Positions 1-52,103 are shown, counted from the first letter of the stretch. The stretch is 52,103 nucleotides of DNA from an uncultured Flavobacteriaceae bacterium (GCA_964458125.1 CAYWHE010000001.1:1-52103), one strand, 5' to 3'. The notes: generated by a model from the sequence alone, not told the origin. Program-made: numbers and translations.

Positions 1-174
1 TATCCGGCAGAGACCGCTTATTTCAGACTAAAACATCAGCTGCAAGCGGGCATTTTAAAGGGCATATCCAATGACCTCCATAATAAGGAAAATGTCAGTA
101 TCAGCTTAAAAAAATTAAAAAGGCGAATCCTGGTTAAGCCTGGAGATGCCCAAGATGCCGTCCGTTTGAAATAA
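1..174 (+). CDS. 3' end of an unidentified CDS (5' part lies outside the window)
   Basis: Frame 1 is open from the window edge to TAA at 172-174 (57 codons, ...KPGDAQDAVRLK*). I recognise no family motif. Confidence 0.3.
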   Translation, partial: YPAETAYFRLKHQLQAGILKGISNDLHNKENVSISLKKLKRRILVKPGDAQDAVRLK

Positions 175-301
175 CCGGTTTTATCCATTTTTAGCTAACC
201 CTTTATGCGGAAACTGAAAACCCGGATCTTTAATCAGTTTTCCATCAACTGGCCGGTTGAAAATCCTGTTATCTTTACGGGCATAAAATTAATCCTGAGG
301 T

Positions 302-1540
302 ATGCCTGCATTTGAAAAATTCAAACTCGAAAATGGACTAACTGTTATTGTAAACGAAGACACGACAACTCCCCTGGTGGCGATGAACATACTCTACCAG
401 GTGGGCGCCAGGGACGAGGATCCATCCCGCACCGGATTTGCCCATCTTTTTGAACACCTGATGTTCGGAGGTTCAGTCAACATTCCCGATTATGACAGGC
501 CCCTGCAACTGGCCGGGGCTGAAAACAATGCCTTTACCAACAATGATTTCACCAATTACTACCTGACCATTCCGGCTGCCAACCTGGAAACGGCCTTCTG
601 GCTGGAATCTGACCGCATGCTGAGCCTGGCTTTTACCGAAAAAAGTCTCGAAGTACAGCGACAGGTGGTGGTGGAGGAATTCAAACAGCGTTACCTGAAC
701 CAGCCATACGGGGATGTATGGCTGCTTCTCCGGCCGCTGGCCTACAAGGTGCATCCCTATCGCTGGGCAACCATCGGAAAAGAAATTTCCCATATTGAAG
801 AGGCATCCCTGGATGATGTCAAAAAGTTTTTCAGAAAATATTATTCGCCCAACAATGCCATCCTGAGCCTGAGCGGTAATATAAACCGGAAAAGGGCCGG
901 AGAACTGACTGAAAAATGGTTTGCTCCACTTCCGGCAGCATCTGCCTTCTCCCGGGATATTCCCCCGGAGCCTGAACAAACGGAGGCGCGCGTTCTGAAA
1001 GTGGAACGCGAGGTCTCCTACGATGTCATCTACAAAGCTTTTCATTGCTGCGCCCGCAACGACAGTGAATTTTATGCCACGGACCTTTTGTCTGATGTAT
1101 TATCCCGGGGTAAATCCTCCCGCCTTTTTCAGAAACTGGTCCGCGAGAAAAAACTTTTCACCGAAATCAGTGCCCACCTGACGGGGGACCTTGACAAAAG
1201 CCTGATGATTGTGGAAGGGAAACTGGTGCGGGGAACGGGCATGGAAGAGGCTGAAGCGGCAATTCTGGAAGAACTTGAAAACAGCAAGACGGTTCCGGCC
1301 ACCGACACCGAATTGCAGAAAGTGAAAAATAAGATCGAGTCTGAACTCGTATTTTCGGAAATGAGCATTGCCAACAAAGCGTTGAATCTCGCCTATTATG
1401 AAATGCTGGGTGATGCTGCTGAAGCCAACCGGCAGGTGGCGCATTACCGGCAGGTGACCGCATCACAGATTTCATCACTGGCCCGCAATCTTTTTGTACC
1501 GGAAAATTGTTCCACGCTTTATTATCATGCTAAAAACTGA
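302..1540 (+). CDS. M16 (pitrilysin/insulinase) family zinc peptidase, catalytic subunit
   Basis: 412-aa ORF. It has the inverted zinc motif HxxEH (HLFEH in FAHLFEHLMFGG) near the N-terminus and a two-domain M16 layout. Its stop overlaps the next ORF start (TGATG at 1538-1542). Confidence 0.9.
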   Translation: MPAFEKFKLENGLTVIVNEDTTTPLVAMNILYQVGARDEDPSRTGFAHLFEHLMFGGSVNIPDYDRPLQLAGAENNAFTNNDFTNYYLTIPAANLETAFWLESDRMLSLAFTEKSLEVQRQVVVEEFKQRYLNQPYGDVWLLLRPLAYKVHPYRWATIGKEISHIEEASLDDVKKFFRKYYSPNNAILSLSGNINRKRAGELTEKWFAPLPAASAFSRDIPPEPEQTEARVLKVEREVSYDVIYKAFHCCARNDSEFYATDLLSDVLSRGKSSRLFQKLVREKKLFTEISAHLTGDLDKSLMIVEGKLVRGTGMEEAEAAILEELENSKTVPATDTELQKVKNKIESELVFSEMSIANKALNLAYYEMLGDAAEANRQVAHYRQVTASQISSLARNLFVPENCSTLYYHAKN

Positions 1541-2832
1541 TGCAGCATATGACCCTTAACCGAACACAGGCCCCGGACTTTGAAATACCTGAAAAAATAA
1601 ACATCCCCGAAGCAGAAAGGTTACCCCTATCCAATAACATCCCCTGTTTTACCATTCATTCTCCCTACCAGGATGTGTTAAGGGTGGAATTTATTTTTGA
1701 TGCGGGTACCTGCTTTGAAACCAAACGAGTGGTTGCCAGCGCCACCAATGACCTTTGCGATGACGGAACCATACACCATTCCGCCAGGGCCATAGCCGAA
1801 CATTTCGACTTTTACGGCGGCAGCATTCAGACCGAAAACGGGCATGACAAGGCATCGATCACCTTGTATACCCTGGGAAAATTCCTGAAAGACACCCTTC
1901 CCATGTTGATGGAAATCATCCAGGAACCCGCATATCCTGAAGAAGAACTGAAAGACTACCAGACCCGGAACAGGCAACACCTGGCCAGCAGCAACAAAAA
2001 GGTAGGTTTCGTGGCCCGGAAACTGTTCACACAAAACCTTTTTGGGGCTGATCATCCGTATGGATATATGGTGCTTGAAGAGGATTATATAAACCTGAAA
2101 AGGCAGGATTTGCTTGGCTTTCAGAAGAAATGGTACAAGGATGGCAACCTTTCTGTCGTGATCTCGGGCAATTTGTCGGATCAAACCAAAAGGACCCTGC
2201 AGGAGATTATTGGAAACACGGGCCGGCTCCCGGTTGATAAAAAAATGGCCGGTCATGCAACTCCTGATCAGCTTCCTTCGTCACCATTGTATTCGGAGCG
2301 TGCTGATGCACTTCAGTCGGCCATCCGCGTGGGCAGAAGATTATTCAATAAAACGCATCCTGATTTTGCGGGAATGAGTATTGTGAGTACCATCCTTGGC
2401 GGATATTTTGGTTCCCGGCTCATGTCCAACATCAGGGAAGACAAAGGTTACACCTATGGTATAGGTTCTTCGCTGGTTTCCATGTTGCAGGATGGATATT
2501 TCTTTATAGCCACCGAGGTGGGCGTAGAAGTGACCTTGGCTACGCTGCATGAAATTTATTTTGAAATCAATCGTATGTGCCAGGAACCCGTCGGTGAAGA
2601 GGAATTGAAAATTGTTAAAAATTACCTGACCGGTTCCTTTCTCCGGAGTATTGATGGGCCATTTGCACTGGCGGATAAATGGAAGGGGATTTATTTCTAT
2701 GGTTTGGGTTATGACTATTACAGGCGTTACCTGGAAACCATCCGGACCATCACCCCGGAAATGATTCAAAACTTGAGCAATAAGTATCTGAATAAGAATG
2801 AGTTAACTGAAGTTGTGGTAGGAAAAAAATAA
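1540..2832 (+). CDS. M16 family peptidase-like protein, non-catalytic partner (no HxxEH)
   Basis: 430-aa ORF with M16_C-like segments (GGYFGSRLMSNIREDKGYTYG) but no HxxEH motif. It is translationally coupled to the upstream M16 gene. An alternative ATG lies at 1549. Confidence 0.85.
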   Translation: MQHMTLNRTQAPDFEIPEKINIPEAERLPLSNNIPCFTIHSPYQDVLRVEFIFDAGTCFETKRVVASATNDLCDDGTIHHSARAIAEHFDFYGGSIQTENGHDKASITLYTLGKFLKDTLPMLMEIIQEPAYPEEELKDYQTRNRQHLASSNKKVGFVARKLFTQNLFGADHPYGYMVLEEDYINLKRQDLLGFQKKWYKDGNLSVVISGNLSDQTKRTLQEIIGNTGRLPVDKKMAGHATPDQLPSSPLYSERADALQSAIRVGRRLFNKTHPDFAGMSIVSTILGGYFGSRLMSNIREDKGYTYGIGSSLVSMLQDGYFFIATEVGVEVTLATLHEIYFEINRMCQEPVGEEELKIVKNYLTGSFLRSIDGPFALADKWKGIYFYGLGYDYYRRYLETIRTITPEMIQNLSNKYLNKNELTEVVVGKK

Positions 2833-2976
2833 TTGCTTTGTGACATTAAAAACCTTATTTTTGCTGATGCCGTATTTTATGGATAGTCAGCAAGTAAAGT
2901 ACCGCACCTGTGATTGAATTTATTCAGTCATTGAATTTTAGAACACTAACTATAAAACCATTTTAAGGTAACCTGC

Positions 2977-5900
2977 ATGAAAAAGATTCTGACCATCATT
3001 CTGCTTTTTTCATTGTCTTTTCAAGTCCGGGCTTCCCACCTGATGGGTGGGGAAATCACCTGGGTATGTCAACCGAACGGACAGTTTGTTTTTACCATGA
3101 TTCTTTACCGGGATTGCAGCGGAATACCTATTCCAACCGGTGCCCAATCCCTGGAGGTTTATGGTAATCCCCTGATGACTTCCCTATCCCTGCCCAACTG
3201 GTCTACAACGGACATCACTTATTGCCAGCCACAATATAACTGCAACAATGCACCTCCCGGCGCAACGGAACAGGGAGTTTATGTTTCCAATCCAATTACA
3301 CTCAATGGCGTACCCCCGGCAGGCGGGTGGACCTTTGTATGGCACTCCTGCTGCAGGAATGCTGCGTTGGATAATGTGAACGCAGCCGGATTTTCATTAC
3401 GTGCCACCATGTTTCCATACAACGGTCAAAATGTCAATCCCTGCTTTGACAGTTCACCAGCATTTGCCGAGCGTCCGAACACGGTTCTCTGCACAGGTTT
3501 CCCGTTTAAATATAATCATGTGGCCATTGACCCGGAAATGGACTCCCTTGTATATGCCTGGGGACAACCCCTGGAGGAACCCACCAATACGCCCCCCGCA
3601 GCATGGAATCCTGGAACAAACCCATCCTACACCACCTATAACCCGCCCTATTCCGTTGCCAATCCACTTCCATTTAATGCTCCGAACGTGGGAGCAACCA
3701 TCAATCCGTTTAACGGAGAAATCAATTATGCCTGCTATATAGGTGGTAATTTTCTGACCTGTACCAAGGTTACCGCTTATAAATGCGGACAGAAAGTGGC
3801 TGAAATTTTCCGGGAAATCCAGATTGTGATGCTTGGGAATTGTCCTTTGACTTTCACCGGTACTCCGAATGCACCGCCCGTGGTTGATCCGCCATTCCAG
3901 GATTCCACAGGCGCCTTCACCCAATACAATGATACCGTTTATGCAGGTGATACGGTACGTTTTTTTCTGAATGCACATGACTTCGACTTTGTCGTGGTTA
4001 ACGGTGTCCCTCAGCTTCAGAGCCTTGATGTTATGGGCTATAGCGGGCAGTTTGGAGCCGGGTTCACAAACCCGAATGCCGGATGCCTCATCCCCCCCTG
4101 TGCGACTACCTCGCCCGCCCTGCCAAGCGTCGGTAACATTGCCGGATCCAATATTGCCTTCACCTGGCCCACGACCTGTGATCACGTGATCGGATTCAAC
4201 CAGGGGTGTGTGAAATTGTCCAATACTTACACCTTCTTTTTCAGGAACCAGGACAACTTCTGTCCTGCTCCCCAGATCGCTTACAGTACCATTACCATCA
4301 CGGTGCTGGCTCCTCCGGCCATTGACTCCTCCCAGATCCGCTGTACGGCCGTTGGCCTGGCGGGTGATGTGACCCTGACCTGGGCCAAAGCCTACGATAA
4401 AAAAACACCCAACGATACCGCGGCCTCTTTCTATTGTTACCAGATCTGGAGGGCTCCAGCTGCAGCAGGACCGTATACACTCATTGACAGCATTTTCAAT
4501 ATCAATACCACCAGCTATACCGATAATGCAGTCAACGGACAAACCGGCCGCTACTGGTATTATTCCCGGACCCGCTATGGTTGCGATGGTGACTGGAAAA
4601 CAGGAAACACCGACTCCGTTTCGACCATCCTGCTGAATGTATCAAGCGTCACACCTGGTATTGCCCAGCTGAACTGGAATGCCATTCACACCCCCTTGTT
4701 CAGCAGTTCCCTGCCGCATTACAAAATTTACAGGGAGTCTCCGCCAACCGTGTGGACCCTGATCGATTCCACCACCTCCTTATCGTATATTGATACAGTT
4801 AGCATTATCTGCAACGATTCGATCAACTACCGCGTACAGATTGAGGATTCCATCGGCTGCACCTCGGTCTCGTCAATTGATGGCATCCGTTTTTCCATTG
4901 CTCCACAGCCAGATCCGCCCTCCCTGCGCTGCATTGCCGTACAGGTAAACGGGAGCCAGACACTGACCTGGGTGCCTCCCGTGGATACAGCCGTGCAATA
5001 TGACGGGTACTTTATCTACCATGCCAACGGTGCCGTTTACACGTTGCACGACAGCCTGTTCAATTACAGCACGCTTACTTATAACGACAACTCCCTGAAT
5101 GCCAACAACAATTCAGTCGGGCATTTCCTGACCACCCGGTCAGCCTGCGGACCGGCCTATTCCATTAACGGGGATACGTTGAAGAGCATATATCTCCAGG
5201 TGAATAATGTCGGCGGCAATGCCAGCCTTTCATGGAACGCCATGCGTACACCCAAACTTCCTTCAGCCGGCAGCTATTACCGGATATTCAAAGAATACCC
5301 TGCCGGATCCTGGTCCCTGATCGATTCCACAAGCCTGCTCACCTACCTGGACTCCATTTATATCTGCAATGACAGCATCAATTACCGCATCGAATTACCG
5401 GACGCTTCCGGATGCATCTCTGTCTCCAACGTGGATGGGGCCAGGTTCATAGATAATTCCATTCCAGATCCTCCCGAGATCAGGTGTGTTGCCGTTGCCA
5501 CCAACGGTGACGTCACCATCAGCTGGAGTCCGCCGCAGGATACCGGACTGGACTTCAACAGTTACCACATCTATTACAGTCTGAATGCGGGTGGACCGTT
5601 TAATCTCATCGACAGTATTTTCAATTACAACCAGAGTTCTTATACGCATACTGTTACGGCAGCCAACGGGCAGTCGGTTTATTACCAGATGAAGACCCGC
5701 ACCGGTTGCGGAGTTCAGTATTCACCTGCTTCAGCCACTGCACGTTCCATTTACCTCACTGTAGGCGGAACAAACACCAGTATTGCAGCCCTGTCCTGGA
5801 ATGCGGTGCATACGCCAAACCTGCCAACATCTACAGGGACCTACAATATTTACCGGAAGGTGGCAACCGGTCCATGGGCGTTTAGGGCAAGTACCAACTC

Positions 5901-8568
5901 CTTATCGTTTAATGACTCTTTGGTCATTTGTATTGACAGCGTATTTTACCGTATTGAAATCGGGGATGCGCTTCCCTGTGTTTCTGTTTCCAATGTAAAC
6001 GGAAACCGTTTCGTGGACAATACCGTGCCGGCACCTCCTGCCATGCATTGCATTTCGGTATTGCCAAACGGTAATATTAACCTGACCTGGGTTCCGCCCA
6101 CGGATACGGCCCGCCAGTTTAACAGTTATCACATTTTCAGCAGCCTGAATGCCGCCGGTCCCTATATCAAGGTGGACAGTATTTTCAATTACAATGCCAC
6201 CACCTATACTGATATTACGGCCAATGGCAACGCCCAATCCGTATATTATTACCTGGAAACACGTTCCGGATGCGGGGTTCAGTACTCTTCAATTTCGGAA
6301 ATCCTGCAAAGCATCTACCTTCAGGTTGGCGGTGGCGGTACCTCTGTCGCTAACCTGAGCTGGAATGCCATTCACACGCCTAACCTGCCCAGTTCCACCG
6401 GTGTTTACAAGGTATTCCGGGAATATCCGGCCGGTACCTGGAACCAGATCGGATCAACTCCATCGCTCAGTTATGATGACAGCCTGCATTTGTGTACGGA
6501 TCGCGTCAATTACCGCGTGGAGATTTCCGATAACCTTCCCTGCGTTTCCGTTTCCAGCGTAAACGGGGATATCTTTGTAGACAATACCATTCCCGGCTCA
6601 CCCGAACCGCGCTGTGTTTCCGTATTAACCAACGGTGATGTGACCATTACCTGGCAGGCACCTGTTGATACCGGTCTCGACTTCAACAGCTATCATATTT
6701 ATACCAGCAATAATCCGGGAGGTCCATTTATTGAAATCGACAGTATTTTTGACTATGGAACCACCACCACGACTCATTTGGGCGCCAATGCAAATAACCA
6801 GTCGGTTTATTACATACTGAAAACACGCACCGGATGCGGGGTACAATATTCACCGGCTTCCGTGCTGATTCAAAGCATCAAACTCAACGTGACCAATCCA
6901 GGTAACGGAGTGGCCAATCTGAACTGGAATCCCACTCATAACCCACTGCTGCCAACAGCTTCGGCCACTTATGATGTGTATAAGGAATATCCTGCCGGAA
7001 CCTGGGCCAAGATTGCAACAGTGGGAGAACCCCATTATGAAGACTCCATCACCGTTTGTTCGGAAACCATTAATTACTATGTAGAAACCTTTGATAACCT
7101 GCCTTGCAACTCAGTTTCAAGCCGCGATGGCGACCTCTTCCAGGATATTATTCCTCCATCCATTCCCGTACTCGACACGGTTAGTGTTAACCCATACGAC
7201 AGCCTGGTTACCATTACCTGGAACCAGAATCCGTCCGGAGACACCAAAGGATATATTATATACCAGTTTAATGGTGTGACCTGGGATTCCGTTGGCGCCA
7301 CCACTTCCATCTCCGCCATCAGCCTGCTGAACCTTAATTCCCAGGCTGCCCAGGAATCCGAGATTTATGCCGTTGCCGCCTATGACAGCTGCGGCAACCT
7401 GAGTCCCCTAAGCGTTCAGCACAACACCATTTTCCTGCAGGTGCAGCTGAATAAGTGCAAAGGAGCCATAGACCTGGAATGGGTAGCCTATCAGAACATG
7501 GAAAGCGGTGTGGCCAAGTACAATATTTTTGCCAGTGAAAACGGAGGTCCATACCTGATGGTCGGGTCAACAGCCGGTAATGAAACAACCTTCTCGCATG
7601 GCCCGCTGACCAAGTATGCCACCTATTGTTATTTCGTACAGGCCGTCAGTACCAACGGACTTCATACTGCTTCTTCCAATATCGCTTGCGAATTTGCCGA
7701 TGTTTTACAGCTTCCTCTTTTCTCCTACCTGAAAAAGGTTACTGTTACCGGACCAAGGTCGGTATATGGGGAATGTTTTGTTGACACGGCCGCCGATGTA
7801 ACCTCTTACAGGCTCATGCGCTCGATGAAACTGGCAGGTCCTTACAGCACTGTTGCGCTGAGTTACGATACCCTGAACCCGGTGATCTCTTTCAACGATA
7901 CAACTCCAATAACAACCGAAACGGATTACTTCTATATCGTCATTACCACTAGTAATTGCGGTGTGGACGTGTACACCAGCAATATCGGCCATACCATTTA
8001 CCTGCAGGCCAAACCACAGGATAATTTTATCAATACCCTGGAATGGAATAATTATGAGGAATGGCTGGGTAAGGTTCAGCATTATAAAATTTACCGAAAG
8101 GTGGACAATGCACCGGTATTTGAACAGATTGCCGATGTACCATATGGCATCACCACCTATGTGGATCATATCCCTCAATTCTACATGGGAGAAGGAAATT
8201 TCTGCTATTATGTTGAAGCTTATGAAGGTGCCGGCAATGCGTTCGGATTCTCTGAAATCAGTGCATCCAATGAAGATTGCGCCATCCAGTCACCGCAATT
8301 GTATGTTCCAAATGCCTTTACCCCGGGAGGAAAAAATCCTGTCTTCTACCCTGTTAATATCTTTACGGATGAAAACAACAATTACTTCTTTTCCGTTTTC
8401 AACCGCTGGGGAGAAAAGATATTTGAAACCCATGATCCCAAACAGGGCTGGGATGGTAAATTCAACGGGACGCTCGCTCCCCAGGGTACCTATGTGTATT
8501 ATGTCCGGCTCTATGGTAACAGCGGGGAAAAACGTGAAAAGAAAGGCTGGGTAAACCTGATCCGGTAG
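2977..8568 (+). CDS. Giant secreted cell-surface adhesin-like protein with T9SS type B (gliding-motility-associated) C-terminal sorting domain
   Basis: 1863-aa ORF with signal peptide MKKILTIILLFSLSFQVRA. A Cys-rich N-terminal domain begins SHLMGGEITW. A long array of FN3-like repeat pairs follows. The last ~90 aa (LYVPNAFTPGG...FSVFNRWGEKIFE...GWDGKFNG...PQGTYVYYV) match the gliding-motility C-terminal domain (TIGR04131 type). Confidence 0.85.
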   Translation: MKKILTIILLFSLSFQVRASHLMGGEITWVCQPNGQFVFTMILYRDCSGIPIPTGAQSLEVYGNPLMTSLSLPNWSTTDITYCQPQYNCNNAPPGATEQGVYVSNPITLNGVPPAGGWTFVWHSCCRNAALDNVNAAGFSLRATMFPYNGQNVNPCFDSSPAFAERPNTVLCTGFPFKYNHVAIDPEMDSLVYAWGQPLEEPTNTPPAAWNPGTNPSYTTYNPPYSVANPLPFNAPNVGATINPFNGEINYACYIGGNFLTCTKVTAYKCGQKVAEIFREIQIVMLGNCPLTFTGTPNAPPVVDPPFQDSTGAFTQYNDTVYAGDTVRFFLNAHDFDFVVVNGVPQLQSLDVMGYSGQFGAGFTNPNAGCLIPPCATTSPALPSVGNIAGSNIAFTWPTTCDHVIGFNQGCVKLSNTYTFFFRNQDNFCPAPQIAYSTITITVLAPPAIDSSQIRCTAVGLAGDVTLTWAKAYDKKTPNDTAASFYCYQIWRAPAAAGPYTLIDSIFNINTTSYTDNAVNGQTGRYWYYSRTRYGCDGDWKTGNTDSVSTILLNVSSVTPGIAQLNWNAIHTPLFSSSLPHYKIYRESPPTVWTLIDSTTSLSYIDTVSIICNDSINYRVQIEDSIGCTSVSSIDGIRFSIAPQPDPPSLRCIAVQVNGSQTLTWVPPVDTAVQYDGYFIYHANGAVYTLHDSLFNYSTLTYNDNSLNANNNSVGHFLTTRSACGPAYSINGDTLKSIYLQVNNVGGNASLSWNAMRTPKLPSAGSYYRIFKEYPAGSWSLIDSTSLLTYLDSIYICNDSINYRIELPDASGCISVSNVDGARFIDNSIPDPPEIRCVAVATNGDVTISWSPPQDTGLDFNSYHIYYSLNAGGPFNLIDSIFNYNQSSYTHTVTAANGQSVYYQMKTRTGCGVQYSPASATARSIYLTVGGTNTSIAALSWNAVHTPNLPTSTGTYNIYRKVATGPWAFRASTNSLSFNDSLVICIDSVFYRIEIGDALPCVSVSNVNGNRFVDNTVPAPPAMHCISVLPNGNINLTWVPPTDTARQFNSYHIFSSLNAAGPYIKVDSIFNYNATTYTDITANGNAQSVYYYLETRSGCGVQYSSISEILQSIYLQVGGGGTSVANLSWNAIHTPNLPSSTGVYKVFREYPAGTWNQIGSTPSLSYDDSLHLCTDRVNYRVEISDNLPCVSVSSVNGDIFVDNTIPGSPEPRCVSVLTNGDVTITWQAPVDTGLDFNSYHIYTSNNPGGPFIEIDSIFDYGTTTTTHLGANANNQSVYYILKTRTGCGVQYSPASVLIQSIKLNVTNPGNGVANLNWNPTHNPLLPTASATYDVYKEYPAGTWAKIATVGEPHYEDSITVCSETINYYVETFDNLPCNSVSSRDGDLFQDIIPPSIPVLDTVSVNPYDSLVTITWNQNPSGDTKGYIIYQFNGVTWDSVGATTSISAISLLNLNSQAAQESEIYAVAAYDSCGNLSPLSVQHNTIFLQVQLNKCKGAIDLEWVAYQNMESGVAKYNIFASENGGPYLMVGSTAGNETTFSHGPLTKYATYCYFVQAVSTNGLHTASSNIACEFADVLQLPLFSYLKKVTVTGPRSVYGECFVDTAADVTSYRLMRSMKLAGPYSTVALSYDTLNPVISFNDTTPITTETDYFYIVITTSNCGVDVYTSNIGHTIYLQAKPQDNFINTLEWNNYEEWLGKVQHYKIYRKVDNAPVFEQIADVPYGITTYVDHIPQFYMGEGNFCYYVEAYEGAGNAFGFSEISASNEDCAIQSPQLYVPNAFTPGGKNPVFYPVNIFTDENNNYFFSVFNRWGEKIFETHDPKQGWDGKFNGTLAPQGTYVYYVRLYGNSGEKREKKGWVNLIR
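4311..7150 (+). repeat. Five in-frame tandem coding repeats (~555-600 nt, ~185-200 aa each) inside the adhesin gene
   Basis: Units start at about 4311, 4911, 5464, 6028 and 6592 and end near 7150. Each unit has the form P-P-x-x-RC-x-V-x-x-NGD-VT-L/I-TW...FNSYHIY...IDSIFNY...YY...TR(T/S)GCGVQYS...SIYL...LSWNA-HTP-LP...Y-I/V-F/Y-(K/R)EYPAG-W...INYR(V/I)E...C-SVS. More diverged copies continue to about 8290. Confidence 0.8.
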
Positions 8569-8612
8569 GCCATACGATCCGGATCAGTTAAATCCGGCAG
8601 ACCATTTATTAA

Positions 8613-8647
8613 ATGCACCCGTGGAAATTCCCGGGTGCATTTTTTTC
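8613..8647 (+). terminator. Rho-independent terminator downstream of the adhesin gene
   Basis: Perfect 9-bp stem ATGCACCCG (8613-8621) / CGGGTGCAT (8632-8640) with a 10-nt loop, followed by TTTTTTT (8641-8647), 45 nt after the stop codon. Confidence 0.7.
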
Positions 8648-8771
8648 TTTGACATTCTTTTTTGGGAAAGCATACCTGTCCGGGCAAATCAGCCCTCCTC
8701 ATGCAACGGGCATCGATCCGTTAATTTTTCACAAACGGCCTGCAATGGGAATTCCCTTCGGGATTGAAAAA

Positions 8772-9755
8772 TTATTTTTTAAAACGCTCCCGGTTTCCTT
8801 TTGCAAACCGGTCATCGGTCAGGGTATGCAAAAAATTTTCAAGGTCGGTCAGTTCCGGCTCAGTAAGATTCAAAGGTTGTTGCATGAGGGTATCAAGCTG
8901 AACAGGATTTGGTACCGTTTTAAAAGGATCATTATAGTAAGTCAGCACTTCGCGAAGGGTCCGGAACATACCATTATGCATATAAGGGGCCGTAACGGCC
9001 ACATTGCGGAGGCCGGGGGTTTTAAACCGGCCAAGGTCTGCACTGTCGGAGGTGATCTCAAACCGTCCCCGATCGGTCAGGCTTTGTCCGTCATACAAGC
9101 CGATATTGCGAAACTGGTCTCCCGTAAAATCGGGAGAGAAATGACATTGAAAACACCTGGTTTTTTTATCATCCATAAAAAGTTCACGGCCACGGATTGC
9201 TGAGGGGCTCATGGCCAGGCTGTCCCCGTTCATCCAGCGGTCGAAAGGCGTGTCAGAAGTTTCCAGGGTCCGTTCAAATTCAGAAAGAGCATCCCTGATG
9301 GAATTGGAATCGGGTGGAGCCCCGTAAATCTTTTGAAATAGCCGGATATAGTTTTGATCAGTTTCAATTCTCCTGCAGGCCTCTGAAAAAGGGATATCCA
9401 TTTCCAGGTGATCCTCCACCGGAAACCGGACCTGCTCTTCGAGGGAAGCCGCACGGCCATCATAAAAAAAATACGGTCTTGCCGCCATATTCATCACGGA
9501 AGGGGTATTCCGCTTACCCGGCAATCCATTGGCGCCAAGACTAAACGAAACCGTGTCGGCAAATGCAAAAGCCGGGATATGACAAGATGCACAGCTGATG
9601 GTGTTATTTTTGGAAAGTCGCTTTTCATGAAATAGCAACTCTCCCAATGCTGCCCGGGTCTGGGGTTCGTTTCCAACCCTCCCGGCAGGAAAACGGGCTG
9701 CGGAAATATTCAGCAGCAGGAAGGCAACAAGCGCATACGGGAGCGTTTTATTCAT
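8772..9755 (-). CDS. Di-haem cytochrome c peroxidase (CCP/MauG family)
   Basis: 327-aa ORF with an N-terminal signal sequence. It has two CxxCH haem-binding motifs (CASCH and CFQCH) and the typical CCP segments FKTPGLRNVAVTAPYMHNG and LTEPELTDLENFL. Confidence 0.9.
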   Translation of the reverse strand: MNKTLPYALVAFLLLNISAARFPAGRVGNEPQTRAALGELLFHEKRLSKNNTISCASCHIPAFAFADTVSFSLGANGLPGKRNTPSVMNMAARPYFFYDGRAASLEEQVRFPVEDHLEMDIPFSEACRRIETDQNYIRLFQKIYGAPPDSNSIRDALSEFERTLETSDTPFDRWMNGDSLAMSPSAIRGRELFMDDKKTRCFQCHFSPDFTGDQFRNIGLYDGQSLTDRGRFEITSDSADLGRFKTPGLRNVAVTAPYMHNGMFRTLREVLTYYNDPFKTVPNPVQLDTLMQQPLNLTEPELTDLENFLHTLTDDRFAKGNRERFKK

Positions 9756-9899
9756 CCGGCAAATTTAGGGTATCCGGTCCTTAAATTTTTAAGCACCGCG
9801 AACCGGACCCGACATTCATTTTATAAACACTTGAAATACTGCATATTACCTTGTGAAAAAAGGAAATGATAGGGCTCAGGGAAAAAAAGATTTACCGAA

Positions 9900-11453
9900 A
9901 TGTCTATCTTTGCGCCCGTTTCAGGCAAACCAATCAGGCATAACCCTGTTATTGTTCAGAAAAATAATTCCTTGAAAAAGAAAGTACTCCTTATAGGAAG
10001 CGGCCTTGGTTCCCTGGCCACTGCTTTGCGACTGAGTTCCAAAGGTTTTGATGTAGAAATTCTGGAAAAGTATCACCGGGCCGGCGGAAGGCTTAACCTG
10101 GTAGAAAAAGACGGCTTTTATTTCGATATGGGGCCATCCTTTTTCAGCATGAGTTATGAATTCAGGGAGCTTTTTGATTATTGCGGGATTAAAAATCCGC
10201 TTACGCTTATTGAATTAAACCCGTTGTATTCCGTATTTTTTGAAGGCAGGGAAAAACCATTCCTTATATATAAGGACCTGGAAAGACTATCCAAGGAATT
10301 TGCCGGAATTGAAAGCGACATGACCCGGAAAGCCGAAAAATACCTGCAGGCGGCCGGCAGGCTTTTCCATGATACGGAGGATAAGATCATCCGCAGAAAC
10401 TTCAATTCCAAATTTGAGTACCTGATGAGCATGGCAACCGTTCCATTGAAACACGGACCGAAAATGTTCCGAAGCATGTGGAAGGAACTGGAGATGAATT
10501 TCGATTCCAATGAAGTCCGGGTGATTCTTTCCCTGGTTGCCTTTTTCCTCGGGACCACGCCCTTTCATACCCCTGCAGTTTACAGTCTGCTGAATTACAC
10601 GGAACTGAGGCATGACGGTTACTGGAACGTAGGGGGAGGGATGTATAAAATCGTGGAGGAATTGCTCAAATTATTGACAGAACGGAATGTACAGATTCAT
10701 TATCATACCGAAATCAAATCATTTGAGGAACAGGACGGAAAAATCAACGCATTTGTTGACCAGAAGGGAAAGCGCTGGACGGCCGATGTTTATATCGCGA
10801 ATGCCGATGCAGCCTCCTTCCGGGGAGAAATCCTGAACAGGCCGAAGTACAGCCCGGCTAAACTCGACGGTATGGAGTGGACCCTTTCGCCATTCACCAT
10901 CTATCTTGGGGTCAAGGGCCGGCTCGAAAACATTCACCACCACAACTTTTTCCTGGGTACCAATTACCGGGAATATGCCGATGCCATCTTTAAAACATCC
11001 GTAAGCCCCAGGAAGCCCTATTATTATGTCAGCGTGAGTTCCAAATCAAATCCGAACTGCGCCCCGGAAGGTTGCGAGAATGTTTTTATCTTATGTCCGG
11101 TACCGGACATGAGGTTTAAACCGGACTGGAGCGATTCGGAAGAAATGGCCGACAATATCATTTCAGATTTGGGAAAAAGAATTAAATTTGACCTTCATAC
11201 AAATACCGTTACCCGAACCATTATGAACCCGATCGACTGGAAAGATAATTTCAACCTTTACAGGGGCAGCGGCCTGGGACTTGCCCACGGGTTGGGACAG
11301 ATCGGAGGGTTCCGTCCTTCCAACAAGGATGAAGTATTTAAAAATCTCTATTATGTCGGGGCCAGTACCATTCCGGGAACGGGGTTGCCTATTGTTGTCA
11401 TCGGATCCCGTCTGACCACAGAACGTATACTCAAAGACCATGCAGGAGTTTAA
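9900..11453 (+). CDS. crtI: Phytoene desaturase (CrtI family)
   Basis: 517-aa ORF with the FAD dinucleotide-binding motif VLLIGSGLGSLATALRL..G..VEILEK and a CrtI-type C-terminal motif (NLYYVGASTIPGTGLPIVVIGS). The ~24-aa leader before the Rossmann motif suggests a possible alternative TTG start at 9972. Confidence 0.9.
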   Translation: MSIFAPVSGKPIRHNPVIVQKNNSLKKKVLLIGSGLGSLATALRLSSKGFDVEILEKYHRAGGRLNLVEKDGFYFDMGPSFFSMSYEFRELFDYCGIKNPLTLIELNPLYSVFFEGREKPFLIYKDLERLSKEFAGIESDMTRKAEKYLQAAGRLFHDTEDKIIRRNFNSKFEYLMSMATVPLKHGPKMFRSMWKELEMNFDSNEVRVILSLVAFFLGTTPFHTPAVYSLLNYTELRHDGYWNVGGGMYKIVEELLKLLTERNVQIHYHTEIKSFEEQDGKINAFVDQKGKRWTADVYIANADAASFRGEILNRPKYSPAKLDGMEWTLSPFTIYLGVKGRLENIHHHNFFLGTNYREYADAIFKTSVSPRKPYYYVSVSSKSNPNCAPEGCENVFILCPVPDMRFKPDWSDSEEMADNIISDLGKRIKFDLHTNTVTRTIMNPIDWKDNFNLYRGSGLGLAHGLGQIGGFRPSNKDEVFKNLYYVGASTIPGTGLPIVVIGSRLTTERILKDHAGV

Positions 11454-12273
11454 CGACCTTTGTTTTGATCTCAGTAAGGTAATCACCGAGCGTTACAGCA
11501 CTTCTTTCACCAGGGGTATTAAAACCCTGCACAAAAGGTTTCACTATCCCATCTATGCCATATACGGCTTTGTCCGGCTGGCGGATGAAATTGTGGATAC
11601 CTTTCATGATTTCAATAAAAAGGAGTTGCTTGAGCGGTTTAAGGAAGACACCTATCGCGCCATCAGCGAGGGCATCAGTACGAATCCCGTGTTGCAATCC
11701 TTCCAGGAAATTGTGAACAAATACCATATTGAAAAGGAATTGGTCGATGCCTTTTTATACAGCATGGAAATGGACCTTTATAAAAGTCAGTATGACGATT
11801 CCCTCTACAACAAATATATTTACGGTTCAGCCGAAGTAGTCGGGCTCATGTGCCTGCGCGTTTTTTGTGAAAACGATGAAGCCCTCTACGGGCGTATGGT
11901 GGAACCCGCACGCAAACTGGGCGCTGCCTTTCAGAAGGTGAATTTCCTCCGTGACATGAAGAGTGATTTCAAGGAAAGGGGACGCGTGTATTTCCCCGGT
12001 GTGGATTTTGACCATTTCAACAACGAATCGAAGAAAGAAATCGAAGCCGATATCGACCGTGATTTCCGTGCCGCCTATCCCGGGGTAATGGCTCTTCCCA
12101 AAGATGTGCGCCCGGGGGTATATGTGGCCTTTATTTATTACCGGGCCCTGCTGAAAAAAATTCAGAATATGCCGGCTTCCCGGGTAAAACAGGAGCGGAT
12201 AAGGGTACCTGATAATGAGAAGTTTGCACTCCTGCTGAGAACGTATTACCGGTTCGGGCTGTCCCTGTTCTGA
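11440..12273 (+). CDS. crtB: Phytoene synthase (CrtB, squalene/phytoene synthase family)
   Basis: 277-aa ORF with the motifs YAIYGFVRLADEIVD and YIYGSAEVVGLMC, plus AFQKVNFLRDMKSD (Asp-rich substrate sites). It overlaps crtI by 14 nt. Confidence 0.9.
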   Translation: MQEFNDLCFDLSKVITERYSTSFTRGIKTLHKRFHYPIYAIYGFVRLADEIVDTFHDFNKKELLERFKEDTYRAISEGISTNPVLQSFQEIVNKYHIEKELVDAFLYSMEMDLYKSQYDDSLYNKYIYGSAEVVGLMCLRVFCENDEALYGRMVEPARKLGAAFQKVNFLRDMKSDFKERGRVYFPGVDFDHFNNESKKEIEADIDRDFRAAYPGVMALPKDVRPGVYVAFIYYRALLKKIQNMPASRVKQERIRVPDNEKFALLLRTYYRFGLSLF

Positions 12274-12384
12274 TTGAACGGAACAATACCAGAACCGGAT
12301 GCATGCCGGACGGCTTTCAAGGGCAAACTGACAGTATGGAAAGGCCAGATGAAATGATTTTTTAATTGCTTTATTTCAACCTCC

Positions 12385-12999
12385 ATGACAGGAAAAAAGA
12401 ATGACGTTAACCGCATGGATGCTTTAACTGATGGCGTATTTGCCATCGTGGCCACCCTGCTTGTACTCGACATTAAACTTCCTGAATTATCCGAACATGC
12501 CAGCCGGGAAGTACTTATTGCCAGTTTACAAAAGGCACTGCCCTCCTTTATTGCCTTTGCCTTCAGCTTTTTAACGGTCATTATTTACTGGATCAACCAT
12601 GATCACCTGTCGAAATGGGTGAAGGAATACACGCCGCATGTGAAATACCTGAACCTGCTGTACCTCTTCTGGATCTGCCTGATTCCGTTTCCAACCAAAT
12701 TTATCAGCGAATATCCCGGCGAACAGGTGGCGGTACTGACCTACGGCCTTGAATTTTTCATGACGGCCGTGACGGCCAACGTGTTTTATTATTACCTCGC
12801 CTTCCGTACCAAACTGCTTTATGATTCCATCAGCATGAAGACACGGAAAAAATTTTTTTACCGGATATTGGGCGGGCCCGTTCTTTATGGGGTGGCCTGT
12901 CTGAGCAGTTTTATCCATGTAAACCTTTCCATTGCCTTATATATCGCGATACCGCTACTCTTTTTATTTCTGCCAAAGGCTGAATTGCTGGAAGAATAA
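12385..12999 (+). CDS. TMEM175/DUF1211 family membrane protein (putative K+ channel homologue)
   Basis: 204-aa ORF with about 6 hydrophobic segments. The N-terminal signature RMDALTDGVFAIVATLLVLD resembles the R-x3-FSDGVFAIxxTLLxL motif of DUF1211/TMEM175. Confidence 0.75.
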   Translation: MTGKKNDVNRMDALTDGVFAIVATLLVLDIKLPELSEHASREVLIASLQKALPSFIAFAFSFLTVIIYWINHDHLSKWVKEYTPHVKYLNLLYLFWICLIPFPTKFISEYPGEQVAVLTYGLEFFMTAVTANVFYYYLAFRTKLLYDSISMKTRKKFFYRILGGPVLYGVACLSSFIHVNLSIALYIAIPLLFLFLPKAELLEE

Positions 13000-13140
13000 C
13001 AACCTCGGCATTCATCTATAGCATTTTTTCTTGGTTTTATTATTTCAATCCATTATTTTTGATCTTGTCTTGGCATGGAGGGATTTATTCTTTTTTATGC
13101 CTATCCGACAGAGGCCAACGTCAGTCAATAATTTTTTCAC

Positions 13141-13686
13141 ATGATAGCTGAAACCAAAACCGCTGTTTCCCTTCGGGCATGGAGCCTTCAGGATTTACCG
13201 AACCTGGTGAAGTATGCCAACAATCCGAAAATTGCAGGCAATCTGACCAACCGGTTTCCTTCACCTTACACCAAATTTGATGGTAATGACTTCATTGAGG
13301 CCGCACATCATCACCACCCCACCCAGCTTTTTGCCATTGATTTCCATGGTGAGGCCGTAGGATCTATCGGTATTTTCCCGCAGGAAGACATTCACTGCCT
13401 GAATGCGGAAATCGGGTATTGGATTGCCGAACCACATTGGGGAAAAGGACTGGGGACTGAGGCCATACGGTTGATGGTTGATTATGGATTTAAGACCTGG
13501 CCGGTAACCCGGATTTATGCCCGTCCTTTTGGACACAACCACGCTTCTCACCGGGTGCTGGAAAAAGCCGGCTTTTTACTCGAAGGCAGGTTCAACCAGA
13601 TCCTGTTAAAGAACGGAGACGTGCTGGATGAACTGATCTATGCTATCCGGAAAAACAAGCAGACCAAACCCGATCGCCCGTTTTAG
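13141..13686 (+). CDS. GNAT family N-acetyltransferase (RimJ/RimL-like)
   Basis: 181-aa ORF. It has an acetyl-CoA motif region (WGKGLGTEAIRLMVDYGF) and NHASHRVLEKAGFLLEG, typical of the Acetyltransf_3 group. Confidence 0.85.
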   Translation: MIAETKTAVSLRAWSLQDLPNLVKYANNPKIAGNLTNRFPSPYTKFDGNDFIEAAHHHHPTQLFAIDFHGEAVGSIGIFPQEDIHCLNAEIGYWIAEPHWGKGLGTEAIRLMVDYGFKTWPVTRIYARPFGHNHASHRVLEKAGFLLEGRFNQILLKNGDVLDELIYAIRKNKQTKPDRPF

Positions 13687-13966
13687 ACGGCCTTTCCGTA
13701 CCTTTTCGCCACCGCTTTGCACAACCTGAAAGAGGGTCACTGTTCCTTGCAGCTGATTTCCGGAACTGTTTTTTGGGATTCCGGGAAATTGTGTTCACTG
13801 GAAATACCCTTACGTGAATAAAATTCATTTAAAACCTTGACCGGAACGCGTATACAGGCGGGCCAAATTCTTACTTTTACCGCCGCCCAGATTTCTGACC
13901 GGTACCCGGAGGATTCATTCGGAAATTGGAGATAAATTAGTAACCACAACAACTTTCCAGAAACAG

Positions 13967-14401
13967 GTGATCAACATCAGGCAGGCAAACCGGGATGATC
14001 TCCCCGGACGAACCTTGTTATTGGAGTCCTATCGCGATTTTTTCGGGATGCCGGCTGATGCCTCCTCGGCGGCATCTTTTCCGGGGGAACGCATGAACAA
14101 CGGGGAGTCTGTCATTTTTGCAACGGAAGAAAAGGGCCATCCTTCCGGATTTGCCCGGTTATGCCCGTTATTTTCCTCCATGCCCCTGAACAGGTTATGG
14201 CGCTTCAGAGACCTGTTTGCGAGAGCAGAAGAAAGAAGAAAAGGTATTTCCGTCAGACTGACTGATTCGTGTATTGAATTGTGCGGGCATAGGAGTGCAG
14301 GGGGCCTGTTGCTGGAAAAAGCTGAAAACAATCTCCCGGGTAAGAGGCATTACCGGAAAACAGGCTTCACCTGTGACGATACATATCATTATTATTCCTG
14401 A
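13967..14401 (+). CDS. Divergent GNAT-like acetyltransferase (GTG start; possibly decaying)
   Basis: 144-aa ORF collinear with small GNATs (RQA..DDL....L...Y..F.G.PAD......F...R...GESVIF....G...GFA.L.P.FSS....R.W...DLF). The core acetyl-CoA motif is degenerate (RRKGISVRL instead of R-x-x-G-x-G/A) and several core hydrophobic positions are charged. Confidence 0.5.
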   Translation: MINIRQANRDDLPGRTLLLESYRDFFGMPADASSAASFPGERMNNGESVIFATEEKGHPSGFARLCPLFSSMPLNRLWRFRDLFARAEERRKGISVRLTDSCIELCGHRSAGGLLLEKAENNLPGKRHYRKTGFTCDDTYHYYS

Positions 14402-14477
14402 AACCCAGGCCATCTGACCCTGTGATCCGTTACACCACAGCTGATTCCGGTATTAAGAATTCATTGTTATCCCTATC

Positions 14478-15761
14478 TTGCCAAACTGTATGGGCCAGCT
14501 TTCCGCGTTAAAAGAACGTTTCCTCCGTTTCTGGAAGAAATCCGGGCCCGGTTTAATCACGGGAGCCAGCGATGATGATCCTTCCGGCATAGCTACCTAT
14601 TCCCAGGCCGGAGCGAGATTCGGATATTCATTTCTCTGGACGGCACTGCTTACTTTTCCCCTGATGATTAGTATGCAGAAAATGTGCGCCCGCATCGGAC
14701 TGGTCACTTCACATGGCCTGACCGCCATTTTGAAAAAAAATTATCCCAGACCTGTATTATGGCTAATGGTGCTGTTCAGCTTTCCTTCCATCATTATGAA
14801 CATTGGTGCCGACCTTGCCGGTATGGGCGCAGTTGCCACCATGCTGGCGCCGAGGATTCCTGCCTACCTGTTCTCGTTATTTTTTACCGTTCTGATCGTT
14901 TTCCTTATCATACGACTTTCCTATTTTAAAATTGCCAGGGTTTTAAAGTGGTTGTGCCTCGTCCTTTTTTGTTATCTGATTGTGCCTTTTTTTTCGAAAC
15001 CGGATTTCCTGGACGTGCTGAAAAATACTTTCATCCCCACCATTAAATTTAACAGGGAATTCCTGTTGGCGCTGGTCGGAATCTTCGGCACCACCATCTC
15101 TCCCTACCTGTTCTTCTGGCAGACCAATATGGAAGCTGAGGAAATTACACACCGGAAACTTGTTGTCGATAAAACGATCATACATGACATGGAACTGGAT
15201 GTGAATTCGGGCATCTTTTTCTCCAACCTTGTTTTTTATTTCATCATTCTCACCACCGGAAGTGTATTATTTAATGCCGGCCTTCACAACATTGAAACCG
15301 TTGATGAAGCCGCCCTGGCTCTGAAACCCCTGGTTGGCGATGGTTCTTACCTGCTCTTTGCGCTGGGCGTGATCGGTACAGGCCTGCTGGCCATTCCCGT
15401 CCTGGCCGGTTCCCTTTCGTATATGCTCTCGGAAGTGTTTAACTGGCAGGAGGGCCTGGATAAAAAATTTCATGAAGCCAGAGGCTTTTACCTCGTGGTG
15501 ATCCTGTCCATGATGGTGGCTTTCCTGATCAATTTCACAGGACTGAGTCCCGTGAATGCCTTGATTTATACGGCTGTCCTGTATGGCATCACGGCCCCTG
15601 TACTCATCGGCATTATCCTGCATATCTGCAACAACAGGAATATCATGGGAAACTATGTCAATACCCGAAGAGACAATTTCACCGGGTTCTTCACGCTGTT
15701 GCTCATGGGTGTTTCTGCCATTGTATTGTTGTGGCTAATATTTACGGGAGGATGGCGATAG
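14478..15761 (+). CDS. NRAMP-family divalent metal cation transporter
   Basis: 427-aa polytopic membrane ORF with the NRAMP N-terminal signature GPGLITGASDDDPSGIATYSQAGA. The ORF opens at TTG 14478; the first ATG is at 14490, in frame. Confidence 0.85.
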   Translation: MPNCMGQLSALKERFLRFWKKSGPGLITGASDDDPSGIATYSQAGARFGYSFLWTALLTFPLMISMQKMCARIGLVTSHGLTAILKKNYPRPVLWLMVLFSFPSIIMNIGADLAGMGAVATMLAPRIPAYLFSLFFTVLIVFLIIRLSYFKIARVLKWLCLVLFCYLIVPFFSKPDFLDVLKNTFIPTIKFNREFLLALVGIFGTTISPYLFFWQTNMEAEEITHRKLVVDKTIIHDMELDVNSGIFFSNLVFYFIILTTGSVLFNAGLHNIETVDEAALALKPLVGDGSYLLFALGVIGTGLLAIPVLAGSLSYMLSEVFNWQEGLDKKFHEARGFYLVVILSMMVAFLINFTGLSPVNALIYTAVLYGITAPVLIGIILHICNNRNIMGNYVNTRRDNFTGFFTLLLMGVSAIVLLWLIFTGGWR

Positions 15762-15825
15762 TAAAACACATACAGGCCTTTAATTGGTTCAGTAAAAATT
15801 TTCTACCCGTACACTCCGGATGCGG

Positions 15826-16113
15826 TTATTGATAGACCAGCCCATCTGAGGGCAACACAAAAACAATCATTCCCGCATGAAGGATTTTGAATAAGTTCAA
15901 CAGATTACAACCTGACGGATTATTTACCTCCATATGAACCGGACCATTTATTTCAGATTCAGAATTTATCAAAACTGTTGATTTTGCAGGTTTGGGTTTG
16001 GTTTTCAGATACGTAATCATGGATTTTACAACCCTTGAAGGGCTTGAGGCATTGCACGCAGAGACGGATGAAAATGCAGCCAGCATAAGGGTGCTGGCGT
16101 CATTTATTTTCAA
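15826..16113 (-). CDS. Orphan hypothetical small protein (doubtful)
   Basis: This 95-aa ORF is the only ORF of that size in an AT-rich ~530-nt gap. I recognise no motif. A weak lipoprotein-like N-terminus (LAAFSSVSAC) is the only supporting feature. Confidence 0.2.
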   Translation of the reverse strand: MKINDASTLMLAAFSSVSACNASSPSRVVKSMITYLKTKPKPAKSTVLINSESEINGPVHMEVNNPSGCNLLNLFKILHAGMIVFVLPSDGLVYQ

Positions 16114-16293
16114 TTATTGATTGACTTTCAAACCAGGAATTGACTTCAGGAAAAGGTTCACCTGCTTCATTCACTTACTTTTTCAGATTAACGGGGTTTA
16201 AACTATTTCCAAAACGACCCCTCCTGCAGAATGGCTGTTTATGGTTTTCGGTGGAACAAATTTTTTTTATACTGATTCGTCTGCAAAGAAAAT

Positions 16294-16938
16294 TCAGCAG
16301 GGTTCAGCCTGGATTACCTGTAAAATTTTTTTCGGCACCTTCCAAATAAAGCGGTAGGGCAACCCTGCATCCGCACCGGCATATTCAACACCTATTCTCG
16401 GACCTGCAGTGATCTCTTCAGAAGCGGGCGACAGACCCCGGTCTTCCAGCCAGATTTCATTTCCTGCCAGGCTGATTCCGGAATGTGTGTAGTGAATGCC
16501 GAGGGCCTGCGAAACTGTGCCCGGTCCACCACTGAACGATTTACCCGTCATTGCAGTATTTCTCCGCTTCATCATCACCTCAAGTCCATGAGTGGGAACA
16601 AGGGCCCTGACCAGGATGGCATGGGGGGTATCCCGTTTGCTGGTGACGATATTAAACAGGGAGTGTATGCCGTAACAAAGGTACACATACGCTGTACCAC
16701 CGGCTGCATACATGATTTCCGTCCGGCTTGTCCGACGGTTTCCGTAAGCATGGGAGGCCCTGTCCGTCACGCCTTCATAGGCCTCCGTTTCGGTAATAAT
16801 GCCTCCCGTCAGGAATCCCTGGAAGGAGGTAAATAAATATTTACCAAGAACGGACTGAGCCAGCCGGACAACATTTTCCTCTTCATAAAAGGATTTGGGC
16901 AATTTCATAGGGAAATTGGGTTCAACGATTCGGGACAT
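16294..16938 (-). CDS. DNA-3-methyladenine glycosylase (MPG/AAG family)
   Basis: 214-aa ORF with the motifs LAQSVLGKYL, IITETEAYEG..DRASHAY, RT.RTEIMY..GGTAYVYLCYGIH..FNIVT and GPG.V.QALGI, typical of Pfam Pur_DNA_glyco. Confidence 0.9.
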   Translation of the reverse strand: MSRIVEPNFPMKLPKSFYEEENVVRLAQSVLGKYLFTSFQGFLTGGIITETEAYEGVTDRASHAYGNRRTSRTEIMYAAGGTAYVYLCYGIHSLFNIVTSKRDTPHAILVRALVPTHGLEVMMKRRNTAMTGKSFSGGPGTVSQALGIHYTHSGISLAGNEIWLEDRGLSPASEEITAGPRIGVEYAGADAGLPYRFIWKVPKKILQVIQAEPC

Positions 16939-16962
16939 GGGCCGGAAATCATTCTAAAAAAA

Positions 16963-18867
16963 TCAATCCACCCATTCCAGTTCCTGTTTACCGGTATAAC
17001 GGAGGTTTTCGTTATCCAGCAGCCACTGAATAATTTTCAGGGTTTTGTCCTCATTACCCGCCTTAACCGTATTGACCAGTTCTGTCAGGGGCAGGTGCTT
17101 CTGCAGCACGGCCATTTTAATTTTATCCCGGATTCCTTTAAACTCCATTTCATTCAGATCAAGTTTATTCCGGCTGCGGCAATAATCACATATCCCGCAA
17201 CGGTGTTCGGTATGTTCCCCGAAATACTGTAACAATAGCTGGCTGCGGCATTCATGCCTGGAGGTGATGTAGTGAATCATGGCGTTGACCTTATGCTCCG
17301 CCCTCTTTTTTCGTTGCTCCAGGTTGTCCCGGCTGATCCTGATCCGGTCTGCATCCTCGCGGGGGAGGGTCAGAATCAGTTGCGGAATTTCCTTTTTAGG
17401 AAGGTATTTCAGTATATCTACTTTTTCCAGGTACCGGAGCGAGCGGATCACCCCGTCCGCATTCATGCCACAGCGCCTGGCAATATCGTGTTCCTGAATG
17501 GAAACAAAATCATCAAACAACCCCTCATAGGATCTCAGCAGCACTTTGATAAAATGATCGTAACCCGCCTGCCGGACCTGGAAATTATACAGGTCATTGC
17601 CGTTAACCGTAATTTTTATTTTGGACTGCATGGCCACGGCATCACTCATCACCAGGTATCCTTCCATTTCCAGCAGCCGAAGGCAGTTAAACGTTTTCAT
17701 CGTTTTCAGTTTGTACTGCTCACAAAAGGCCTGGAGGGTGAAATCATAACTCACACCCATGCCGCTTCCAATGGGCACCTGCAGATAATTCGCCAATGCC
17801 TGGTACACCTGTTTGATTTCAGCCAGCGGAGGAAAGCTTTGTTCCAGGTTTGCATACAGGTTGTCAATATCCAGCTGCTGGTATAACAGTACCGCATAAG
17901 CTGTCTTTTCATCTCGCCCGGCACGCCCGGCTTCCTGGTAATACGATTCCGGGTTGTCAGGAACGTCAAAATGAATGACCCAGCGCACATCGGGCTTGTC
18001 GATTCCCATCCCAAATGCATTGGTGGCCACCATGGCGCGTACCTTCCCTTGCAGCCACTCCTCCTGTTTTTTATTGCGTTGGGCCTGTTCCAGCCCGGCG
18101 TGGTAATCATGTGCCGGGACCTGGTGGTATTCCAAAAATTCAGCCAGCTCCCGCGTTTTTCTCCGGCTTTTCACATACACGATGCCTGACCCGGGGACAC
18201 CCCTGATAATATTGAGCATGCGTGTAAATTTATCTTCTTCGTAAAAAACCACATAGGTCAGATTTTTACGTTCAAAGCTTTTCTGGAATATAATTTTTTT
18301 CCGGAAGTGCAGTTTTTCCATGATGTCAGCCTGTACATCCGGTGTTGCCGAAGCGGTCAGTGCCATCACCGGAACCTTCGGATGCAACTCGCGAATGGCG
18401 GCAACCTGGAGGTATGGAGGACGGAAATCATATCCCCACTGTGATATGCAATGCGCTTCGTCTACGGCAATCAGGCATACCTTCATCCGGGCGATGCGTT
18501 GTCTGGCCAGGTCGGTCACCAGCCTTTCGGGTGACAGGTATAAAAACTTGACGGCTCCATGCACGCAATTATCAAAAGCAACATCCACCTCTTCGGCCCG
18601 CATGCCGCTGAAAATAGCTTGTGCCCGTATTCCCTTTTTCTTCAGATTTTCTACCTGGTCCTTCATCAAGGCAATCAGGGGGGATATCACCAGGCATACC
18701 CCGTCTGTGAGCATGGCCGGCACCTGGAAACAAACAGACTTTCCTCCCCCTGTGGGTAATAGAGCAAGGGTATCATTTCCCTGCAGTACGGAAGCTATAA
18801 TATCTTCCTGCAGGGGCCTGAAATGGGAATGACCCCAATATTGCCTTAAAATGGATAATGGATTCAT
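16963..18867 (-). CDS. recQ: RecQ-family ATP-dependent DNA helicase
   Basis: 634-aa ORF with FRPLQEDII, Walker A LPTGGGKS, DEAH box (AVDEAHCISQWGYDFRPPY), motif VATNAFGMGIDKPDVR, YYQEAGRAGRD, and a Cys-rich zinc module (CRSQ...CGICDYC). Confidence 0.92.
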   Translation of the reverse strand: MNPLSILRQYWGHSHFRPLQEDIIASVLQGNDTLALLPTGGGKSVCFQVPAMLTDGVCLVISPLIALMKDQVENLKKKGIRAQAIFSGMRAEEVDVAFDNCVHGAVKFLYLSPERLVTDLARQRIARMKVCLIAVDEAHCISQWGYDFRPPYLQVAAIRELHPKVPVMALTASATPDVQADIMEKLHFRKKIIFQKSFERKNLTYVVFYEEDKFTRMLNIIRGVPGSGIVYVKSRRKTRELAEFLEYHQVPAHDYHAGLEQAQRNKKQEEWLQGKVRAMVATNAFGMGIDKPDVRWVIHFDVPDNPESYYQEAGRAGRDEKTAYAVLLYQQLDIDNLYANLEQSFPPLAEIKQVYQALANYLQVPIGSGMGVSYDFTLQAFCEQYKLKTMKTFNCLRLLEMEGYLVMSDAVAMQSKIKITVNGNDLYNFQVRQAGYDHFIKVLLRSYEGLFDDFVSIQEHDIARRCGMNADGVIRSLRYLEKVDILKYLPKKEIPQLILTLPREDADRIRISRDNLEQRKKRAEHKVNAMIHYITSRHECRSQLLLQYFGEHTEHRCGICDYCRSRNKLDLNEMEFKGIRDKIKMAVLQKHLPLTELVNTVKAGNEDKTLKIIQWLLDNENLRYTGKQELEWVD

Positions 18868-19079
18868 GAATATTTATACAGGTCGACAGCCATTCCGGAT
18901 TAACTGCTCATGCGGGCTATTCATTAGCAGACCGCTTATGATGGACTGAATTATAACCGGATCCTGTCCATTGTCATCATCCGGTTGATCCCCTTAAACG
19001 GAGACCGTCACCACGGTATGGTCCCTGGATTATAAAGTTACTTCGCCTGCAGCGGAAAGGCAGAACAATTGACCTGTGC

Positions 19080-19841
19080 CTACTTCTTTTTATCCTTCTC
19101 TTTATCTGCAGGAGCGGGAGCCTTCATGGACTCCAGGTTGTTTTTAGCAAGCGCAAACTCCGGAAATATTTTCAAAGCCGCTTCAAAATCCTCTTTGGCT
19201 TTATCTGGTTTATTCAGTTCTTTTTGAAGGACACCGCGAAGATTCAACGCAGCCGCAGCAAGGGGTACTTCCTGAGAATTCTGCTGGTCGATGTTGATAT
19301 TGATTTTATCCCCGGCGGATTTGGGATCACTGATGACCTGATTCACGGTGATTTCACATTCCCCAAGGCGTTTCAGGGTATATTGCAGGACAGCGATCTG
19401 GTAAGCATGGTAAATACTTTTGGTTTTGGCATACAGCTTTTCATACATCTCCAGGGATTCCTTATGATTATTAATGGCTCCCTGACAGATGGCGCTAAGT
19501 TCCATCATTGGAATGCTCTGGGGATCGCGTTCAAGATATATATTGGCAGACAACAAAGCCTGGGAATAAGCCCCGGTGGAAAAGTAAATGCGTGCGAGCG
19601 TGTCCAGGTAATCAATTCTGGCCGGGTATTTTGTGATGAGGGCAAAAACTGCATTCCTGGCCACTTCGTAATCGCCAAAAAGGATTGCAGTCTTGTAAAT
19701 CTTAATATCCAGTGGAATTGTATCGCGCTCGGAAAACGTACTGTTTGGGTTTGCCGGTACAGTAGGCGCCGGTTTTTTAGCCTGTCCGAAACCCAGGAAT
19801 CCCGTAATGAGCAGTGCAGTCAGCAAATAAATTTTCTTCAT
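19080..19841 (-). CDS. Secreted tetratricopeptide-repeat (TPR) protein
   Basis: The start is taken at the internal ATG 19841 (MKKIYLLTALLITGFLGFGQA signal peptide). The protein has helical TPR-like repeats (AL..A..YL..DP; ALNLRGVLQKELNKPDKAKEDFEAALKIFPEFALAKNNL) and a Lys-rich tail. Confidence 0.75.
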   Translation of the reverse strand: MKKIYLLTALLITGFLGFGQAKKPAPTVPANPNSTFSERDTIPLDIKIYKTAILFGDYEVARNAVFALITKYPARIDYLDTLARIYFSTGAYSQALLSANIYLERDPQSIPMMELSAICQGAINNHKESLEMYEKLYAKTKSIYHAYQIAVLQYTLKRLGECEITVNQVISDPKSAGDKININIDQQNSQEVPLAAAALNLRGVLQKELNKPDKAKEDFEAALKIFPEFALAKNNLESMKAPAPADKEKDKKK

Positions 19842-19937
19842 AGAATAGGAGTTGTTGATATTTTGATTCGCTAAAGTAAGAAAATTTAAAAATATCACTG
19901 GCAAAAGGTTTATTTTTGAAGGCAATAAGTAGAAAGA

Positions 19938-22295
19938 ATGACGTCAATGCAGGATCATTTTCTGGATAAACTCAATGCGGCACAACGGGAAGCCGTTCAA
20001 TGCACCGAAGGCCCGGTGATGATTATTGCCGGAGCAGGATCCGGGAAAACCCGCGTACTTACCTACCGTGTTGCTTACCTATTGCAGCAGGGCGTGGATC
20101 CCTTTAACATCCTTGCCCTTACCTTTACCAATAAAGCCGCCCGTGAAATGCGTAACCGGATCAGTTCCGTCACTTCCGATGAGGCCCGGAACCTCTGGAT
20201 GGGAACCTTCCATTCCATCTTTGCACGCATCCTCCGCATCGAAGCAGAAAAACTGAATTATCCTGTCAACTTCACCATTTACGATACCGACGACTCCAAA
20301 AACCTGATCAAGGATATCCTGAAGGAGCAGGGGCTGGATGATAAAATATACAAACCTTCCGGGGTGCTCGGACGCATTTCTTCAGCCAAGAACAACCTGG
20401 TTTCCGCCCGGGAATATTCGGAAAATGTTGACCTGGTCAGTGATGACAAATCCATGGGAAGACCTAAAATGGGCATGCTTTATGAGATTTACCAGAACAG
20501 GTTGTTCAAGGCGGGGGCCATGGATTTTGATGACCTCTTGTTCAATACCTACCTGTTGCTGAAAAAATATCCCGATTGCCTGAGCAAATACCAGCATAAG
20601 TTCCGGTATGTCATGGTGGATGAATTCCAGGATACCAATTTTGCGCAGTATGTTATTGTACGGAAAATCGCTGCACAACACCAGAATATTTGTGTGGTTG
20701 GCGATGATGCCCAGAGTATTTACGCCTTCCGGGGAGCCAACATACAGAATATCCTGAGTTTCGAAAAAGATTACCCGGATCTGAAAACCTTTAAACTCGA
20801 ACAAAATTACCGAAGCACGAAAAATATTGTGCATGCCGCCAACTGTGTCATTGAACACAATCACGGGAGACTGCCTAAGGAAATCTGGACGGAAAACAGC
20901 TCCGGCGACCGCATCCGTGTGCTTCGTGCCTTAAGCGATAACGAAGAAGGGCAACTGGTGGCAAGGGAAATTTTCAACGAAAAAATGAACGGGCAGTTGG
21001 CCAATAAGGACTTTGCCATCCTCTACCGCACCAATGCCCAGTCGAGAAGCATGGAAGAGGCCCTCCGGCGTCAGAACATTCCCTACCGTATTTACGGGGG
21101 TTTGTCATTTTATAAAAGAAAGGAAATCAAGGATTTGCTGGCATACTTCCGCCTGGCTATCAATCCCCTTGATGAAGAAAGCATCAAGCGGGTAATCAAT
21201 TATCCCGGACGCGGTATTGGAACTACCAGTATAGAGAAGTTGATGATCGCTGCTTCAAGAGCCGAAACTTCAATGTGGGAGGTGATGCTGAATATTCACA
21301 CCATGGCATCGGATATCGCCCCCAATACACGTGCAAAAATTGCTGACTTCGCCACCATGATACAGAGTTTCCAGGTCATGCTGCCGGATCACCCGGCTTA
21401 TGAACTGGCCAGTCATATCGCCACCTCATCCGGTCTGCTGAAGGAGTTGTATCATGACCGCACCCCGGAAGGCATCAGTCATTACGAAAACCTTCAGGAA
21501 CTGCTCAACGGCATCCGGGAGTTTTCGGACGAAGGGACATTACCAGTTGCTATACCCGGCGATATCAGAAATGATCAGGCTTTGCGAACGCTTGACCTTT
21601 ATATGCAGGACATCGCCCTGCTGACCGATGCCGAAAACAAGGATGACGGTGATACGGACAAGGTTTCCCTGATGACCGTGCATGCCGCCAAAGGTCTTGA
21701 GTTCAGGCATGTTTTCGTGACAGGACTGGAGGAGAATCTTTTTCCCTCCCAGTTATCGCTTCATGCGCGTGCCGACCTGGAAGAAGAACGAAGGTTATTT
21801 TATGTGGCCATCACCCGAGCCGAAAAAAAACTGACACTCACCTATGCAGCCAGCCGTTACCGCTGGGGCACACCGGTAAGTTGCGACCGCAGCCGGTTTA
21901 TTGCTGAAATTAAACCGGAATACCTGGACCAGGTACTGTCGAAACCCTCCCGTCATTTTGAGGAAGAAACCGAAAACTGGAATTATTTCGGAAGGCCTCA
22001 GCGAAACACGGGCCAGGAGGAACGTTCCAAGTCCAAATCTTCAGCACCGGCAGGCTTCAAACAGCTTAAACAAATAAAAAATGCACCTGTTGCAACCTCT
22101 CCGAATCCCGATTTCAAGGCTGTCAATCCCGGTGACATTGTGGCCGGTATGGAAATCGAACATGAACGATTCGGTGCCGGCAAGGTCATACGTATCGAAG
22201 GCAATTTCCCCGACAGCAAGGCCACCATCGTTTTTAACGCTGCCGGACAAAAGCAGCTTCTCCTGAAATATGCCAAGTTGAAAATCCTGGGATAA
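19938..22295 (+). CDS. uvrD: UvrD/PcrA/Rep family ATP-dependent DNA helicase
   Basis: 785-aa ORF with LN..Q.EAV....GP.MIIAGAGSGKTRVLT (Walker A), VDEFQDTN, VGDDAQSIYAFRGA, NYRST, TVHAAKGLEF and YVAITRA. The C-terminal tail resembles the PcrA/UvrD tudor-like extension. Confidence 0.92.
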   Translation: MTSMQDHFLDKLNAAQREAVQCTEGPVMIIAGAGSGKTRVLTYRVAYLLQQGVDPFNILALTFTNKAAREMRNRISSVTSDEARNLWMGTFHSIFARILRIEAEKLNYPVNFTIYDTDDSKNLIKDILKEQGLDDKIYKPSGVLGRISSAKNNLVSAREYSENVDLVSDDKSMGRPKMGMLYEIYQNRLFKAGAMDFDDLLFNTYLLLKKYPDCLSKYQHKFRYVMVDEFQDTNFAQYVIVRKIAAQHQNICVVGDDAQSIYAFRGANIQNILSFEKDYPDLKTFKLEQNYRSTKNIVHAANCVIEHNHGRLPKEIWTENSSGDRIRVLRALSDNEEGQLVAREIFNEKMNGQLANKDFAILYRTNAQSRSMEEALRRQNIPYRIYGGLSFYKRKEIKDLLAYFRLAINPLDEESIKRVINYPGRGIGTTSIEKLMIAASRAETSMWEVMLNIHTMASDIAPNTRAKIADFATMIQSFQVMLPDHPAYELASHIATSSGLLKELYHDRTPEGISHYENLQELLNGIREFSDEGTLPVAIPGDIRNDQALRTLDLYMQDIALLTDAENKDDGDTDKVSLMTVHAAKGLEFRHVFVTGLEENLFPSQLSLHARADLEEERRLFYVAITRAEKKLTLTYAASRYRWGTPVSCDRSRFIAEIKPEYLDQVLSKPSRHFEEETENWNYFGRPQRNTGQEERSKSKSSAPAGFKQLKQIKNAPVATSPNPDFKAVNPGDIVAGMEIEHERFGAGKVIRIEGNFPDSKATIVFNAAGQKQLLLKYAKLKILG

Positions 22296-22389
22296 TCCCC
22301 ACCTGGCAGAAGGCGCTGTTTTTCGCAGTTTATTGAATTTTCAGCTTTTTTTCATATTTTCGTCTTATAAATTAATAAGCCGGTTTCCT

Positions 22390-24558
22390 ATGAAAAAAAC
22401 AGTCTTTCTTACCCCCGCAATCATTTTATTCCTGCTGTTGAAGGTTATTGCCCAGACAGGCTCCTACAACCAAACTGCACCAAACATTTACAGTGTGAAT
22501 AGTTACACCAATGTAACGTTTACCAATACCCCGTACTACGCTTCCTCCGGGACACTTGCTTTTTCTTGGATTGCATGCCATCAGCCCGGCTTTGGAGCCA
22601 GCACGGTCAATGTTGACCTGCTGACCAGTACCGGTTACCAAAACATAGCCAGTTACAGCAGTTCGCTTGACTGCAGCTCCATCAGTCAAAGTAAATCCTT
22701 AAGCGGTTCGCAACTTTCAGATGCTGTCGTAGCCGGAGCCGGCAACATTATTTTCAGATTTTATATTTCCGACGGCTGCCAGGCCGGTGTAGGATGCGCC
22801 TCTATAAACGACCCGGCCGTCATCGGTATTAACCTGACATACCCTTATTCCATTGCCGACTTCACCGTCAGCGATACCACCTTATGCCCTGGCCAAACCA
22901 TTACCTTTACCGATATAACCCCGGGTACGGTTAACAGCCGCAATTGGAGTTTTCCCGGCGGCTCCCCTTCATCCGCTACCGGAGCCTCGCCTTCCGTCAC
23001 CTACAATACACCCGGCTGGTATAATGTCACACTGACCACTACCGGTCCCGGAGGGAGTAATACCACCACGAAAACCGCCCTTCTATATGTCTATACACCA
23101 CCCGTTGCAACCATCACCCCGGGAGGCCCTGTTACTTTCTGCAACGGAGGTTCGGTAAACCTGCAGGCCAATACAGGACCGGGATTATCCTATACCTGGA
23201 AAAAAAGCGGAAACATTATCAACGGGGCCTCCAATGCATCCTATTCCGCCACCACCTCCGCCAATTATAAAGTGGTGGTGACCAGTTCCGATGGTTGCAG
23301 TACGACATCCGCCATCGTGACCGTGACGGTCAATGCCAATCCCACGGCCATCATTTCTGCCAACGGACCGGTTACGTTCTGCCCGGGTGGTACGGTTACC
23401 CTTCAGGCACTGACCGGTGGCGGGTTTACATATAAATGGAAAAAAAACAACGTGCTCATCAGTGGTGCCACCACTTCTTCCTATGCCGCAACCACCAGTG
23501 GGAATTACAGCTGCAAGGTCACCAACGGTAACGGCTGCTCATCCAGCAGCAATACCATCGGTGTTACCGTCAATACCCCGAAAGCCACACTTACCCTGTC
23601 GGGCAATGCCACCTTTTGCCAGGGAGGATCTGCTCTGCTGAAAGCCAATACCGGCAGCGGGTTAACCTATCAGTGGATCAGGAACGGGGCCAATATTTCC
23701 GGGGCAGCGGACTCAGCGTATACAGTTACCGTTAGCGGAAATTATAAGGTTAAAGTGACCAACAATTGCGGCAGTTCAACGTCAACGGTCAAAACCATTA
23801 CGGTCAACAGCCTGCCATCCGCTTCCATTTCCGCCAATGGTCCGCTTACGTTTTGCAGCGGCTCCACCGTCACACTCAATGCCAATACGGGAACAGGATT
23901 AACTTATGTGTGGAAGAAAAACAACAGCACGATTTCAGGCGCTACCGGTTCTTCCTATGTGGCTTCGACACAAGGATCGTATAAGGTGGTGGTTACCAAT
24001 GCGTCGGGATGTACAGCGGTGTCCAACACGCTGACAGTAGCGGTTAATGCCACCATTGCCAGCATCACACCAGGAGGCCCGCTTTCCTTTTGCAGCGGCG
24101 ACAGTGTTGTCCTGACTGCCAACAGCGGGGCAGGGCTTACCTACCAATGGCTGAAAAACAACACCAACATCAGCGGAGCAACCTCCATCAGTCATACAGC
24201 CAAAACAGCCGGTACATATAAAGTTATAGTTACGAATTCGACCACCGGTTGCGCTGCCATTTCTTCCGGGCTCAGCGTTACCGTAAACTGCAAAATTTCC
24301 GGAACGGGCGGAGACTTTCATGTCCTCGTAGTTCCGAATCCCTTCACCTACGATTTCCTGGTGACCTTTGAAAACTTCAGCCAGGATCCACTCCTTGGCG
24401 AAGTTTATTCGATGACCGGACAGTTACTCAGCAGTCAGGTTATTCCGGATCCTCAAAACGGTTTCCGCACCGGCCAGGATTTGCCGGCGGGCATATACCT
24501 CCTGAAAATACGACAGGGAACAGAAACCAGGAACATGAGTCTGGTAAAAGGAAAATAG
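22390..24558 (+). CDS. Secreted repeat protein with PKD domain and T9SS type A C-terminal sorting domain
   Basis: The start is taken at ATG 22390 (MKKTVFLTPAIILFLLLKVIAQ signal). A PKD-like segment is present (FTVSD...FTD.....R.WSFPGG.P....G.SP.VTY..PG.Y.VTL). Five Cys-pair repeats follow. The C-terminus VVPNPFTYDFLVTF...LPAGIYLLKI....T....LVK matches the Por_Secre_tail type. Confidence 0.8.
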   Translation: MKKTVFLTPAIILFLLLKVIAQTGSYNQTAPNIYSVNSYTNVTFTNTPYYASSGTLAFSWIACHQPGFGASTVNVDLLTSTGYQNIASYSSSLDCSSISQSKSLSGSQLSDAVVAGAGNIIFRFYISDGCQAGVGCASINDPAVIGINLTYPYSIADFTVSDTTLCPGQTITFTDITPGTVNSRNWSFPGGSPSSATGASPSVTYNTPGWYNVTLTTTGPGGSNTTTKTALLYVYTPPVATITPGGPVTFCNGGSVNLQANTGPGLSYTWKKSGNIINGASNASYSATTSANYKVVVTSSDGCSTTSAIVTVTVNANPTAIISANGPVTFCPGGTVTLQALTGGGFTYKWKKNNVLISGATTSSYAATTSGNYSCKVTNGNGCSSSSNTIGVTVNTPKATLTLSGNATFCQGGSALLKANTGSGLTYQWIRNGANISGAADSAYTVTVSGNYKVKVTNNCGSSTSTVKTITVNSLPSASISANGPLTFCSGSTVTLNANTGTGLTYVWKKNNSTISGATGSSYVASTQGSYKVVVTNASGCTAVSNTLTVAVNATIASITPGGPLSFCSGDSVVLTANSGAGLTYQWLKNNTNISGATSISHTAKTAGTYKVIVTNSTTGCAAISSGLSVTVNCKISGTGGDFHVLVVPNPFTYDFLVTFENFSQDPLLGEVYSMTGQLLSSQVIPDPQNGFRTGQDLPAGIYLLKIRQGTETRNMSLVKGK
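23098..24290 (+). repeat. Five in-frame tandem coding repeats (~231-240 nt, 77-80 aa) in the T9SS type A cargo
   Basis: Units start at about 23098, 23341, 23581, 23818 and 24049. The pattern is (I/L)(T/S)..G(P)xxFC.GGSV.L.AN(T/S)G.GLTY.WKKN...I.GA..S.Y.A..SG.YKV.VTN..GC...S....V(T)VN. Confidence 0.75.
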
Positions 24559-24562
24559 CGGT

Positions 24563-26467
24563 TTACTCCTCCACCACCGCACCACCCCGGTACAATTGTT
24601 TACGGTATTTCAGGGAAGGTGAAGGAATAAAGGCTCCCAGTCCCAGTTTGGGCCATAGGCGGTCAATGTGTTCAATGGTTGCGGTATCGGATGCCAGGAT
24701 ATTGGGCCATTCCCTGTCAAATCCATCCATTTCCTTTGTTTTTCGGGTACCGTCAAAAGCGAGATGTGCAGGAGCGTTTTGATTTTCCTGCACCAAAAAA
24801 TGATCCCGTTTCGGATCTGCATTATTCGAAAATCGCCAGACAGCATCTGAAATATCGGAAATATCAACGGTATGTTCCAGGAAGATGATCACCTTAACGG
24901 AATCAAAATCCTTCCTGGAAAACAGTTCGTTGGCAAGTTCCCGGACATGGTTCACCCGGTTTTTCCGGATGGCCAGGAACAGGATTGAAATCTCCATCAG
25001 CAGCAGTGAATCATTGATGGAGGTGATTTCAGGGAACAGATCCGGAAGTTTCTCCTTTACGGCATGATTCCAGGCATGAACAGGTGTGATTTTTTTCACC
25101 ATCACCTCTTCCGGTAATTTGCAGGTTGCATCAATACCCATCTTACCGCCAAAAGCCATTCGTGAACAGGAGTGGTCGAGCACATCAGTAGGACCCTGGG
25201 TGAAGATGATATCCGTGGCCGGATCCGTATGGGCTGAAATAAACCGGGCCACCTCTGCCTGGTTGTGGATGTTGACATCACCATCAACAATAATCATCAT
25301 CTTGGTGAACATCATTTGCCCGGCACCCCATAAGCTGTTCATTACCTTGAGGGCCTGGCCGGGATAATCCTTTTTTATTTTCACGATAACCAGGTTGTGA
25401 AAAACGCCTTCAACGGGCATCACCATGTCCACAATTTCAGGGACCATGGTCATTTTGATCGGCGCAATAAAAATACGTTCGGTGGCCTTCCCGATCCAGG
25501 CATCCTCCTGGGGCGGAATGCCTACGATGGTAGCCGGGTATATGGTGTCCTTCCGATGCGTGATGGCCGTAATGTGAAAACGCGGATAGTAATCGGCAAG
25601 TGAATAATAACCGGTATGATCACCGAATGGGCCTTCCAGGATAAAGTCTTCCGTGGGGTCAATAAAGCCTTCGATGATGATTTCGGCATCAGCCGGAACC
25701 TGCATGGGCTGCGTCAGACATTGCACCAGTTCGACTTTTTTCCGGCGGATAAATCCGGCCAGAATGAATTCATCGATTCCATCCGGTAATGGTGCAGTTG
25801 CCGCATAGGTGCAGGCCGGATCTCCACCCAGTGAAATCACTACAGGCATCCTGATTTTTAGTTTCTTATATTCGTTAAAATGCCGGGCGCTGACCTTGTG
25901 CCGGTGCCAGTGCATGGCGGTAAGCGTGGGTCCAAATACCTGCATGCGGTATAGTCCTACATTTCGGGTTCCGGTATGCGGGTCAAGGGTCTGAATAACA
26001 GGCAGGGTAAGAAAGGGACCACCGTCTTCGGGCCAGCATTTCAGAACAGGGAACCTGGTAACATCCGGATCTTTCATGATCACTTCCTGGCAGGGACCGC
26101 GGCCTTTGATGACGGCCGGCATCCAGGAAGCTATCTCACCAAGCTGTGGCAACATTTTTATTTTTTCCAGCAGCGTGATGCGGGGAACCGTCATGGTTTT
26201 GATCAGGGTTTCCATGCTCTTCGGCAGGTCATCCAGGTGTTCAACACCCAGGGCCATGGCCATTCTTTTTTCCGTACCCATGGCGTTGATCAGCAAGGGG
26301 AAGCCGGTTCCCGTATTTTCAAAAAGCAGGGCTGGCCCGTATTTTTTTGAAATACGATCTGTAATTTCGGTGATCTCCAGATGAGGATTGATATATTCCT
26401 TAATGCGGACAAGTTCGCCGGATTTCTCGAGTAACTGTATAAAATCGCGTATATCGCGGTATGCCAT
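24563..26467 (-). CDS. UbiD-family (prenyl-FMN dependent) decarboxylase, menaquinone/ubiquinone-biosynthesis type, with extended C-terminus
   Basis: It is collinear with E. coli UbiD from [35 protein letters not shown] (ATG at 26467) through [27 protein letters not shown] and GGKMGIDAT. It is 634 aa, compared with about 500 for UbiD. The longer 727-aa ORF in the track would overlap yqeY, and I reject it. Confidence 0.88.
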   Translation of the reverse strand: [634 protein letters not shown]

Positions 26468-26576
26468 GGACTTGCTGTTTAATTGGTAAAAGTAACAATT
26501 AAGACGGGAAAAGGATTTGTTCCTTCCGGGGTGCCTGACCTGCCTGAACATCCATTCCTGACCTATTGACGGATAA

Positions 26577-26612
26577 GAAAAAACCGCCCCCTCACTAACC
26601 AAGAGGAGGCGG
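26577..26612 (-). terminator. Probable rho-independent terminator after yqeY (end of the ftsZ-yqeY transcript)
   Basis: On the minus strand, the stem CCGCCTCCTC / GAGGGGGCGG (one mismatch) has a 9-nt loop and is followed by TTTTTTC (plus-strand A-tract at 26577-26583). A second AT-rich 9-bp hairpin (26617-26651) lies just upstream. Confidence 0.6.
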
Positions 26613-26666
26613 TGAAAATAAGACTCAATTAAACCCCCGATAAGTCTTATTATAAAACGATGGATT

Positions 26667-27116
26667 TCATCCTCCCAGCAATTGTTTGACCAATTGGGAA
26701 ATGATCCTGTTATCAGCTTTTCCGGCCAGTTGTTTCGAGGCCACACCCATCACCTTTCCCATATCACCAGGCGAAACCGCACCGGTACTGCCGATGATTT
26801 GCCTCAAAACTTCCCTGATATCCTCTTCACTCATCTGTGCCGGCAGAAATTTTTCAATCACGTCCAGTTCCTCCTGCTCACCCTTAACAAGGTCTTCGCG
26901 ATTCTGCTGCTGGTAAATAGCCATGGATTCCCTTCGCTGCTTGACCAATTTTTGCAGTATTTTCATCTCTTCATCACTGCTCAGTACACTTCCGCTTCCG
27001 CTGGTTTTAGTGAGCAGGATCGCGGATTTCACAGCCCGGAGGGCACGCAGTCCCGCTTCGTTTTTGGCCAGCATAGCGGTTTTGATTTCCGAATTTATTT
27101 TTTCTTCCAGTGTCAT
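26667..27116 (-). CDS. yqeY: GatB/YqeY domain-containing protein
   Basis: 149-aa ORF with I..A.KA.....L..LR...SAI, E...IL.K..KQR.ES...Y.......L...E..E..VIE.FLP, and a C-terminal MGKVMG......GKAD. It sits directly downstream of ftsZ, as is common in Bacteroidota. Confidence 0.85.
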   Translation of the reverse strand: MTLEEKINSEIKTAMLAKNEAGLRALRAVKSAILLTKTSGSGSVLSSDEEMKILQKLVKQRRESMAIYQQQNREDLVKGEQEELDVIEKFLPAQMSEEDIREVLRQIIGSTGAVSPGDMGKVMGVASKQLAGKADNRIISQLVKQLLGG

Positions 27117-27243
27117 GACACCTTGTTTGATTTACACCGCAGCAAGCTGCGGAACATTGTTAAAATTTCTTTCACTACCAGCAAGGAGCTGGAATTCAAC
27201 GGGATAGAAGATGCGGTCCGGGCAATTGTGTTTTCCGGGAGGA

Positions 27244-28971
27244 TCAGTCTACACGGTCGTGCAGGAAGGTATTGTTTGATTTGATTTCTGTTTTGTTCTG
27301 GTCTTCCGTCAGGGAATACCTGGACACCTGGGATTCCGCTGAAGGTGCTACAGGTTCCAGCTTGATGTTCCTTCTTTTGTAGGCCGGCTCCTTTTCCAGG
27401 TCGTTCAATCCTCCCGGCGTATTCATCTTATAGCTCAGGTCCCTGAGTTTCATGATTCGCTCCCGGGAACGCTGGAAAGCATCTTCAACAACCGGCTCCG
27501 GCTTTACGATTTCCGTAAATTTTTCGTTTACGGGTTCCGTTTCAAATTTTGGAGCAACCGGGACCGGGGCCGCCGGAGCTGCAGGAGTTATAGTGGTGAC
27601 AGGGGAAGGTGTAAGGGAAACAGGCTCCATTTCCTTCTCCGGGGAAGCCAGTGCAGGAATATCGAAGAGAAATGTTTTGGCCGCTTCCGGTGTTTCCCTG
27701 ATAATCAGCACCGGTTCAGGAATGGAAAAGAGATCTGTTTCGGTTGCCGGGGTTTCATTCAGGGGAATTATATCCTTCGAAACCTCCGGTACCGGAACAG
27801 GCTGTATGGCCTCTGCTTCTGTTTGTTTTAGGACAGGCTCCAATTCCGGCTTGAGTGCTACAGACAGGGAGTCCAGGTTTTCAGGCGCCACTTCCTTTTT
27901 ATATCCTGTCGTTTCAGTTGACGGACCTGCTCCGGCATCTGCCGCTGGCTTTTCATCAAGCAGCTGGTAAACTTTCCGGTCGGTTTGTTTTTTCTCGGCA
28001 ACCTGTTCCGTTTTTGTTTTAAAGCCGGTTGCTATGATGGTGACGGAAATTTCCTCTCCGAGCATTTCATCCGTACCCTGTCCGAGAATGATTTCCGCCG
28101 TCTGCCCTGCCTGCTCCTGGACATATTCATTGATGTCGCCCATTTCATCCATGGTAATTTCCACCTGACCCGATACAATATTCAGCAGTATGTAACGGGC
28201 ACCTTCAATGCTGTTATCATTCAGCAGGGGCGAATCAAGGGCCTGTTCTACGGCACGAATGGCGCGATTTTCACCGGCAGAACGCGCCGAGCCCATGATG
28301 GCCACCCCGCTGTTGCTCATCACGGTCTGGATATCGGCAAAATCCACATTCATATGAAGGGTAACCGTAATGATTTCTGCTATGCTTTTTGCTGCAGTGG
28401 TCAATACATCATCGGCATGTCCAAAGGCTTCACTGAGTTTCAGATTTCCATAAATCTCACGCAGTTTGTCGTTACAGATGATCAGCAATGTATCCACGTT
28501 ACGCTTCAGTTCATCAATGCCGAGATCGGCCTGGGTCTTTCTTTTCTTGCCTTCAAATGAAAAAGGAACGGTGCAAATGCCTACGGTGAGGATTCCCATT
28601 TCTTTTGCAATACCGGCAATGATTGGCGCTGCACCGGTTCCTGTTCCACCGCCCATGCCGGCGGTAATAAAGACCATTTTGGTCTGGGTGCCGAGGAGTT
28701 CCCTGATCTGTTCAATGTTTTCAATGGCAGCGTTCTTTCCTATTTCAGGAATCGAGCCTGCTCCACGACCTTCTGTCAGGGTTGGACCCAGTTGTATTTT
28801 AACGGGCACAGGACTGATTTCAAGCGCCTGGTGATCGGTATTGCAAACAATAAAGTCAACACCCTTTATGCCCTGCCGGTACATGTGGTTCACGGCATTG
28901 CTTCCGCCTCCACCAACACCAATAACTTTGATGATGGATGGTTTTTCCTTCGGTAATTCAAATTGCATCAT
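27244..28971 (-). CDS. ftsZ: Cell division GTPase FtsZ
   Basis: 575-aa ORF with the tubulin signature GGGTGTGAAP, plus IKVIGVGGGGSNAVNHM and NTDHQAL. It has a long Pro/Glu/Thr-rich linker and a conserved Bacteroidota C-terminal region (EPAYKRR...FLHDRVD). Confidence 0.97.
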   Translation of the reverse strand: MMQFELPKEKPSIIKVIGVGGGGSNAVNHMYRQGIKGVDFIVCNTDHQALEISPVPVKIQLGPTLTEGRGAGSIPEIGKNAAIENIEQIRELLGTQTKMVFITAGMGGGTGTGAAPIIAGIAKEMGILTVGICTVPFSFEGKKRKTQADLGIDELKRNVDTLLIICNDKLREIYGNLKLSEAFGHADDVLTTAAKSIAEIITVTLHMNVDFADIQTVMSNSGVAIMGSARSAGENRAIRAVEQALDSPLLNDNSIEGARYILLNIVSGQVEITMDEMGDINEYVQEQAGQTAEIILGQGTDEMLGEEISVTIIATGFKTKTEQVAEKKQTDRKVYQLLDEKPAADAGAGPSTETTGYKKEVAPENLDSLSVALKPELEPVLKQTEAEAIQPVPVPEVSKDIIPLNETPATETDLFSIPEPVLIIRETPEAAKTFLFDIPALASPEKEMEPVSLTPSPVTTITPAAPAAPVPVAPKFETEPVNEKFTEIVKPEPVVEDAFQRSRERIMKLRDLSYKMNTPGGLNDLEKEPAYKRRNIKLEPVAPSAESQVSRYSLTEDQNKTEIKSNNTFLHDRVD

Positions 28972-29011
28972 GCTGAATAATTTTTAAATTGGTTAGTATT
29001 TCTTTGGGTTA

Positions 29012-29641
29012 TCATGATTTGGATATGCGCTCAATGCACTCGTAAATCAACCGGGCAAGAGCCATGAGCTTTTCTTCATTCGTTATAATTTGCAGATCTT
29101 CGGGCCTTTCCGACAGGTTGATTTCCACCTGCAGGGCTGGTGCGGCCGCATCCTTCAGCCTGCTCATATCCGATTCGATCATTCCGTTCACCCGCAGATT
29201 CAGCCGCGAGGCCCTGGCTTCGCTGACCACCATATTGGCAAACTTGATCGACTGAAACATATAATCATTATCTTCAGAATAATAGACGTTTACGCCTCTT
29301 TTCTCCTGATCACGGCTGATCTGCAGGGTGATGTTCAGAATCAGGTCAGGTTTCGCCTGATGACCTGTAATTCCGACGGTGTCGCTGACTTCATTTCCGA
29401 AATGGATGGAGAACTTCCTGTTTTTTGCAAGCTCATTCACTTTTGCGATGAGCCTGCTTTCTACCTGACCAAAGTCGATGCTGTCTTTCGAAAGATCCAT
29501 ATTATTCCATTCATACCCCAGGTTAACCGTTACGCTAAACTGTTCCTTATTATCCTGTTTATCGGTATTACCGCTGCGCGCCTGTAAACCGGACAGGATC
29601 AGCAATGTTCCTGTTATGTAAAATATCAATCCCGCTCTCAT
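29012..29641 (-). CDS. Signal-anchored protein with a degenerate N-acetylmuramoyl-L-alanine amidase (Amidase_3)-like domain, encoded between ftsA and ftsZ
   Basis: 209 aa from ATG 29641, which lies 4 nt after the ftsA stop. N-terminus is MRAGLIFYITGTLLILSGLQA. By-eye alignment to PF01520: VTVNLGYEW / ivIDpGHGG, KPDLILNITLQ / kaDlfvSiHaN, GVNVYY, APALQVEINLSERPEDL / mPavLvElGfisNpeD. Both His zinc ligands appear substituted. Confidence 0.6.
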   Translation of the reverse strand: MRAGLIFYITGTLLILSGLQARSGNTDKQDNKEQFSVTVNLGYEWNNMDLSKDSIDFGQVESRLIAKVNELAKNRKFSIHFGNEVSDTVGITGHQAKPDLILNITLQISRDQEKRGVNVYYSEDNDYMFQSIKFANMVVSEARASRLNLRVNGMIESDMSRLKDAAAPALQVEINLSERPEDLQIITNEEKLMALARLIYECIERISKS

Positions 29642-29645
29642 CTGC

Positions 29646-30926
29646 TTACGCCAAATTTGGATCCTCACCCTCATCTCCGAAAATTCCCTTTTTAAATATC
29701 ACATCAAACCATTTTCCCTTTGTTTTTGCCGGCTGCACCACATCGGGCTGTTTCTTTTTATTCCTGCGTTCCTTTTCCGCTTCCTGCAGCCCCCGGATAA
29801 CCAGGCCTACGGCAGTGGCATACATGGGACTTTTAATCTCATCCATTCCCTTTCCCAGGTGTTCATTCGGGAATCCGATGCGGGTATCCATACCGGTAAT
29901 GTATTCTATCAGCTGGGTCACATGTTTCAGCTGGGCACCGCCTCCTGTCACCACGATACCTGCTATCAGTTTTTTCTCGAACCCTGAACTCTTTATTTCA
30001 TAATGCACATGCTCGATGATCTCCTCCATACGCGCCTGAATGATGTTGGCCAGGTTTTTAACCGAAATCTCCTTGGGTTCCCTGCCGCGCAGACCCGGGA
30101 TGGAAACGATTTCATTCTCCTGGGCCTGCTGGGCCAGGGCAGAACCGAACTTCACCTTGAGCAATTCGGCCTGGTTGCGGATGATGCTGCATCCTTCCCG
30201 TATATCGTCCGTAATTACATTTCCTCCAAAAGGAATCACTGCCGTATGCCGGATGATGCCATCCTGGAACATGGCAATATCGGTGGTACCCCCGCCGATA
30301 TCCACCAGTACCACACCGGCTTCCTTTTCTTCATCGGTCAGCACGGCATCGGCGGAGGCCAAAGGCTCCAGCACCAGGTCGATCGGATTGAGGCCTGCCT
30401 TATGAACGCATTTTTCAATGTTTTTGGCGGCCGTAATCTGCCCGGTGATGATGTGGCAATTCGCTTCCAGCCTGGCGCCAACCATGCCGATTGGGTCCTT
30501 GATGCCCTGTTCGCTGTCTACGATATATTCCTGCGGGATCACATGAATAATCTCCTCTCCCGGCGGCATGGCCAGCTTATACATATCCTCAATGATGGCA
30601 TCAATATCTACCTGGCTGATTTCCTCATCCATGCTTCTCCTTGTCCGCATGCCCCTGTGCTGCATGCTTTTTATATGCTGACCGGCGATGCCGACAAGGA
30701 CATCGCTGATATTGACCCCCGCCTTATTGCTGGCCTCGCTGATGGCATCTTTGATGGATTGCACGGTTTTGTCAATATTGGCTACCATGCCCCGCATCAC
30801 ACCTACGGATTCGGCCTTGCCCATGCCCATTATTTCAATCTTGCCGAATTCATTCCTCCGCCCTACCATCGCACAGATTTTGGTGGTACCAATATCGAGT
30901 CCTACTATTATTTCTGAGTTTTCCAT
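29646..30926 (-). CDS. ftsA: Cell division protein FtsA (actin-like ATPase)
   Basis: 426-aa ORF with IVGLDIGTTKICAMVG, VLVDIGGGTTDIAMF and VVTGGGAQL. It has a C-terminal basic/amphipathic tail (KGKWFDVIFKKGIFGD). Confidence 0.95.
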   Translation of the reverse strand: MENSEIIVGLDIGTTKICAMVGRRNEFGKIEIMGMGKAESVGVMRGMVANIDKTVQSIKDAISEASNKAGVNISDVLVGIAGQHIKSMQHRGMRTRRSMDEEISQVDIDAIIEDMYKLAMPPGEEIIHVIPQEYIVDSEQGIKDPIGMVGARLEANCHIITGQITAAKNIEKCVHKAGLNPIDLVLEPLASADAVLTDEEKEAGVVLVDIGGGTTDIAMFQDGIIRHTAVIPFGGNVITDDIREGCSIIRNQAELLKVKFGSALAQQAQENEIVSIPGLRGREPKEISVKNLANIIQARMEEIIEHVHYEIKSSGFEKKLIAGIVVTGGGAQLKHVTQLIEYITGMDTRIGFPNEHLGKGMDEIKSPMYATAVGLVIRGLQEAEKERRNKKKQPDVVQPAKTKGKWFDVIFKKGIFGDEGEDPNLA

Positions 30927-30930
30927 GTCG

Positions 30931-31731
30931 TTACAATTTGGAACACACCACCTGGTTTTTAAATTTCAGGTTGATGGTGCGATAGGTGTTCCATCCTATA
31001 TTGTTCAGTCCCCTTTTATAAAACAACATGAGCTTTTCCAGTTTTTCATGCAGGTTCCCGATATCGCCCAGGATGATCCGATGGTTGCCGATGCGGGGAA
31101 TCATTTCTATTTCCTGCCACTCATTCACATACAACTGTTCGATCTGCGCATTCCAGAAAGTGTCGAGGCGAAGTGTATTCGCGAGCGTATATAACTGTTC
31201 AAGCATCAACCTCCCGGTGGTGGTATCCGACTCGCTGCATTCCAGGTTATAAATCCTCCGTTCGGAAAAGGTATTGAATATATACCCATTTGCCACCAGA
31301 ACCGGAGCCGTAAATTTTCCGGAAACCGGCATGAATACTCCATTTTCATCGATATAGAAATCTTCCGACCGGGTATTCATGACCCGCAGGACAGGATTCC
31401 GCTGCCGGACCCGGATGTCAATTTTTCCATCAATCGTTGAAAATACTTCGGCATTCTCAATGAACGGGTTTGCCTGGATGTTTTTTTCCAACAGGGCTGT
31501 GTTGATATCCTCGAGGCGGCTGCCCTTTAACTTTTGCCCGCGGCTGCTGAGCATATCCATCACATCCTCGGCTTCCACAAAAAAATTACCCGGTCCCTCT
31601 TCCACCACAACCTGCACCTCCAGGCAGGTTCTGTTCTTCTGACGGGAACCCACAAAGCCCATGACCGTAAAAAGAACAAGCGCCCCTGAAGTCCAAAGGC
31701 TCCACCGTAAAATTTTTTTATACTTTTTCAT
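30931..31731 (-). CDS. ftsQ: Cell division protein FtsQ (POTRA domain)
   Basis: 266-aa ORF with an N-terminal TM anchor (WTSGALVLFTVMGFVG) and a POTRA-like segment (...IE.NPFIENAEVF....G.I.I.V.QR.PVLRV). It sits between murC and ftsA. Confidence 0.8.
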   Translation of the reverse strand: MKKYKKILRWSLWTSGALVLFTVMGFVGSRQKNRTCLEVQVVVEEGPGNFFVEAEDVMDMLSSRGQKLKGSRLEDINTALLEKNIQANPFIENAEVFSTIDGKIDIRVRQRNPVLRVMNTRSEDFYIDENGVFMPVSGKFTAPVLVANGYIFNTFSERRIYNLECSESDTTTGRLMLEQLYTLANTLRLDTFWNAQIEQLYVNEWQEIEMIPRIGNHRIILGDIGNLHEKLEKLMLFYKRGLNNIGWNTYRTINLKFKNQVVCSKL

Positions 31732-33149
31732 CTGGCGGGTAAGGATTTTTTTAGTTTCAGCAAATCACGAATGGGATAAACGAACTGATCAATATCTCCT
31801 GCTCCCAGGGTTAACAGGATTTCAGGGGTGTGACCGGCCAGGACATTCATCAATTCCTCTTTCCTGCAAAGCGTCTTGGAGGGAATCGTAACACGGTCGA
31901 AAATGACCGAAGAGGTGATCCCGGGTATGGGCATTTCCCTTGCCGGGTAGATGTCCAGTAATATCAGTTCATCCAGCAAGGAAAGGCTGCGGGCAAATTC
32001 GCCTGCAAAGTCACGCGTGCGGCTGAACAGGTGTGGCTGAAAAATGCCTGTCAGCCTTTTACCCGGGAATAATTCCCGGACGGATGAAATCGCTGCCCTT
32101 AGTTCTTCCGGGTGATGGGCATAGTCATCAATATAGGTGCAGTCCTCCTCCCTGATATGAAATTCGAATCTTCTTTTCACACCGGCGTACGACATGAGTG
32201 CCTGTTGAATTTTTTCTTCCCCGATACCGAGCTGCCAGGCAACGGCAATGGCTGCAACGGCATTTTCCACGTTATGCCGGCCAGGGATACCGAGGGTGCA
32301 ATTCCTGATGGTTTTTCCCTGCATCGTTACATCAAAATAATACCGGTGATTTTCAACGCGTATGGCCTTCCCTTCAATATCAGCGGTGGATGAAATGGAA
32401 TACGTCAGTTGCCTTCCGGATTGAACAACGGGTTGCAAGCCCGCTTTATAAATCAGAACGCCATTGTCCTTTACCTGGCCTGCAAACAACCGGTAGGATT
32501 CCATCAGGTGTTCCTGATCCCCGTAAATATCCAGGTGGTCGGCATCCATGCTGGTGATGACTGCAATATCCGGGTACAGGGTCAGAAAGGAGCGGTCAAA
32601 TTCATCGGCTTCCACCACGATGGTCGTTTCCCTTAAATCGGCCGTCTGGCTGAGGATCAGGTTGGAATTATAGTTAACGGAAATCCCTCCCAGGAAAGCG
32701 GTGCAGTCAAAACCGGATGACTTCAGCACATGAGCGATGATGGATGTGGTGGTGGTTTTACCATGCGTACCTGCCACGGCAACAGTAAACGAATTTTTTG
32801 TCAGCAATCCCAGCACCTGGGAGCGTTTATACAAGGAAAAGCCCTGCTCTTTCAGGTAATTCATTTCCCGGTGACCGGCCGGAATGGCCGGCGTAAAAAT
32901 GACCAGCACCTGTTCCTTCAATTCCGGCATGCTGAGCCAGGCCGGCAACCTTGAAACGGCATCCTCATCATGTACGTCAATCTGTTCTTCTTCCAGGGCA
33001 TGGGTCAGCGGGGTGAGGGTTTTATCATATCCCGCCACCGTTTTACCCATTGCTTTAAAAAAACGGGCCAACGCACTCATGCCGATGCCTCCGATACCAA
33101 GCATATACACGTAGTTGATTTTATCCATGTTCATCCCTGCTTTCATCAA
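31728..33149 (-). CDS. murC: UDP-N-acetylmuramate--L-alanine ligase
   Basis: 473-aa ORF with YMLGIGGIGMSALARFF, VAGTHGKTTTTS, EADEFDRSF and DDYAHHPEE. The ATG at 33149 overlaps the murG stop by 4 nt. An alternative start lies at 33128. Confidence 0.95.
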   Translation of the reverse strand: MMKAGMNMDKINYVYMLGIGGIGMSALARFFKAMGKTVAGYDKTLTPLTHALEEEQIDVHDEDAVSRLPAWLSMPELKEQVLVIFTPAIPAGHREMNYLKEQGFSLYKRSQVLGLLTKNSFTVAVAGTHGKTTTTSIIAHVLKSSGFDCTAFLGGISVNYNSNLILSQTADLRETTIVVEADEFDRSFLTLYPDIAVITSMDADHLDIYGDQEHLMESYRLFAGQVKDNGVLIYKAGLQPVVQSGRQLTYSISSTADIEGKAIRVENHRYYFDVTMQGKTIRNCTLGIPGRHNVENAVAAIAVAWQLGIGEEKIQQALMSYAGVKRRFEFHIREEDCTYIDDYAHHPEELRAAISSVRELFPGKRLTGIFQPHLFSRTRDFAGEFARSLSLLDELILLDIYPAREMPIPGITSSVIFDRVTIPSKTLCRKEELMNVLAGHTPEILLTLGAGDIDQFVYPIRDLLKLKKSLPAR

Positions 33150-34258
33150 CGGTTTGTTCCGATTTCCATAACCTGCCTCGCGATCACTGCGGCCGAATCA
33201 GGCAAGGCCAATTGTCGTATATAACGTTTCAGTTCACCCAGTTTATAATCATCACGGACCAGATTCAGCGCTGTGTCCACCAGTTTTTGCATGGCATCCC
33301 CATCCTTCACCAGTACCGCTGCGTTTTTCCTGACCAACGCTTCGATATTACGGGTCTGATGATCTTCGGCAGCCGAAGGAAGCGGCACCATCACAGCCGG
33401 TTTACCGGCAATACAGAGTTCAGAAACCGTACTGGCACCCGCTCTGGATATCACCAGGTCGGCCATGGCATAAGCCAGATCCATCTGAATGATGAAATCA
33501 AAGGCTTTCATGTTCCTGGTGCCAGCCGTTTCAAGGGCAACTTTTGCTTCGGGCAGGAAGGCTACCCCGGTTTGCCAGATCAGCTGCAAACCGGCCTCCT
33601 CAAGTTTCTGAATACCACCCTGAATGCTGCGGTTTATCGTCCTGGCACCCTGGCTTCCACCAACGACAAGAATTGTTTTCTTATTTTCATCAAAACCGAA
33701 AAAAGCGGCCGCTTCTTTCCGTTTTCCTTCCGTTGATAAAATATCGGATCGAACCGGGTTTCCTGTCAGAATCAGTTTATCCCTGGGAAAGAATTTCTCC
33801 ATGCCTTCATAGGCTACGCAAATCCGCTTTACCTTCCGGGCAAGAATTTTATTGGTGATGCCAGGGTAGGAATTTTGCTCCTGGATGACAGCCGGAACTC
33901 CTTTGCATGCCGCCATGTATATCAGGGGACCGCTGGCATAACCCCCAACGCCAACGGCTACATCCGGTTGAAACCGGTCAATGATCTTACCAGCCTTATT
34001 CAGACTGGAAATCACCTTTACCGGAAAGGACAAGTTTTTAAGGGACAGGCTCCGCTTCAAACCACTGATGTTAAGTCCTTCAATTGCATACCCGGCTGCA
34101 GGCACCTTTTCCATTTCCATCCTGCCTTCAGCACCGACAAATAATATTTCAGTCCGGTTGTCGATGTTTTTTAAAGCATGGGCAATGGCAATGGCGGGAA
34201 AGATATGTCCTCCCGTACCGCCGCCGCTGATGATTACTCTCATTTCTTCCTGTTCCAC
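33146..34258 (-). CDS. murG: Undecaprenyldiphospho-muramoylpentapeptide beta-N-acetylglucosaminyltransferase
   Basis: 370-aa ORF with IISGGGTGGHIFPAIAIA, GVGGYASGP, QEQNS.PG.TN, GGSQGA and SRAGA.TVSEL...GKPA..VP.P.AAEDHQ..N. Confidence 0.95.
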   Translation of the reverse strand: MEQEEMRVIISGGGTGGHIFPAIAIAHALKNIDNRTEILFVGAEGRMEMEKVPAAGYAIEGLNISGLKRSLSLKNLSFPVKVISSLNKAGKIIDRFQPDVAVGVGGYASGPLIYMAACKGVPAVIQEQNSYPGITNKILARKVKRICVAYEGMEKFFPRDKLILTGNPVRSDILSTEGKRKEAAAFFGFDENKKTILVVGGSQGARTINRSIQGGIQKLEEAGLQLIWQTGVAFLPEAKVALETAGTRNMKAFDFIIQMDLAYAMADLVISRAGASTVSELCIAGKPAVMVPLPSAAEDHQTRNIEALVRKNAAVLVKDGDAMQKLVDTALNLVRDDYKLGELKRYIRQLALPDSAAVIARQVMEIGTNR

Positions 34259-34260
34259 AA

Positions 34261-35436
34261 TCAGGCAATGGCTGCCCTGATTTTCTGTTTGGATTGTGCC
34301 ATTTTCAACTCCTCCTTTTCCAGATCCCGGCTCACACTCAGAATGATCCCGATGGAAATGCCGGTAAAGAATATGGATGTTCCTCCCATGCTGACCAGGG
34401 GGAGCGTCTGTCCGGTAACCGGGAACAGGTTAACGGCAACGGCCATATTGATCATGGCCTGAAACACCAGGCTGAAACCGCAACCGATAGCCAGCAGGGT
34501 GGCGAAAGCCCTTGGACTTTTTCGCGCTATCTGAATAACACGGAAGAACAGGGCGAGGTACAGGAATACAAGGAATGATGCTCCCAGTAAGCCATACTCC
34601 TCAATGATAATGGCGAAGATGAAGTCGGAATAAGGATGGGGCAGAAAATTCCGCTGGGTGCTGTTTCCAGGACCCTTCCCGGTGAAGCCTCCTCCGGCTA
34701 TGGCAATCTTGGCCTGTTCGGTCTGGAAGTTTTCCTGAACATCCTTTCCGGAAAAATTCTCCAGCCTGTTTTTCCAGGTTTCAAATCGGGGAAGCATTTT
34801 TGGTGCAATCAGGTAAACACCGATTAATAATAATATACCGGCCAGTCCGATACCCAGCAATGCCAGGATATATCTGATGTTGATTCTTCCGATGAACATG
34901 AGCACCACATTGGTTACAAACAGCAATGCAGCCGTAGAGAAGTTCGCAGGAACGATAAACAAACAGGCGATGATAACCGGAACCATGATGGGCAGGAATG
35001 CCGAACGGAAATCCTTGATGTGGTCCTGGCGGATGGAGAGCTGCCGTGCAACATACAGGATCAGTGCAATTTTAGCGAGGTCGGAGGTCTGAAAACTCAG
35101 GCCAATACCGGGAACGGTCAACCAACGGCTGGCGTCATTCAGATTGGTGCCGAGCACCAGCGTCAGCAGCAAAAGCGGCAGGGTAATGATCAGCGCAATT
35201 TTTGAAATCCGGGCATAAACCGTATACTTCAGCAAATGAGACAGGTAGATGAGGGAAAAACCAATGATGAGGGTGCGGAAATGGCGCAGCAGGTAAAACT
35301 CCGTATCCCCGGAATGGTACTTGTAAGCCAGCGTACCCGTCGAGCTGTATACGGCCAATATGGAAAAAAGACAAAGAAAGATGACGATGAGCCAGATGGA
35401 CCGGTCGCCCCTGAAATAAATGGAAAAAAAATTCAT
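34261..35436 (-). CDS. ftsW: SEDS-family peptidoglycan polymerase FtsW
   Basis: 391-aa polytopic membrane ORF with the SEDS motifs (FQTSDLAKIALILY, LPHPYSDFIFAIIIEEYG, GQTLPLVSMGGTS). It sits between murD and murG. Confidence 0.92.
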   Translation of the reverse strand: MNFFSIYFRGDRSIWLIVIFLCLFSILAVYSSTGTLAYKYHSGDTEFYLLRHFRTLIIGFSLIYLSHLLKYTVYARISKIALIITLPLLLLTLVLGTNLNDASRWLTVPGIGLSFQTSDLAKIALILYVARQLSIRQDHIKDFRSAFLPIMVPVIIACLFIVPANFSTAALLFVTNVVLMFIGRINIRYILALLGIGLAGILLLIGVYLIAPKMLPRFETWKNRLENFSGKDVQENFQTEQAKIAIAGGGFTGKGPGNSTQRNFLPHPYSDFIFAIIIEEYGLLGASFLVFLYLALFFRVIQIARKSPRAFATLLAIGCGFSLVFQAMINMAVAVNLFPVTGQTLPLVSMGGTSIFFTGISIGIILSVSRDLEKEELKMAQSKQKIRAAIA

Positions 35437-35459
35437 TTTGCCGCCTTTTATTATTTGAC

Positions 35460-36803
35460 TTAGAGAGACCTGACCGCTTCCTTAAACTGCCTGCCGCGGT
35501 CTTCGTAATTTTTAAACAAGTCAAAACTGGCACAGCAAGGAGACAGCAGGACCACATCGCCCTTCTTACCCTTTTTGTATGCGGCCTTTACTGCAGCGGA
35601 AGCTGAGATGGTATCGATAATATCCGGAACAATGTCGGAAAAGGCCTTGTGTATTTTTTTATTGTCCAGACCCAGGCAGACAATGGCTTTGACTTTCTCC
35701 TTCACAAGGTCGCGAAGCATGTCGTAGTCGTTGCCTTTATCCTGTCCCCCTACGATCCAGATAACGGGACGATCCATACTTTCAAGGGCATACCAGGCCG
35801 AATTTACATTGGTCGCCTTGGAATCGTTGATGAATTCAATACCGTGTACGGTATTTACTTTTTCCAGGCGGTGTTCCACGTTTTGAAAATCAGAGAAACT
35901 TTCCCTGACGATGTCCTTCCGGATATCGATGATTCGCGCTGCAATTCCTGCAGCCATTGAATTGTAAAGGTTGTGTTTTCCCTGTAAGGCTAATTCAAAA
36001 ATGGACATGGTGAATGGGTTATTGTTTATATTAATGGTTAACTGGTTTTCTTTTAAATGGCCGGCCATTCCTTCTTCCTTTTTAATGGAAAAAGGATAAA
36101 GTTTCATGGGCGGGTTTCGCTTCAGCACCTCTACAGCTGAAATTTCATCATCGGCACAGTAGATAAAGGCATCGTCCTTTCCCTGGTTCTGAATGATCCG
36201 GAACTTGGAATTGACGTACTTCTGAAGGGAATAATCATACCGGTCGAGGTGATCGGGTGTGATGTTAAGCAGTATGGCAATATCGGCCTTGAACCTGAAC
36301 ATGCCATCCAGCTGAAAGCTGCTCAATTCCAGGACAAAGTAGTCGTATTTCTGTTCGGCCACCTGCAAAGCAAAACTCTTCCCTACATTTCCTGCCAGCC
36401 CGACACGCAGGCCTGCTTTCAACAGGATATGATGGGTGAGCATGGTGGTTGTCGTCTTTCCGTTCGTGCCGGTAATACAAATCATCTTTGCTTTCGTATA
36501 GCGGCAGGCAAATTCAATTTCGGATATGACAGGAATATTTTTTTCAATAAGTTTATTTATTACTTCGGCCTTATCCGGGATGCCGGGGCTCTTAATGACT
36601 TCAACGGCATCCAGAATTTGATCGTAGGAGTGCGCGCCTTCTTCGTAAGGAATCTGATGACTGTTGAGCATTTCCTTATAAGTATCCTGAATACGGCCCA
36701 GATCCGAAACAAATACATCAAACCCCTGCTGCCTGGCAAGAATTGCCGATCCTGTACCGCTTTCAGCAGCACCCAGCACCACGATTTTTTTCCGTCCTGT
36801 CAT
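35460..36803 (-). CDS. murD: UDP-N-acetylmuramoylalanine--D-glutamate ligase
   Basis: 447-aa ORF with VVLGAAESGTGSA, ITGTNGKTTTT, ELSSFQLD, NITPDHLDRY and LLSPCCASFD.F.NYE.RG..F. Confidence 0.95.
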   Translation of the reverse strand: MTGRKKIVVLGAAESGTGSAILARQQGFDVFVSDLGRIQDTYKEMLNSHQIPYEEGAHSYDQILDAVEVIKSPGIPDKAEVINKLIEKNIPVISEIEFACRYTKAKMICITGTNGKTTTTMLTHHILLKAGLRVGLAGNVGKSFALQVAEQKYDYFVLELSSFQLDGMFRFKADIAILLNITPDHLDRYDYSLQKYVNSKFRIIQNQGKDDAFIYCADDEISAVEVLKRNPPMKLYPFSIKKEEGMAGHLKENQLTININNNPFTMSIFELALQGKHNLYNSMAAGIAARIIDIRKDIVRESFSDFQNVEHRLEKVNTVHGIEFINDSKATNVNSAWYALESMDRPVIWIVGGQDKGNDYDMLRDLVKEKVKAIVCLGLDNKKIHKAFSDIVPDIIDTISASAAVKAAYKKGKKGDVVLLSPCCASFDLFKNYEDRGRQFKEAVRSL

Positions 36804-36811
36804 TTTAGGCT

Positions 36812-38068
36812 TTAGCGTAATTTCAGGGTTACCACACTCAGCACAGCCAGGAAGATCCCGATGATCCAGAACCTTGTAACAATCTTGGCTTCATGGTAGC
36901 CCAGCTTTTGGTAATGATGATGCAGCGGCGACATTTTGAATATTCTTCTGCCTTCCCCGTATTTATTCTTCGTATATTTAAAATAGCTCACCTGAATCAT
37001 AACGGACAGGTTTTCCACCAGGAAGATGCCGCATATAATCGGGATCAGCAGTTCCTTGCGTATGGCGATGGCAAATACAGCAATGATGCCGCCAAGCGCC
37101 AGGCTTCCCGTATCACCCATAAAAACCTGCGCGGGGTAGGAATTAAACCAGAGGAATCCGACGCAGGCTCCTACGAAGGCGCTCATGAAAACCATCATTT
37201 CACCTGCGTTGGGGATATACATGATGTTCAGGTAATTGGCGAATACCGTATTGCCGGACACATATGCGAACACGGCCAGGGTAATCCCAATAATGGCCGA
37301 TGTTCCCGTAGCCAGACCGTCAATGCCATCGGTTATGTTGGCGCCGTTTGAAACCGCTGTGACTATCAATATGACAATCGGTATATAAATAAGGAATGAC
37401 CATTTTTCATAACCCTCCCCTATAAACGAAATTAAATGTGCATAATCAAATTCATTGTTTTTCAGGAAGGGGATGGTGGTTTTGGTTGATTTTACGTTTT
37501 CGCCCGAAAACAATATGGATTCATTGTTCCGGATTTCATCAATCACATTCCGGTTCACCTGCATGACGATATTCTGATGGCCTGACTTCTCACGGACCAC
37601 CACGGCCGGGTTGAAATAAAGCATACAACCCACGATGAGACCCAGTCCCACCTGTCCCATGATCTTGAATTTTCCAGCCAGTCCTTTTTTGTCCTTTTTG
37701 AAAACCTTGATGTAATCATCCAGGAACCCGATAATCCCCAGCCAGATCGTGGACAGGATCATCATGATCACATACACATTGGTCAATTTGGTCAGCAGCA
37801 GCGTGGGGATCAGGATAGCCGACAGGATGATGAGACCGCCCATTGTCGGGGTTCCCTGTTTTTTATTTTGACCTTCCAGCCCGAGGTCCCGGATGGTTTC
37901 GCCCACTTGTTTTTGCAGGAGCAGACGGATGATCCGCTTGCCAAGAAAAAGTGAAAAGAGCAGGGATAAAATAATAGCCAGGGCAGCACGGAACGAAATG
38001 TATTTGAATACACCGGCTCCCGGCAGGTCGGTCTGTTTATCCAGAAATTCGAAGAGGTAATAGAGCAA
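36812..38068 (-). CDS. mraY: Phospho-N-acetylmuramoyl-pentapeptide transferase
   Basis: 418-aa membrane ORF with [38 protein letters not shown] and SPLHHH....G. Confidence 0.96.
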
Positions 38069-38102
38069 GGTCTGGCTTGGTTTAGGTTGGTTGGATATTC
38101 AT

Positions 38103-39578
38103 TCAGTTCAATACGGTTTGAAAGGCATCCTGTAATTCCTTCTTATCGTCAAAAGGATACTTCACTCCTTTTATTTCCTGGTATTTTTCATGTCCCTTCC
38201 CGGCCAGCAGGATAATGTCTCCAGGCCTTGCCAGGGTGCAGGCCGTTTTAATGGCTTCCCGGCGTTCGCCGATGCTCAGCACTTTCCTGTTGTGCTGCAC
38301 CGGCACTCCTTTCCGCATCTGATCAAGAATGGATTCCGGGTCTTCCGACCTGGGGTTATCATTGGTAAGAATCACACGATCGCTCAATTCACATGCAATA
38401 GCCGCCATCAAGGGGCGCTTGGTCGCATCCCTGTCACCGCCGCAACCGATGATCGTAATCACCTTTTCATTTCCTGTTCGTATATCCCTGATGGTTGTAA
38501 GAACATTATGAAGCGCATCCGGCGTATGGGCGTAATCCACGATTCCGGTTACCCGGTTTGGGGCCGTCATGTATTCAAACCGTCCCTCCACCGGATCCAG
38601 CATACTGACAGCCGTCAGCACCTTCAGTTTCTCCGCACCCAGCAGTATTGCCGCCGCGTAAATACCGAGGAGATTATAGGCATTGAAACTCCCGATCAGC
38701 CTGGTCAGCACTTCAGTTCCATCTACCTGGAGCAGCAAGCCTGAAAAATTATTTTCCACTACCCTGCAGCGATAATCCGCCGTGGTATTCAGGGCAAATG
38801 TTTTTTTGACCGCGCGTGTATTCTGCAGCATGGTCTTACCGTTTTTATCGTCGGCATTCACCAGTGCAAATGCTTCGGGGGGCAGCAAATCGAAAAATCC
38901 CTTTTTGGCCCTGATATAAGCTTCAAAAGTTTTATGAAAATCCAGGTGGTCGTGGGTAATGTTGGTAAATATGCCGCCGGCAAAAGTCAGCGCGGTGATC
39001 CTTTGCTGCACCACGGCATGCGAACTGACCTCCATAAAGCAATGCGTACATCCTGCCTCTGCCATCTCAGCCAGCAACTGGTTGATCCGTATGGCATCCG
39101 GCGTGGTATGGGTGGCCGGCACTACCTTATCGCCGATGAGGTTTTTAACGGTGGACATCAACCCGCAGGAATAGCCAAGGGATCTGAAGAGCGTATACAA
39201 AAGCGTTACCGTGGTGGTTTTGCCATTGGTTCCGGTAACGCCAACCAGCCTTAATTTCTGCGAGGGATGATCATAATAGTTGGCTGCAATATGGGCCAGG
39301 GCTTCATTGCTGTTCCTGACCCTGATATAGGTGACCCCCGGCGTGAGAATGGCAGGAAGGTTTTCGCAAACGACGGCAATGGCTCCTGCATCAATGGCTG
39401 CAGGAATAAAACGGTGTCCGTCGGTAAGCGTACCGGGAACGGCAATAAACAAATCATCCCGGTTCACCGCTCCGGAATTGAAACAAGGGGCGTGAATCTG
39501 CAGGTCGGTACTGCCATGCACTTCCAGTATGCCTGACCTGTATAAAAGATCTCTCAGTATTTTCTTAACTGGTTTCAT
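38103..39578 (-). CDS. murE: UDP-N-acetylmuramoyl-L-alanyl-D-glutamate--2,6-diaminopimelate ligase
   Basis: 491-aa ORF with VTGTNGKTTT, EVSSHA, FTNITHDHLDFH and DYAHTPDAL. The DNPR motif (LTNDNPRSEDP) indicates meso-DAP specificity. Confidence 0.95.
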   Translation of the reverse strand: MKPVKKILRDLLYRSGILEVHGSTDLQIHAPCFNSGAVNRDDLFIAVPGTLTDGHRFIPAAIDAGAIAVVCENLPAILTPGVTYIRVRNSNEALAHIAANYYDHPSQKLRLVGVTGTNGKTTTVTLLYTLFRSLGYSCGLMSTVKNLIGDKVVPATHTTPDAIRINQLLAEMAEAGCTHCFMEVSSHAVVQQRITALTFAGGIFTNITHDHLDFHKTFEAYIRAKKGFFDLLPPEAFALVNADDKNGKTMLQNTRAVKKTFALNTTADYRCRVVENNFSGLLLQVDGTEVLTRLIGSFNAYNLLGIYAAAILLGAEKLKVLTAVSMLDPVEGRFEYMTAPNRVTGIVDYAHTPDALHNVLTTIRDIRTGNEKVITIIGCGGDRDATKRPLMAAIACELSDRVILTNDNPRSEDPESILDQMRKGVPVQHNRKVLSIGERREAIKTACTLARPGDIILLAGKGHEKYQEIKGVKYPFDDKKELQDAFQTVLN

Positions 39579-39586
39579 CCGTTCGT

Positions 39587-41698
39587 TTAGCTGAGTTCGA
39601 TGACTATTTGCTGCCCCTTTGAAAATTTACTCCCGGCCTGGATGGACTGCCTGATCACACTGCCGCGGCCGTTTGCCTTTACCTGCAAACCGTGAGTTTC
39701 CAGGAGGAACAAGGCATCACGCAAACCCATACCGGTTACATCAGGAACCAGTCCGCTGACGACCGTGACTGGAACCAGTTTCGGATTTTCCTTTTCGTAT
39801 ACAACTTTTGTCCATTGCGCCCCGTCGGTTGCCGGTCGGTATAACTGGTTGAGGGCAGCCGCGGCCATCCTGGTCTCCCTTGCATTTCCCGCTTTGGGTA
39901 CGGGATTTCCAAGTGCCAGCAGGGAATCATTCCTGGCCAGCTGAGGATGCATGTCAATACGGGTGGCGTAAACCTTATCGGAAATCTCCTTGAAAATCGG
40001 ACCGGCTACCAGGTTACCGTAATACACATCATTGGAAGGAGCATATACGACTACCATACAACTGTATAAGGGCTTATCGGCCGGGAAATAACCCACGAAG
40101 GAGGCCTGGTATTTCACCTTTCCATCCTTGTAACCGTTGTTATTGTTAGCAATCTGGGCCGTTCCCGTTTTTCCGGCAATCGTATAGGCTGCATGTTTCA
40201 GGTTGGTGGCTGTACCGCGCTGCACCACACCTTCCAGCATTTTCCTTGCTTTCGCCAGTGTAGCCTGAGAACAAATGGAGTCCACCAGCACCTCTGTTTT
40301 AAAACTTTTGACAACGATACCCTTGTCCCTTATTTCCTTCACCAGCATAGGCCTGACCATCCTGCCATTATTGGCTACTGCGTTGTACAGGGAGAGAATC
40401 TGTATGGGTGCCAGGCGGGATTCGTAACCGATGGAGAGGTAAGGAAGTGAAACGCGGCTCCAGGATTTGTCGCCGGTATTTTTAATCAGCGGCATGGCCT
40501 CGCCAGCAATCTGCATTCCAAGGGGCCGATCCAGGTGGAAGCGGTGAAGATGATCAATAAACGCCTGGGGATTTTTGCTGTAATATTTGCAGATCATTTT
40601 GGAGACGCCCACGTTGGAAGAAACTTCAAAAACCCGCTGTGCGGAAATCTTCCCGTAACCGCCTTCATGGGAGTCCTTCATGGGTTTTCCTGCACCCCAG
40701 TTGACGGCGCCACCCTGCGTATCAACCGTATCTTCCAGGTCCACATAACCATCTTCCATAGCGGCCAGCATGGAAGCCAGTTTAAAGGTGGAGCCCGGTT
40801 CAGTACCCTGCCCGATGGCATAATTAAAATCTTCCCTGTAGTCGTTATCACCGTAGCGGGTCAGGTTGGCAATGGCCTTGATATGGCCGGTAGCCACTTC
40901 CATGAGGATGGCACAACCCTTATCCGCATTATGCTTCATGAGCTGGGTGCGCAGCGCCTCCTCGGCAACATCCTGGATATTCAGGTCCAGGGTGGTAATG
41001 ACATCGTTGCCGTCCCTGGGGTCCACTACATTTTCATCATCCAGCGGCTTCCATACGTTTCCGGAAATTTTCTGCATCAACTGCTGCCCGTAAACACCGC
41101 GCAGGTAATTATCGAAGGAACCTTCAATTCCAACAGCCTCCACATCTTTCACCTGGAAGCCGATGGTTCGCTGGGCCAGCAGACGGAATGGCAGCGTTCG
41201 CTTGTTTTCCTGGGTTACAATCAACCCGCCTTTATACCGGCCAAGCCTGAAAACCGGAAATTTCCGCATCTGCCCGAGCTGGTTATAGGAAACATTTCTT
41301 TTGAGCAGGAAATAACGATCCCCTTCCTGGCGTGCCTGGCGGAGTATGCGTTTATAATCGGCCGTACTTTTATCCCGGAATAAGGTGGCCAGCCCTGAAG
41401 CCAGGGAATCGAGACTTTTATTGAACAGTTCATTAGTGATTCCGGATGCCTTGGAGTCAAACCTGATTTCGTATACCGGTACAGAAGTGGCCAGAAGGCT
41501 GCCATCGGCCGTATAAATGTTTCCCCTCGATGGTGCGATGGCTTTGAAGCGGGTGGTCAGGCTGTCGGCCTTGGCCCGGTAATAATCGCCCTGTACAAGC
41601 TGAATCTGACCCACCCTGAAAATCACGGCCGCACCGAATGCAATCATGCACCCGAATATCAGGTAAACACGCCAGAGAATATCCTTTTTGGTTTCCAT
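39587..41698 (-). CDS. ftsI: Penicillin-binding protein 3 (FtsI-type class B transpeptidase) with C-terminal PASTA domain
   Basis: 703-aa ORF with an N-terminal TM anchor and the transpeptidase motifs STFK (PGSTFKLAS), SSN (VSSNVG) and KTGT (AGKTGTA). The last ~55 aa (VPDVTGMGLRDALFLLETHGLQVKANGRGSVIRQSIQAGSKFSKGQQIVIELS) fit the PASTA consensus. Confidence 0.92.
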   Translation of the reverse strand: METKKDILWRVYLIFGCMIAFGAAVIFRVGQIQLVQGDYYRAKADSLTTRFKAIAPSRGNIYTADGSLLATSVPVYEIRFDSKASGITNELFNKSLDSLASGLATLFRDKSTADYKRILRQARQEGDRYFLLKRNVSYNQLGQMRKFPVFRLGRYKGGLIVTQENKRTLPFRLLAQRTIGFQVKDVEAVGIEGSFDNYLRGVYGQQLMQKISGNVWKPLDDENVVDPRDGNDVITTLDLNIQDVAEEALRTQLMKHNADKGCAILMEVATGHIKAIANLTRYGDNDYREDFNYAIGQGTEPGSTFKLASMLAAMEDGYVDLEDTVDTQGGAVNWGAGKPMKDSHEGGYGKISAQRVFEVSSNVGVSKMICKYYSKNPQAFIDHLHRFHLDRPLGMQIAGEAMPLIKNTGDKSWSRVSLPYLSIGYESRLAPIQILSLYNAVANNGRMVRPMLVKEIRDKGIVVKSFKTEVLVDSICSQATLAKARKMLEGVVQRGTATNLKHAAYTIAGKTGTAQIANNNNGYKDGKVKYQASFVGYFPADKPLYSCMVVVYAPSNDVYYGNLVAGPIFKEISDKVYATRIDMHPQLARNDSLLALGNPVPKAGNARETRMAAAALNQLYRPATDGAQWTKVVYEKENPKLVPVTVVSGLVPDVTGMGLRDALFLLETHGLQVKANGRGSVIRQSIQAGSKFSKGQQIVIELS

Positions 41699-41704
41699 AA
41701 ACCT

Positions 41705-42166
41705 TTATTTCTGCTTTGCCGCCCGGGTGACCACGATTTTTTTAGGAGGCTCCAGAGATTGTTTCAGTCCCATGGCCTGTACACCGGTTAACACTTCTGT
41801 TTGTTTGCTTTTCATCATCAGATCAGACTGAACGGAAATAAACTCAGAACGCAGTTCACGAATTTCCTTTCCCGTGGCATCCAGTTCCCGTATAGTCCGT
41901 TCGGAATAGTAACTGTTGGCGATATAGATCATGGCCAGCAGGGTGAGGAAAAAAACAAACGGCATCATCCGGATGATGCGTTCTTTTTCCATGAAGGAAA
42001 AAATATTGATGGAACTCATGAATTTACGCGTGACGCGAATTGTTTTATTTTCCGCTGCAGCCGCCTGCATCGTGGTCTCCCCTTCAGCAGGTTCTTCAAC
42101 CGCTGGTTTGATGATATTCATTCCTTTACTGTTGTGTTCCGGATGTACTTTGCAAATGCTATTCAA
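41705..42166 (-). CDS. ftsL: FtsL-like cell division protein (bitopic, coiled coil)
   Basis: It sits between rsmH and ftsI. It has a single TM (MMPFVFFLTLLAMIYIANSYY) followed by a coiled-coil-like segment (IRELDATGKEIRELRSEF). The start is uncertain: ATG at 42166 or at 42121. Confidence 0.6.
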   Translation of the reverse strand: MNSICKVHPEHNSKGMNIIKPAVEEPAEGETTMQAAAAENKTIRVTRKFMSSINIFSFMEKERIIRMMPFVFFLTLLAMIYIANSYYSERTIRELDATGKEIRELRSEFISVQSDLMMKSKQTEVLTGVQAMGLKQSLEPPKKIVVTRAAKQK

Positions 42167-42204
42167 CTATTCTTTCAAATTAATTCACTGATCGGGCAAC
42201 AGCT

Positions 42205-43128
42205 TTAACCGGTTATTTCCATAATCCTCTCTCCTACCCGAAGGCGCGCACTTCTTGCCCTGGGGTTCAACTTCACTTCCTCTTCAGAGGCCAGGATGGG
42301 TTTTCGGCTGATAGCCCTGAAACATATATTCAGGTTGTTTCCAAAGAGATCCCTCTGCGTTTCTCCCTCAAAATTTCCATGACTGATGAAATTTTTAACC
42401 AGCCTGTCTTCCAGTGAATGATAAGACATCACCACCAGCCGGCCACCGATGACTAAGGCCTCCTTTGCCTGCTGTAAAAACTGCCTGAGTACTTCCAGTT
42501 CTTCATTCACTTCCATGCGCAGAGCCTGAAAAGCCTGGGCCATATATTGGTTCGCATTGGCGCCCACCCTGTTTTTCAGCAATAGCTCGCGGAATTCGCC
42601 AACAGTGGTCAGCGTCTTTACCCTTCTGGCCTGCACAATGGCGCGGGCAAGGGTTCTGGCATTACGCAGTTCACCGTATGCCGAAAAGACATGCTGCAAG
42701 GCTTCTGCACTGTAATCATTTAATACCGTGACGGCCGTTTTGGATCCCGATTTGCTCATCCGCATATCCATTTTCTCATCAAACCTGATGGAAAATCCCC
42801 TTGACGGATCATCGAACTGGTGCGAGGACACCCCCAGGTCAGCCAGAATGCCGTCCACCGGAAGGCATTGATTGTATCGGAGATGGTTCAGCATATATTT
42901 GAAGTTTTGCCTGATCAGGTTAAAGCGGGGGTCTTTAAATTCATTGTTCCATGCATCGGGATCCTGGTCAAAGGCAATCAGTTTTCCATTTTTAAGTTTA
43001 TCAAGAATGGCTTTGGAATGCCCTCCACCGCCAAATGTTACATCGACATAGGTTCCATCCTCCTTTATCTGTAAAGCCCCAAGGCATTCCCGGAGCATGA
43101 CCGGCTTATGATAATCCTGTGTTTCCAC
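42205..43128 (-). CDS. rsmH: 16S rRNA (cytosine1402-N4)-methyltransferase
   Basis: 307-aa ORF with YHKPVML.E, DVTFGGGGHS, DLGVSS.Q.D...RGFS, SYHSLEDR.VK and NPRARSA.LRV. It overlaps the mraZ 3' end by 23 nt. Confidence 0.95.
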   Translation of the reverse strand: METQDYHKPVMLRECLGALQIKEDGTYVDVTFGGGGHSKAILDKLKNGKLIAFDQDPDAWNNEFKDPRFNLIRQNFKYMLNHLRYNQCLPVDGILADLGVSSHQFDDPSRGFSIRFDEKMDMRMSKSGSKTAVTVLNDYSAEALQHVFSAYGELRNARTLARAIVQARRVKTLTTVGEFRELLLKNRVGANANQYMAQAFQALRMEVNEELEVLRQFLQQAKEALVIGGRLVVMSYHSLEDRLVKNFISHGNFEGETQRDLFGNNLNICFRAISRKPILASEEEVKLNPRARSARLRVGERIMEITG

Positions 43129-43579
43129 TCAGGTTAATCTTATCGGTTAACAGCTGTGCCAGCTCAGCAAAATGTTCCGGGGGAGCGGATGTCTGAGCTT
43201 CGAATTTCTGTGGATTCCATACCTCAATCACGTTGGAATAAGCAGCCAACGTGAGCTCCTTATCTATCGAAGCATACTGAAGCAGGGGCTTTGGAAATAG
43301 CAGCCGGCCGGTGGCATCGAGGTCCATTTCGGTGGCTCCCCTGTAGAAGTACCGGATAAACTCCCTGTTCTTCTGATCCAGGCGGTTCAGCTTATTTAAA
43401 ACAGAGGTGATGATCTGCCAGTCGTCCATGGGATACAGGGTCAGACAACTTTCAAAGCCCCTGGTAGCCATAAATTTCTCCTGTGCTGCAGGCGATAGCT
43501 GCTTCCTGAGAACAACAGGCAGCATCATCCTGCCTTTGTCGTCAATCTTGCACTGAAATTCACCTGATAACTGGCTCAT
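43106..43579 (-). CDS. mraZ: Transcriptional regulator MraZ
   Basis: 157-aa ORF with two SpoVT/AbrB-like halves carrying the DxxGR motif (KIDDKGRMMLP and DATGRLLFP). It is the first gene of the dcw cluster. Confidence 0.93.
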   Translation of the reverse strand: MSQLSGEFQCKIDDKGRMMLPVVLRKQLSPAAQEKFMATRGFESCLTLYPMDDWQIITSVLNKLNRLDQKNREFIRYFYRGATEMDLDATGRLLFPKPLLQYASIDKELTLAAYSNVIEVWNPQKFEAQTSAPPEHFAELAQLLTDKINLSGNTGLS

Positions 43580-43666
43580 ACGGGGTTTGTAGGTTTAGCC
43601 AAATGTTTTAAAACAGGCCATCTTCGCCTGTTTTTTCTTTCGGCGATAAAGGTAAAAAAGAATTTT

Positions 43667-43694
43667 CCACTTTTTACCACTTTTTACCACTTTT
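43667..43694 (-). promoter_or_regulatory. Putative MraZ operator: three direct AAAGTGG repeats with 10-nt periodicity
   Basis: The minus-strand reading is AAAAGTGGtaAAAAGTGGtaAAAAGTGG (plus-strand CCAC at 43667-70, 43677-80 and 43687-90), 88-115 nt upstream of the mraZ ATG. This matches the published MraZ-box logic: GTGG-containing direct repeats spaced one helical turn apart, with AAAGTG[G/T] plus a 3-nt spacer in Mollicutes. Confidence 0.65.
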
Positions 43695-43908
43695 GTTAAT
43701 AACTATTTTTAAGAACAGTTATTTTACCCTGCCTTACTTTTAACATGGGCTGCTGAAAAAAGCCCAAATTTCCTTCTCACAGGGAGCATGTAAATACCCT
43801 GCAAGCAGCCATCACGGCGAGGCGGCTGATCAGGAAAACAGAAAGGATTGTTGTAAGGACAGGAACTACCGGGAATATCCGCGAAAAAGGGTTTGCCGTT
43901 CCGTGGAA

Positions 43909-44733
43909 TCAGAACCGACTCACCAAAACCAGGTATGCCACCACAAATGGAATGGAAATAAGCAGGGCATCAAAACGATCCAGCAGACCGCCGTGGCCGG
44001 GAAGGAGTTTTCCGGAATCTTTAATATGAAGGCTTCGCTTGAGCAGGGATTCTGCCAGGTCGCCAAAAGTACCGGTAATCACGATGAGCAGGCCAGTCAC
44101 CGTCCAGTGCAGGTAACTCAATTCAGGAAACCACCCGGCGCAGCACCAGGCAATGAAACCATTCAGCAAAGCTCCGCCAATAGTTCCCTCCCATGATTTT
44201 TTCGGTGAAATCCGCTCAAACAACCGGTGTTTTCCAAAGGCCATACCGGTGAGGTAGGCTCCGGTATCGCTTGCCCACAACAAAAGGAAATAACCGAAAG
44301 CCAGCTGCGGATGGTAAGAACGATCAGGTCCTCCCACATAGGGCAAAACCAATAGAAGGGAAAAGGGAACCGCGATGTAAAAGACGCCCAGAACCGTATA
44401 TGCGATGTTCTGGAAAGGCTGTTCTGACTTCGTATATAACTCATAGATGAAGGCAACAAACAAAACAGGCAGGTTGAGAAGGAGCCAGAAGGGTTCCAGT
44501 ACTTCGAATAAAACGAGACCGGTTGATACCATGATGCAGGCTCCGGACAGGTACCCCGTCAGCAATTGGGGTCTGGTATTATTCACTGAAATAATGCTGA
44601 AGAACTCATGCAGGGTAAGCATGGTAAGCACCAGTACCAGGCCGAACAAGGAATAGGGACTAAGGAGCAGGCAGGCCAGCAGGGTGCCGGTAAACAAAAG
44701 CCCGGTAAGCGTCCGTTTGATTAAATTATTCAC
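43909..44733 (-). CDS. cdsA: Phosphatidate cytidylyltransferase
   Basis: 274-aa polytopic ORF with the CTP_transf_1 signature SDTGAYLTGMAFGKHRL...ISPKKSWEG..GG and KDSGKLLPGHGGLLDRFD. It has a GTG start in a GTGA overlap with the upstream ORF. Confidence 0.9.
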   Translation of the reverse strand: MNNLIKRTLTGLLFTGTLLACLLLSPYSLFGLVLVLTMLTLHEFFSIISVNNTRPQLLTGYLSGACIMVSTGLVLFEVLEPFWLLLNLPVLFVAFIYELYTKSEQPFQNIAYTVLGVFYIAVPFSLLLVLPYVGGPDRSYHPQLAFGYFLLLWASDTGAYLTGMAFGKHRLFERISPKKSWEGTIGGALLNGFIAWCCAGWFPELSYLHWTVTGLLIVITGTFGDLAESLLKRSLHIKDSGKLLPGHGGLLDRFDALLISIPFVVAYLVLVSRF

Positions 44734-44936
44734 AGGTTCTGTTGTTTAATAAGGAACCGGGCCAGCACTTCATCCTTATCTTCCACGTAAAGTTCAATTT
44801 CACCAATGGTCCGGTAAACCGAATCCTGCTTGTTGATTTCATGAGAAGGAATATTGTTCTCCGCCAGTAAGGCGCTGACAATACTAATCTGGTAGGGTTG
44901 TCCGGAAGAATAAACTTTCACCCAGTGTTCCTTCAT
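44730..44936 (-). CDS. Small DUF2007-like protein (putative signal-transducing beta-alpha-beta fold)
   Basis: 68-aa ORF. The pattern W..VY.......I....L...NI......K......GE.ELYV......A is reminiscent of DUF2007. It is translationally coupled (GTGA) to cdsA. Confidence 0.5.
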   Translation of the reverse strand: MKEHWVKVYSSGQPYQISIVSALLAENNIPSHEINKQDSVYRTIGEIELYVEDKDEVLARFLIKQQNL

Positions 44937-45001
44937 GGTTCGGGTTGGTTTATCAAACCCGGGGACGAAAATAAAAAAGAAATCCTGAACCAGGGCTATG
45001 T

Positions 45002-45655
45002 TTATCCGGCGGCATCCTCGCTCTCGAGGAGAAAAACAAAAACTTCCTCCGGTCCATGAATGCCGGTCACCGGTGTCAGTTCAATATCGGCGGTTTTTCC
45101 CGGTCCGCTGATGATGGAAAACATGGATGGCAGCCTGTTCCCGTATTGGTCCTTCATCAGTTGAAAGGCGTCCCTGAGGTCAGGAACAAGTTGTCCTGCA
45201 TGGGCAATGACGACATGGTTCCGGGCAACAGCGGGAAGCCTGCGTCCATGGGCCTGCCTGGAAGATATGACAATGCTGCCAGTGCGGATCACCAGGCACT
45301 CACAGGTGGTGATGGCAACTTCCAGCTGTTCAAATCCGGTAGTACTTTTTACAAACGGAAAATCGCAGGCTTTAAGAAAATCACCCCATTCCTGGTCAGG
45401 ACACACCAGGTTTTTCCATTTTTTTTCCTCGCAAAGAGACACCAGCTGTCCTGCAAAGTCAAGTTTGTCATTACAAAAAATGAAATGACCACCGTTGCGG
45501 ATCAGGTTGGAAGCGAAGGCAATTTCGGGGGCCTCATCGGTTACCTGGTACAGGTTGCTTTCAAAATCAACGGTGGCCGATGGGGCCGGACGTTTATTAA
45601 TCAGGGCGCTCCTGATTTTTTTCAATACCTTTTCCCTGTTGGTACTATCCTGCAT
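45002..45655 (-). CDS. LUD-domain protein (LutC/YkgG family)
   Basis: 217-aa ORF with an N-terminal REKVLKKIRSAL... and a C-terminal region (VIAHA.QLV.DL..A......Y.....S....ISGPS.TADIE) typical of the LUD_dom family. Confidence 0.7.
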   Translation of the reverse strand: MQDSTNREKVLKKIRSALINKRPAPSATVDFESNLYQVTDEAPEIAFASNLIRNGGHFIFCNDKLDFAGQLVSLCEEKKWKNLVCPDQEWGDFLKACDFPFVKSTTGFEQLEVAITTCECLVIRTGSIVISSRQAHGRRLPAVARNHVVIAHAGQLVPDLRDAFQLMKDQYGNRLPSMFSIISGPGKTADIELTPVTGIHGPEEVFVFLLESEDAAG

Positions 45656-45670
45656 CAGGCGATGAAATGG

Positions 45671-47764
45671 TCAGGAAATTCCCGAGTAAGCTTTGGCTGT
45701 CTGGGTGGTGTTCTCAGGACCAGACTGTTCCTTTGTTTCAGGAGCGTCAGGTGTGGCGGATTTTCCCACGTCCTGTCCGTTGCCGGATGGAGCCATTTCT
45801 TCGACAACAAATGTCCGTTTGCCAAATATTTCCTCGAGGTCTTCCTTGAAAATCACTTCCTTCTCAAGCAGTACGGATGCCAGCTTATCCAGGGCGTCAC
45901 GCCTTCCCCGAAGAATTTCCTTGGTTTTCGCATAAGCGCTTTCGATCAGCTTACTTACTTCCTCATCAATAATCTGTGCGGTCTTTTCACTGTAAGGCTT
46001 GGTGAATGCGTAATCCTGGTTGCCTGAAGAGTCATAATAACTGATGTTTCCGATTTTATCATTCAGACCAAAAATCGTGACGCTGGCATAAGCCTGCTTG
46101 GTAATCTTTTCCAGGTCACTGAGTGCGCCGGTGGAAACGGATCCAAAAACAATTTCCTCTGCAGCGCGGCCTCCTAAAGCGGCACACAACTCATCGAATA
46201 TCTGTTCCCTGGTGGTGATTTGCCTTTCTTCGGGCAGATACCAGGCTGCACCGAGAGAGTTGCCCCTGGGAACAATGGTGACCTTCACGAGGGGGTGCGC
46301 ATGTTCCAAAAGCCAACTAACCGCCGCATGCCCGGATTCATGGTAGGCGATCACTTTTTTCTCATGTACGGAAATTATTTTATTTTTCTTCTCCAGCCCG
46401 CCAATGATACGATCAACGGCGTCCAGGAAGTCGGTCCGGTCGATAGCGGTTTTGTTTTTTCGGGCTGCAATCAATGCGGCTTCATTGCATAAATTTGCGA
46501 TATCGGCACCGGAAAAGCCGGGTGTTTGCTTGGCGAGAAAGTCAATGTCAACGGATTTATCAATTTTCAGTGGTTTGGCATGCACTTTAAAAATTTCCTT
46601 TCTTCCGTTCAGATCAGGCAATTCCACATAGATCTGCCGGTCGAACCTGCCGGGCCTTAACAGGGCGCGGTCGAGTACATCGGCCCTGTTGGTTGCGGCC
46701 AGGATGATAACGCCTGAATTGCTGCCAAAACCATCCATTTCGGTCAACAACTGGTTGAGGGTGCTTTCCCGTTCATCGTTGGCACTGAATGAAGGAGCTT
46801 TGCCGCGGGCGCGGCCGATGGCATCTATCTCATCAATAAAGATAATGCTGGGAGCCTTTTCCTTGGCCTGGCGAAACAGGTCCCTGACACGGGAGGCGCC
46901 AACGCCAACAAACATCTCCACAAAATCAGAACCGGACAAGGAGAAGAAAGGCACCTGGGCCTCACCGGCAACGGCTTTGGCCAGCAGGGTTTTGCCGGTA
47001 CCCGGAGGGCCAACCAGCAGAGCACCCCTTGGAATTTTTCCTCCCAGTTGCGTGTACTTTTTCGGATTTTTCAGGAAATCCACAATCTCCATTACTTCCA
47101 CCTTGGCTTCTTCGAGTCCGGCCACATCATTAAAGGTGACTTTCACATGCATATCCTTATCAAAAAGAGTCGCTTTTGATTTGCCGATGTTGAAAATCTG
47201 GCTGCCACCGGCACCACCGCCCATTCGTCTCATGATGAACAACCAGACGATGATGAGAATGGACAAGGGAAAGAGCCAGCTCAACAGGAGGTCCCAGTAA
47301 TTCTTATCATTATTATTATAGGCAATGCTGATATGCGGCTGATCCGGTATACTGTTCTCCAGGTCTTCCATTTTCTTTTCAAAGGAGGCCACATCGCCAA
47401 TGGTGAATTGATAATGGGGTCCTTCATTCAGGGTGTTGCCGAACGTTTTATTCCGGACAGCCTTATATTTATCCTGCGAAAGCCTGTCCTTTTTAATGTA
47501 TACCCTGACGGTTTCACGGTTTACGACTTCCAGTTTATCCACATCACCTGATTTCATCATTTCATTTTCGAACTGATTCCAGGTTGTTTCACGCGCTTTG
47601 CTGCCGGTATCATATAAACTGATTCCGAGTATGCAGATAATCAACAACCCGTACAACCAGTAAAAATTAAAATTGAATTTAGGTGCAGTTGGTTTTGGAA
47701 TTTTGCCTCCTGCCTTCTTTGGTTTTTTAGTATCCTCACCGGGATTACCAGTATTTTGTGCCAT
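45671..47764 (-). CDS. ftsH: ATP-dependent zinc metalloprotease FtsH
   Basis: 697-aa ORF with two TM segments, AAA+ Walker [14 protein letters not shown], Walker [13 protein letters not shown] ([19 protein letters not shown]) and the zinc motif HESGHA. Confidence 0.97.
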
Positions 47765-47849
47765 TTAATAACATTGTTAAAGACCATACGTGGCTTATCA
47801 ATAAACTGCCGCTATACGTTCCTTGAAGAGATTTCTGTTTCCTTTTGCT

Positions 47850-48245
47850 TTATTTGCTGACGGGTATCCTGATTTCAGCGTCCGCCCATAGTTTTTCAAT
47901 TCCGTAAAATTCTCTTTTTTCCTTCTGGAAAATATGCACCACGACATTGAAATAATCAATCAGGATCCATTCTGCATTTCCTTTTCCTTCCATGTGAAAC
48001 GGATCCTCCTTAAATTTTTTGTATACCTCCTCTTCCACCGACCTGGCTATGGCATCCACCTGGGTTTTTGAGTCGCCATGACAAACGATAAAAAAATCAG
48101 CAACTGCATTTTTAATGTTTCGAAGATCAAGGCTCACAATATCATGTCCCTTTTTTTCCTGTATTCCTTTTGTGATAACGGATAAAAGATCTCCGGAACT
48201 GTACTTTTTTAATCTGACTACTTTTGAAGGCTGTTTTTTAGCCAT
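47850..48245 (-). CDS. rsfS: Ribosome silencing factor RsfS (Iojap family)
   Basis: The start is taken at ATG 48245 (MAKKQPSK...). Motifs are K.G.DIV.LDLR........FFIVC.G.S..QV.AIA..V and W.L.DY..VVVH.F....R.FY..E.LW. Confidence 0.85.
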   Translation of the reverse strand: MAKKQPSKVVRLKKYSSGDLLSVITKGIQEKKGHDIVSLDLRNIKNAVADFFIVCHGDSKTQVDAIARSVEEEVYKKFKEDPFHMEGKGNAEWILIDYFNVVVHIFQKEKREFYGIEKLWADAEIRIPVSK

Positions 48246-48355
48246 TAGAACCTGTTGGAATTTGTACAAAGGTAAGGAATTTTAAATCATATTCTTAAGT
48301 TTGCAGTCAACTGTTTAACAATTGCCTGATACCATTCAGGAGCCATTACTAACAA

Positions 48356-49096
48356 ATGATCGGGAATAAAGTTATAGCACTTGAAAATACCGGGTCAACC
48401 AACCATTTTGCGGCTGCACTCGTGGAATCCGGCATGCCGGATGAGGGAACCGTGGTAATAGCTGATTACCAGGAAAAGGGACGAGGTCAACGGGAATCGG
48501 TTTGGGAAAGCGAGAGAGGAAAAAACCTACTGTGCAGCATTATCCTGTATCCTGCTTTTTTGCCTTTAAGTAACCAGTTCAGGCTTAACCAGGCGGTTTC
48601 TCTTGCTGTAGTCTCGCTGGTGGAAGATCTTACCGGGATAAAAACCCATATCAAATGGCCTAATGATATCCTGGTGAATGAGAAAAAAATTGCAGGCATC
48701 CTGATTGAAAACAACCTTCGGGGCCAGACCATTTCTTCTTCCATCATCGGGATTGGCCTGAACGTGAACCAGCTTCTGTTCAGGAATTATTCCTATGCGG
48801 CCGTTTCGCTTGCATCCCTCACGGGACGGAACTATAATATGGAAACCTGTGCCCGCCAGTTATTCGGTAAACTGGACTGGTATTATGCCCTGCTAAAAAA
48901 CGGCGATGACCAGCCATTCCAGGACCATTACCAGGAGCATTTATTCAGGCTGGATACCCCTGCCATGTATGAGATCCATGGAAAAACGGTGGAAGCCATC
49001 AACCGGGGAATAAATGAAAGCGGTGAACTGATACTGGAGTTTCCGGACGGGAGTTATCGCATGATTCGAACCGGTGACATGAAATACCTGTTCTGA
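48356..49096 (+). CDS. birA: Biotin--[acetyl-CoA-carboxylase] ligase (group I, no N-terminal HTH domain)
   Basis: 246-aa ORF with TNHFA, the biotin-binding motif QEKGRGQRESVWES..G.NL, KWPNDILV..KKIAGILIE and GIGLNVN. Confidence 0.88.
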   Translation: MIGNKVIALENTGSTNHFAAALVESGMPDEGTVVIADYQEKGRGQRESVWESERGKNLLCSIILYPAFLPLSNQFRLNQAVSLAVVSLVEDLTGIKTHIKWPNDILVNEKKIAGILIENNLRGQTISSSIIGIGLNVNQLLFRNYSYAAVSLASLTGRNYNMETCARQLFGKLDWYYALLKNGDDQPFQDHYQEHLFRLDTPAMYEIHGKTVEAINRGINESGELILEFPDGSYRMIRTGDMKYLF

Positions 49097-49099
49097 GGA

Positions 49100-49504
49100 T
49101 CAGGATGCCGAAATATCCTTGTATTTCCGGACCAGAATGTTTAAAAAATTGGTCAGGGGTTTTTCAGCCATCATTTTAAGAAACGGGTTCATATCGGCAT
49201 CAAAAGCCAGTTGAAGTTCCGTTTGTTCCGGACCAGTTTCCTTCAGGTTGCAAAACAAGGTGAAATCGAAGGGAGCCTTGCCTTTTCGCACAAATGTGAT
49301 CTGTTTTTCCGGTGTTTTTTCACTGAACTCCATCCCCAGGCTGGCCATTCCTTTGATGGAGAAACTACAGTCCAACTCCGTTGAAACCCAGTCTTCGACC
49401 TGTTCCGGCATCAGTTTCTCGTAATTGTTCAGGTTGCAAAGCCAGTCAAATACTTCCTTTGCCGGTTTATTTACGGATACTTTTTCACTCTCTATTCTGG
49501 TCAT
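49100..49504 (-). CDS. SRPBCC (START/polyketide-cyclase-like) family protein
   Basis: 134-aa ORF with an alternating beta/alpha pattern. The N-terminus (V.V.KPAKEVFDWL.NL.NYEKLMP) is typical of small SRPBCC proteins. It is adjacent to pyrE. Confidence 0.5.
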   Translation of the reverse strand: MTRIESEKVSVNKPAKEVFDWLCNLNNYEKLMPEQVEDWVSTELDCSFSIKGMASLGMEFSEKTPEKQITFVRKGKAPFDFTLFCNLKETGPEQTELQLAFDADMNPFLKMMAEKPLTNFLNILVRKYKDISAS

Positions 49505-49570
49505 GGCAGCGCATTTTATTTTTAAAACCTTAAGGACATGTGCCCTCCGGGTCCAGAGGCTAAACTTTGA

Positions 49571-50209
49571 TCATCCCGCTTTCCAGGCCGAGGGGTTCTG
49601 CCTCCATTCATTCAGGGATTTCAGTTCTTTCTCCTTAATATAACCTGTTCCTATGGCTATCTTAACCAATGTATCATAATTGCTGAGTGAATAAACCGGG
49701 CAGGCGGCAACTTTAAAATTATCGACAGCCTGCTGAAAACCATAGTTGAAAATGGAGACCATACCCTTTACCACCACTTTGTTTTCACGCAGCACGTGTA
49801 CGGCTTCGAGGCTGCTTTTTCCTGTCGATATCAGGTCCTCGATCACCACAGCAGTCTGATGTGGTTTAACTTCCCCTTCAACCTGATTTTTCAGGCCATG
49901 CGCCTTGGTGGATGGACGTACATAAACGAAGGGCAGTCCCAGTGCTTCGGCCACCAGCACACCATGTGCGATAGCCGCCGTAGCCACGCCTGCAATCACA
50001 TCCGGGCGGCCAAATTTCTCGTCCACCACCTTCACCAACTCCTGCCTGATATAGGTCCGGATGCGCGGATACGACAGGGAAATCCTGTTATCGCAATAGA
50101 TGGGTGACTTCCATCCCGAGGCCCAGGTAAAGGGATCGTCCGGCTGCAACCGGATGGCCTTTATCTGCAACAGAAATTCTGCTATTTTTGATGCGGTTTC
50201 TCCTACCAT
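49571..50209 (-). CDS. pyrE: Orotate phosphoribosyltransferase
   Basis: 212-aa ORF with F.W.SG..SPIY.DNR and the PRPP-binding motif VVIEDLISTGKSS. Confidence 0.93.
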   Translation of the reverse strand: MVGETASKIAEFLLQIKAIRLQPDDPFTWASGWKSPIYCDNRISLSYPRIRTYIRQELVKVVDEKFGRPDVIAGVATAAIAHGVLVAEALGLPFVYVRPSTKAHGLKNQVEGEVKPHQTAVVIEDLISTGKSSLEAVHVLRENKVVVKGMVSIFNYGFQQAVDNFKVAACPVYSLSNYDTLVKIAIGTGYIKEKELKSLNEWRQNPSAWKAG

Positions 50210-50220
50210 CTCGCTGGCTA

Positions 50221-50856
50221 ATGTACGAAGTTTTTATAAACAACAAACCCCTTGTTATTGTCCGTTCCGGCATGTCTGATCGTTACCGGGAGGGATGGAA
50301 AAGAATTGAAACCACTACTGATGCGATCAATCCGGCTGAACTAACAGGCTGGCTGCAGGCTGAACCATCAATCCAGGGAATTACCGTGTTTTGTCCATCC
50401 CCGGCCGGGATGATGAAGCATTTCTTCCGCGATTATAAACTTATTAAAGCTGCGGGAGGCCTGGTGCATAACCCGGAAGGAAAAATTTTATTCATTTACA
50501 GAAATGACAAATGGGATTTGCCAAAAGGGAAACTGGAGAAAGGGGAGCAACCAGATCATGCTGCACTGCGCGAAGTGGAAGAGGAAACACACGTCTCGGG
50601 ACTGACCATCCTCCGTAAACTTAAAACCACCTATCATACCTATACACTTGAAGACAGGCCTGTATTAAAGAAAACATACTGGTTTGAAATGAACTGCCGG
50701 AAGGGTGCCTTTACAAAACCCCAGCGCGAAGAAGGAATCGAAGAGGTGAAATGGATGAGCCGGCAGGAAATCCATGAAGCATTGAAAAACACCTATTCAC
50801 TGATTGCAGACCTGGTGCACGAATACTTCCAGAAGACCGTCGACACGAAGCTATAG
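50221..50856 (+). CDS. NUDIX hydrolase
   Basis: The start is taken at ATG 50221 (MYEVFINNKPL...). The Nudix box GKLEKGEQPDHAALREVEEETHV fits G-x5-E-x7-REUxEExGU. The N-terminal ~70 aa form a separate small domain. Confidence 0.85.
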   Translation: MYEVFINNKPLVIVRSGMSDRYREGWKRIETTTDAINPAELTGWLQAEPSIQGITVFCPSPAGMMKHFFRDYKLIKAAGGLVHNPEGKILFIYRNDKWDLPKGKLEKGEQPDHAALREVEEETHVSGLTILRKLKTTYHTYTLEDRPVLKKTYWFEMNCRKGAFTKPQREEGIEEVKWMSRQEIHEALKNTYSLIADLVHEYFQKTVDTKL

Positions 50857-50891
50857 CGCGAACCGAAGAACCGGTTCACCAGGCCATCAAC

Positions 50892-52103
50892 TCATCCGGC
50901 CTGAATGGTGGCCGGGACAACAGGATTCTGAACCCTGCCGGGATATTTTTTTAATGCCTGTGAAAGGCAAACCATTGCTTTTGTTAAGGATTCACGGTTT
51001 AACACATAGGCTATTCTGACCTGTTTCTTACCGGATTCAGGATTTGAATAAAAACCCGTTGCCGGCGCCAGCATGACGGTCTGATTTTCATAAGCAAAAT
51101 CTTCCAGCAGCCATTGGCAGAATTTATCCGAATCATCAACCGGCAATTGTGCCATGCAATAAAATGCGCCACTGGGCATGGGGCAATAAACACCTTCCAT
51201 TTTGTTGAGAGCTTCCACCACCAGATTCCGCCTGGAAATATATTCCGTTTTAACCTTTTCGAAATAAGAGTCCGGGGTATCGATAGCCGCTTCGGCGCCA
51301 ATCTGACCGAATGTCGGGGGACTCAGCCTGGCCTGGGCAAATTTAAGTGCGGATGACATGACGTCTTTATTCCTCGAAATCAGGGCACCAATCCTGGCTC
51401 CGCAGGCGCTGTAACGCTTGGAGATGGAATCCAGCAATACGATGTGCTGGTCCATTCCGGTCATGTGCATCACGGACGAATAAGGCCTGGCATCGTAACA
51501 AAACTCCCGGTATACCTCGTCTGAAAAAAGAAACAGGTCGTGCTTTAAAACCAGTTCCTTCAGTGATTCCAGTTCCCGGCTTGAATACAGGTAGCCCGTT
51601 GGGTTGCTGGGATTACAAATCATGATGGCCCTGGTCTTTGCCGTGATGATTTTTTCAAATTCGCTGATGGGCGGCAGCGCAAACCCGGTTTCAATGGTGC
51701 TGATGACCGGCCTCACGGTCACATCAGCCTGGCAGGAAAACCCGTTATAATTTGCGTAAAATGGTTCCGGGATGATGATTTCATCACCGGGGTTGAGGCA
51801 GCTCATCATGGCAATTTCAATAGCCTCCGACCCCCCACAGGTCACCATGATATCGGTATAATCGAGGAATATGCCGTATTTCTGATAGTAGGTAACGAGT
51901 TTTTTCCGGTAGGACTCGATCCCGGCCGAATGGCTGTATTCCACCACTTTCAGGTGATTATTCCGGATCGCCTGCAGCATGGATTCGGGTGTTTCGATAT
52001 CGGGCTGCCCGATATTGATATGATAAATGATTTTACCATCCTTTTTGGCTTTTTCCGCAAAGTGCACCAGTTTACGGATGGGTGAAGGAGGCATTTTAAG
52101 CCC
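50892..52103 (-). CDS. Class I/II PLP-dependent aminotransferase (aspartate/aromatic aminotransferase-like), probably 5'-truncated by the window edge
   Basis: Motifs are SPIRKL, NIGQPD, NPSNPTG and the PLP-lysine motif SISKRYSACGARIG. The reading frame stays open upstream of ATG 52094 to the window end, so the true start may lie outside the window. Confidence 0.9.
   Translation of the reverse strand, partial: GLKMPPSPIRKLVHFAEKAKKDGKIIYHINIGQPDIETPESMLQAIRNNHLKVVEYSHSAGIESYRKKLVTYYQKYGIFLDYTDIMVTCGGSEAIEIAMMSCLNPGDEIIIPEPFYANYNGFSCQADVTVRPVISTIETGFALPPISEFEKIITAKTRAIMICNPSNPTGYLYSSRELESLKELVLKHDLFLFSDEVYREFCYDARPYSSVMHMTGMDQHIVLLDSISKRYSACGARIGALISRNKDVMSSALKFAQARLSPPTFGQIGAEAAIDTPDSYFEKVKTEYISRRNLVVEALNKMEGVYCPMPSGAFYCMAQLPVDDSDKFCQWLLEDFAYENQTVMLAPATGFYSNPESGKKQVRIAYVLNRESLTKAMVCLSQALKKYPGRVQNPVVPATIQAG

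Follow-up and report, generated by a model that had tools for sequence, protein, structure and literature searches.

The window, that is, the whole stretch of 52,103 nucleotides from an uncultured Flavobacteriaceae bacterium that was analyzed here (GCA_964458125.1 CAYWHE010000001.1:1-52103), carries on its minus strand a complete dcw cluster of the Bacteroidota type, which begins with mraZ and leads to an ORF in the position of ftsQ, to ftsA, and to ftsZ (Table 1). In bacteria, few gene pairs are as strongly conserved as ftsA and ftsZ. In the window an additional ORF, which will be called X in the following and to whose protein no name is given in public sources, is located between the two. 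The TAA codon of ftsA at 29648-29646 is followed, 4 nt on, by the ATG of X at 29641, and the TGA of X at 29014-29012 is followed, 40 nt on, by the ATG of ftsZ at 28971. Read from the sequence, the extent of this 209-aa ORF and both distances agree exactly with what had been reported in the initial annotation. Public gene calls for X (P0001) employ an ATG at 29674, which results in a product of 220 aa and a 29-nt overlap with ftsA. We favor the ATG at 29641 because X starts 4-16 nt past the ftsA stop codon in four other lineages; in the lineage of P0062, the start of X does seem to overlap ftsA. Across the lineages possessing X, spacers measure 4-16 nt upstream and 40-59 nt downstream of the gene.

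X displays the features expected for a division gene of the dcw cluster, i.e., location on the same strand, short spacers, no excess of intervening terminators or promoters, and conserved synteny. Promoter-like and terminator-like sites at X do not exceed the number expected from shuffled sequences. As judged from this arrangement, X is probably transcribed together with ftsA and ftsZ and is probably translationally coupled to ftsA.

Several other features of the window deserve mention in their own right. In the FtsZ encoded here, the Pfam domains stop at residue 318, and about 240 aa rich in Pro, Glu, and Thr link them to the conserved C-terminal peptide. The ORF in the ftsQ position shows no Pfam match at all, neither to POTRA nor to an FtsQ domain, and the same is true for its counterparts in related loci. 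Directly upstream of mraZ lies cdsA (CTP_transf_1), with a LUD-domain gene and ftsH further out; cdsA is also found beside the acquired amiC2 of Neisseriaceae discussed below, which may be a coincidence. For the UbiD-family gene, the longest ORF (727 aa) has a GTG start and overlaps yqeY, and a start near 26479 would agree with the Pfam domains. The region is flanked by two genes for large candidate cargo proteins of type IX secretion, one product comprising 1863 aa with a CHU_C secretion signal and the other PKD/Ig repeats, and the counterpart of the latter in locus L001 has a Por_Secre_tail domain. An Rfam scan of the window finds no RNA families.

Table 1. Positions of X, of its predicted segments and active-site columns, and of surrounding genes in the window (residue numbers refer to the 209-aa protein).
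Feature	Position	Strand	Remarks
cdsA	43909-44733	-	CTP_transf_1
mraZ	43106-43579	-	first gene of the dcw cluster
mraW, ftsL (FtsL_2 type), ftsI, murE, mraY, murD, ftsW, murG, murC		-	follow mraZ in this order
ftsQ-position ORF	30931-31731	-	266 aa
ftsA	29646-30926	-	426 aa; directly upstream of X; Pfam FtsA PF14450 and SHS2_FTSA PF02491
Spacer between ftsA and X	29642-29645	-	4 nt; translational-coupling distance
X, predicted pseudo-amidase ORF	29012-29641	-	209 aa; span includes stop codon
Predicted Sec-type signal peptide, residues 1-21	29579-29641	-	MRAGLIFYITGTLLILSGLQA; predicted cleavage after LQA
Short polar linker, residues 22-34	29540-29578	-	RSGNTDKQDNKEQ; pLDDT <50; sequence and length vary in the family
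Amidase_3-fold domain, residues 35-209	29015-29539	-	PF01520, hhalign, AlphaFold core, Foldseek
Tyr43 codon, column of first zinc-ligand His (DAGH)	29513-29515	-	Y or C in X family; invariant H in canonical amidases
Phe57 codon, column of zinc-ligand Glu (EK)	29471-29473	-	F, Y, L, or M in X family; invariant E in canonical amidases
Thr105 codon, column of second zinc-ligand His (SxH)	29327-29329	-	S, T, or N in X family; invariant H in canonical amidases
X-specific invariant block, residues 119-157	29171-29287	-	end of strand 4, helix 3, strand 5
Glu173 codon, column of catalytic Glu (ExG)	29123-29125	-	E in the window protein; E, D, V, or I in X family
X-specific invariant C-terminal helix and tail, residues 189-209	29015-29077	-	EEKLxALAxxIYxCIERISKS; invariant tail CIERISKS
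Leader between X and ftsZ	28972-29011	-	A-rich, 40 nt, X stop to ftsZ start; retained ancestral ftsA-ftsZ spacer
ftsZ	27244-28971	-	575 aa; directly downstream of X; Pfam Tubulin PF00091 and FtsZ_C PF12327
yqeY		-	follows ftsZ
ubiD (UbiD-family gene)	24563-26746	-	follows yqeY
Candidate type IX secretion cargo	22333-24558	+	PKD/Ig repeats
Candidate type IX secretion cargo	2977-8568	+	1863 aa; CHU_C

Fold, export signal, and active site of X

A search against Pfam assigns X to Amidase_3 (PF01520) at 38.8 bits, above the gathering score of 27, and with an E-value of 1.3e-9, only positions 64-173 of the profile being matched. A PF01520 match is precomputed for all members of the X family. When profiles of 7 X family members and of 17 canonical small amidases are aligned by hhalign, a probability of 99.6% and an E-value of 7e-24 are obtained over 200 collinear columns, the signal peptide included. 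The AlphaFold2 model of X has a mean pLDDT of 79, a pTM of 0.74, and a core with pLDDT values above 90, and it is disordered only at residues 1-31 and 85-94. With this model as query, the 24 top matches of Foldseek in the PDB are exclusively Amidase_3 enzymes (Rv3717/Ami1, LytH, AmiC2, CwlD, CwlV, AmiB, AmiC, PlyPSA, and AmiA), with E-values down to 3.5e-8 and target-normalized TM-scores of up to 0.72. Pfam detects no domain besides Amidase_3 in X and no M23 domain, no LytM structure occurs among the Foldseek matches, and a scan with NCBIfam yields CwlD as the only match, far below threshold. By sequence and by fold, X is a member of the Amidase_3 superfamily, and the resemblance is beyond chance. 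The motif pairings with PF01520 and their collinearity, which the initial annotation had drawn by eye, are reproduced in alignments with MAFFT and hhalign, and two of the analyses that it had suggested, a profile search against PF01520 and a structural comparison of an AlphaFold model, both lead to this family.

At the N-terminus, each of the 11 X family sequences displays the tripartite features of a signal peptide, consisting of a basic n-region, a hydrophobic core of 12-15 residues with Kyte-Doolittle values of 2.0-3.2, and an Ala ahead of the mature protein, which specifies the "signal or anchor" that had been annotated in this place. A lipobox Cys is not conserved in the X family. We infer that X reaches the periplasm by Sec export and that its signal peptide is cleaved.

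Residues of X were mapped onto canonical amidases with MAFFT and hhalign, which agree with each other, and family columns were derived from 11 full or partial sequences. Among 18 columns that are invariant in canonical amidases, only G116, P168, and A196 survive in X, and none of these is catalytic or a zinc ligand. The positions of the substrate groove that are invariant in canonical enzymes, i.e., the GHGGxDxG loop, EK, D..R, SxH, ExG, and N, are lost or variable in X. The helix ahead of the second His is deleted and a low-confidence loop at residues 85-94 remains in its place, and there is no position at which His is conserved in the X family. What characterizes a functional zinc amidase is missing, since the His-Glu-His ligands are absent and the general-base Glu varies among family members. 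As initially annotated, both His ligands are replaced (H to Y43 and H to T105). The accompanying statement that the Glu positions are retained stands only in part: the catalytic Glu is present in the window protein as E173, and the zinc-ligand Glu is F57. Moreover, retention of the catalytic Glu applies to this sequence and is not a feature of the family, in which that column is occupied by D in five members, by V in one, and by I in another. With all three zinc ligands lost throughout the family, X most likely has no zinc site and hence no amidase activity, and the Pfam, hhalign, AlphaFold, and Foldseek results bear out the earlier description of X as an Amidase_3 fold that is catalytically dead and carries an export signal at its N-terminus.

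One might argue that X is still a hydrolase, with a non-canonical catalytic center, as E173 is kept in the window protein and E70, D126, E141, E156, E204, and C202 are invariant in the X family. However, a family-conserved His is found nowhere, the residues that substitute the zinc ligands cannot bind a metal in the same way, the column of the general-base Glu holds V or I in two lineages, and the segment preceding the second His has been reduced to a poorly predicted loop. We therefore regard a remaining hydrolase activity as highly improbable.

Distribution and origin of X

The X family is very small, with 10 entries in a set of 5.8 billion protein clusters. When 1.84 billion representatives are searched exhaustively with HMMER, only P0004, P0006, and two fragments are recovered as family members. 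All sources are uncultured soil or environmental metagenomes, and Ga0157380_10000065 and SRR14932562_5992 are two of the X-bearing sequences beside the window. The X family profile finds no match in 185,579 GTDB species genomes, among which the clade has no species representative. In every recovered locus X follows ftsA, and ftsZ comes next wherever the contig reaches that far; FtsA of the window is 93-99% identical to the FtsA proteins of all other X-bearing loci. In contrast to this arrangement, all 77 related GTDB species (FtsA 65-83% identical) lack a gene between ftsA and ftsZ, the gap typically measuring 11-250 nt, so that the position of X is indeed atypical, as had been supposed at the outset. 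The three largest apparent gaps among 80 related loci were considered as possibly gene-bearing and this was rejected, because those of L030 and L017 are accounted for by N-terminal extensions of FtsZ and that of L032 is non-coding. These extensions are unusual for FtsZ: in two Bacteroidia MAGs that do not possess X (L030, 4874-6958; L017, 4885-7119), an acidic stretch of about 130-170 aa starting with MD[FI]Y[GS]IFDE precedes the point where the GTPase domain usually begins.

Downstream of X, the spacer to ftsZ (40 nt) is similar to the one of 41 nt that separates ftsA from ftsZ in L010 (DATEMK010000047), a sister without X, and therefore X was inserted right behind the ftsA stop codon, with the ftsZ leader left intact. 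Inspection of the insertion borders for target-site duplications and inverted repeats revealed nothing meaningful. GC and GC3 of X are like those of its neighbors, and there is no compositional anomaly.

The closest relatives outside the X family are canonical amidases of about 205 aa that bear a signal peptide, and the small Bacteroidota amidases of the Amidase_3 type are the probable parent family of X. No canonical amidase paralog was found in the window or in any of the retrieved loci. A general association of the parent family with division genes was considered and dismissed: in only two of five genomic contexts is a small amidase found beside division or wall genes (one overlaps DivIC/FtsB and one follows ddl), the other three contexts are unrelated, and the link is anecdotal. 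The overlapping case is P0030, a canonical small amidase of 213 aa that shares 8 nt with an upstream gene of the DivIC/FtsB family (L097:5673-6642; L098:1197-2166); its three zinc ligands are all kept, and its catalytic column holds Asp (LIDLG) in place of Glu. More distant matches (P0012, P0017, P0067, P0065, P0066, and P0068) include fusions of Amidase_3 to a BlaR1/M56-like N-terminus or to an HTH_3 DNA-binding domain (PF01381; about 308 aa), which look like transmembrane signaling architectures with the amidase domain on the extracytoplasmic side.

Selection and possible function of X

A Nei-Gojobori analysis of X gives dN/dS ratios (omega) of 0.12-0.24; for the same pairs of genomes the values are 0.10-0.16 for FtsQ, 0.03-0.07 for FtsZ, and 0.01-0.02 for FtsA. 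Although synonymous divergence is saturated, the ORF of X is intact in all lineages. X is under purifying selection at the protein level, with an omega near that of ftsQ, so that the lack of coding-type conservation in related genomes, which the initial annotation had named as speaking against its proposal, is not what is observed. At the same time X diverges fast, being 44-54% identical between lineages whose FtsA proteins share 93-95% of their residues, and the dN of X is roughly double the FtsQ value, which could reflect a marginal or a rapidly changing role.

About 25 positions are invariant in X and variable in true amidases, and they form two clusters (residues 119-157 and 189-209). F35, E70, and K76 are likewise invariant and X-specific. 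The first follows the pattern VYYSEDNDYxFQSIKYANMVVSE..SSRLNLKVNGMxES, and its column conservation is near 1.0 in X versus 0.2-0.5 in canonical amidases; the second consists of the C-terminal helix and tail. The loop that corresponds to GHGGxDxG, connecting strand 1 with helix 1, shows some of the weakest conservation in X. Third codon positions vary in the invariant columns of X (identity 0.32 in the C-terminal block), and hence it is the protein sequence, not the DNA, that is constrained. That the invariant C-terminus of X harbors embedded signals for ftsZ expression was also considered and is rejected on the grounds of these varying third positions and of promoter-like and terminator-like matches that are at or below shuffled expectation. 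On the sequence evidence, we take the switch of conservation away from the catalytic loops and onto residues 119-157 and 189-209 as the signature of a new function and not of decay.

The opposite view would be that X has no function of its own and is the decaying remnant of an amidase, either tolerated or kept for the expression of ftsZ, be it as a spacer, as the site of an internal promoter, or for translational coupling. X does evolve much faster than its neighbors and has a very narrow distribution, and in E. coli promoters of ftsZ are located inside upstream coding regions, as is textbook knowledge. However, omega values of this order indicate purifying selection on the protein, the reading frame persists in all lineages in the face of saturated synonymous change, invariant residues with freely varying third positions are the opposite of what a constraint at the DNA level would produce, and the native leader of ftsZ is kept downstream of X. 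Absence of a function is in our view very unlikely.

If X is functional without being an enzyme, the question arises what it binds. By analogy with EnvC and NlpD, a role in binding septal peptidoglycan or in regulating hydrolases had initially been put forward, and either may apply to X. In the manner of the non-catalytic PGRPs, which derive from Amidase_2 enzymes, a non-catalytic module could employ the old cleft on septal peptidoglycan, shielding stem peptides and so delaying separation, or marking the septum. X retains the fold of an enzyme that binds peptidoglycan, it is predicted to be exported, and the invariant residues N125, D126, E156, and S157 would be placed by topology at the C-terminal ends of strands 4 and 5, the ligand edge of this class of folds. 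Nevertheless, binding of peptidoglycan should not be assumed because the canonical residues of the substrate groove are all lost, each position that is invariant there in canonical enzymes being lost or variable in X. In addition, strand 1 and helix 1 are connected by one of the most weakly conserved parts of X, and a helix together with the C-terminal tail holds most of the new conservation. Loss of the groove and appearance of a newly conserved region elsewhere argue somewhat against the canonical mode of peptidoglycan binding and for binding of a protein, and we consider the use of the old cleft on septal peptidoglycan to be unlikely. A regulator or adaptor that binds another protein is favored instead because the groove residues are lost, the GHGGxDxG loop is poorly conserved, and helix 3, strand 5, and the tail are invariant.

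The model that we prefer can be outlined as follows. X would be an exported, periplasmic, single-domain protein that derives from the small (about 205 aa), signal-peptide-bearing Amidase_3 amidases of Bacteroidota and has lost its zinc site. In one ancestral event within a narrow clade of uncultured Bacteroidia, it would have been placed right after the ftsA stop codon and before the intact native leader of ftsZ, and since then it would be co-transcribed and made together with the Z-ring proteins whenever ftsA and ftsZ are expressed. Once its signal peptide has been cleaved off, X would act in the periplasm without catalysis as a binding or regulatory factor associated with division, recognizing a partner through a newly conserved putative surface formed by residues 119-157, the C-terminal helix, and the CIERISKS tail. 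The likeliest partner might be a septal cell-wall hydrolase or a periplasmic component of the divisome, and septal peptidoglycan bound in a non-canonical manner seems a less likely one. Taken as a whole, the reading of X as a lineage-specific periplasmic pseudo-amidase that is co-expressed with FtsA and FtsZ and functions by binding and not by catalysis is, in our judgment, rather probable.

A more far-reaching version of this model appears possible to us and is put forward only tentatively. X might be a new, lineage-specific component of the periplasmic divisome and the first exported Amidase_3 pseudoenzyme to be described, hard-wired into the ftsA-ftsZ unit. Through the surface of helix 3 and CIERISKS it might control the splitting of the septal wall, for example by restraining or activating the real amidase of the clade or by binding a periplasmic divisome protein, and it might have changed cell separation in the clade. 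If this were true, acquisition of X would have altered the way in which cells of this clade separate, for example towards chaining or filaments.

Comparison with known systems

The practical impact of X is limited, as this is a very rare family of 10 sequences. Its wider interest lies in the fact that a gene situated within ftsA-ftsZ and maintained by purifying selection represents a natural experiment on how a divisome can be given an additional part. The literature search uncovered no described gene between ftsA and ftsZ, no exported dead Amidase_3 protein, and no precedent within a dcw cluster of Bacteroidetes.

Small canonical Amidase_3 proteins of Bacteroidota (about 200-210 aa; P0009, P0010, and P0030) have the same length as X, likewise consist of a signal peptide and a single domain, and share with it 200 collinear columns; they display the same fold as CwlV (1jwq) and the enzyme from C. 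difficile (4rn7). They keep the motifs DAGHGG, EK, SxH, and ExG, whereas X has lost all of these as well as the helix ahead of the second His and possesses invariant blocks of its own. Unlike X, none of the small canonical amidases examined is encoded between ftsA and ftsZ. The autoinhibited division amidases AmiA, AmiB, and AmiC, which carry a Tat or Sec signal, differ from X in having a regulatory helix insert and an AMIN or other targeting domain, X being of the short form with no insert after the VYY strand and without any extra domain, and they rank only 19th-24th in the Foldseek search with the X model.

The only Amidase_3 pseudo-regulator encountered in the literature search is CwlM of mycobacteria, which also has peptidoglycan-binding repeats. 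CwlM resembles X in that the zinc ligands of Amidase_3 are degenerate, and its role is regulatory rather than enzymatic. In contrast to CwlM, X, which occurs in Bacteroidia with its gene lying within ftsA-ftsZ, has a signal peptide and a single domain, and the two proteins are not orthologous. CwlM resides in the cytoplasm and has no secretion signal; it is phosphorylated by PknB and fulfills its essential regulatory function as an Amidase_3 homolog by activating MurA (PMC4946905).

Non-catalytic PGRPs are eukaryotic immune receptors in which the Amidase_2 fold has lost a zinc ligand and which have been kept as binding proteins. They parallel X in being amidase folds with a lost zinc ligand; they differ from it in that Amidase_2 is an unrelated fold and in that their peptidoglycan groove is kept.

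A lineage-specific acquisition of an amidase-family gene that is tied to a change in division or septation is known from Neisseriaceae as well, where AmiC2 was gained in multicellular, longitudinally dividing members, is encoded next to cdsA, and is treated as an active AmiC-like enzyme (PMC9395523). Different from X, amiC2 is located outside the dcw cluster, belongs to Proteobacteria, and is regarded as coding for an active enzyme.

EnvC, NlpD, ActS, and DipM possess the fold of a hydrolase without its catalytic residues and are periplasmic regulators of septal hydrolases (PMC4946905, PMC10336132, PMC12440217). X would have in common with these degenerate LytM factors only the logic, as their fold is LytM/M23 and that of X is Amidase_3. 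Furthermore, degenerate LytM factors activate amidases through displacement of their autoinhibitory helix, whereas the probable parent family of X represents the short form without that insertion. Pseudoenzymes derived from hydrolases, such as EnvC, NlpD, DipM, and CwlM, are key regulators of wall remodeling, and an exported dead Amidase_3 protein would extend this principle to a new combination of fold and compartment and would bring it to Bacteroidota, in which the control of cell separation is poorly studied.
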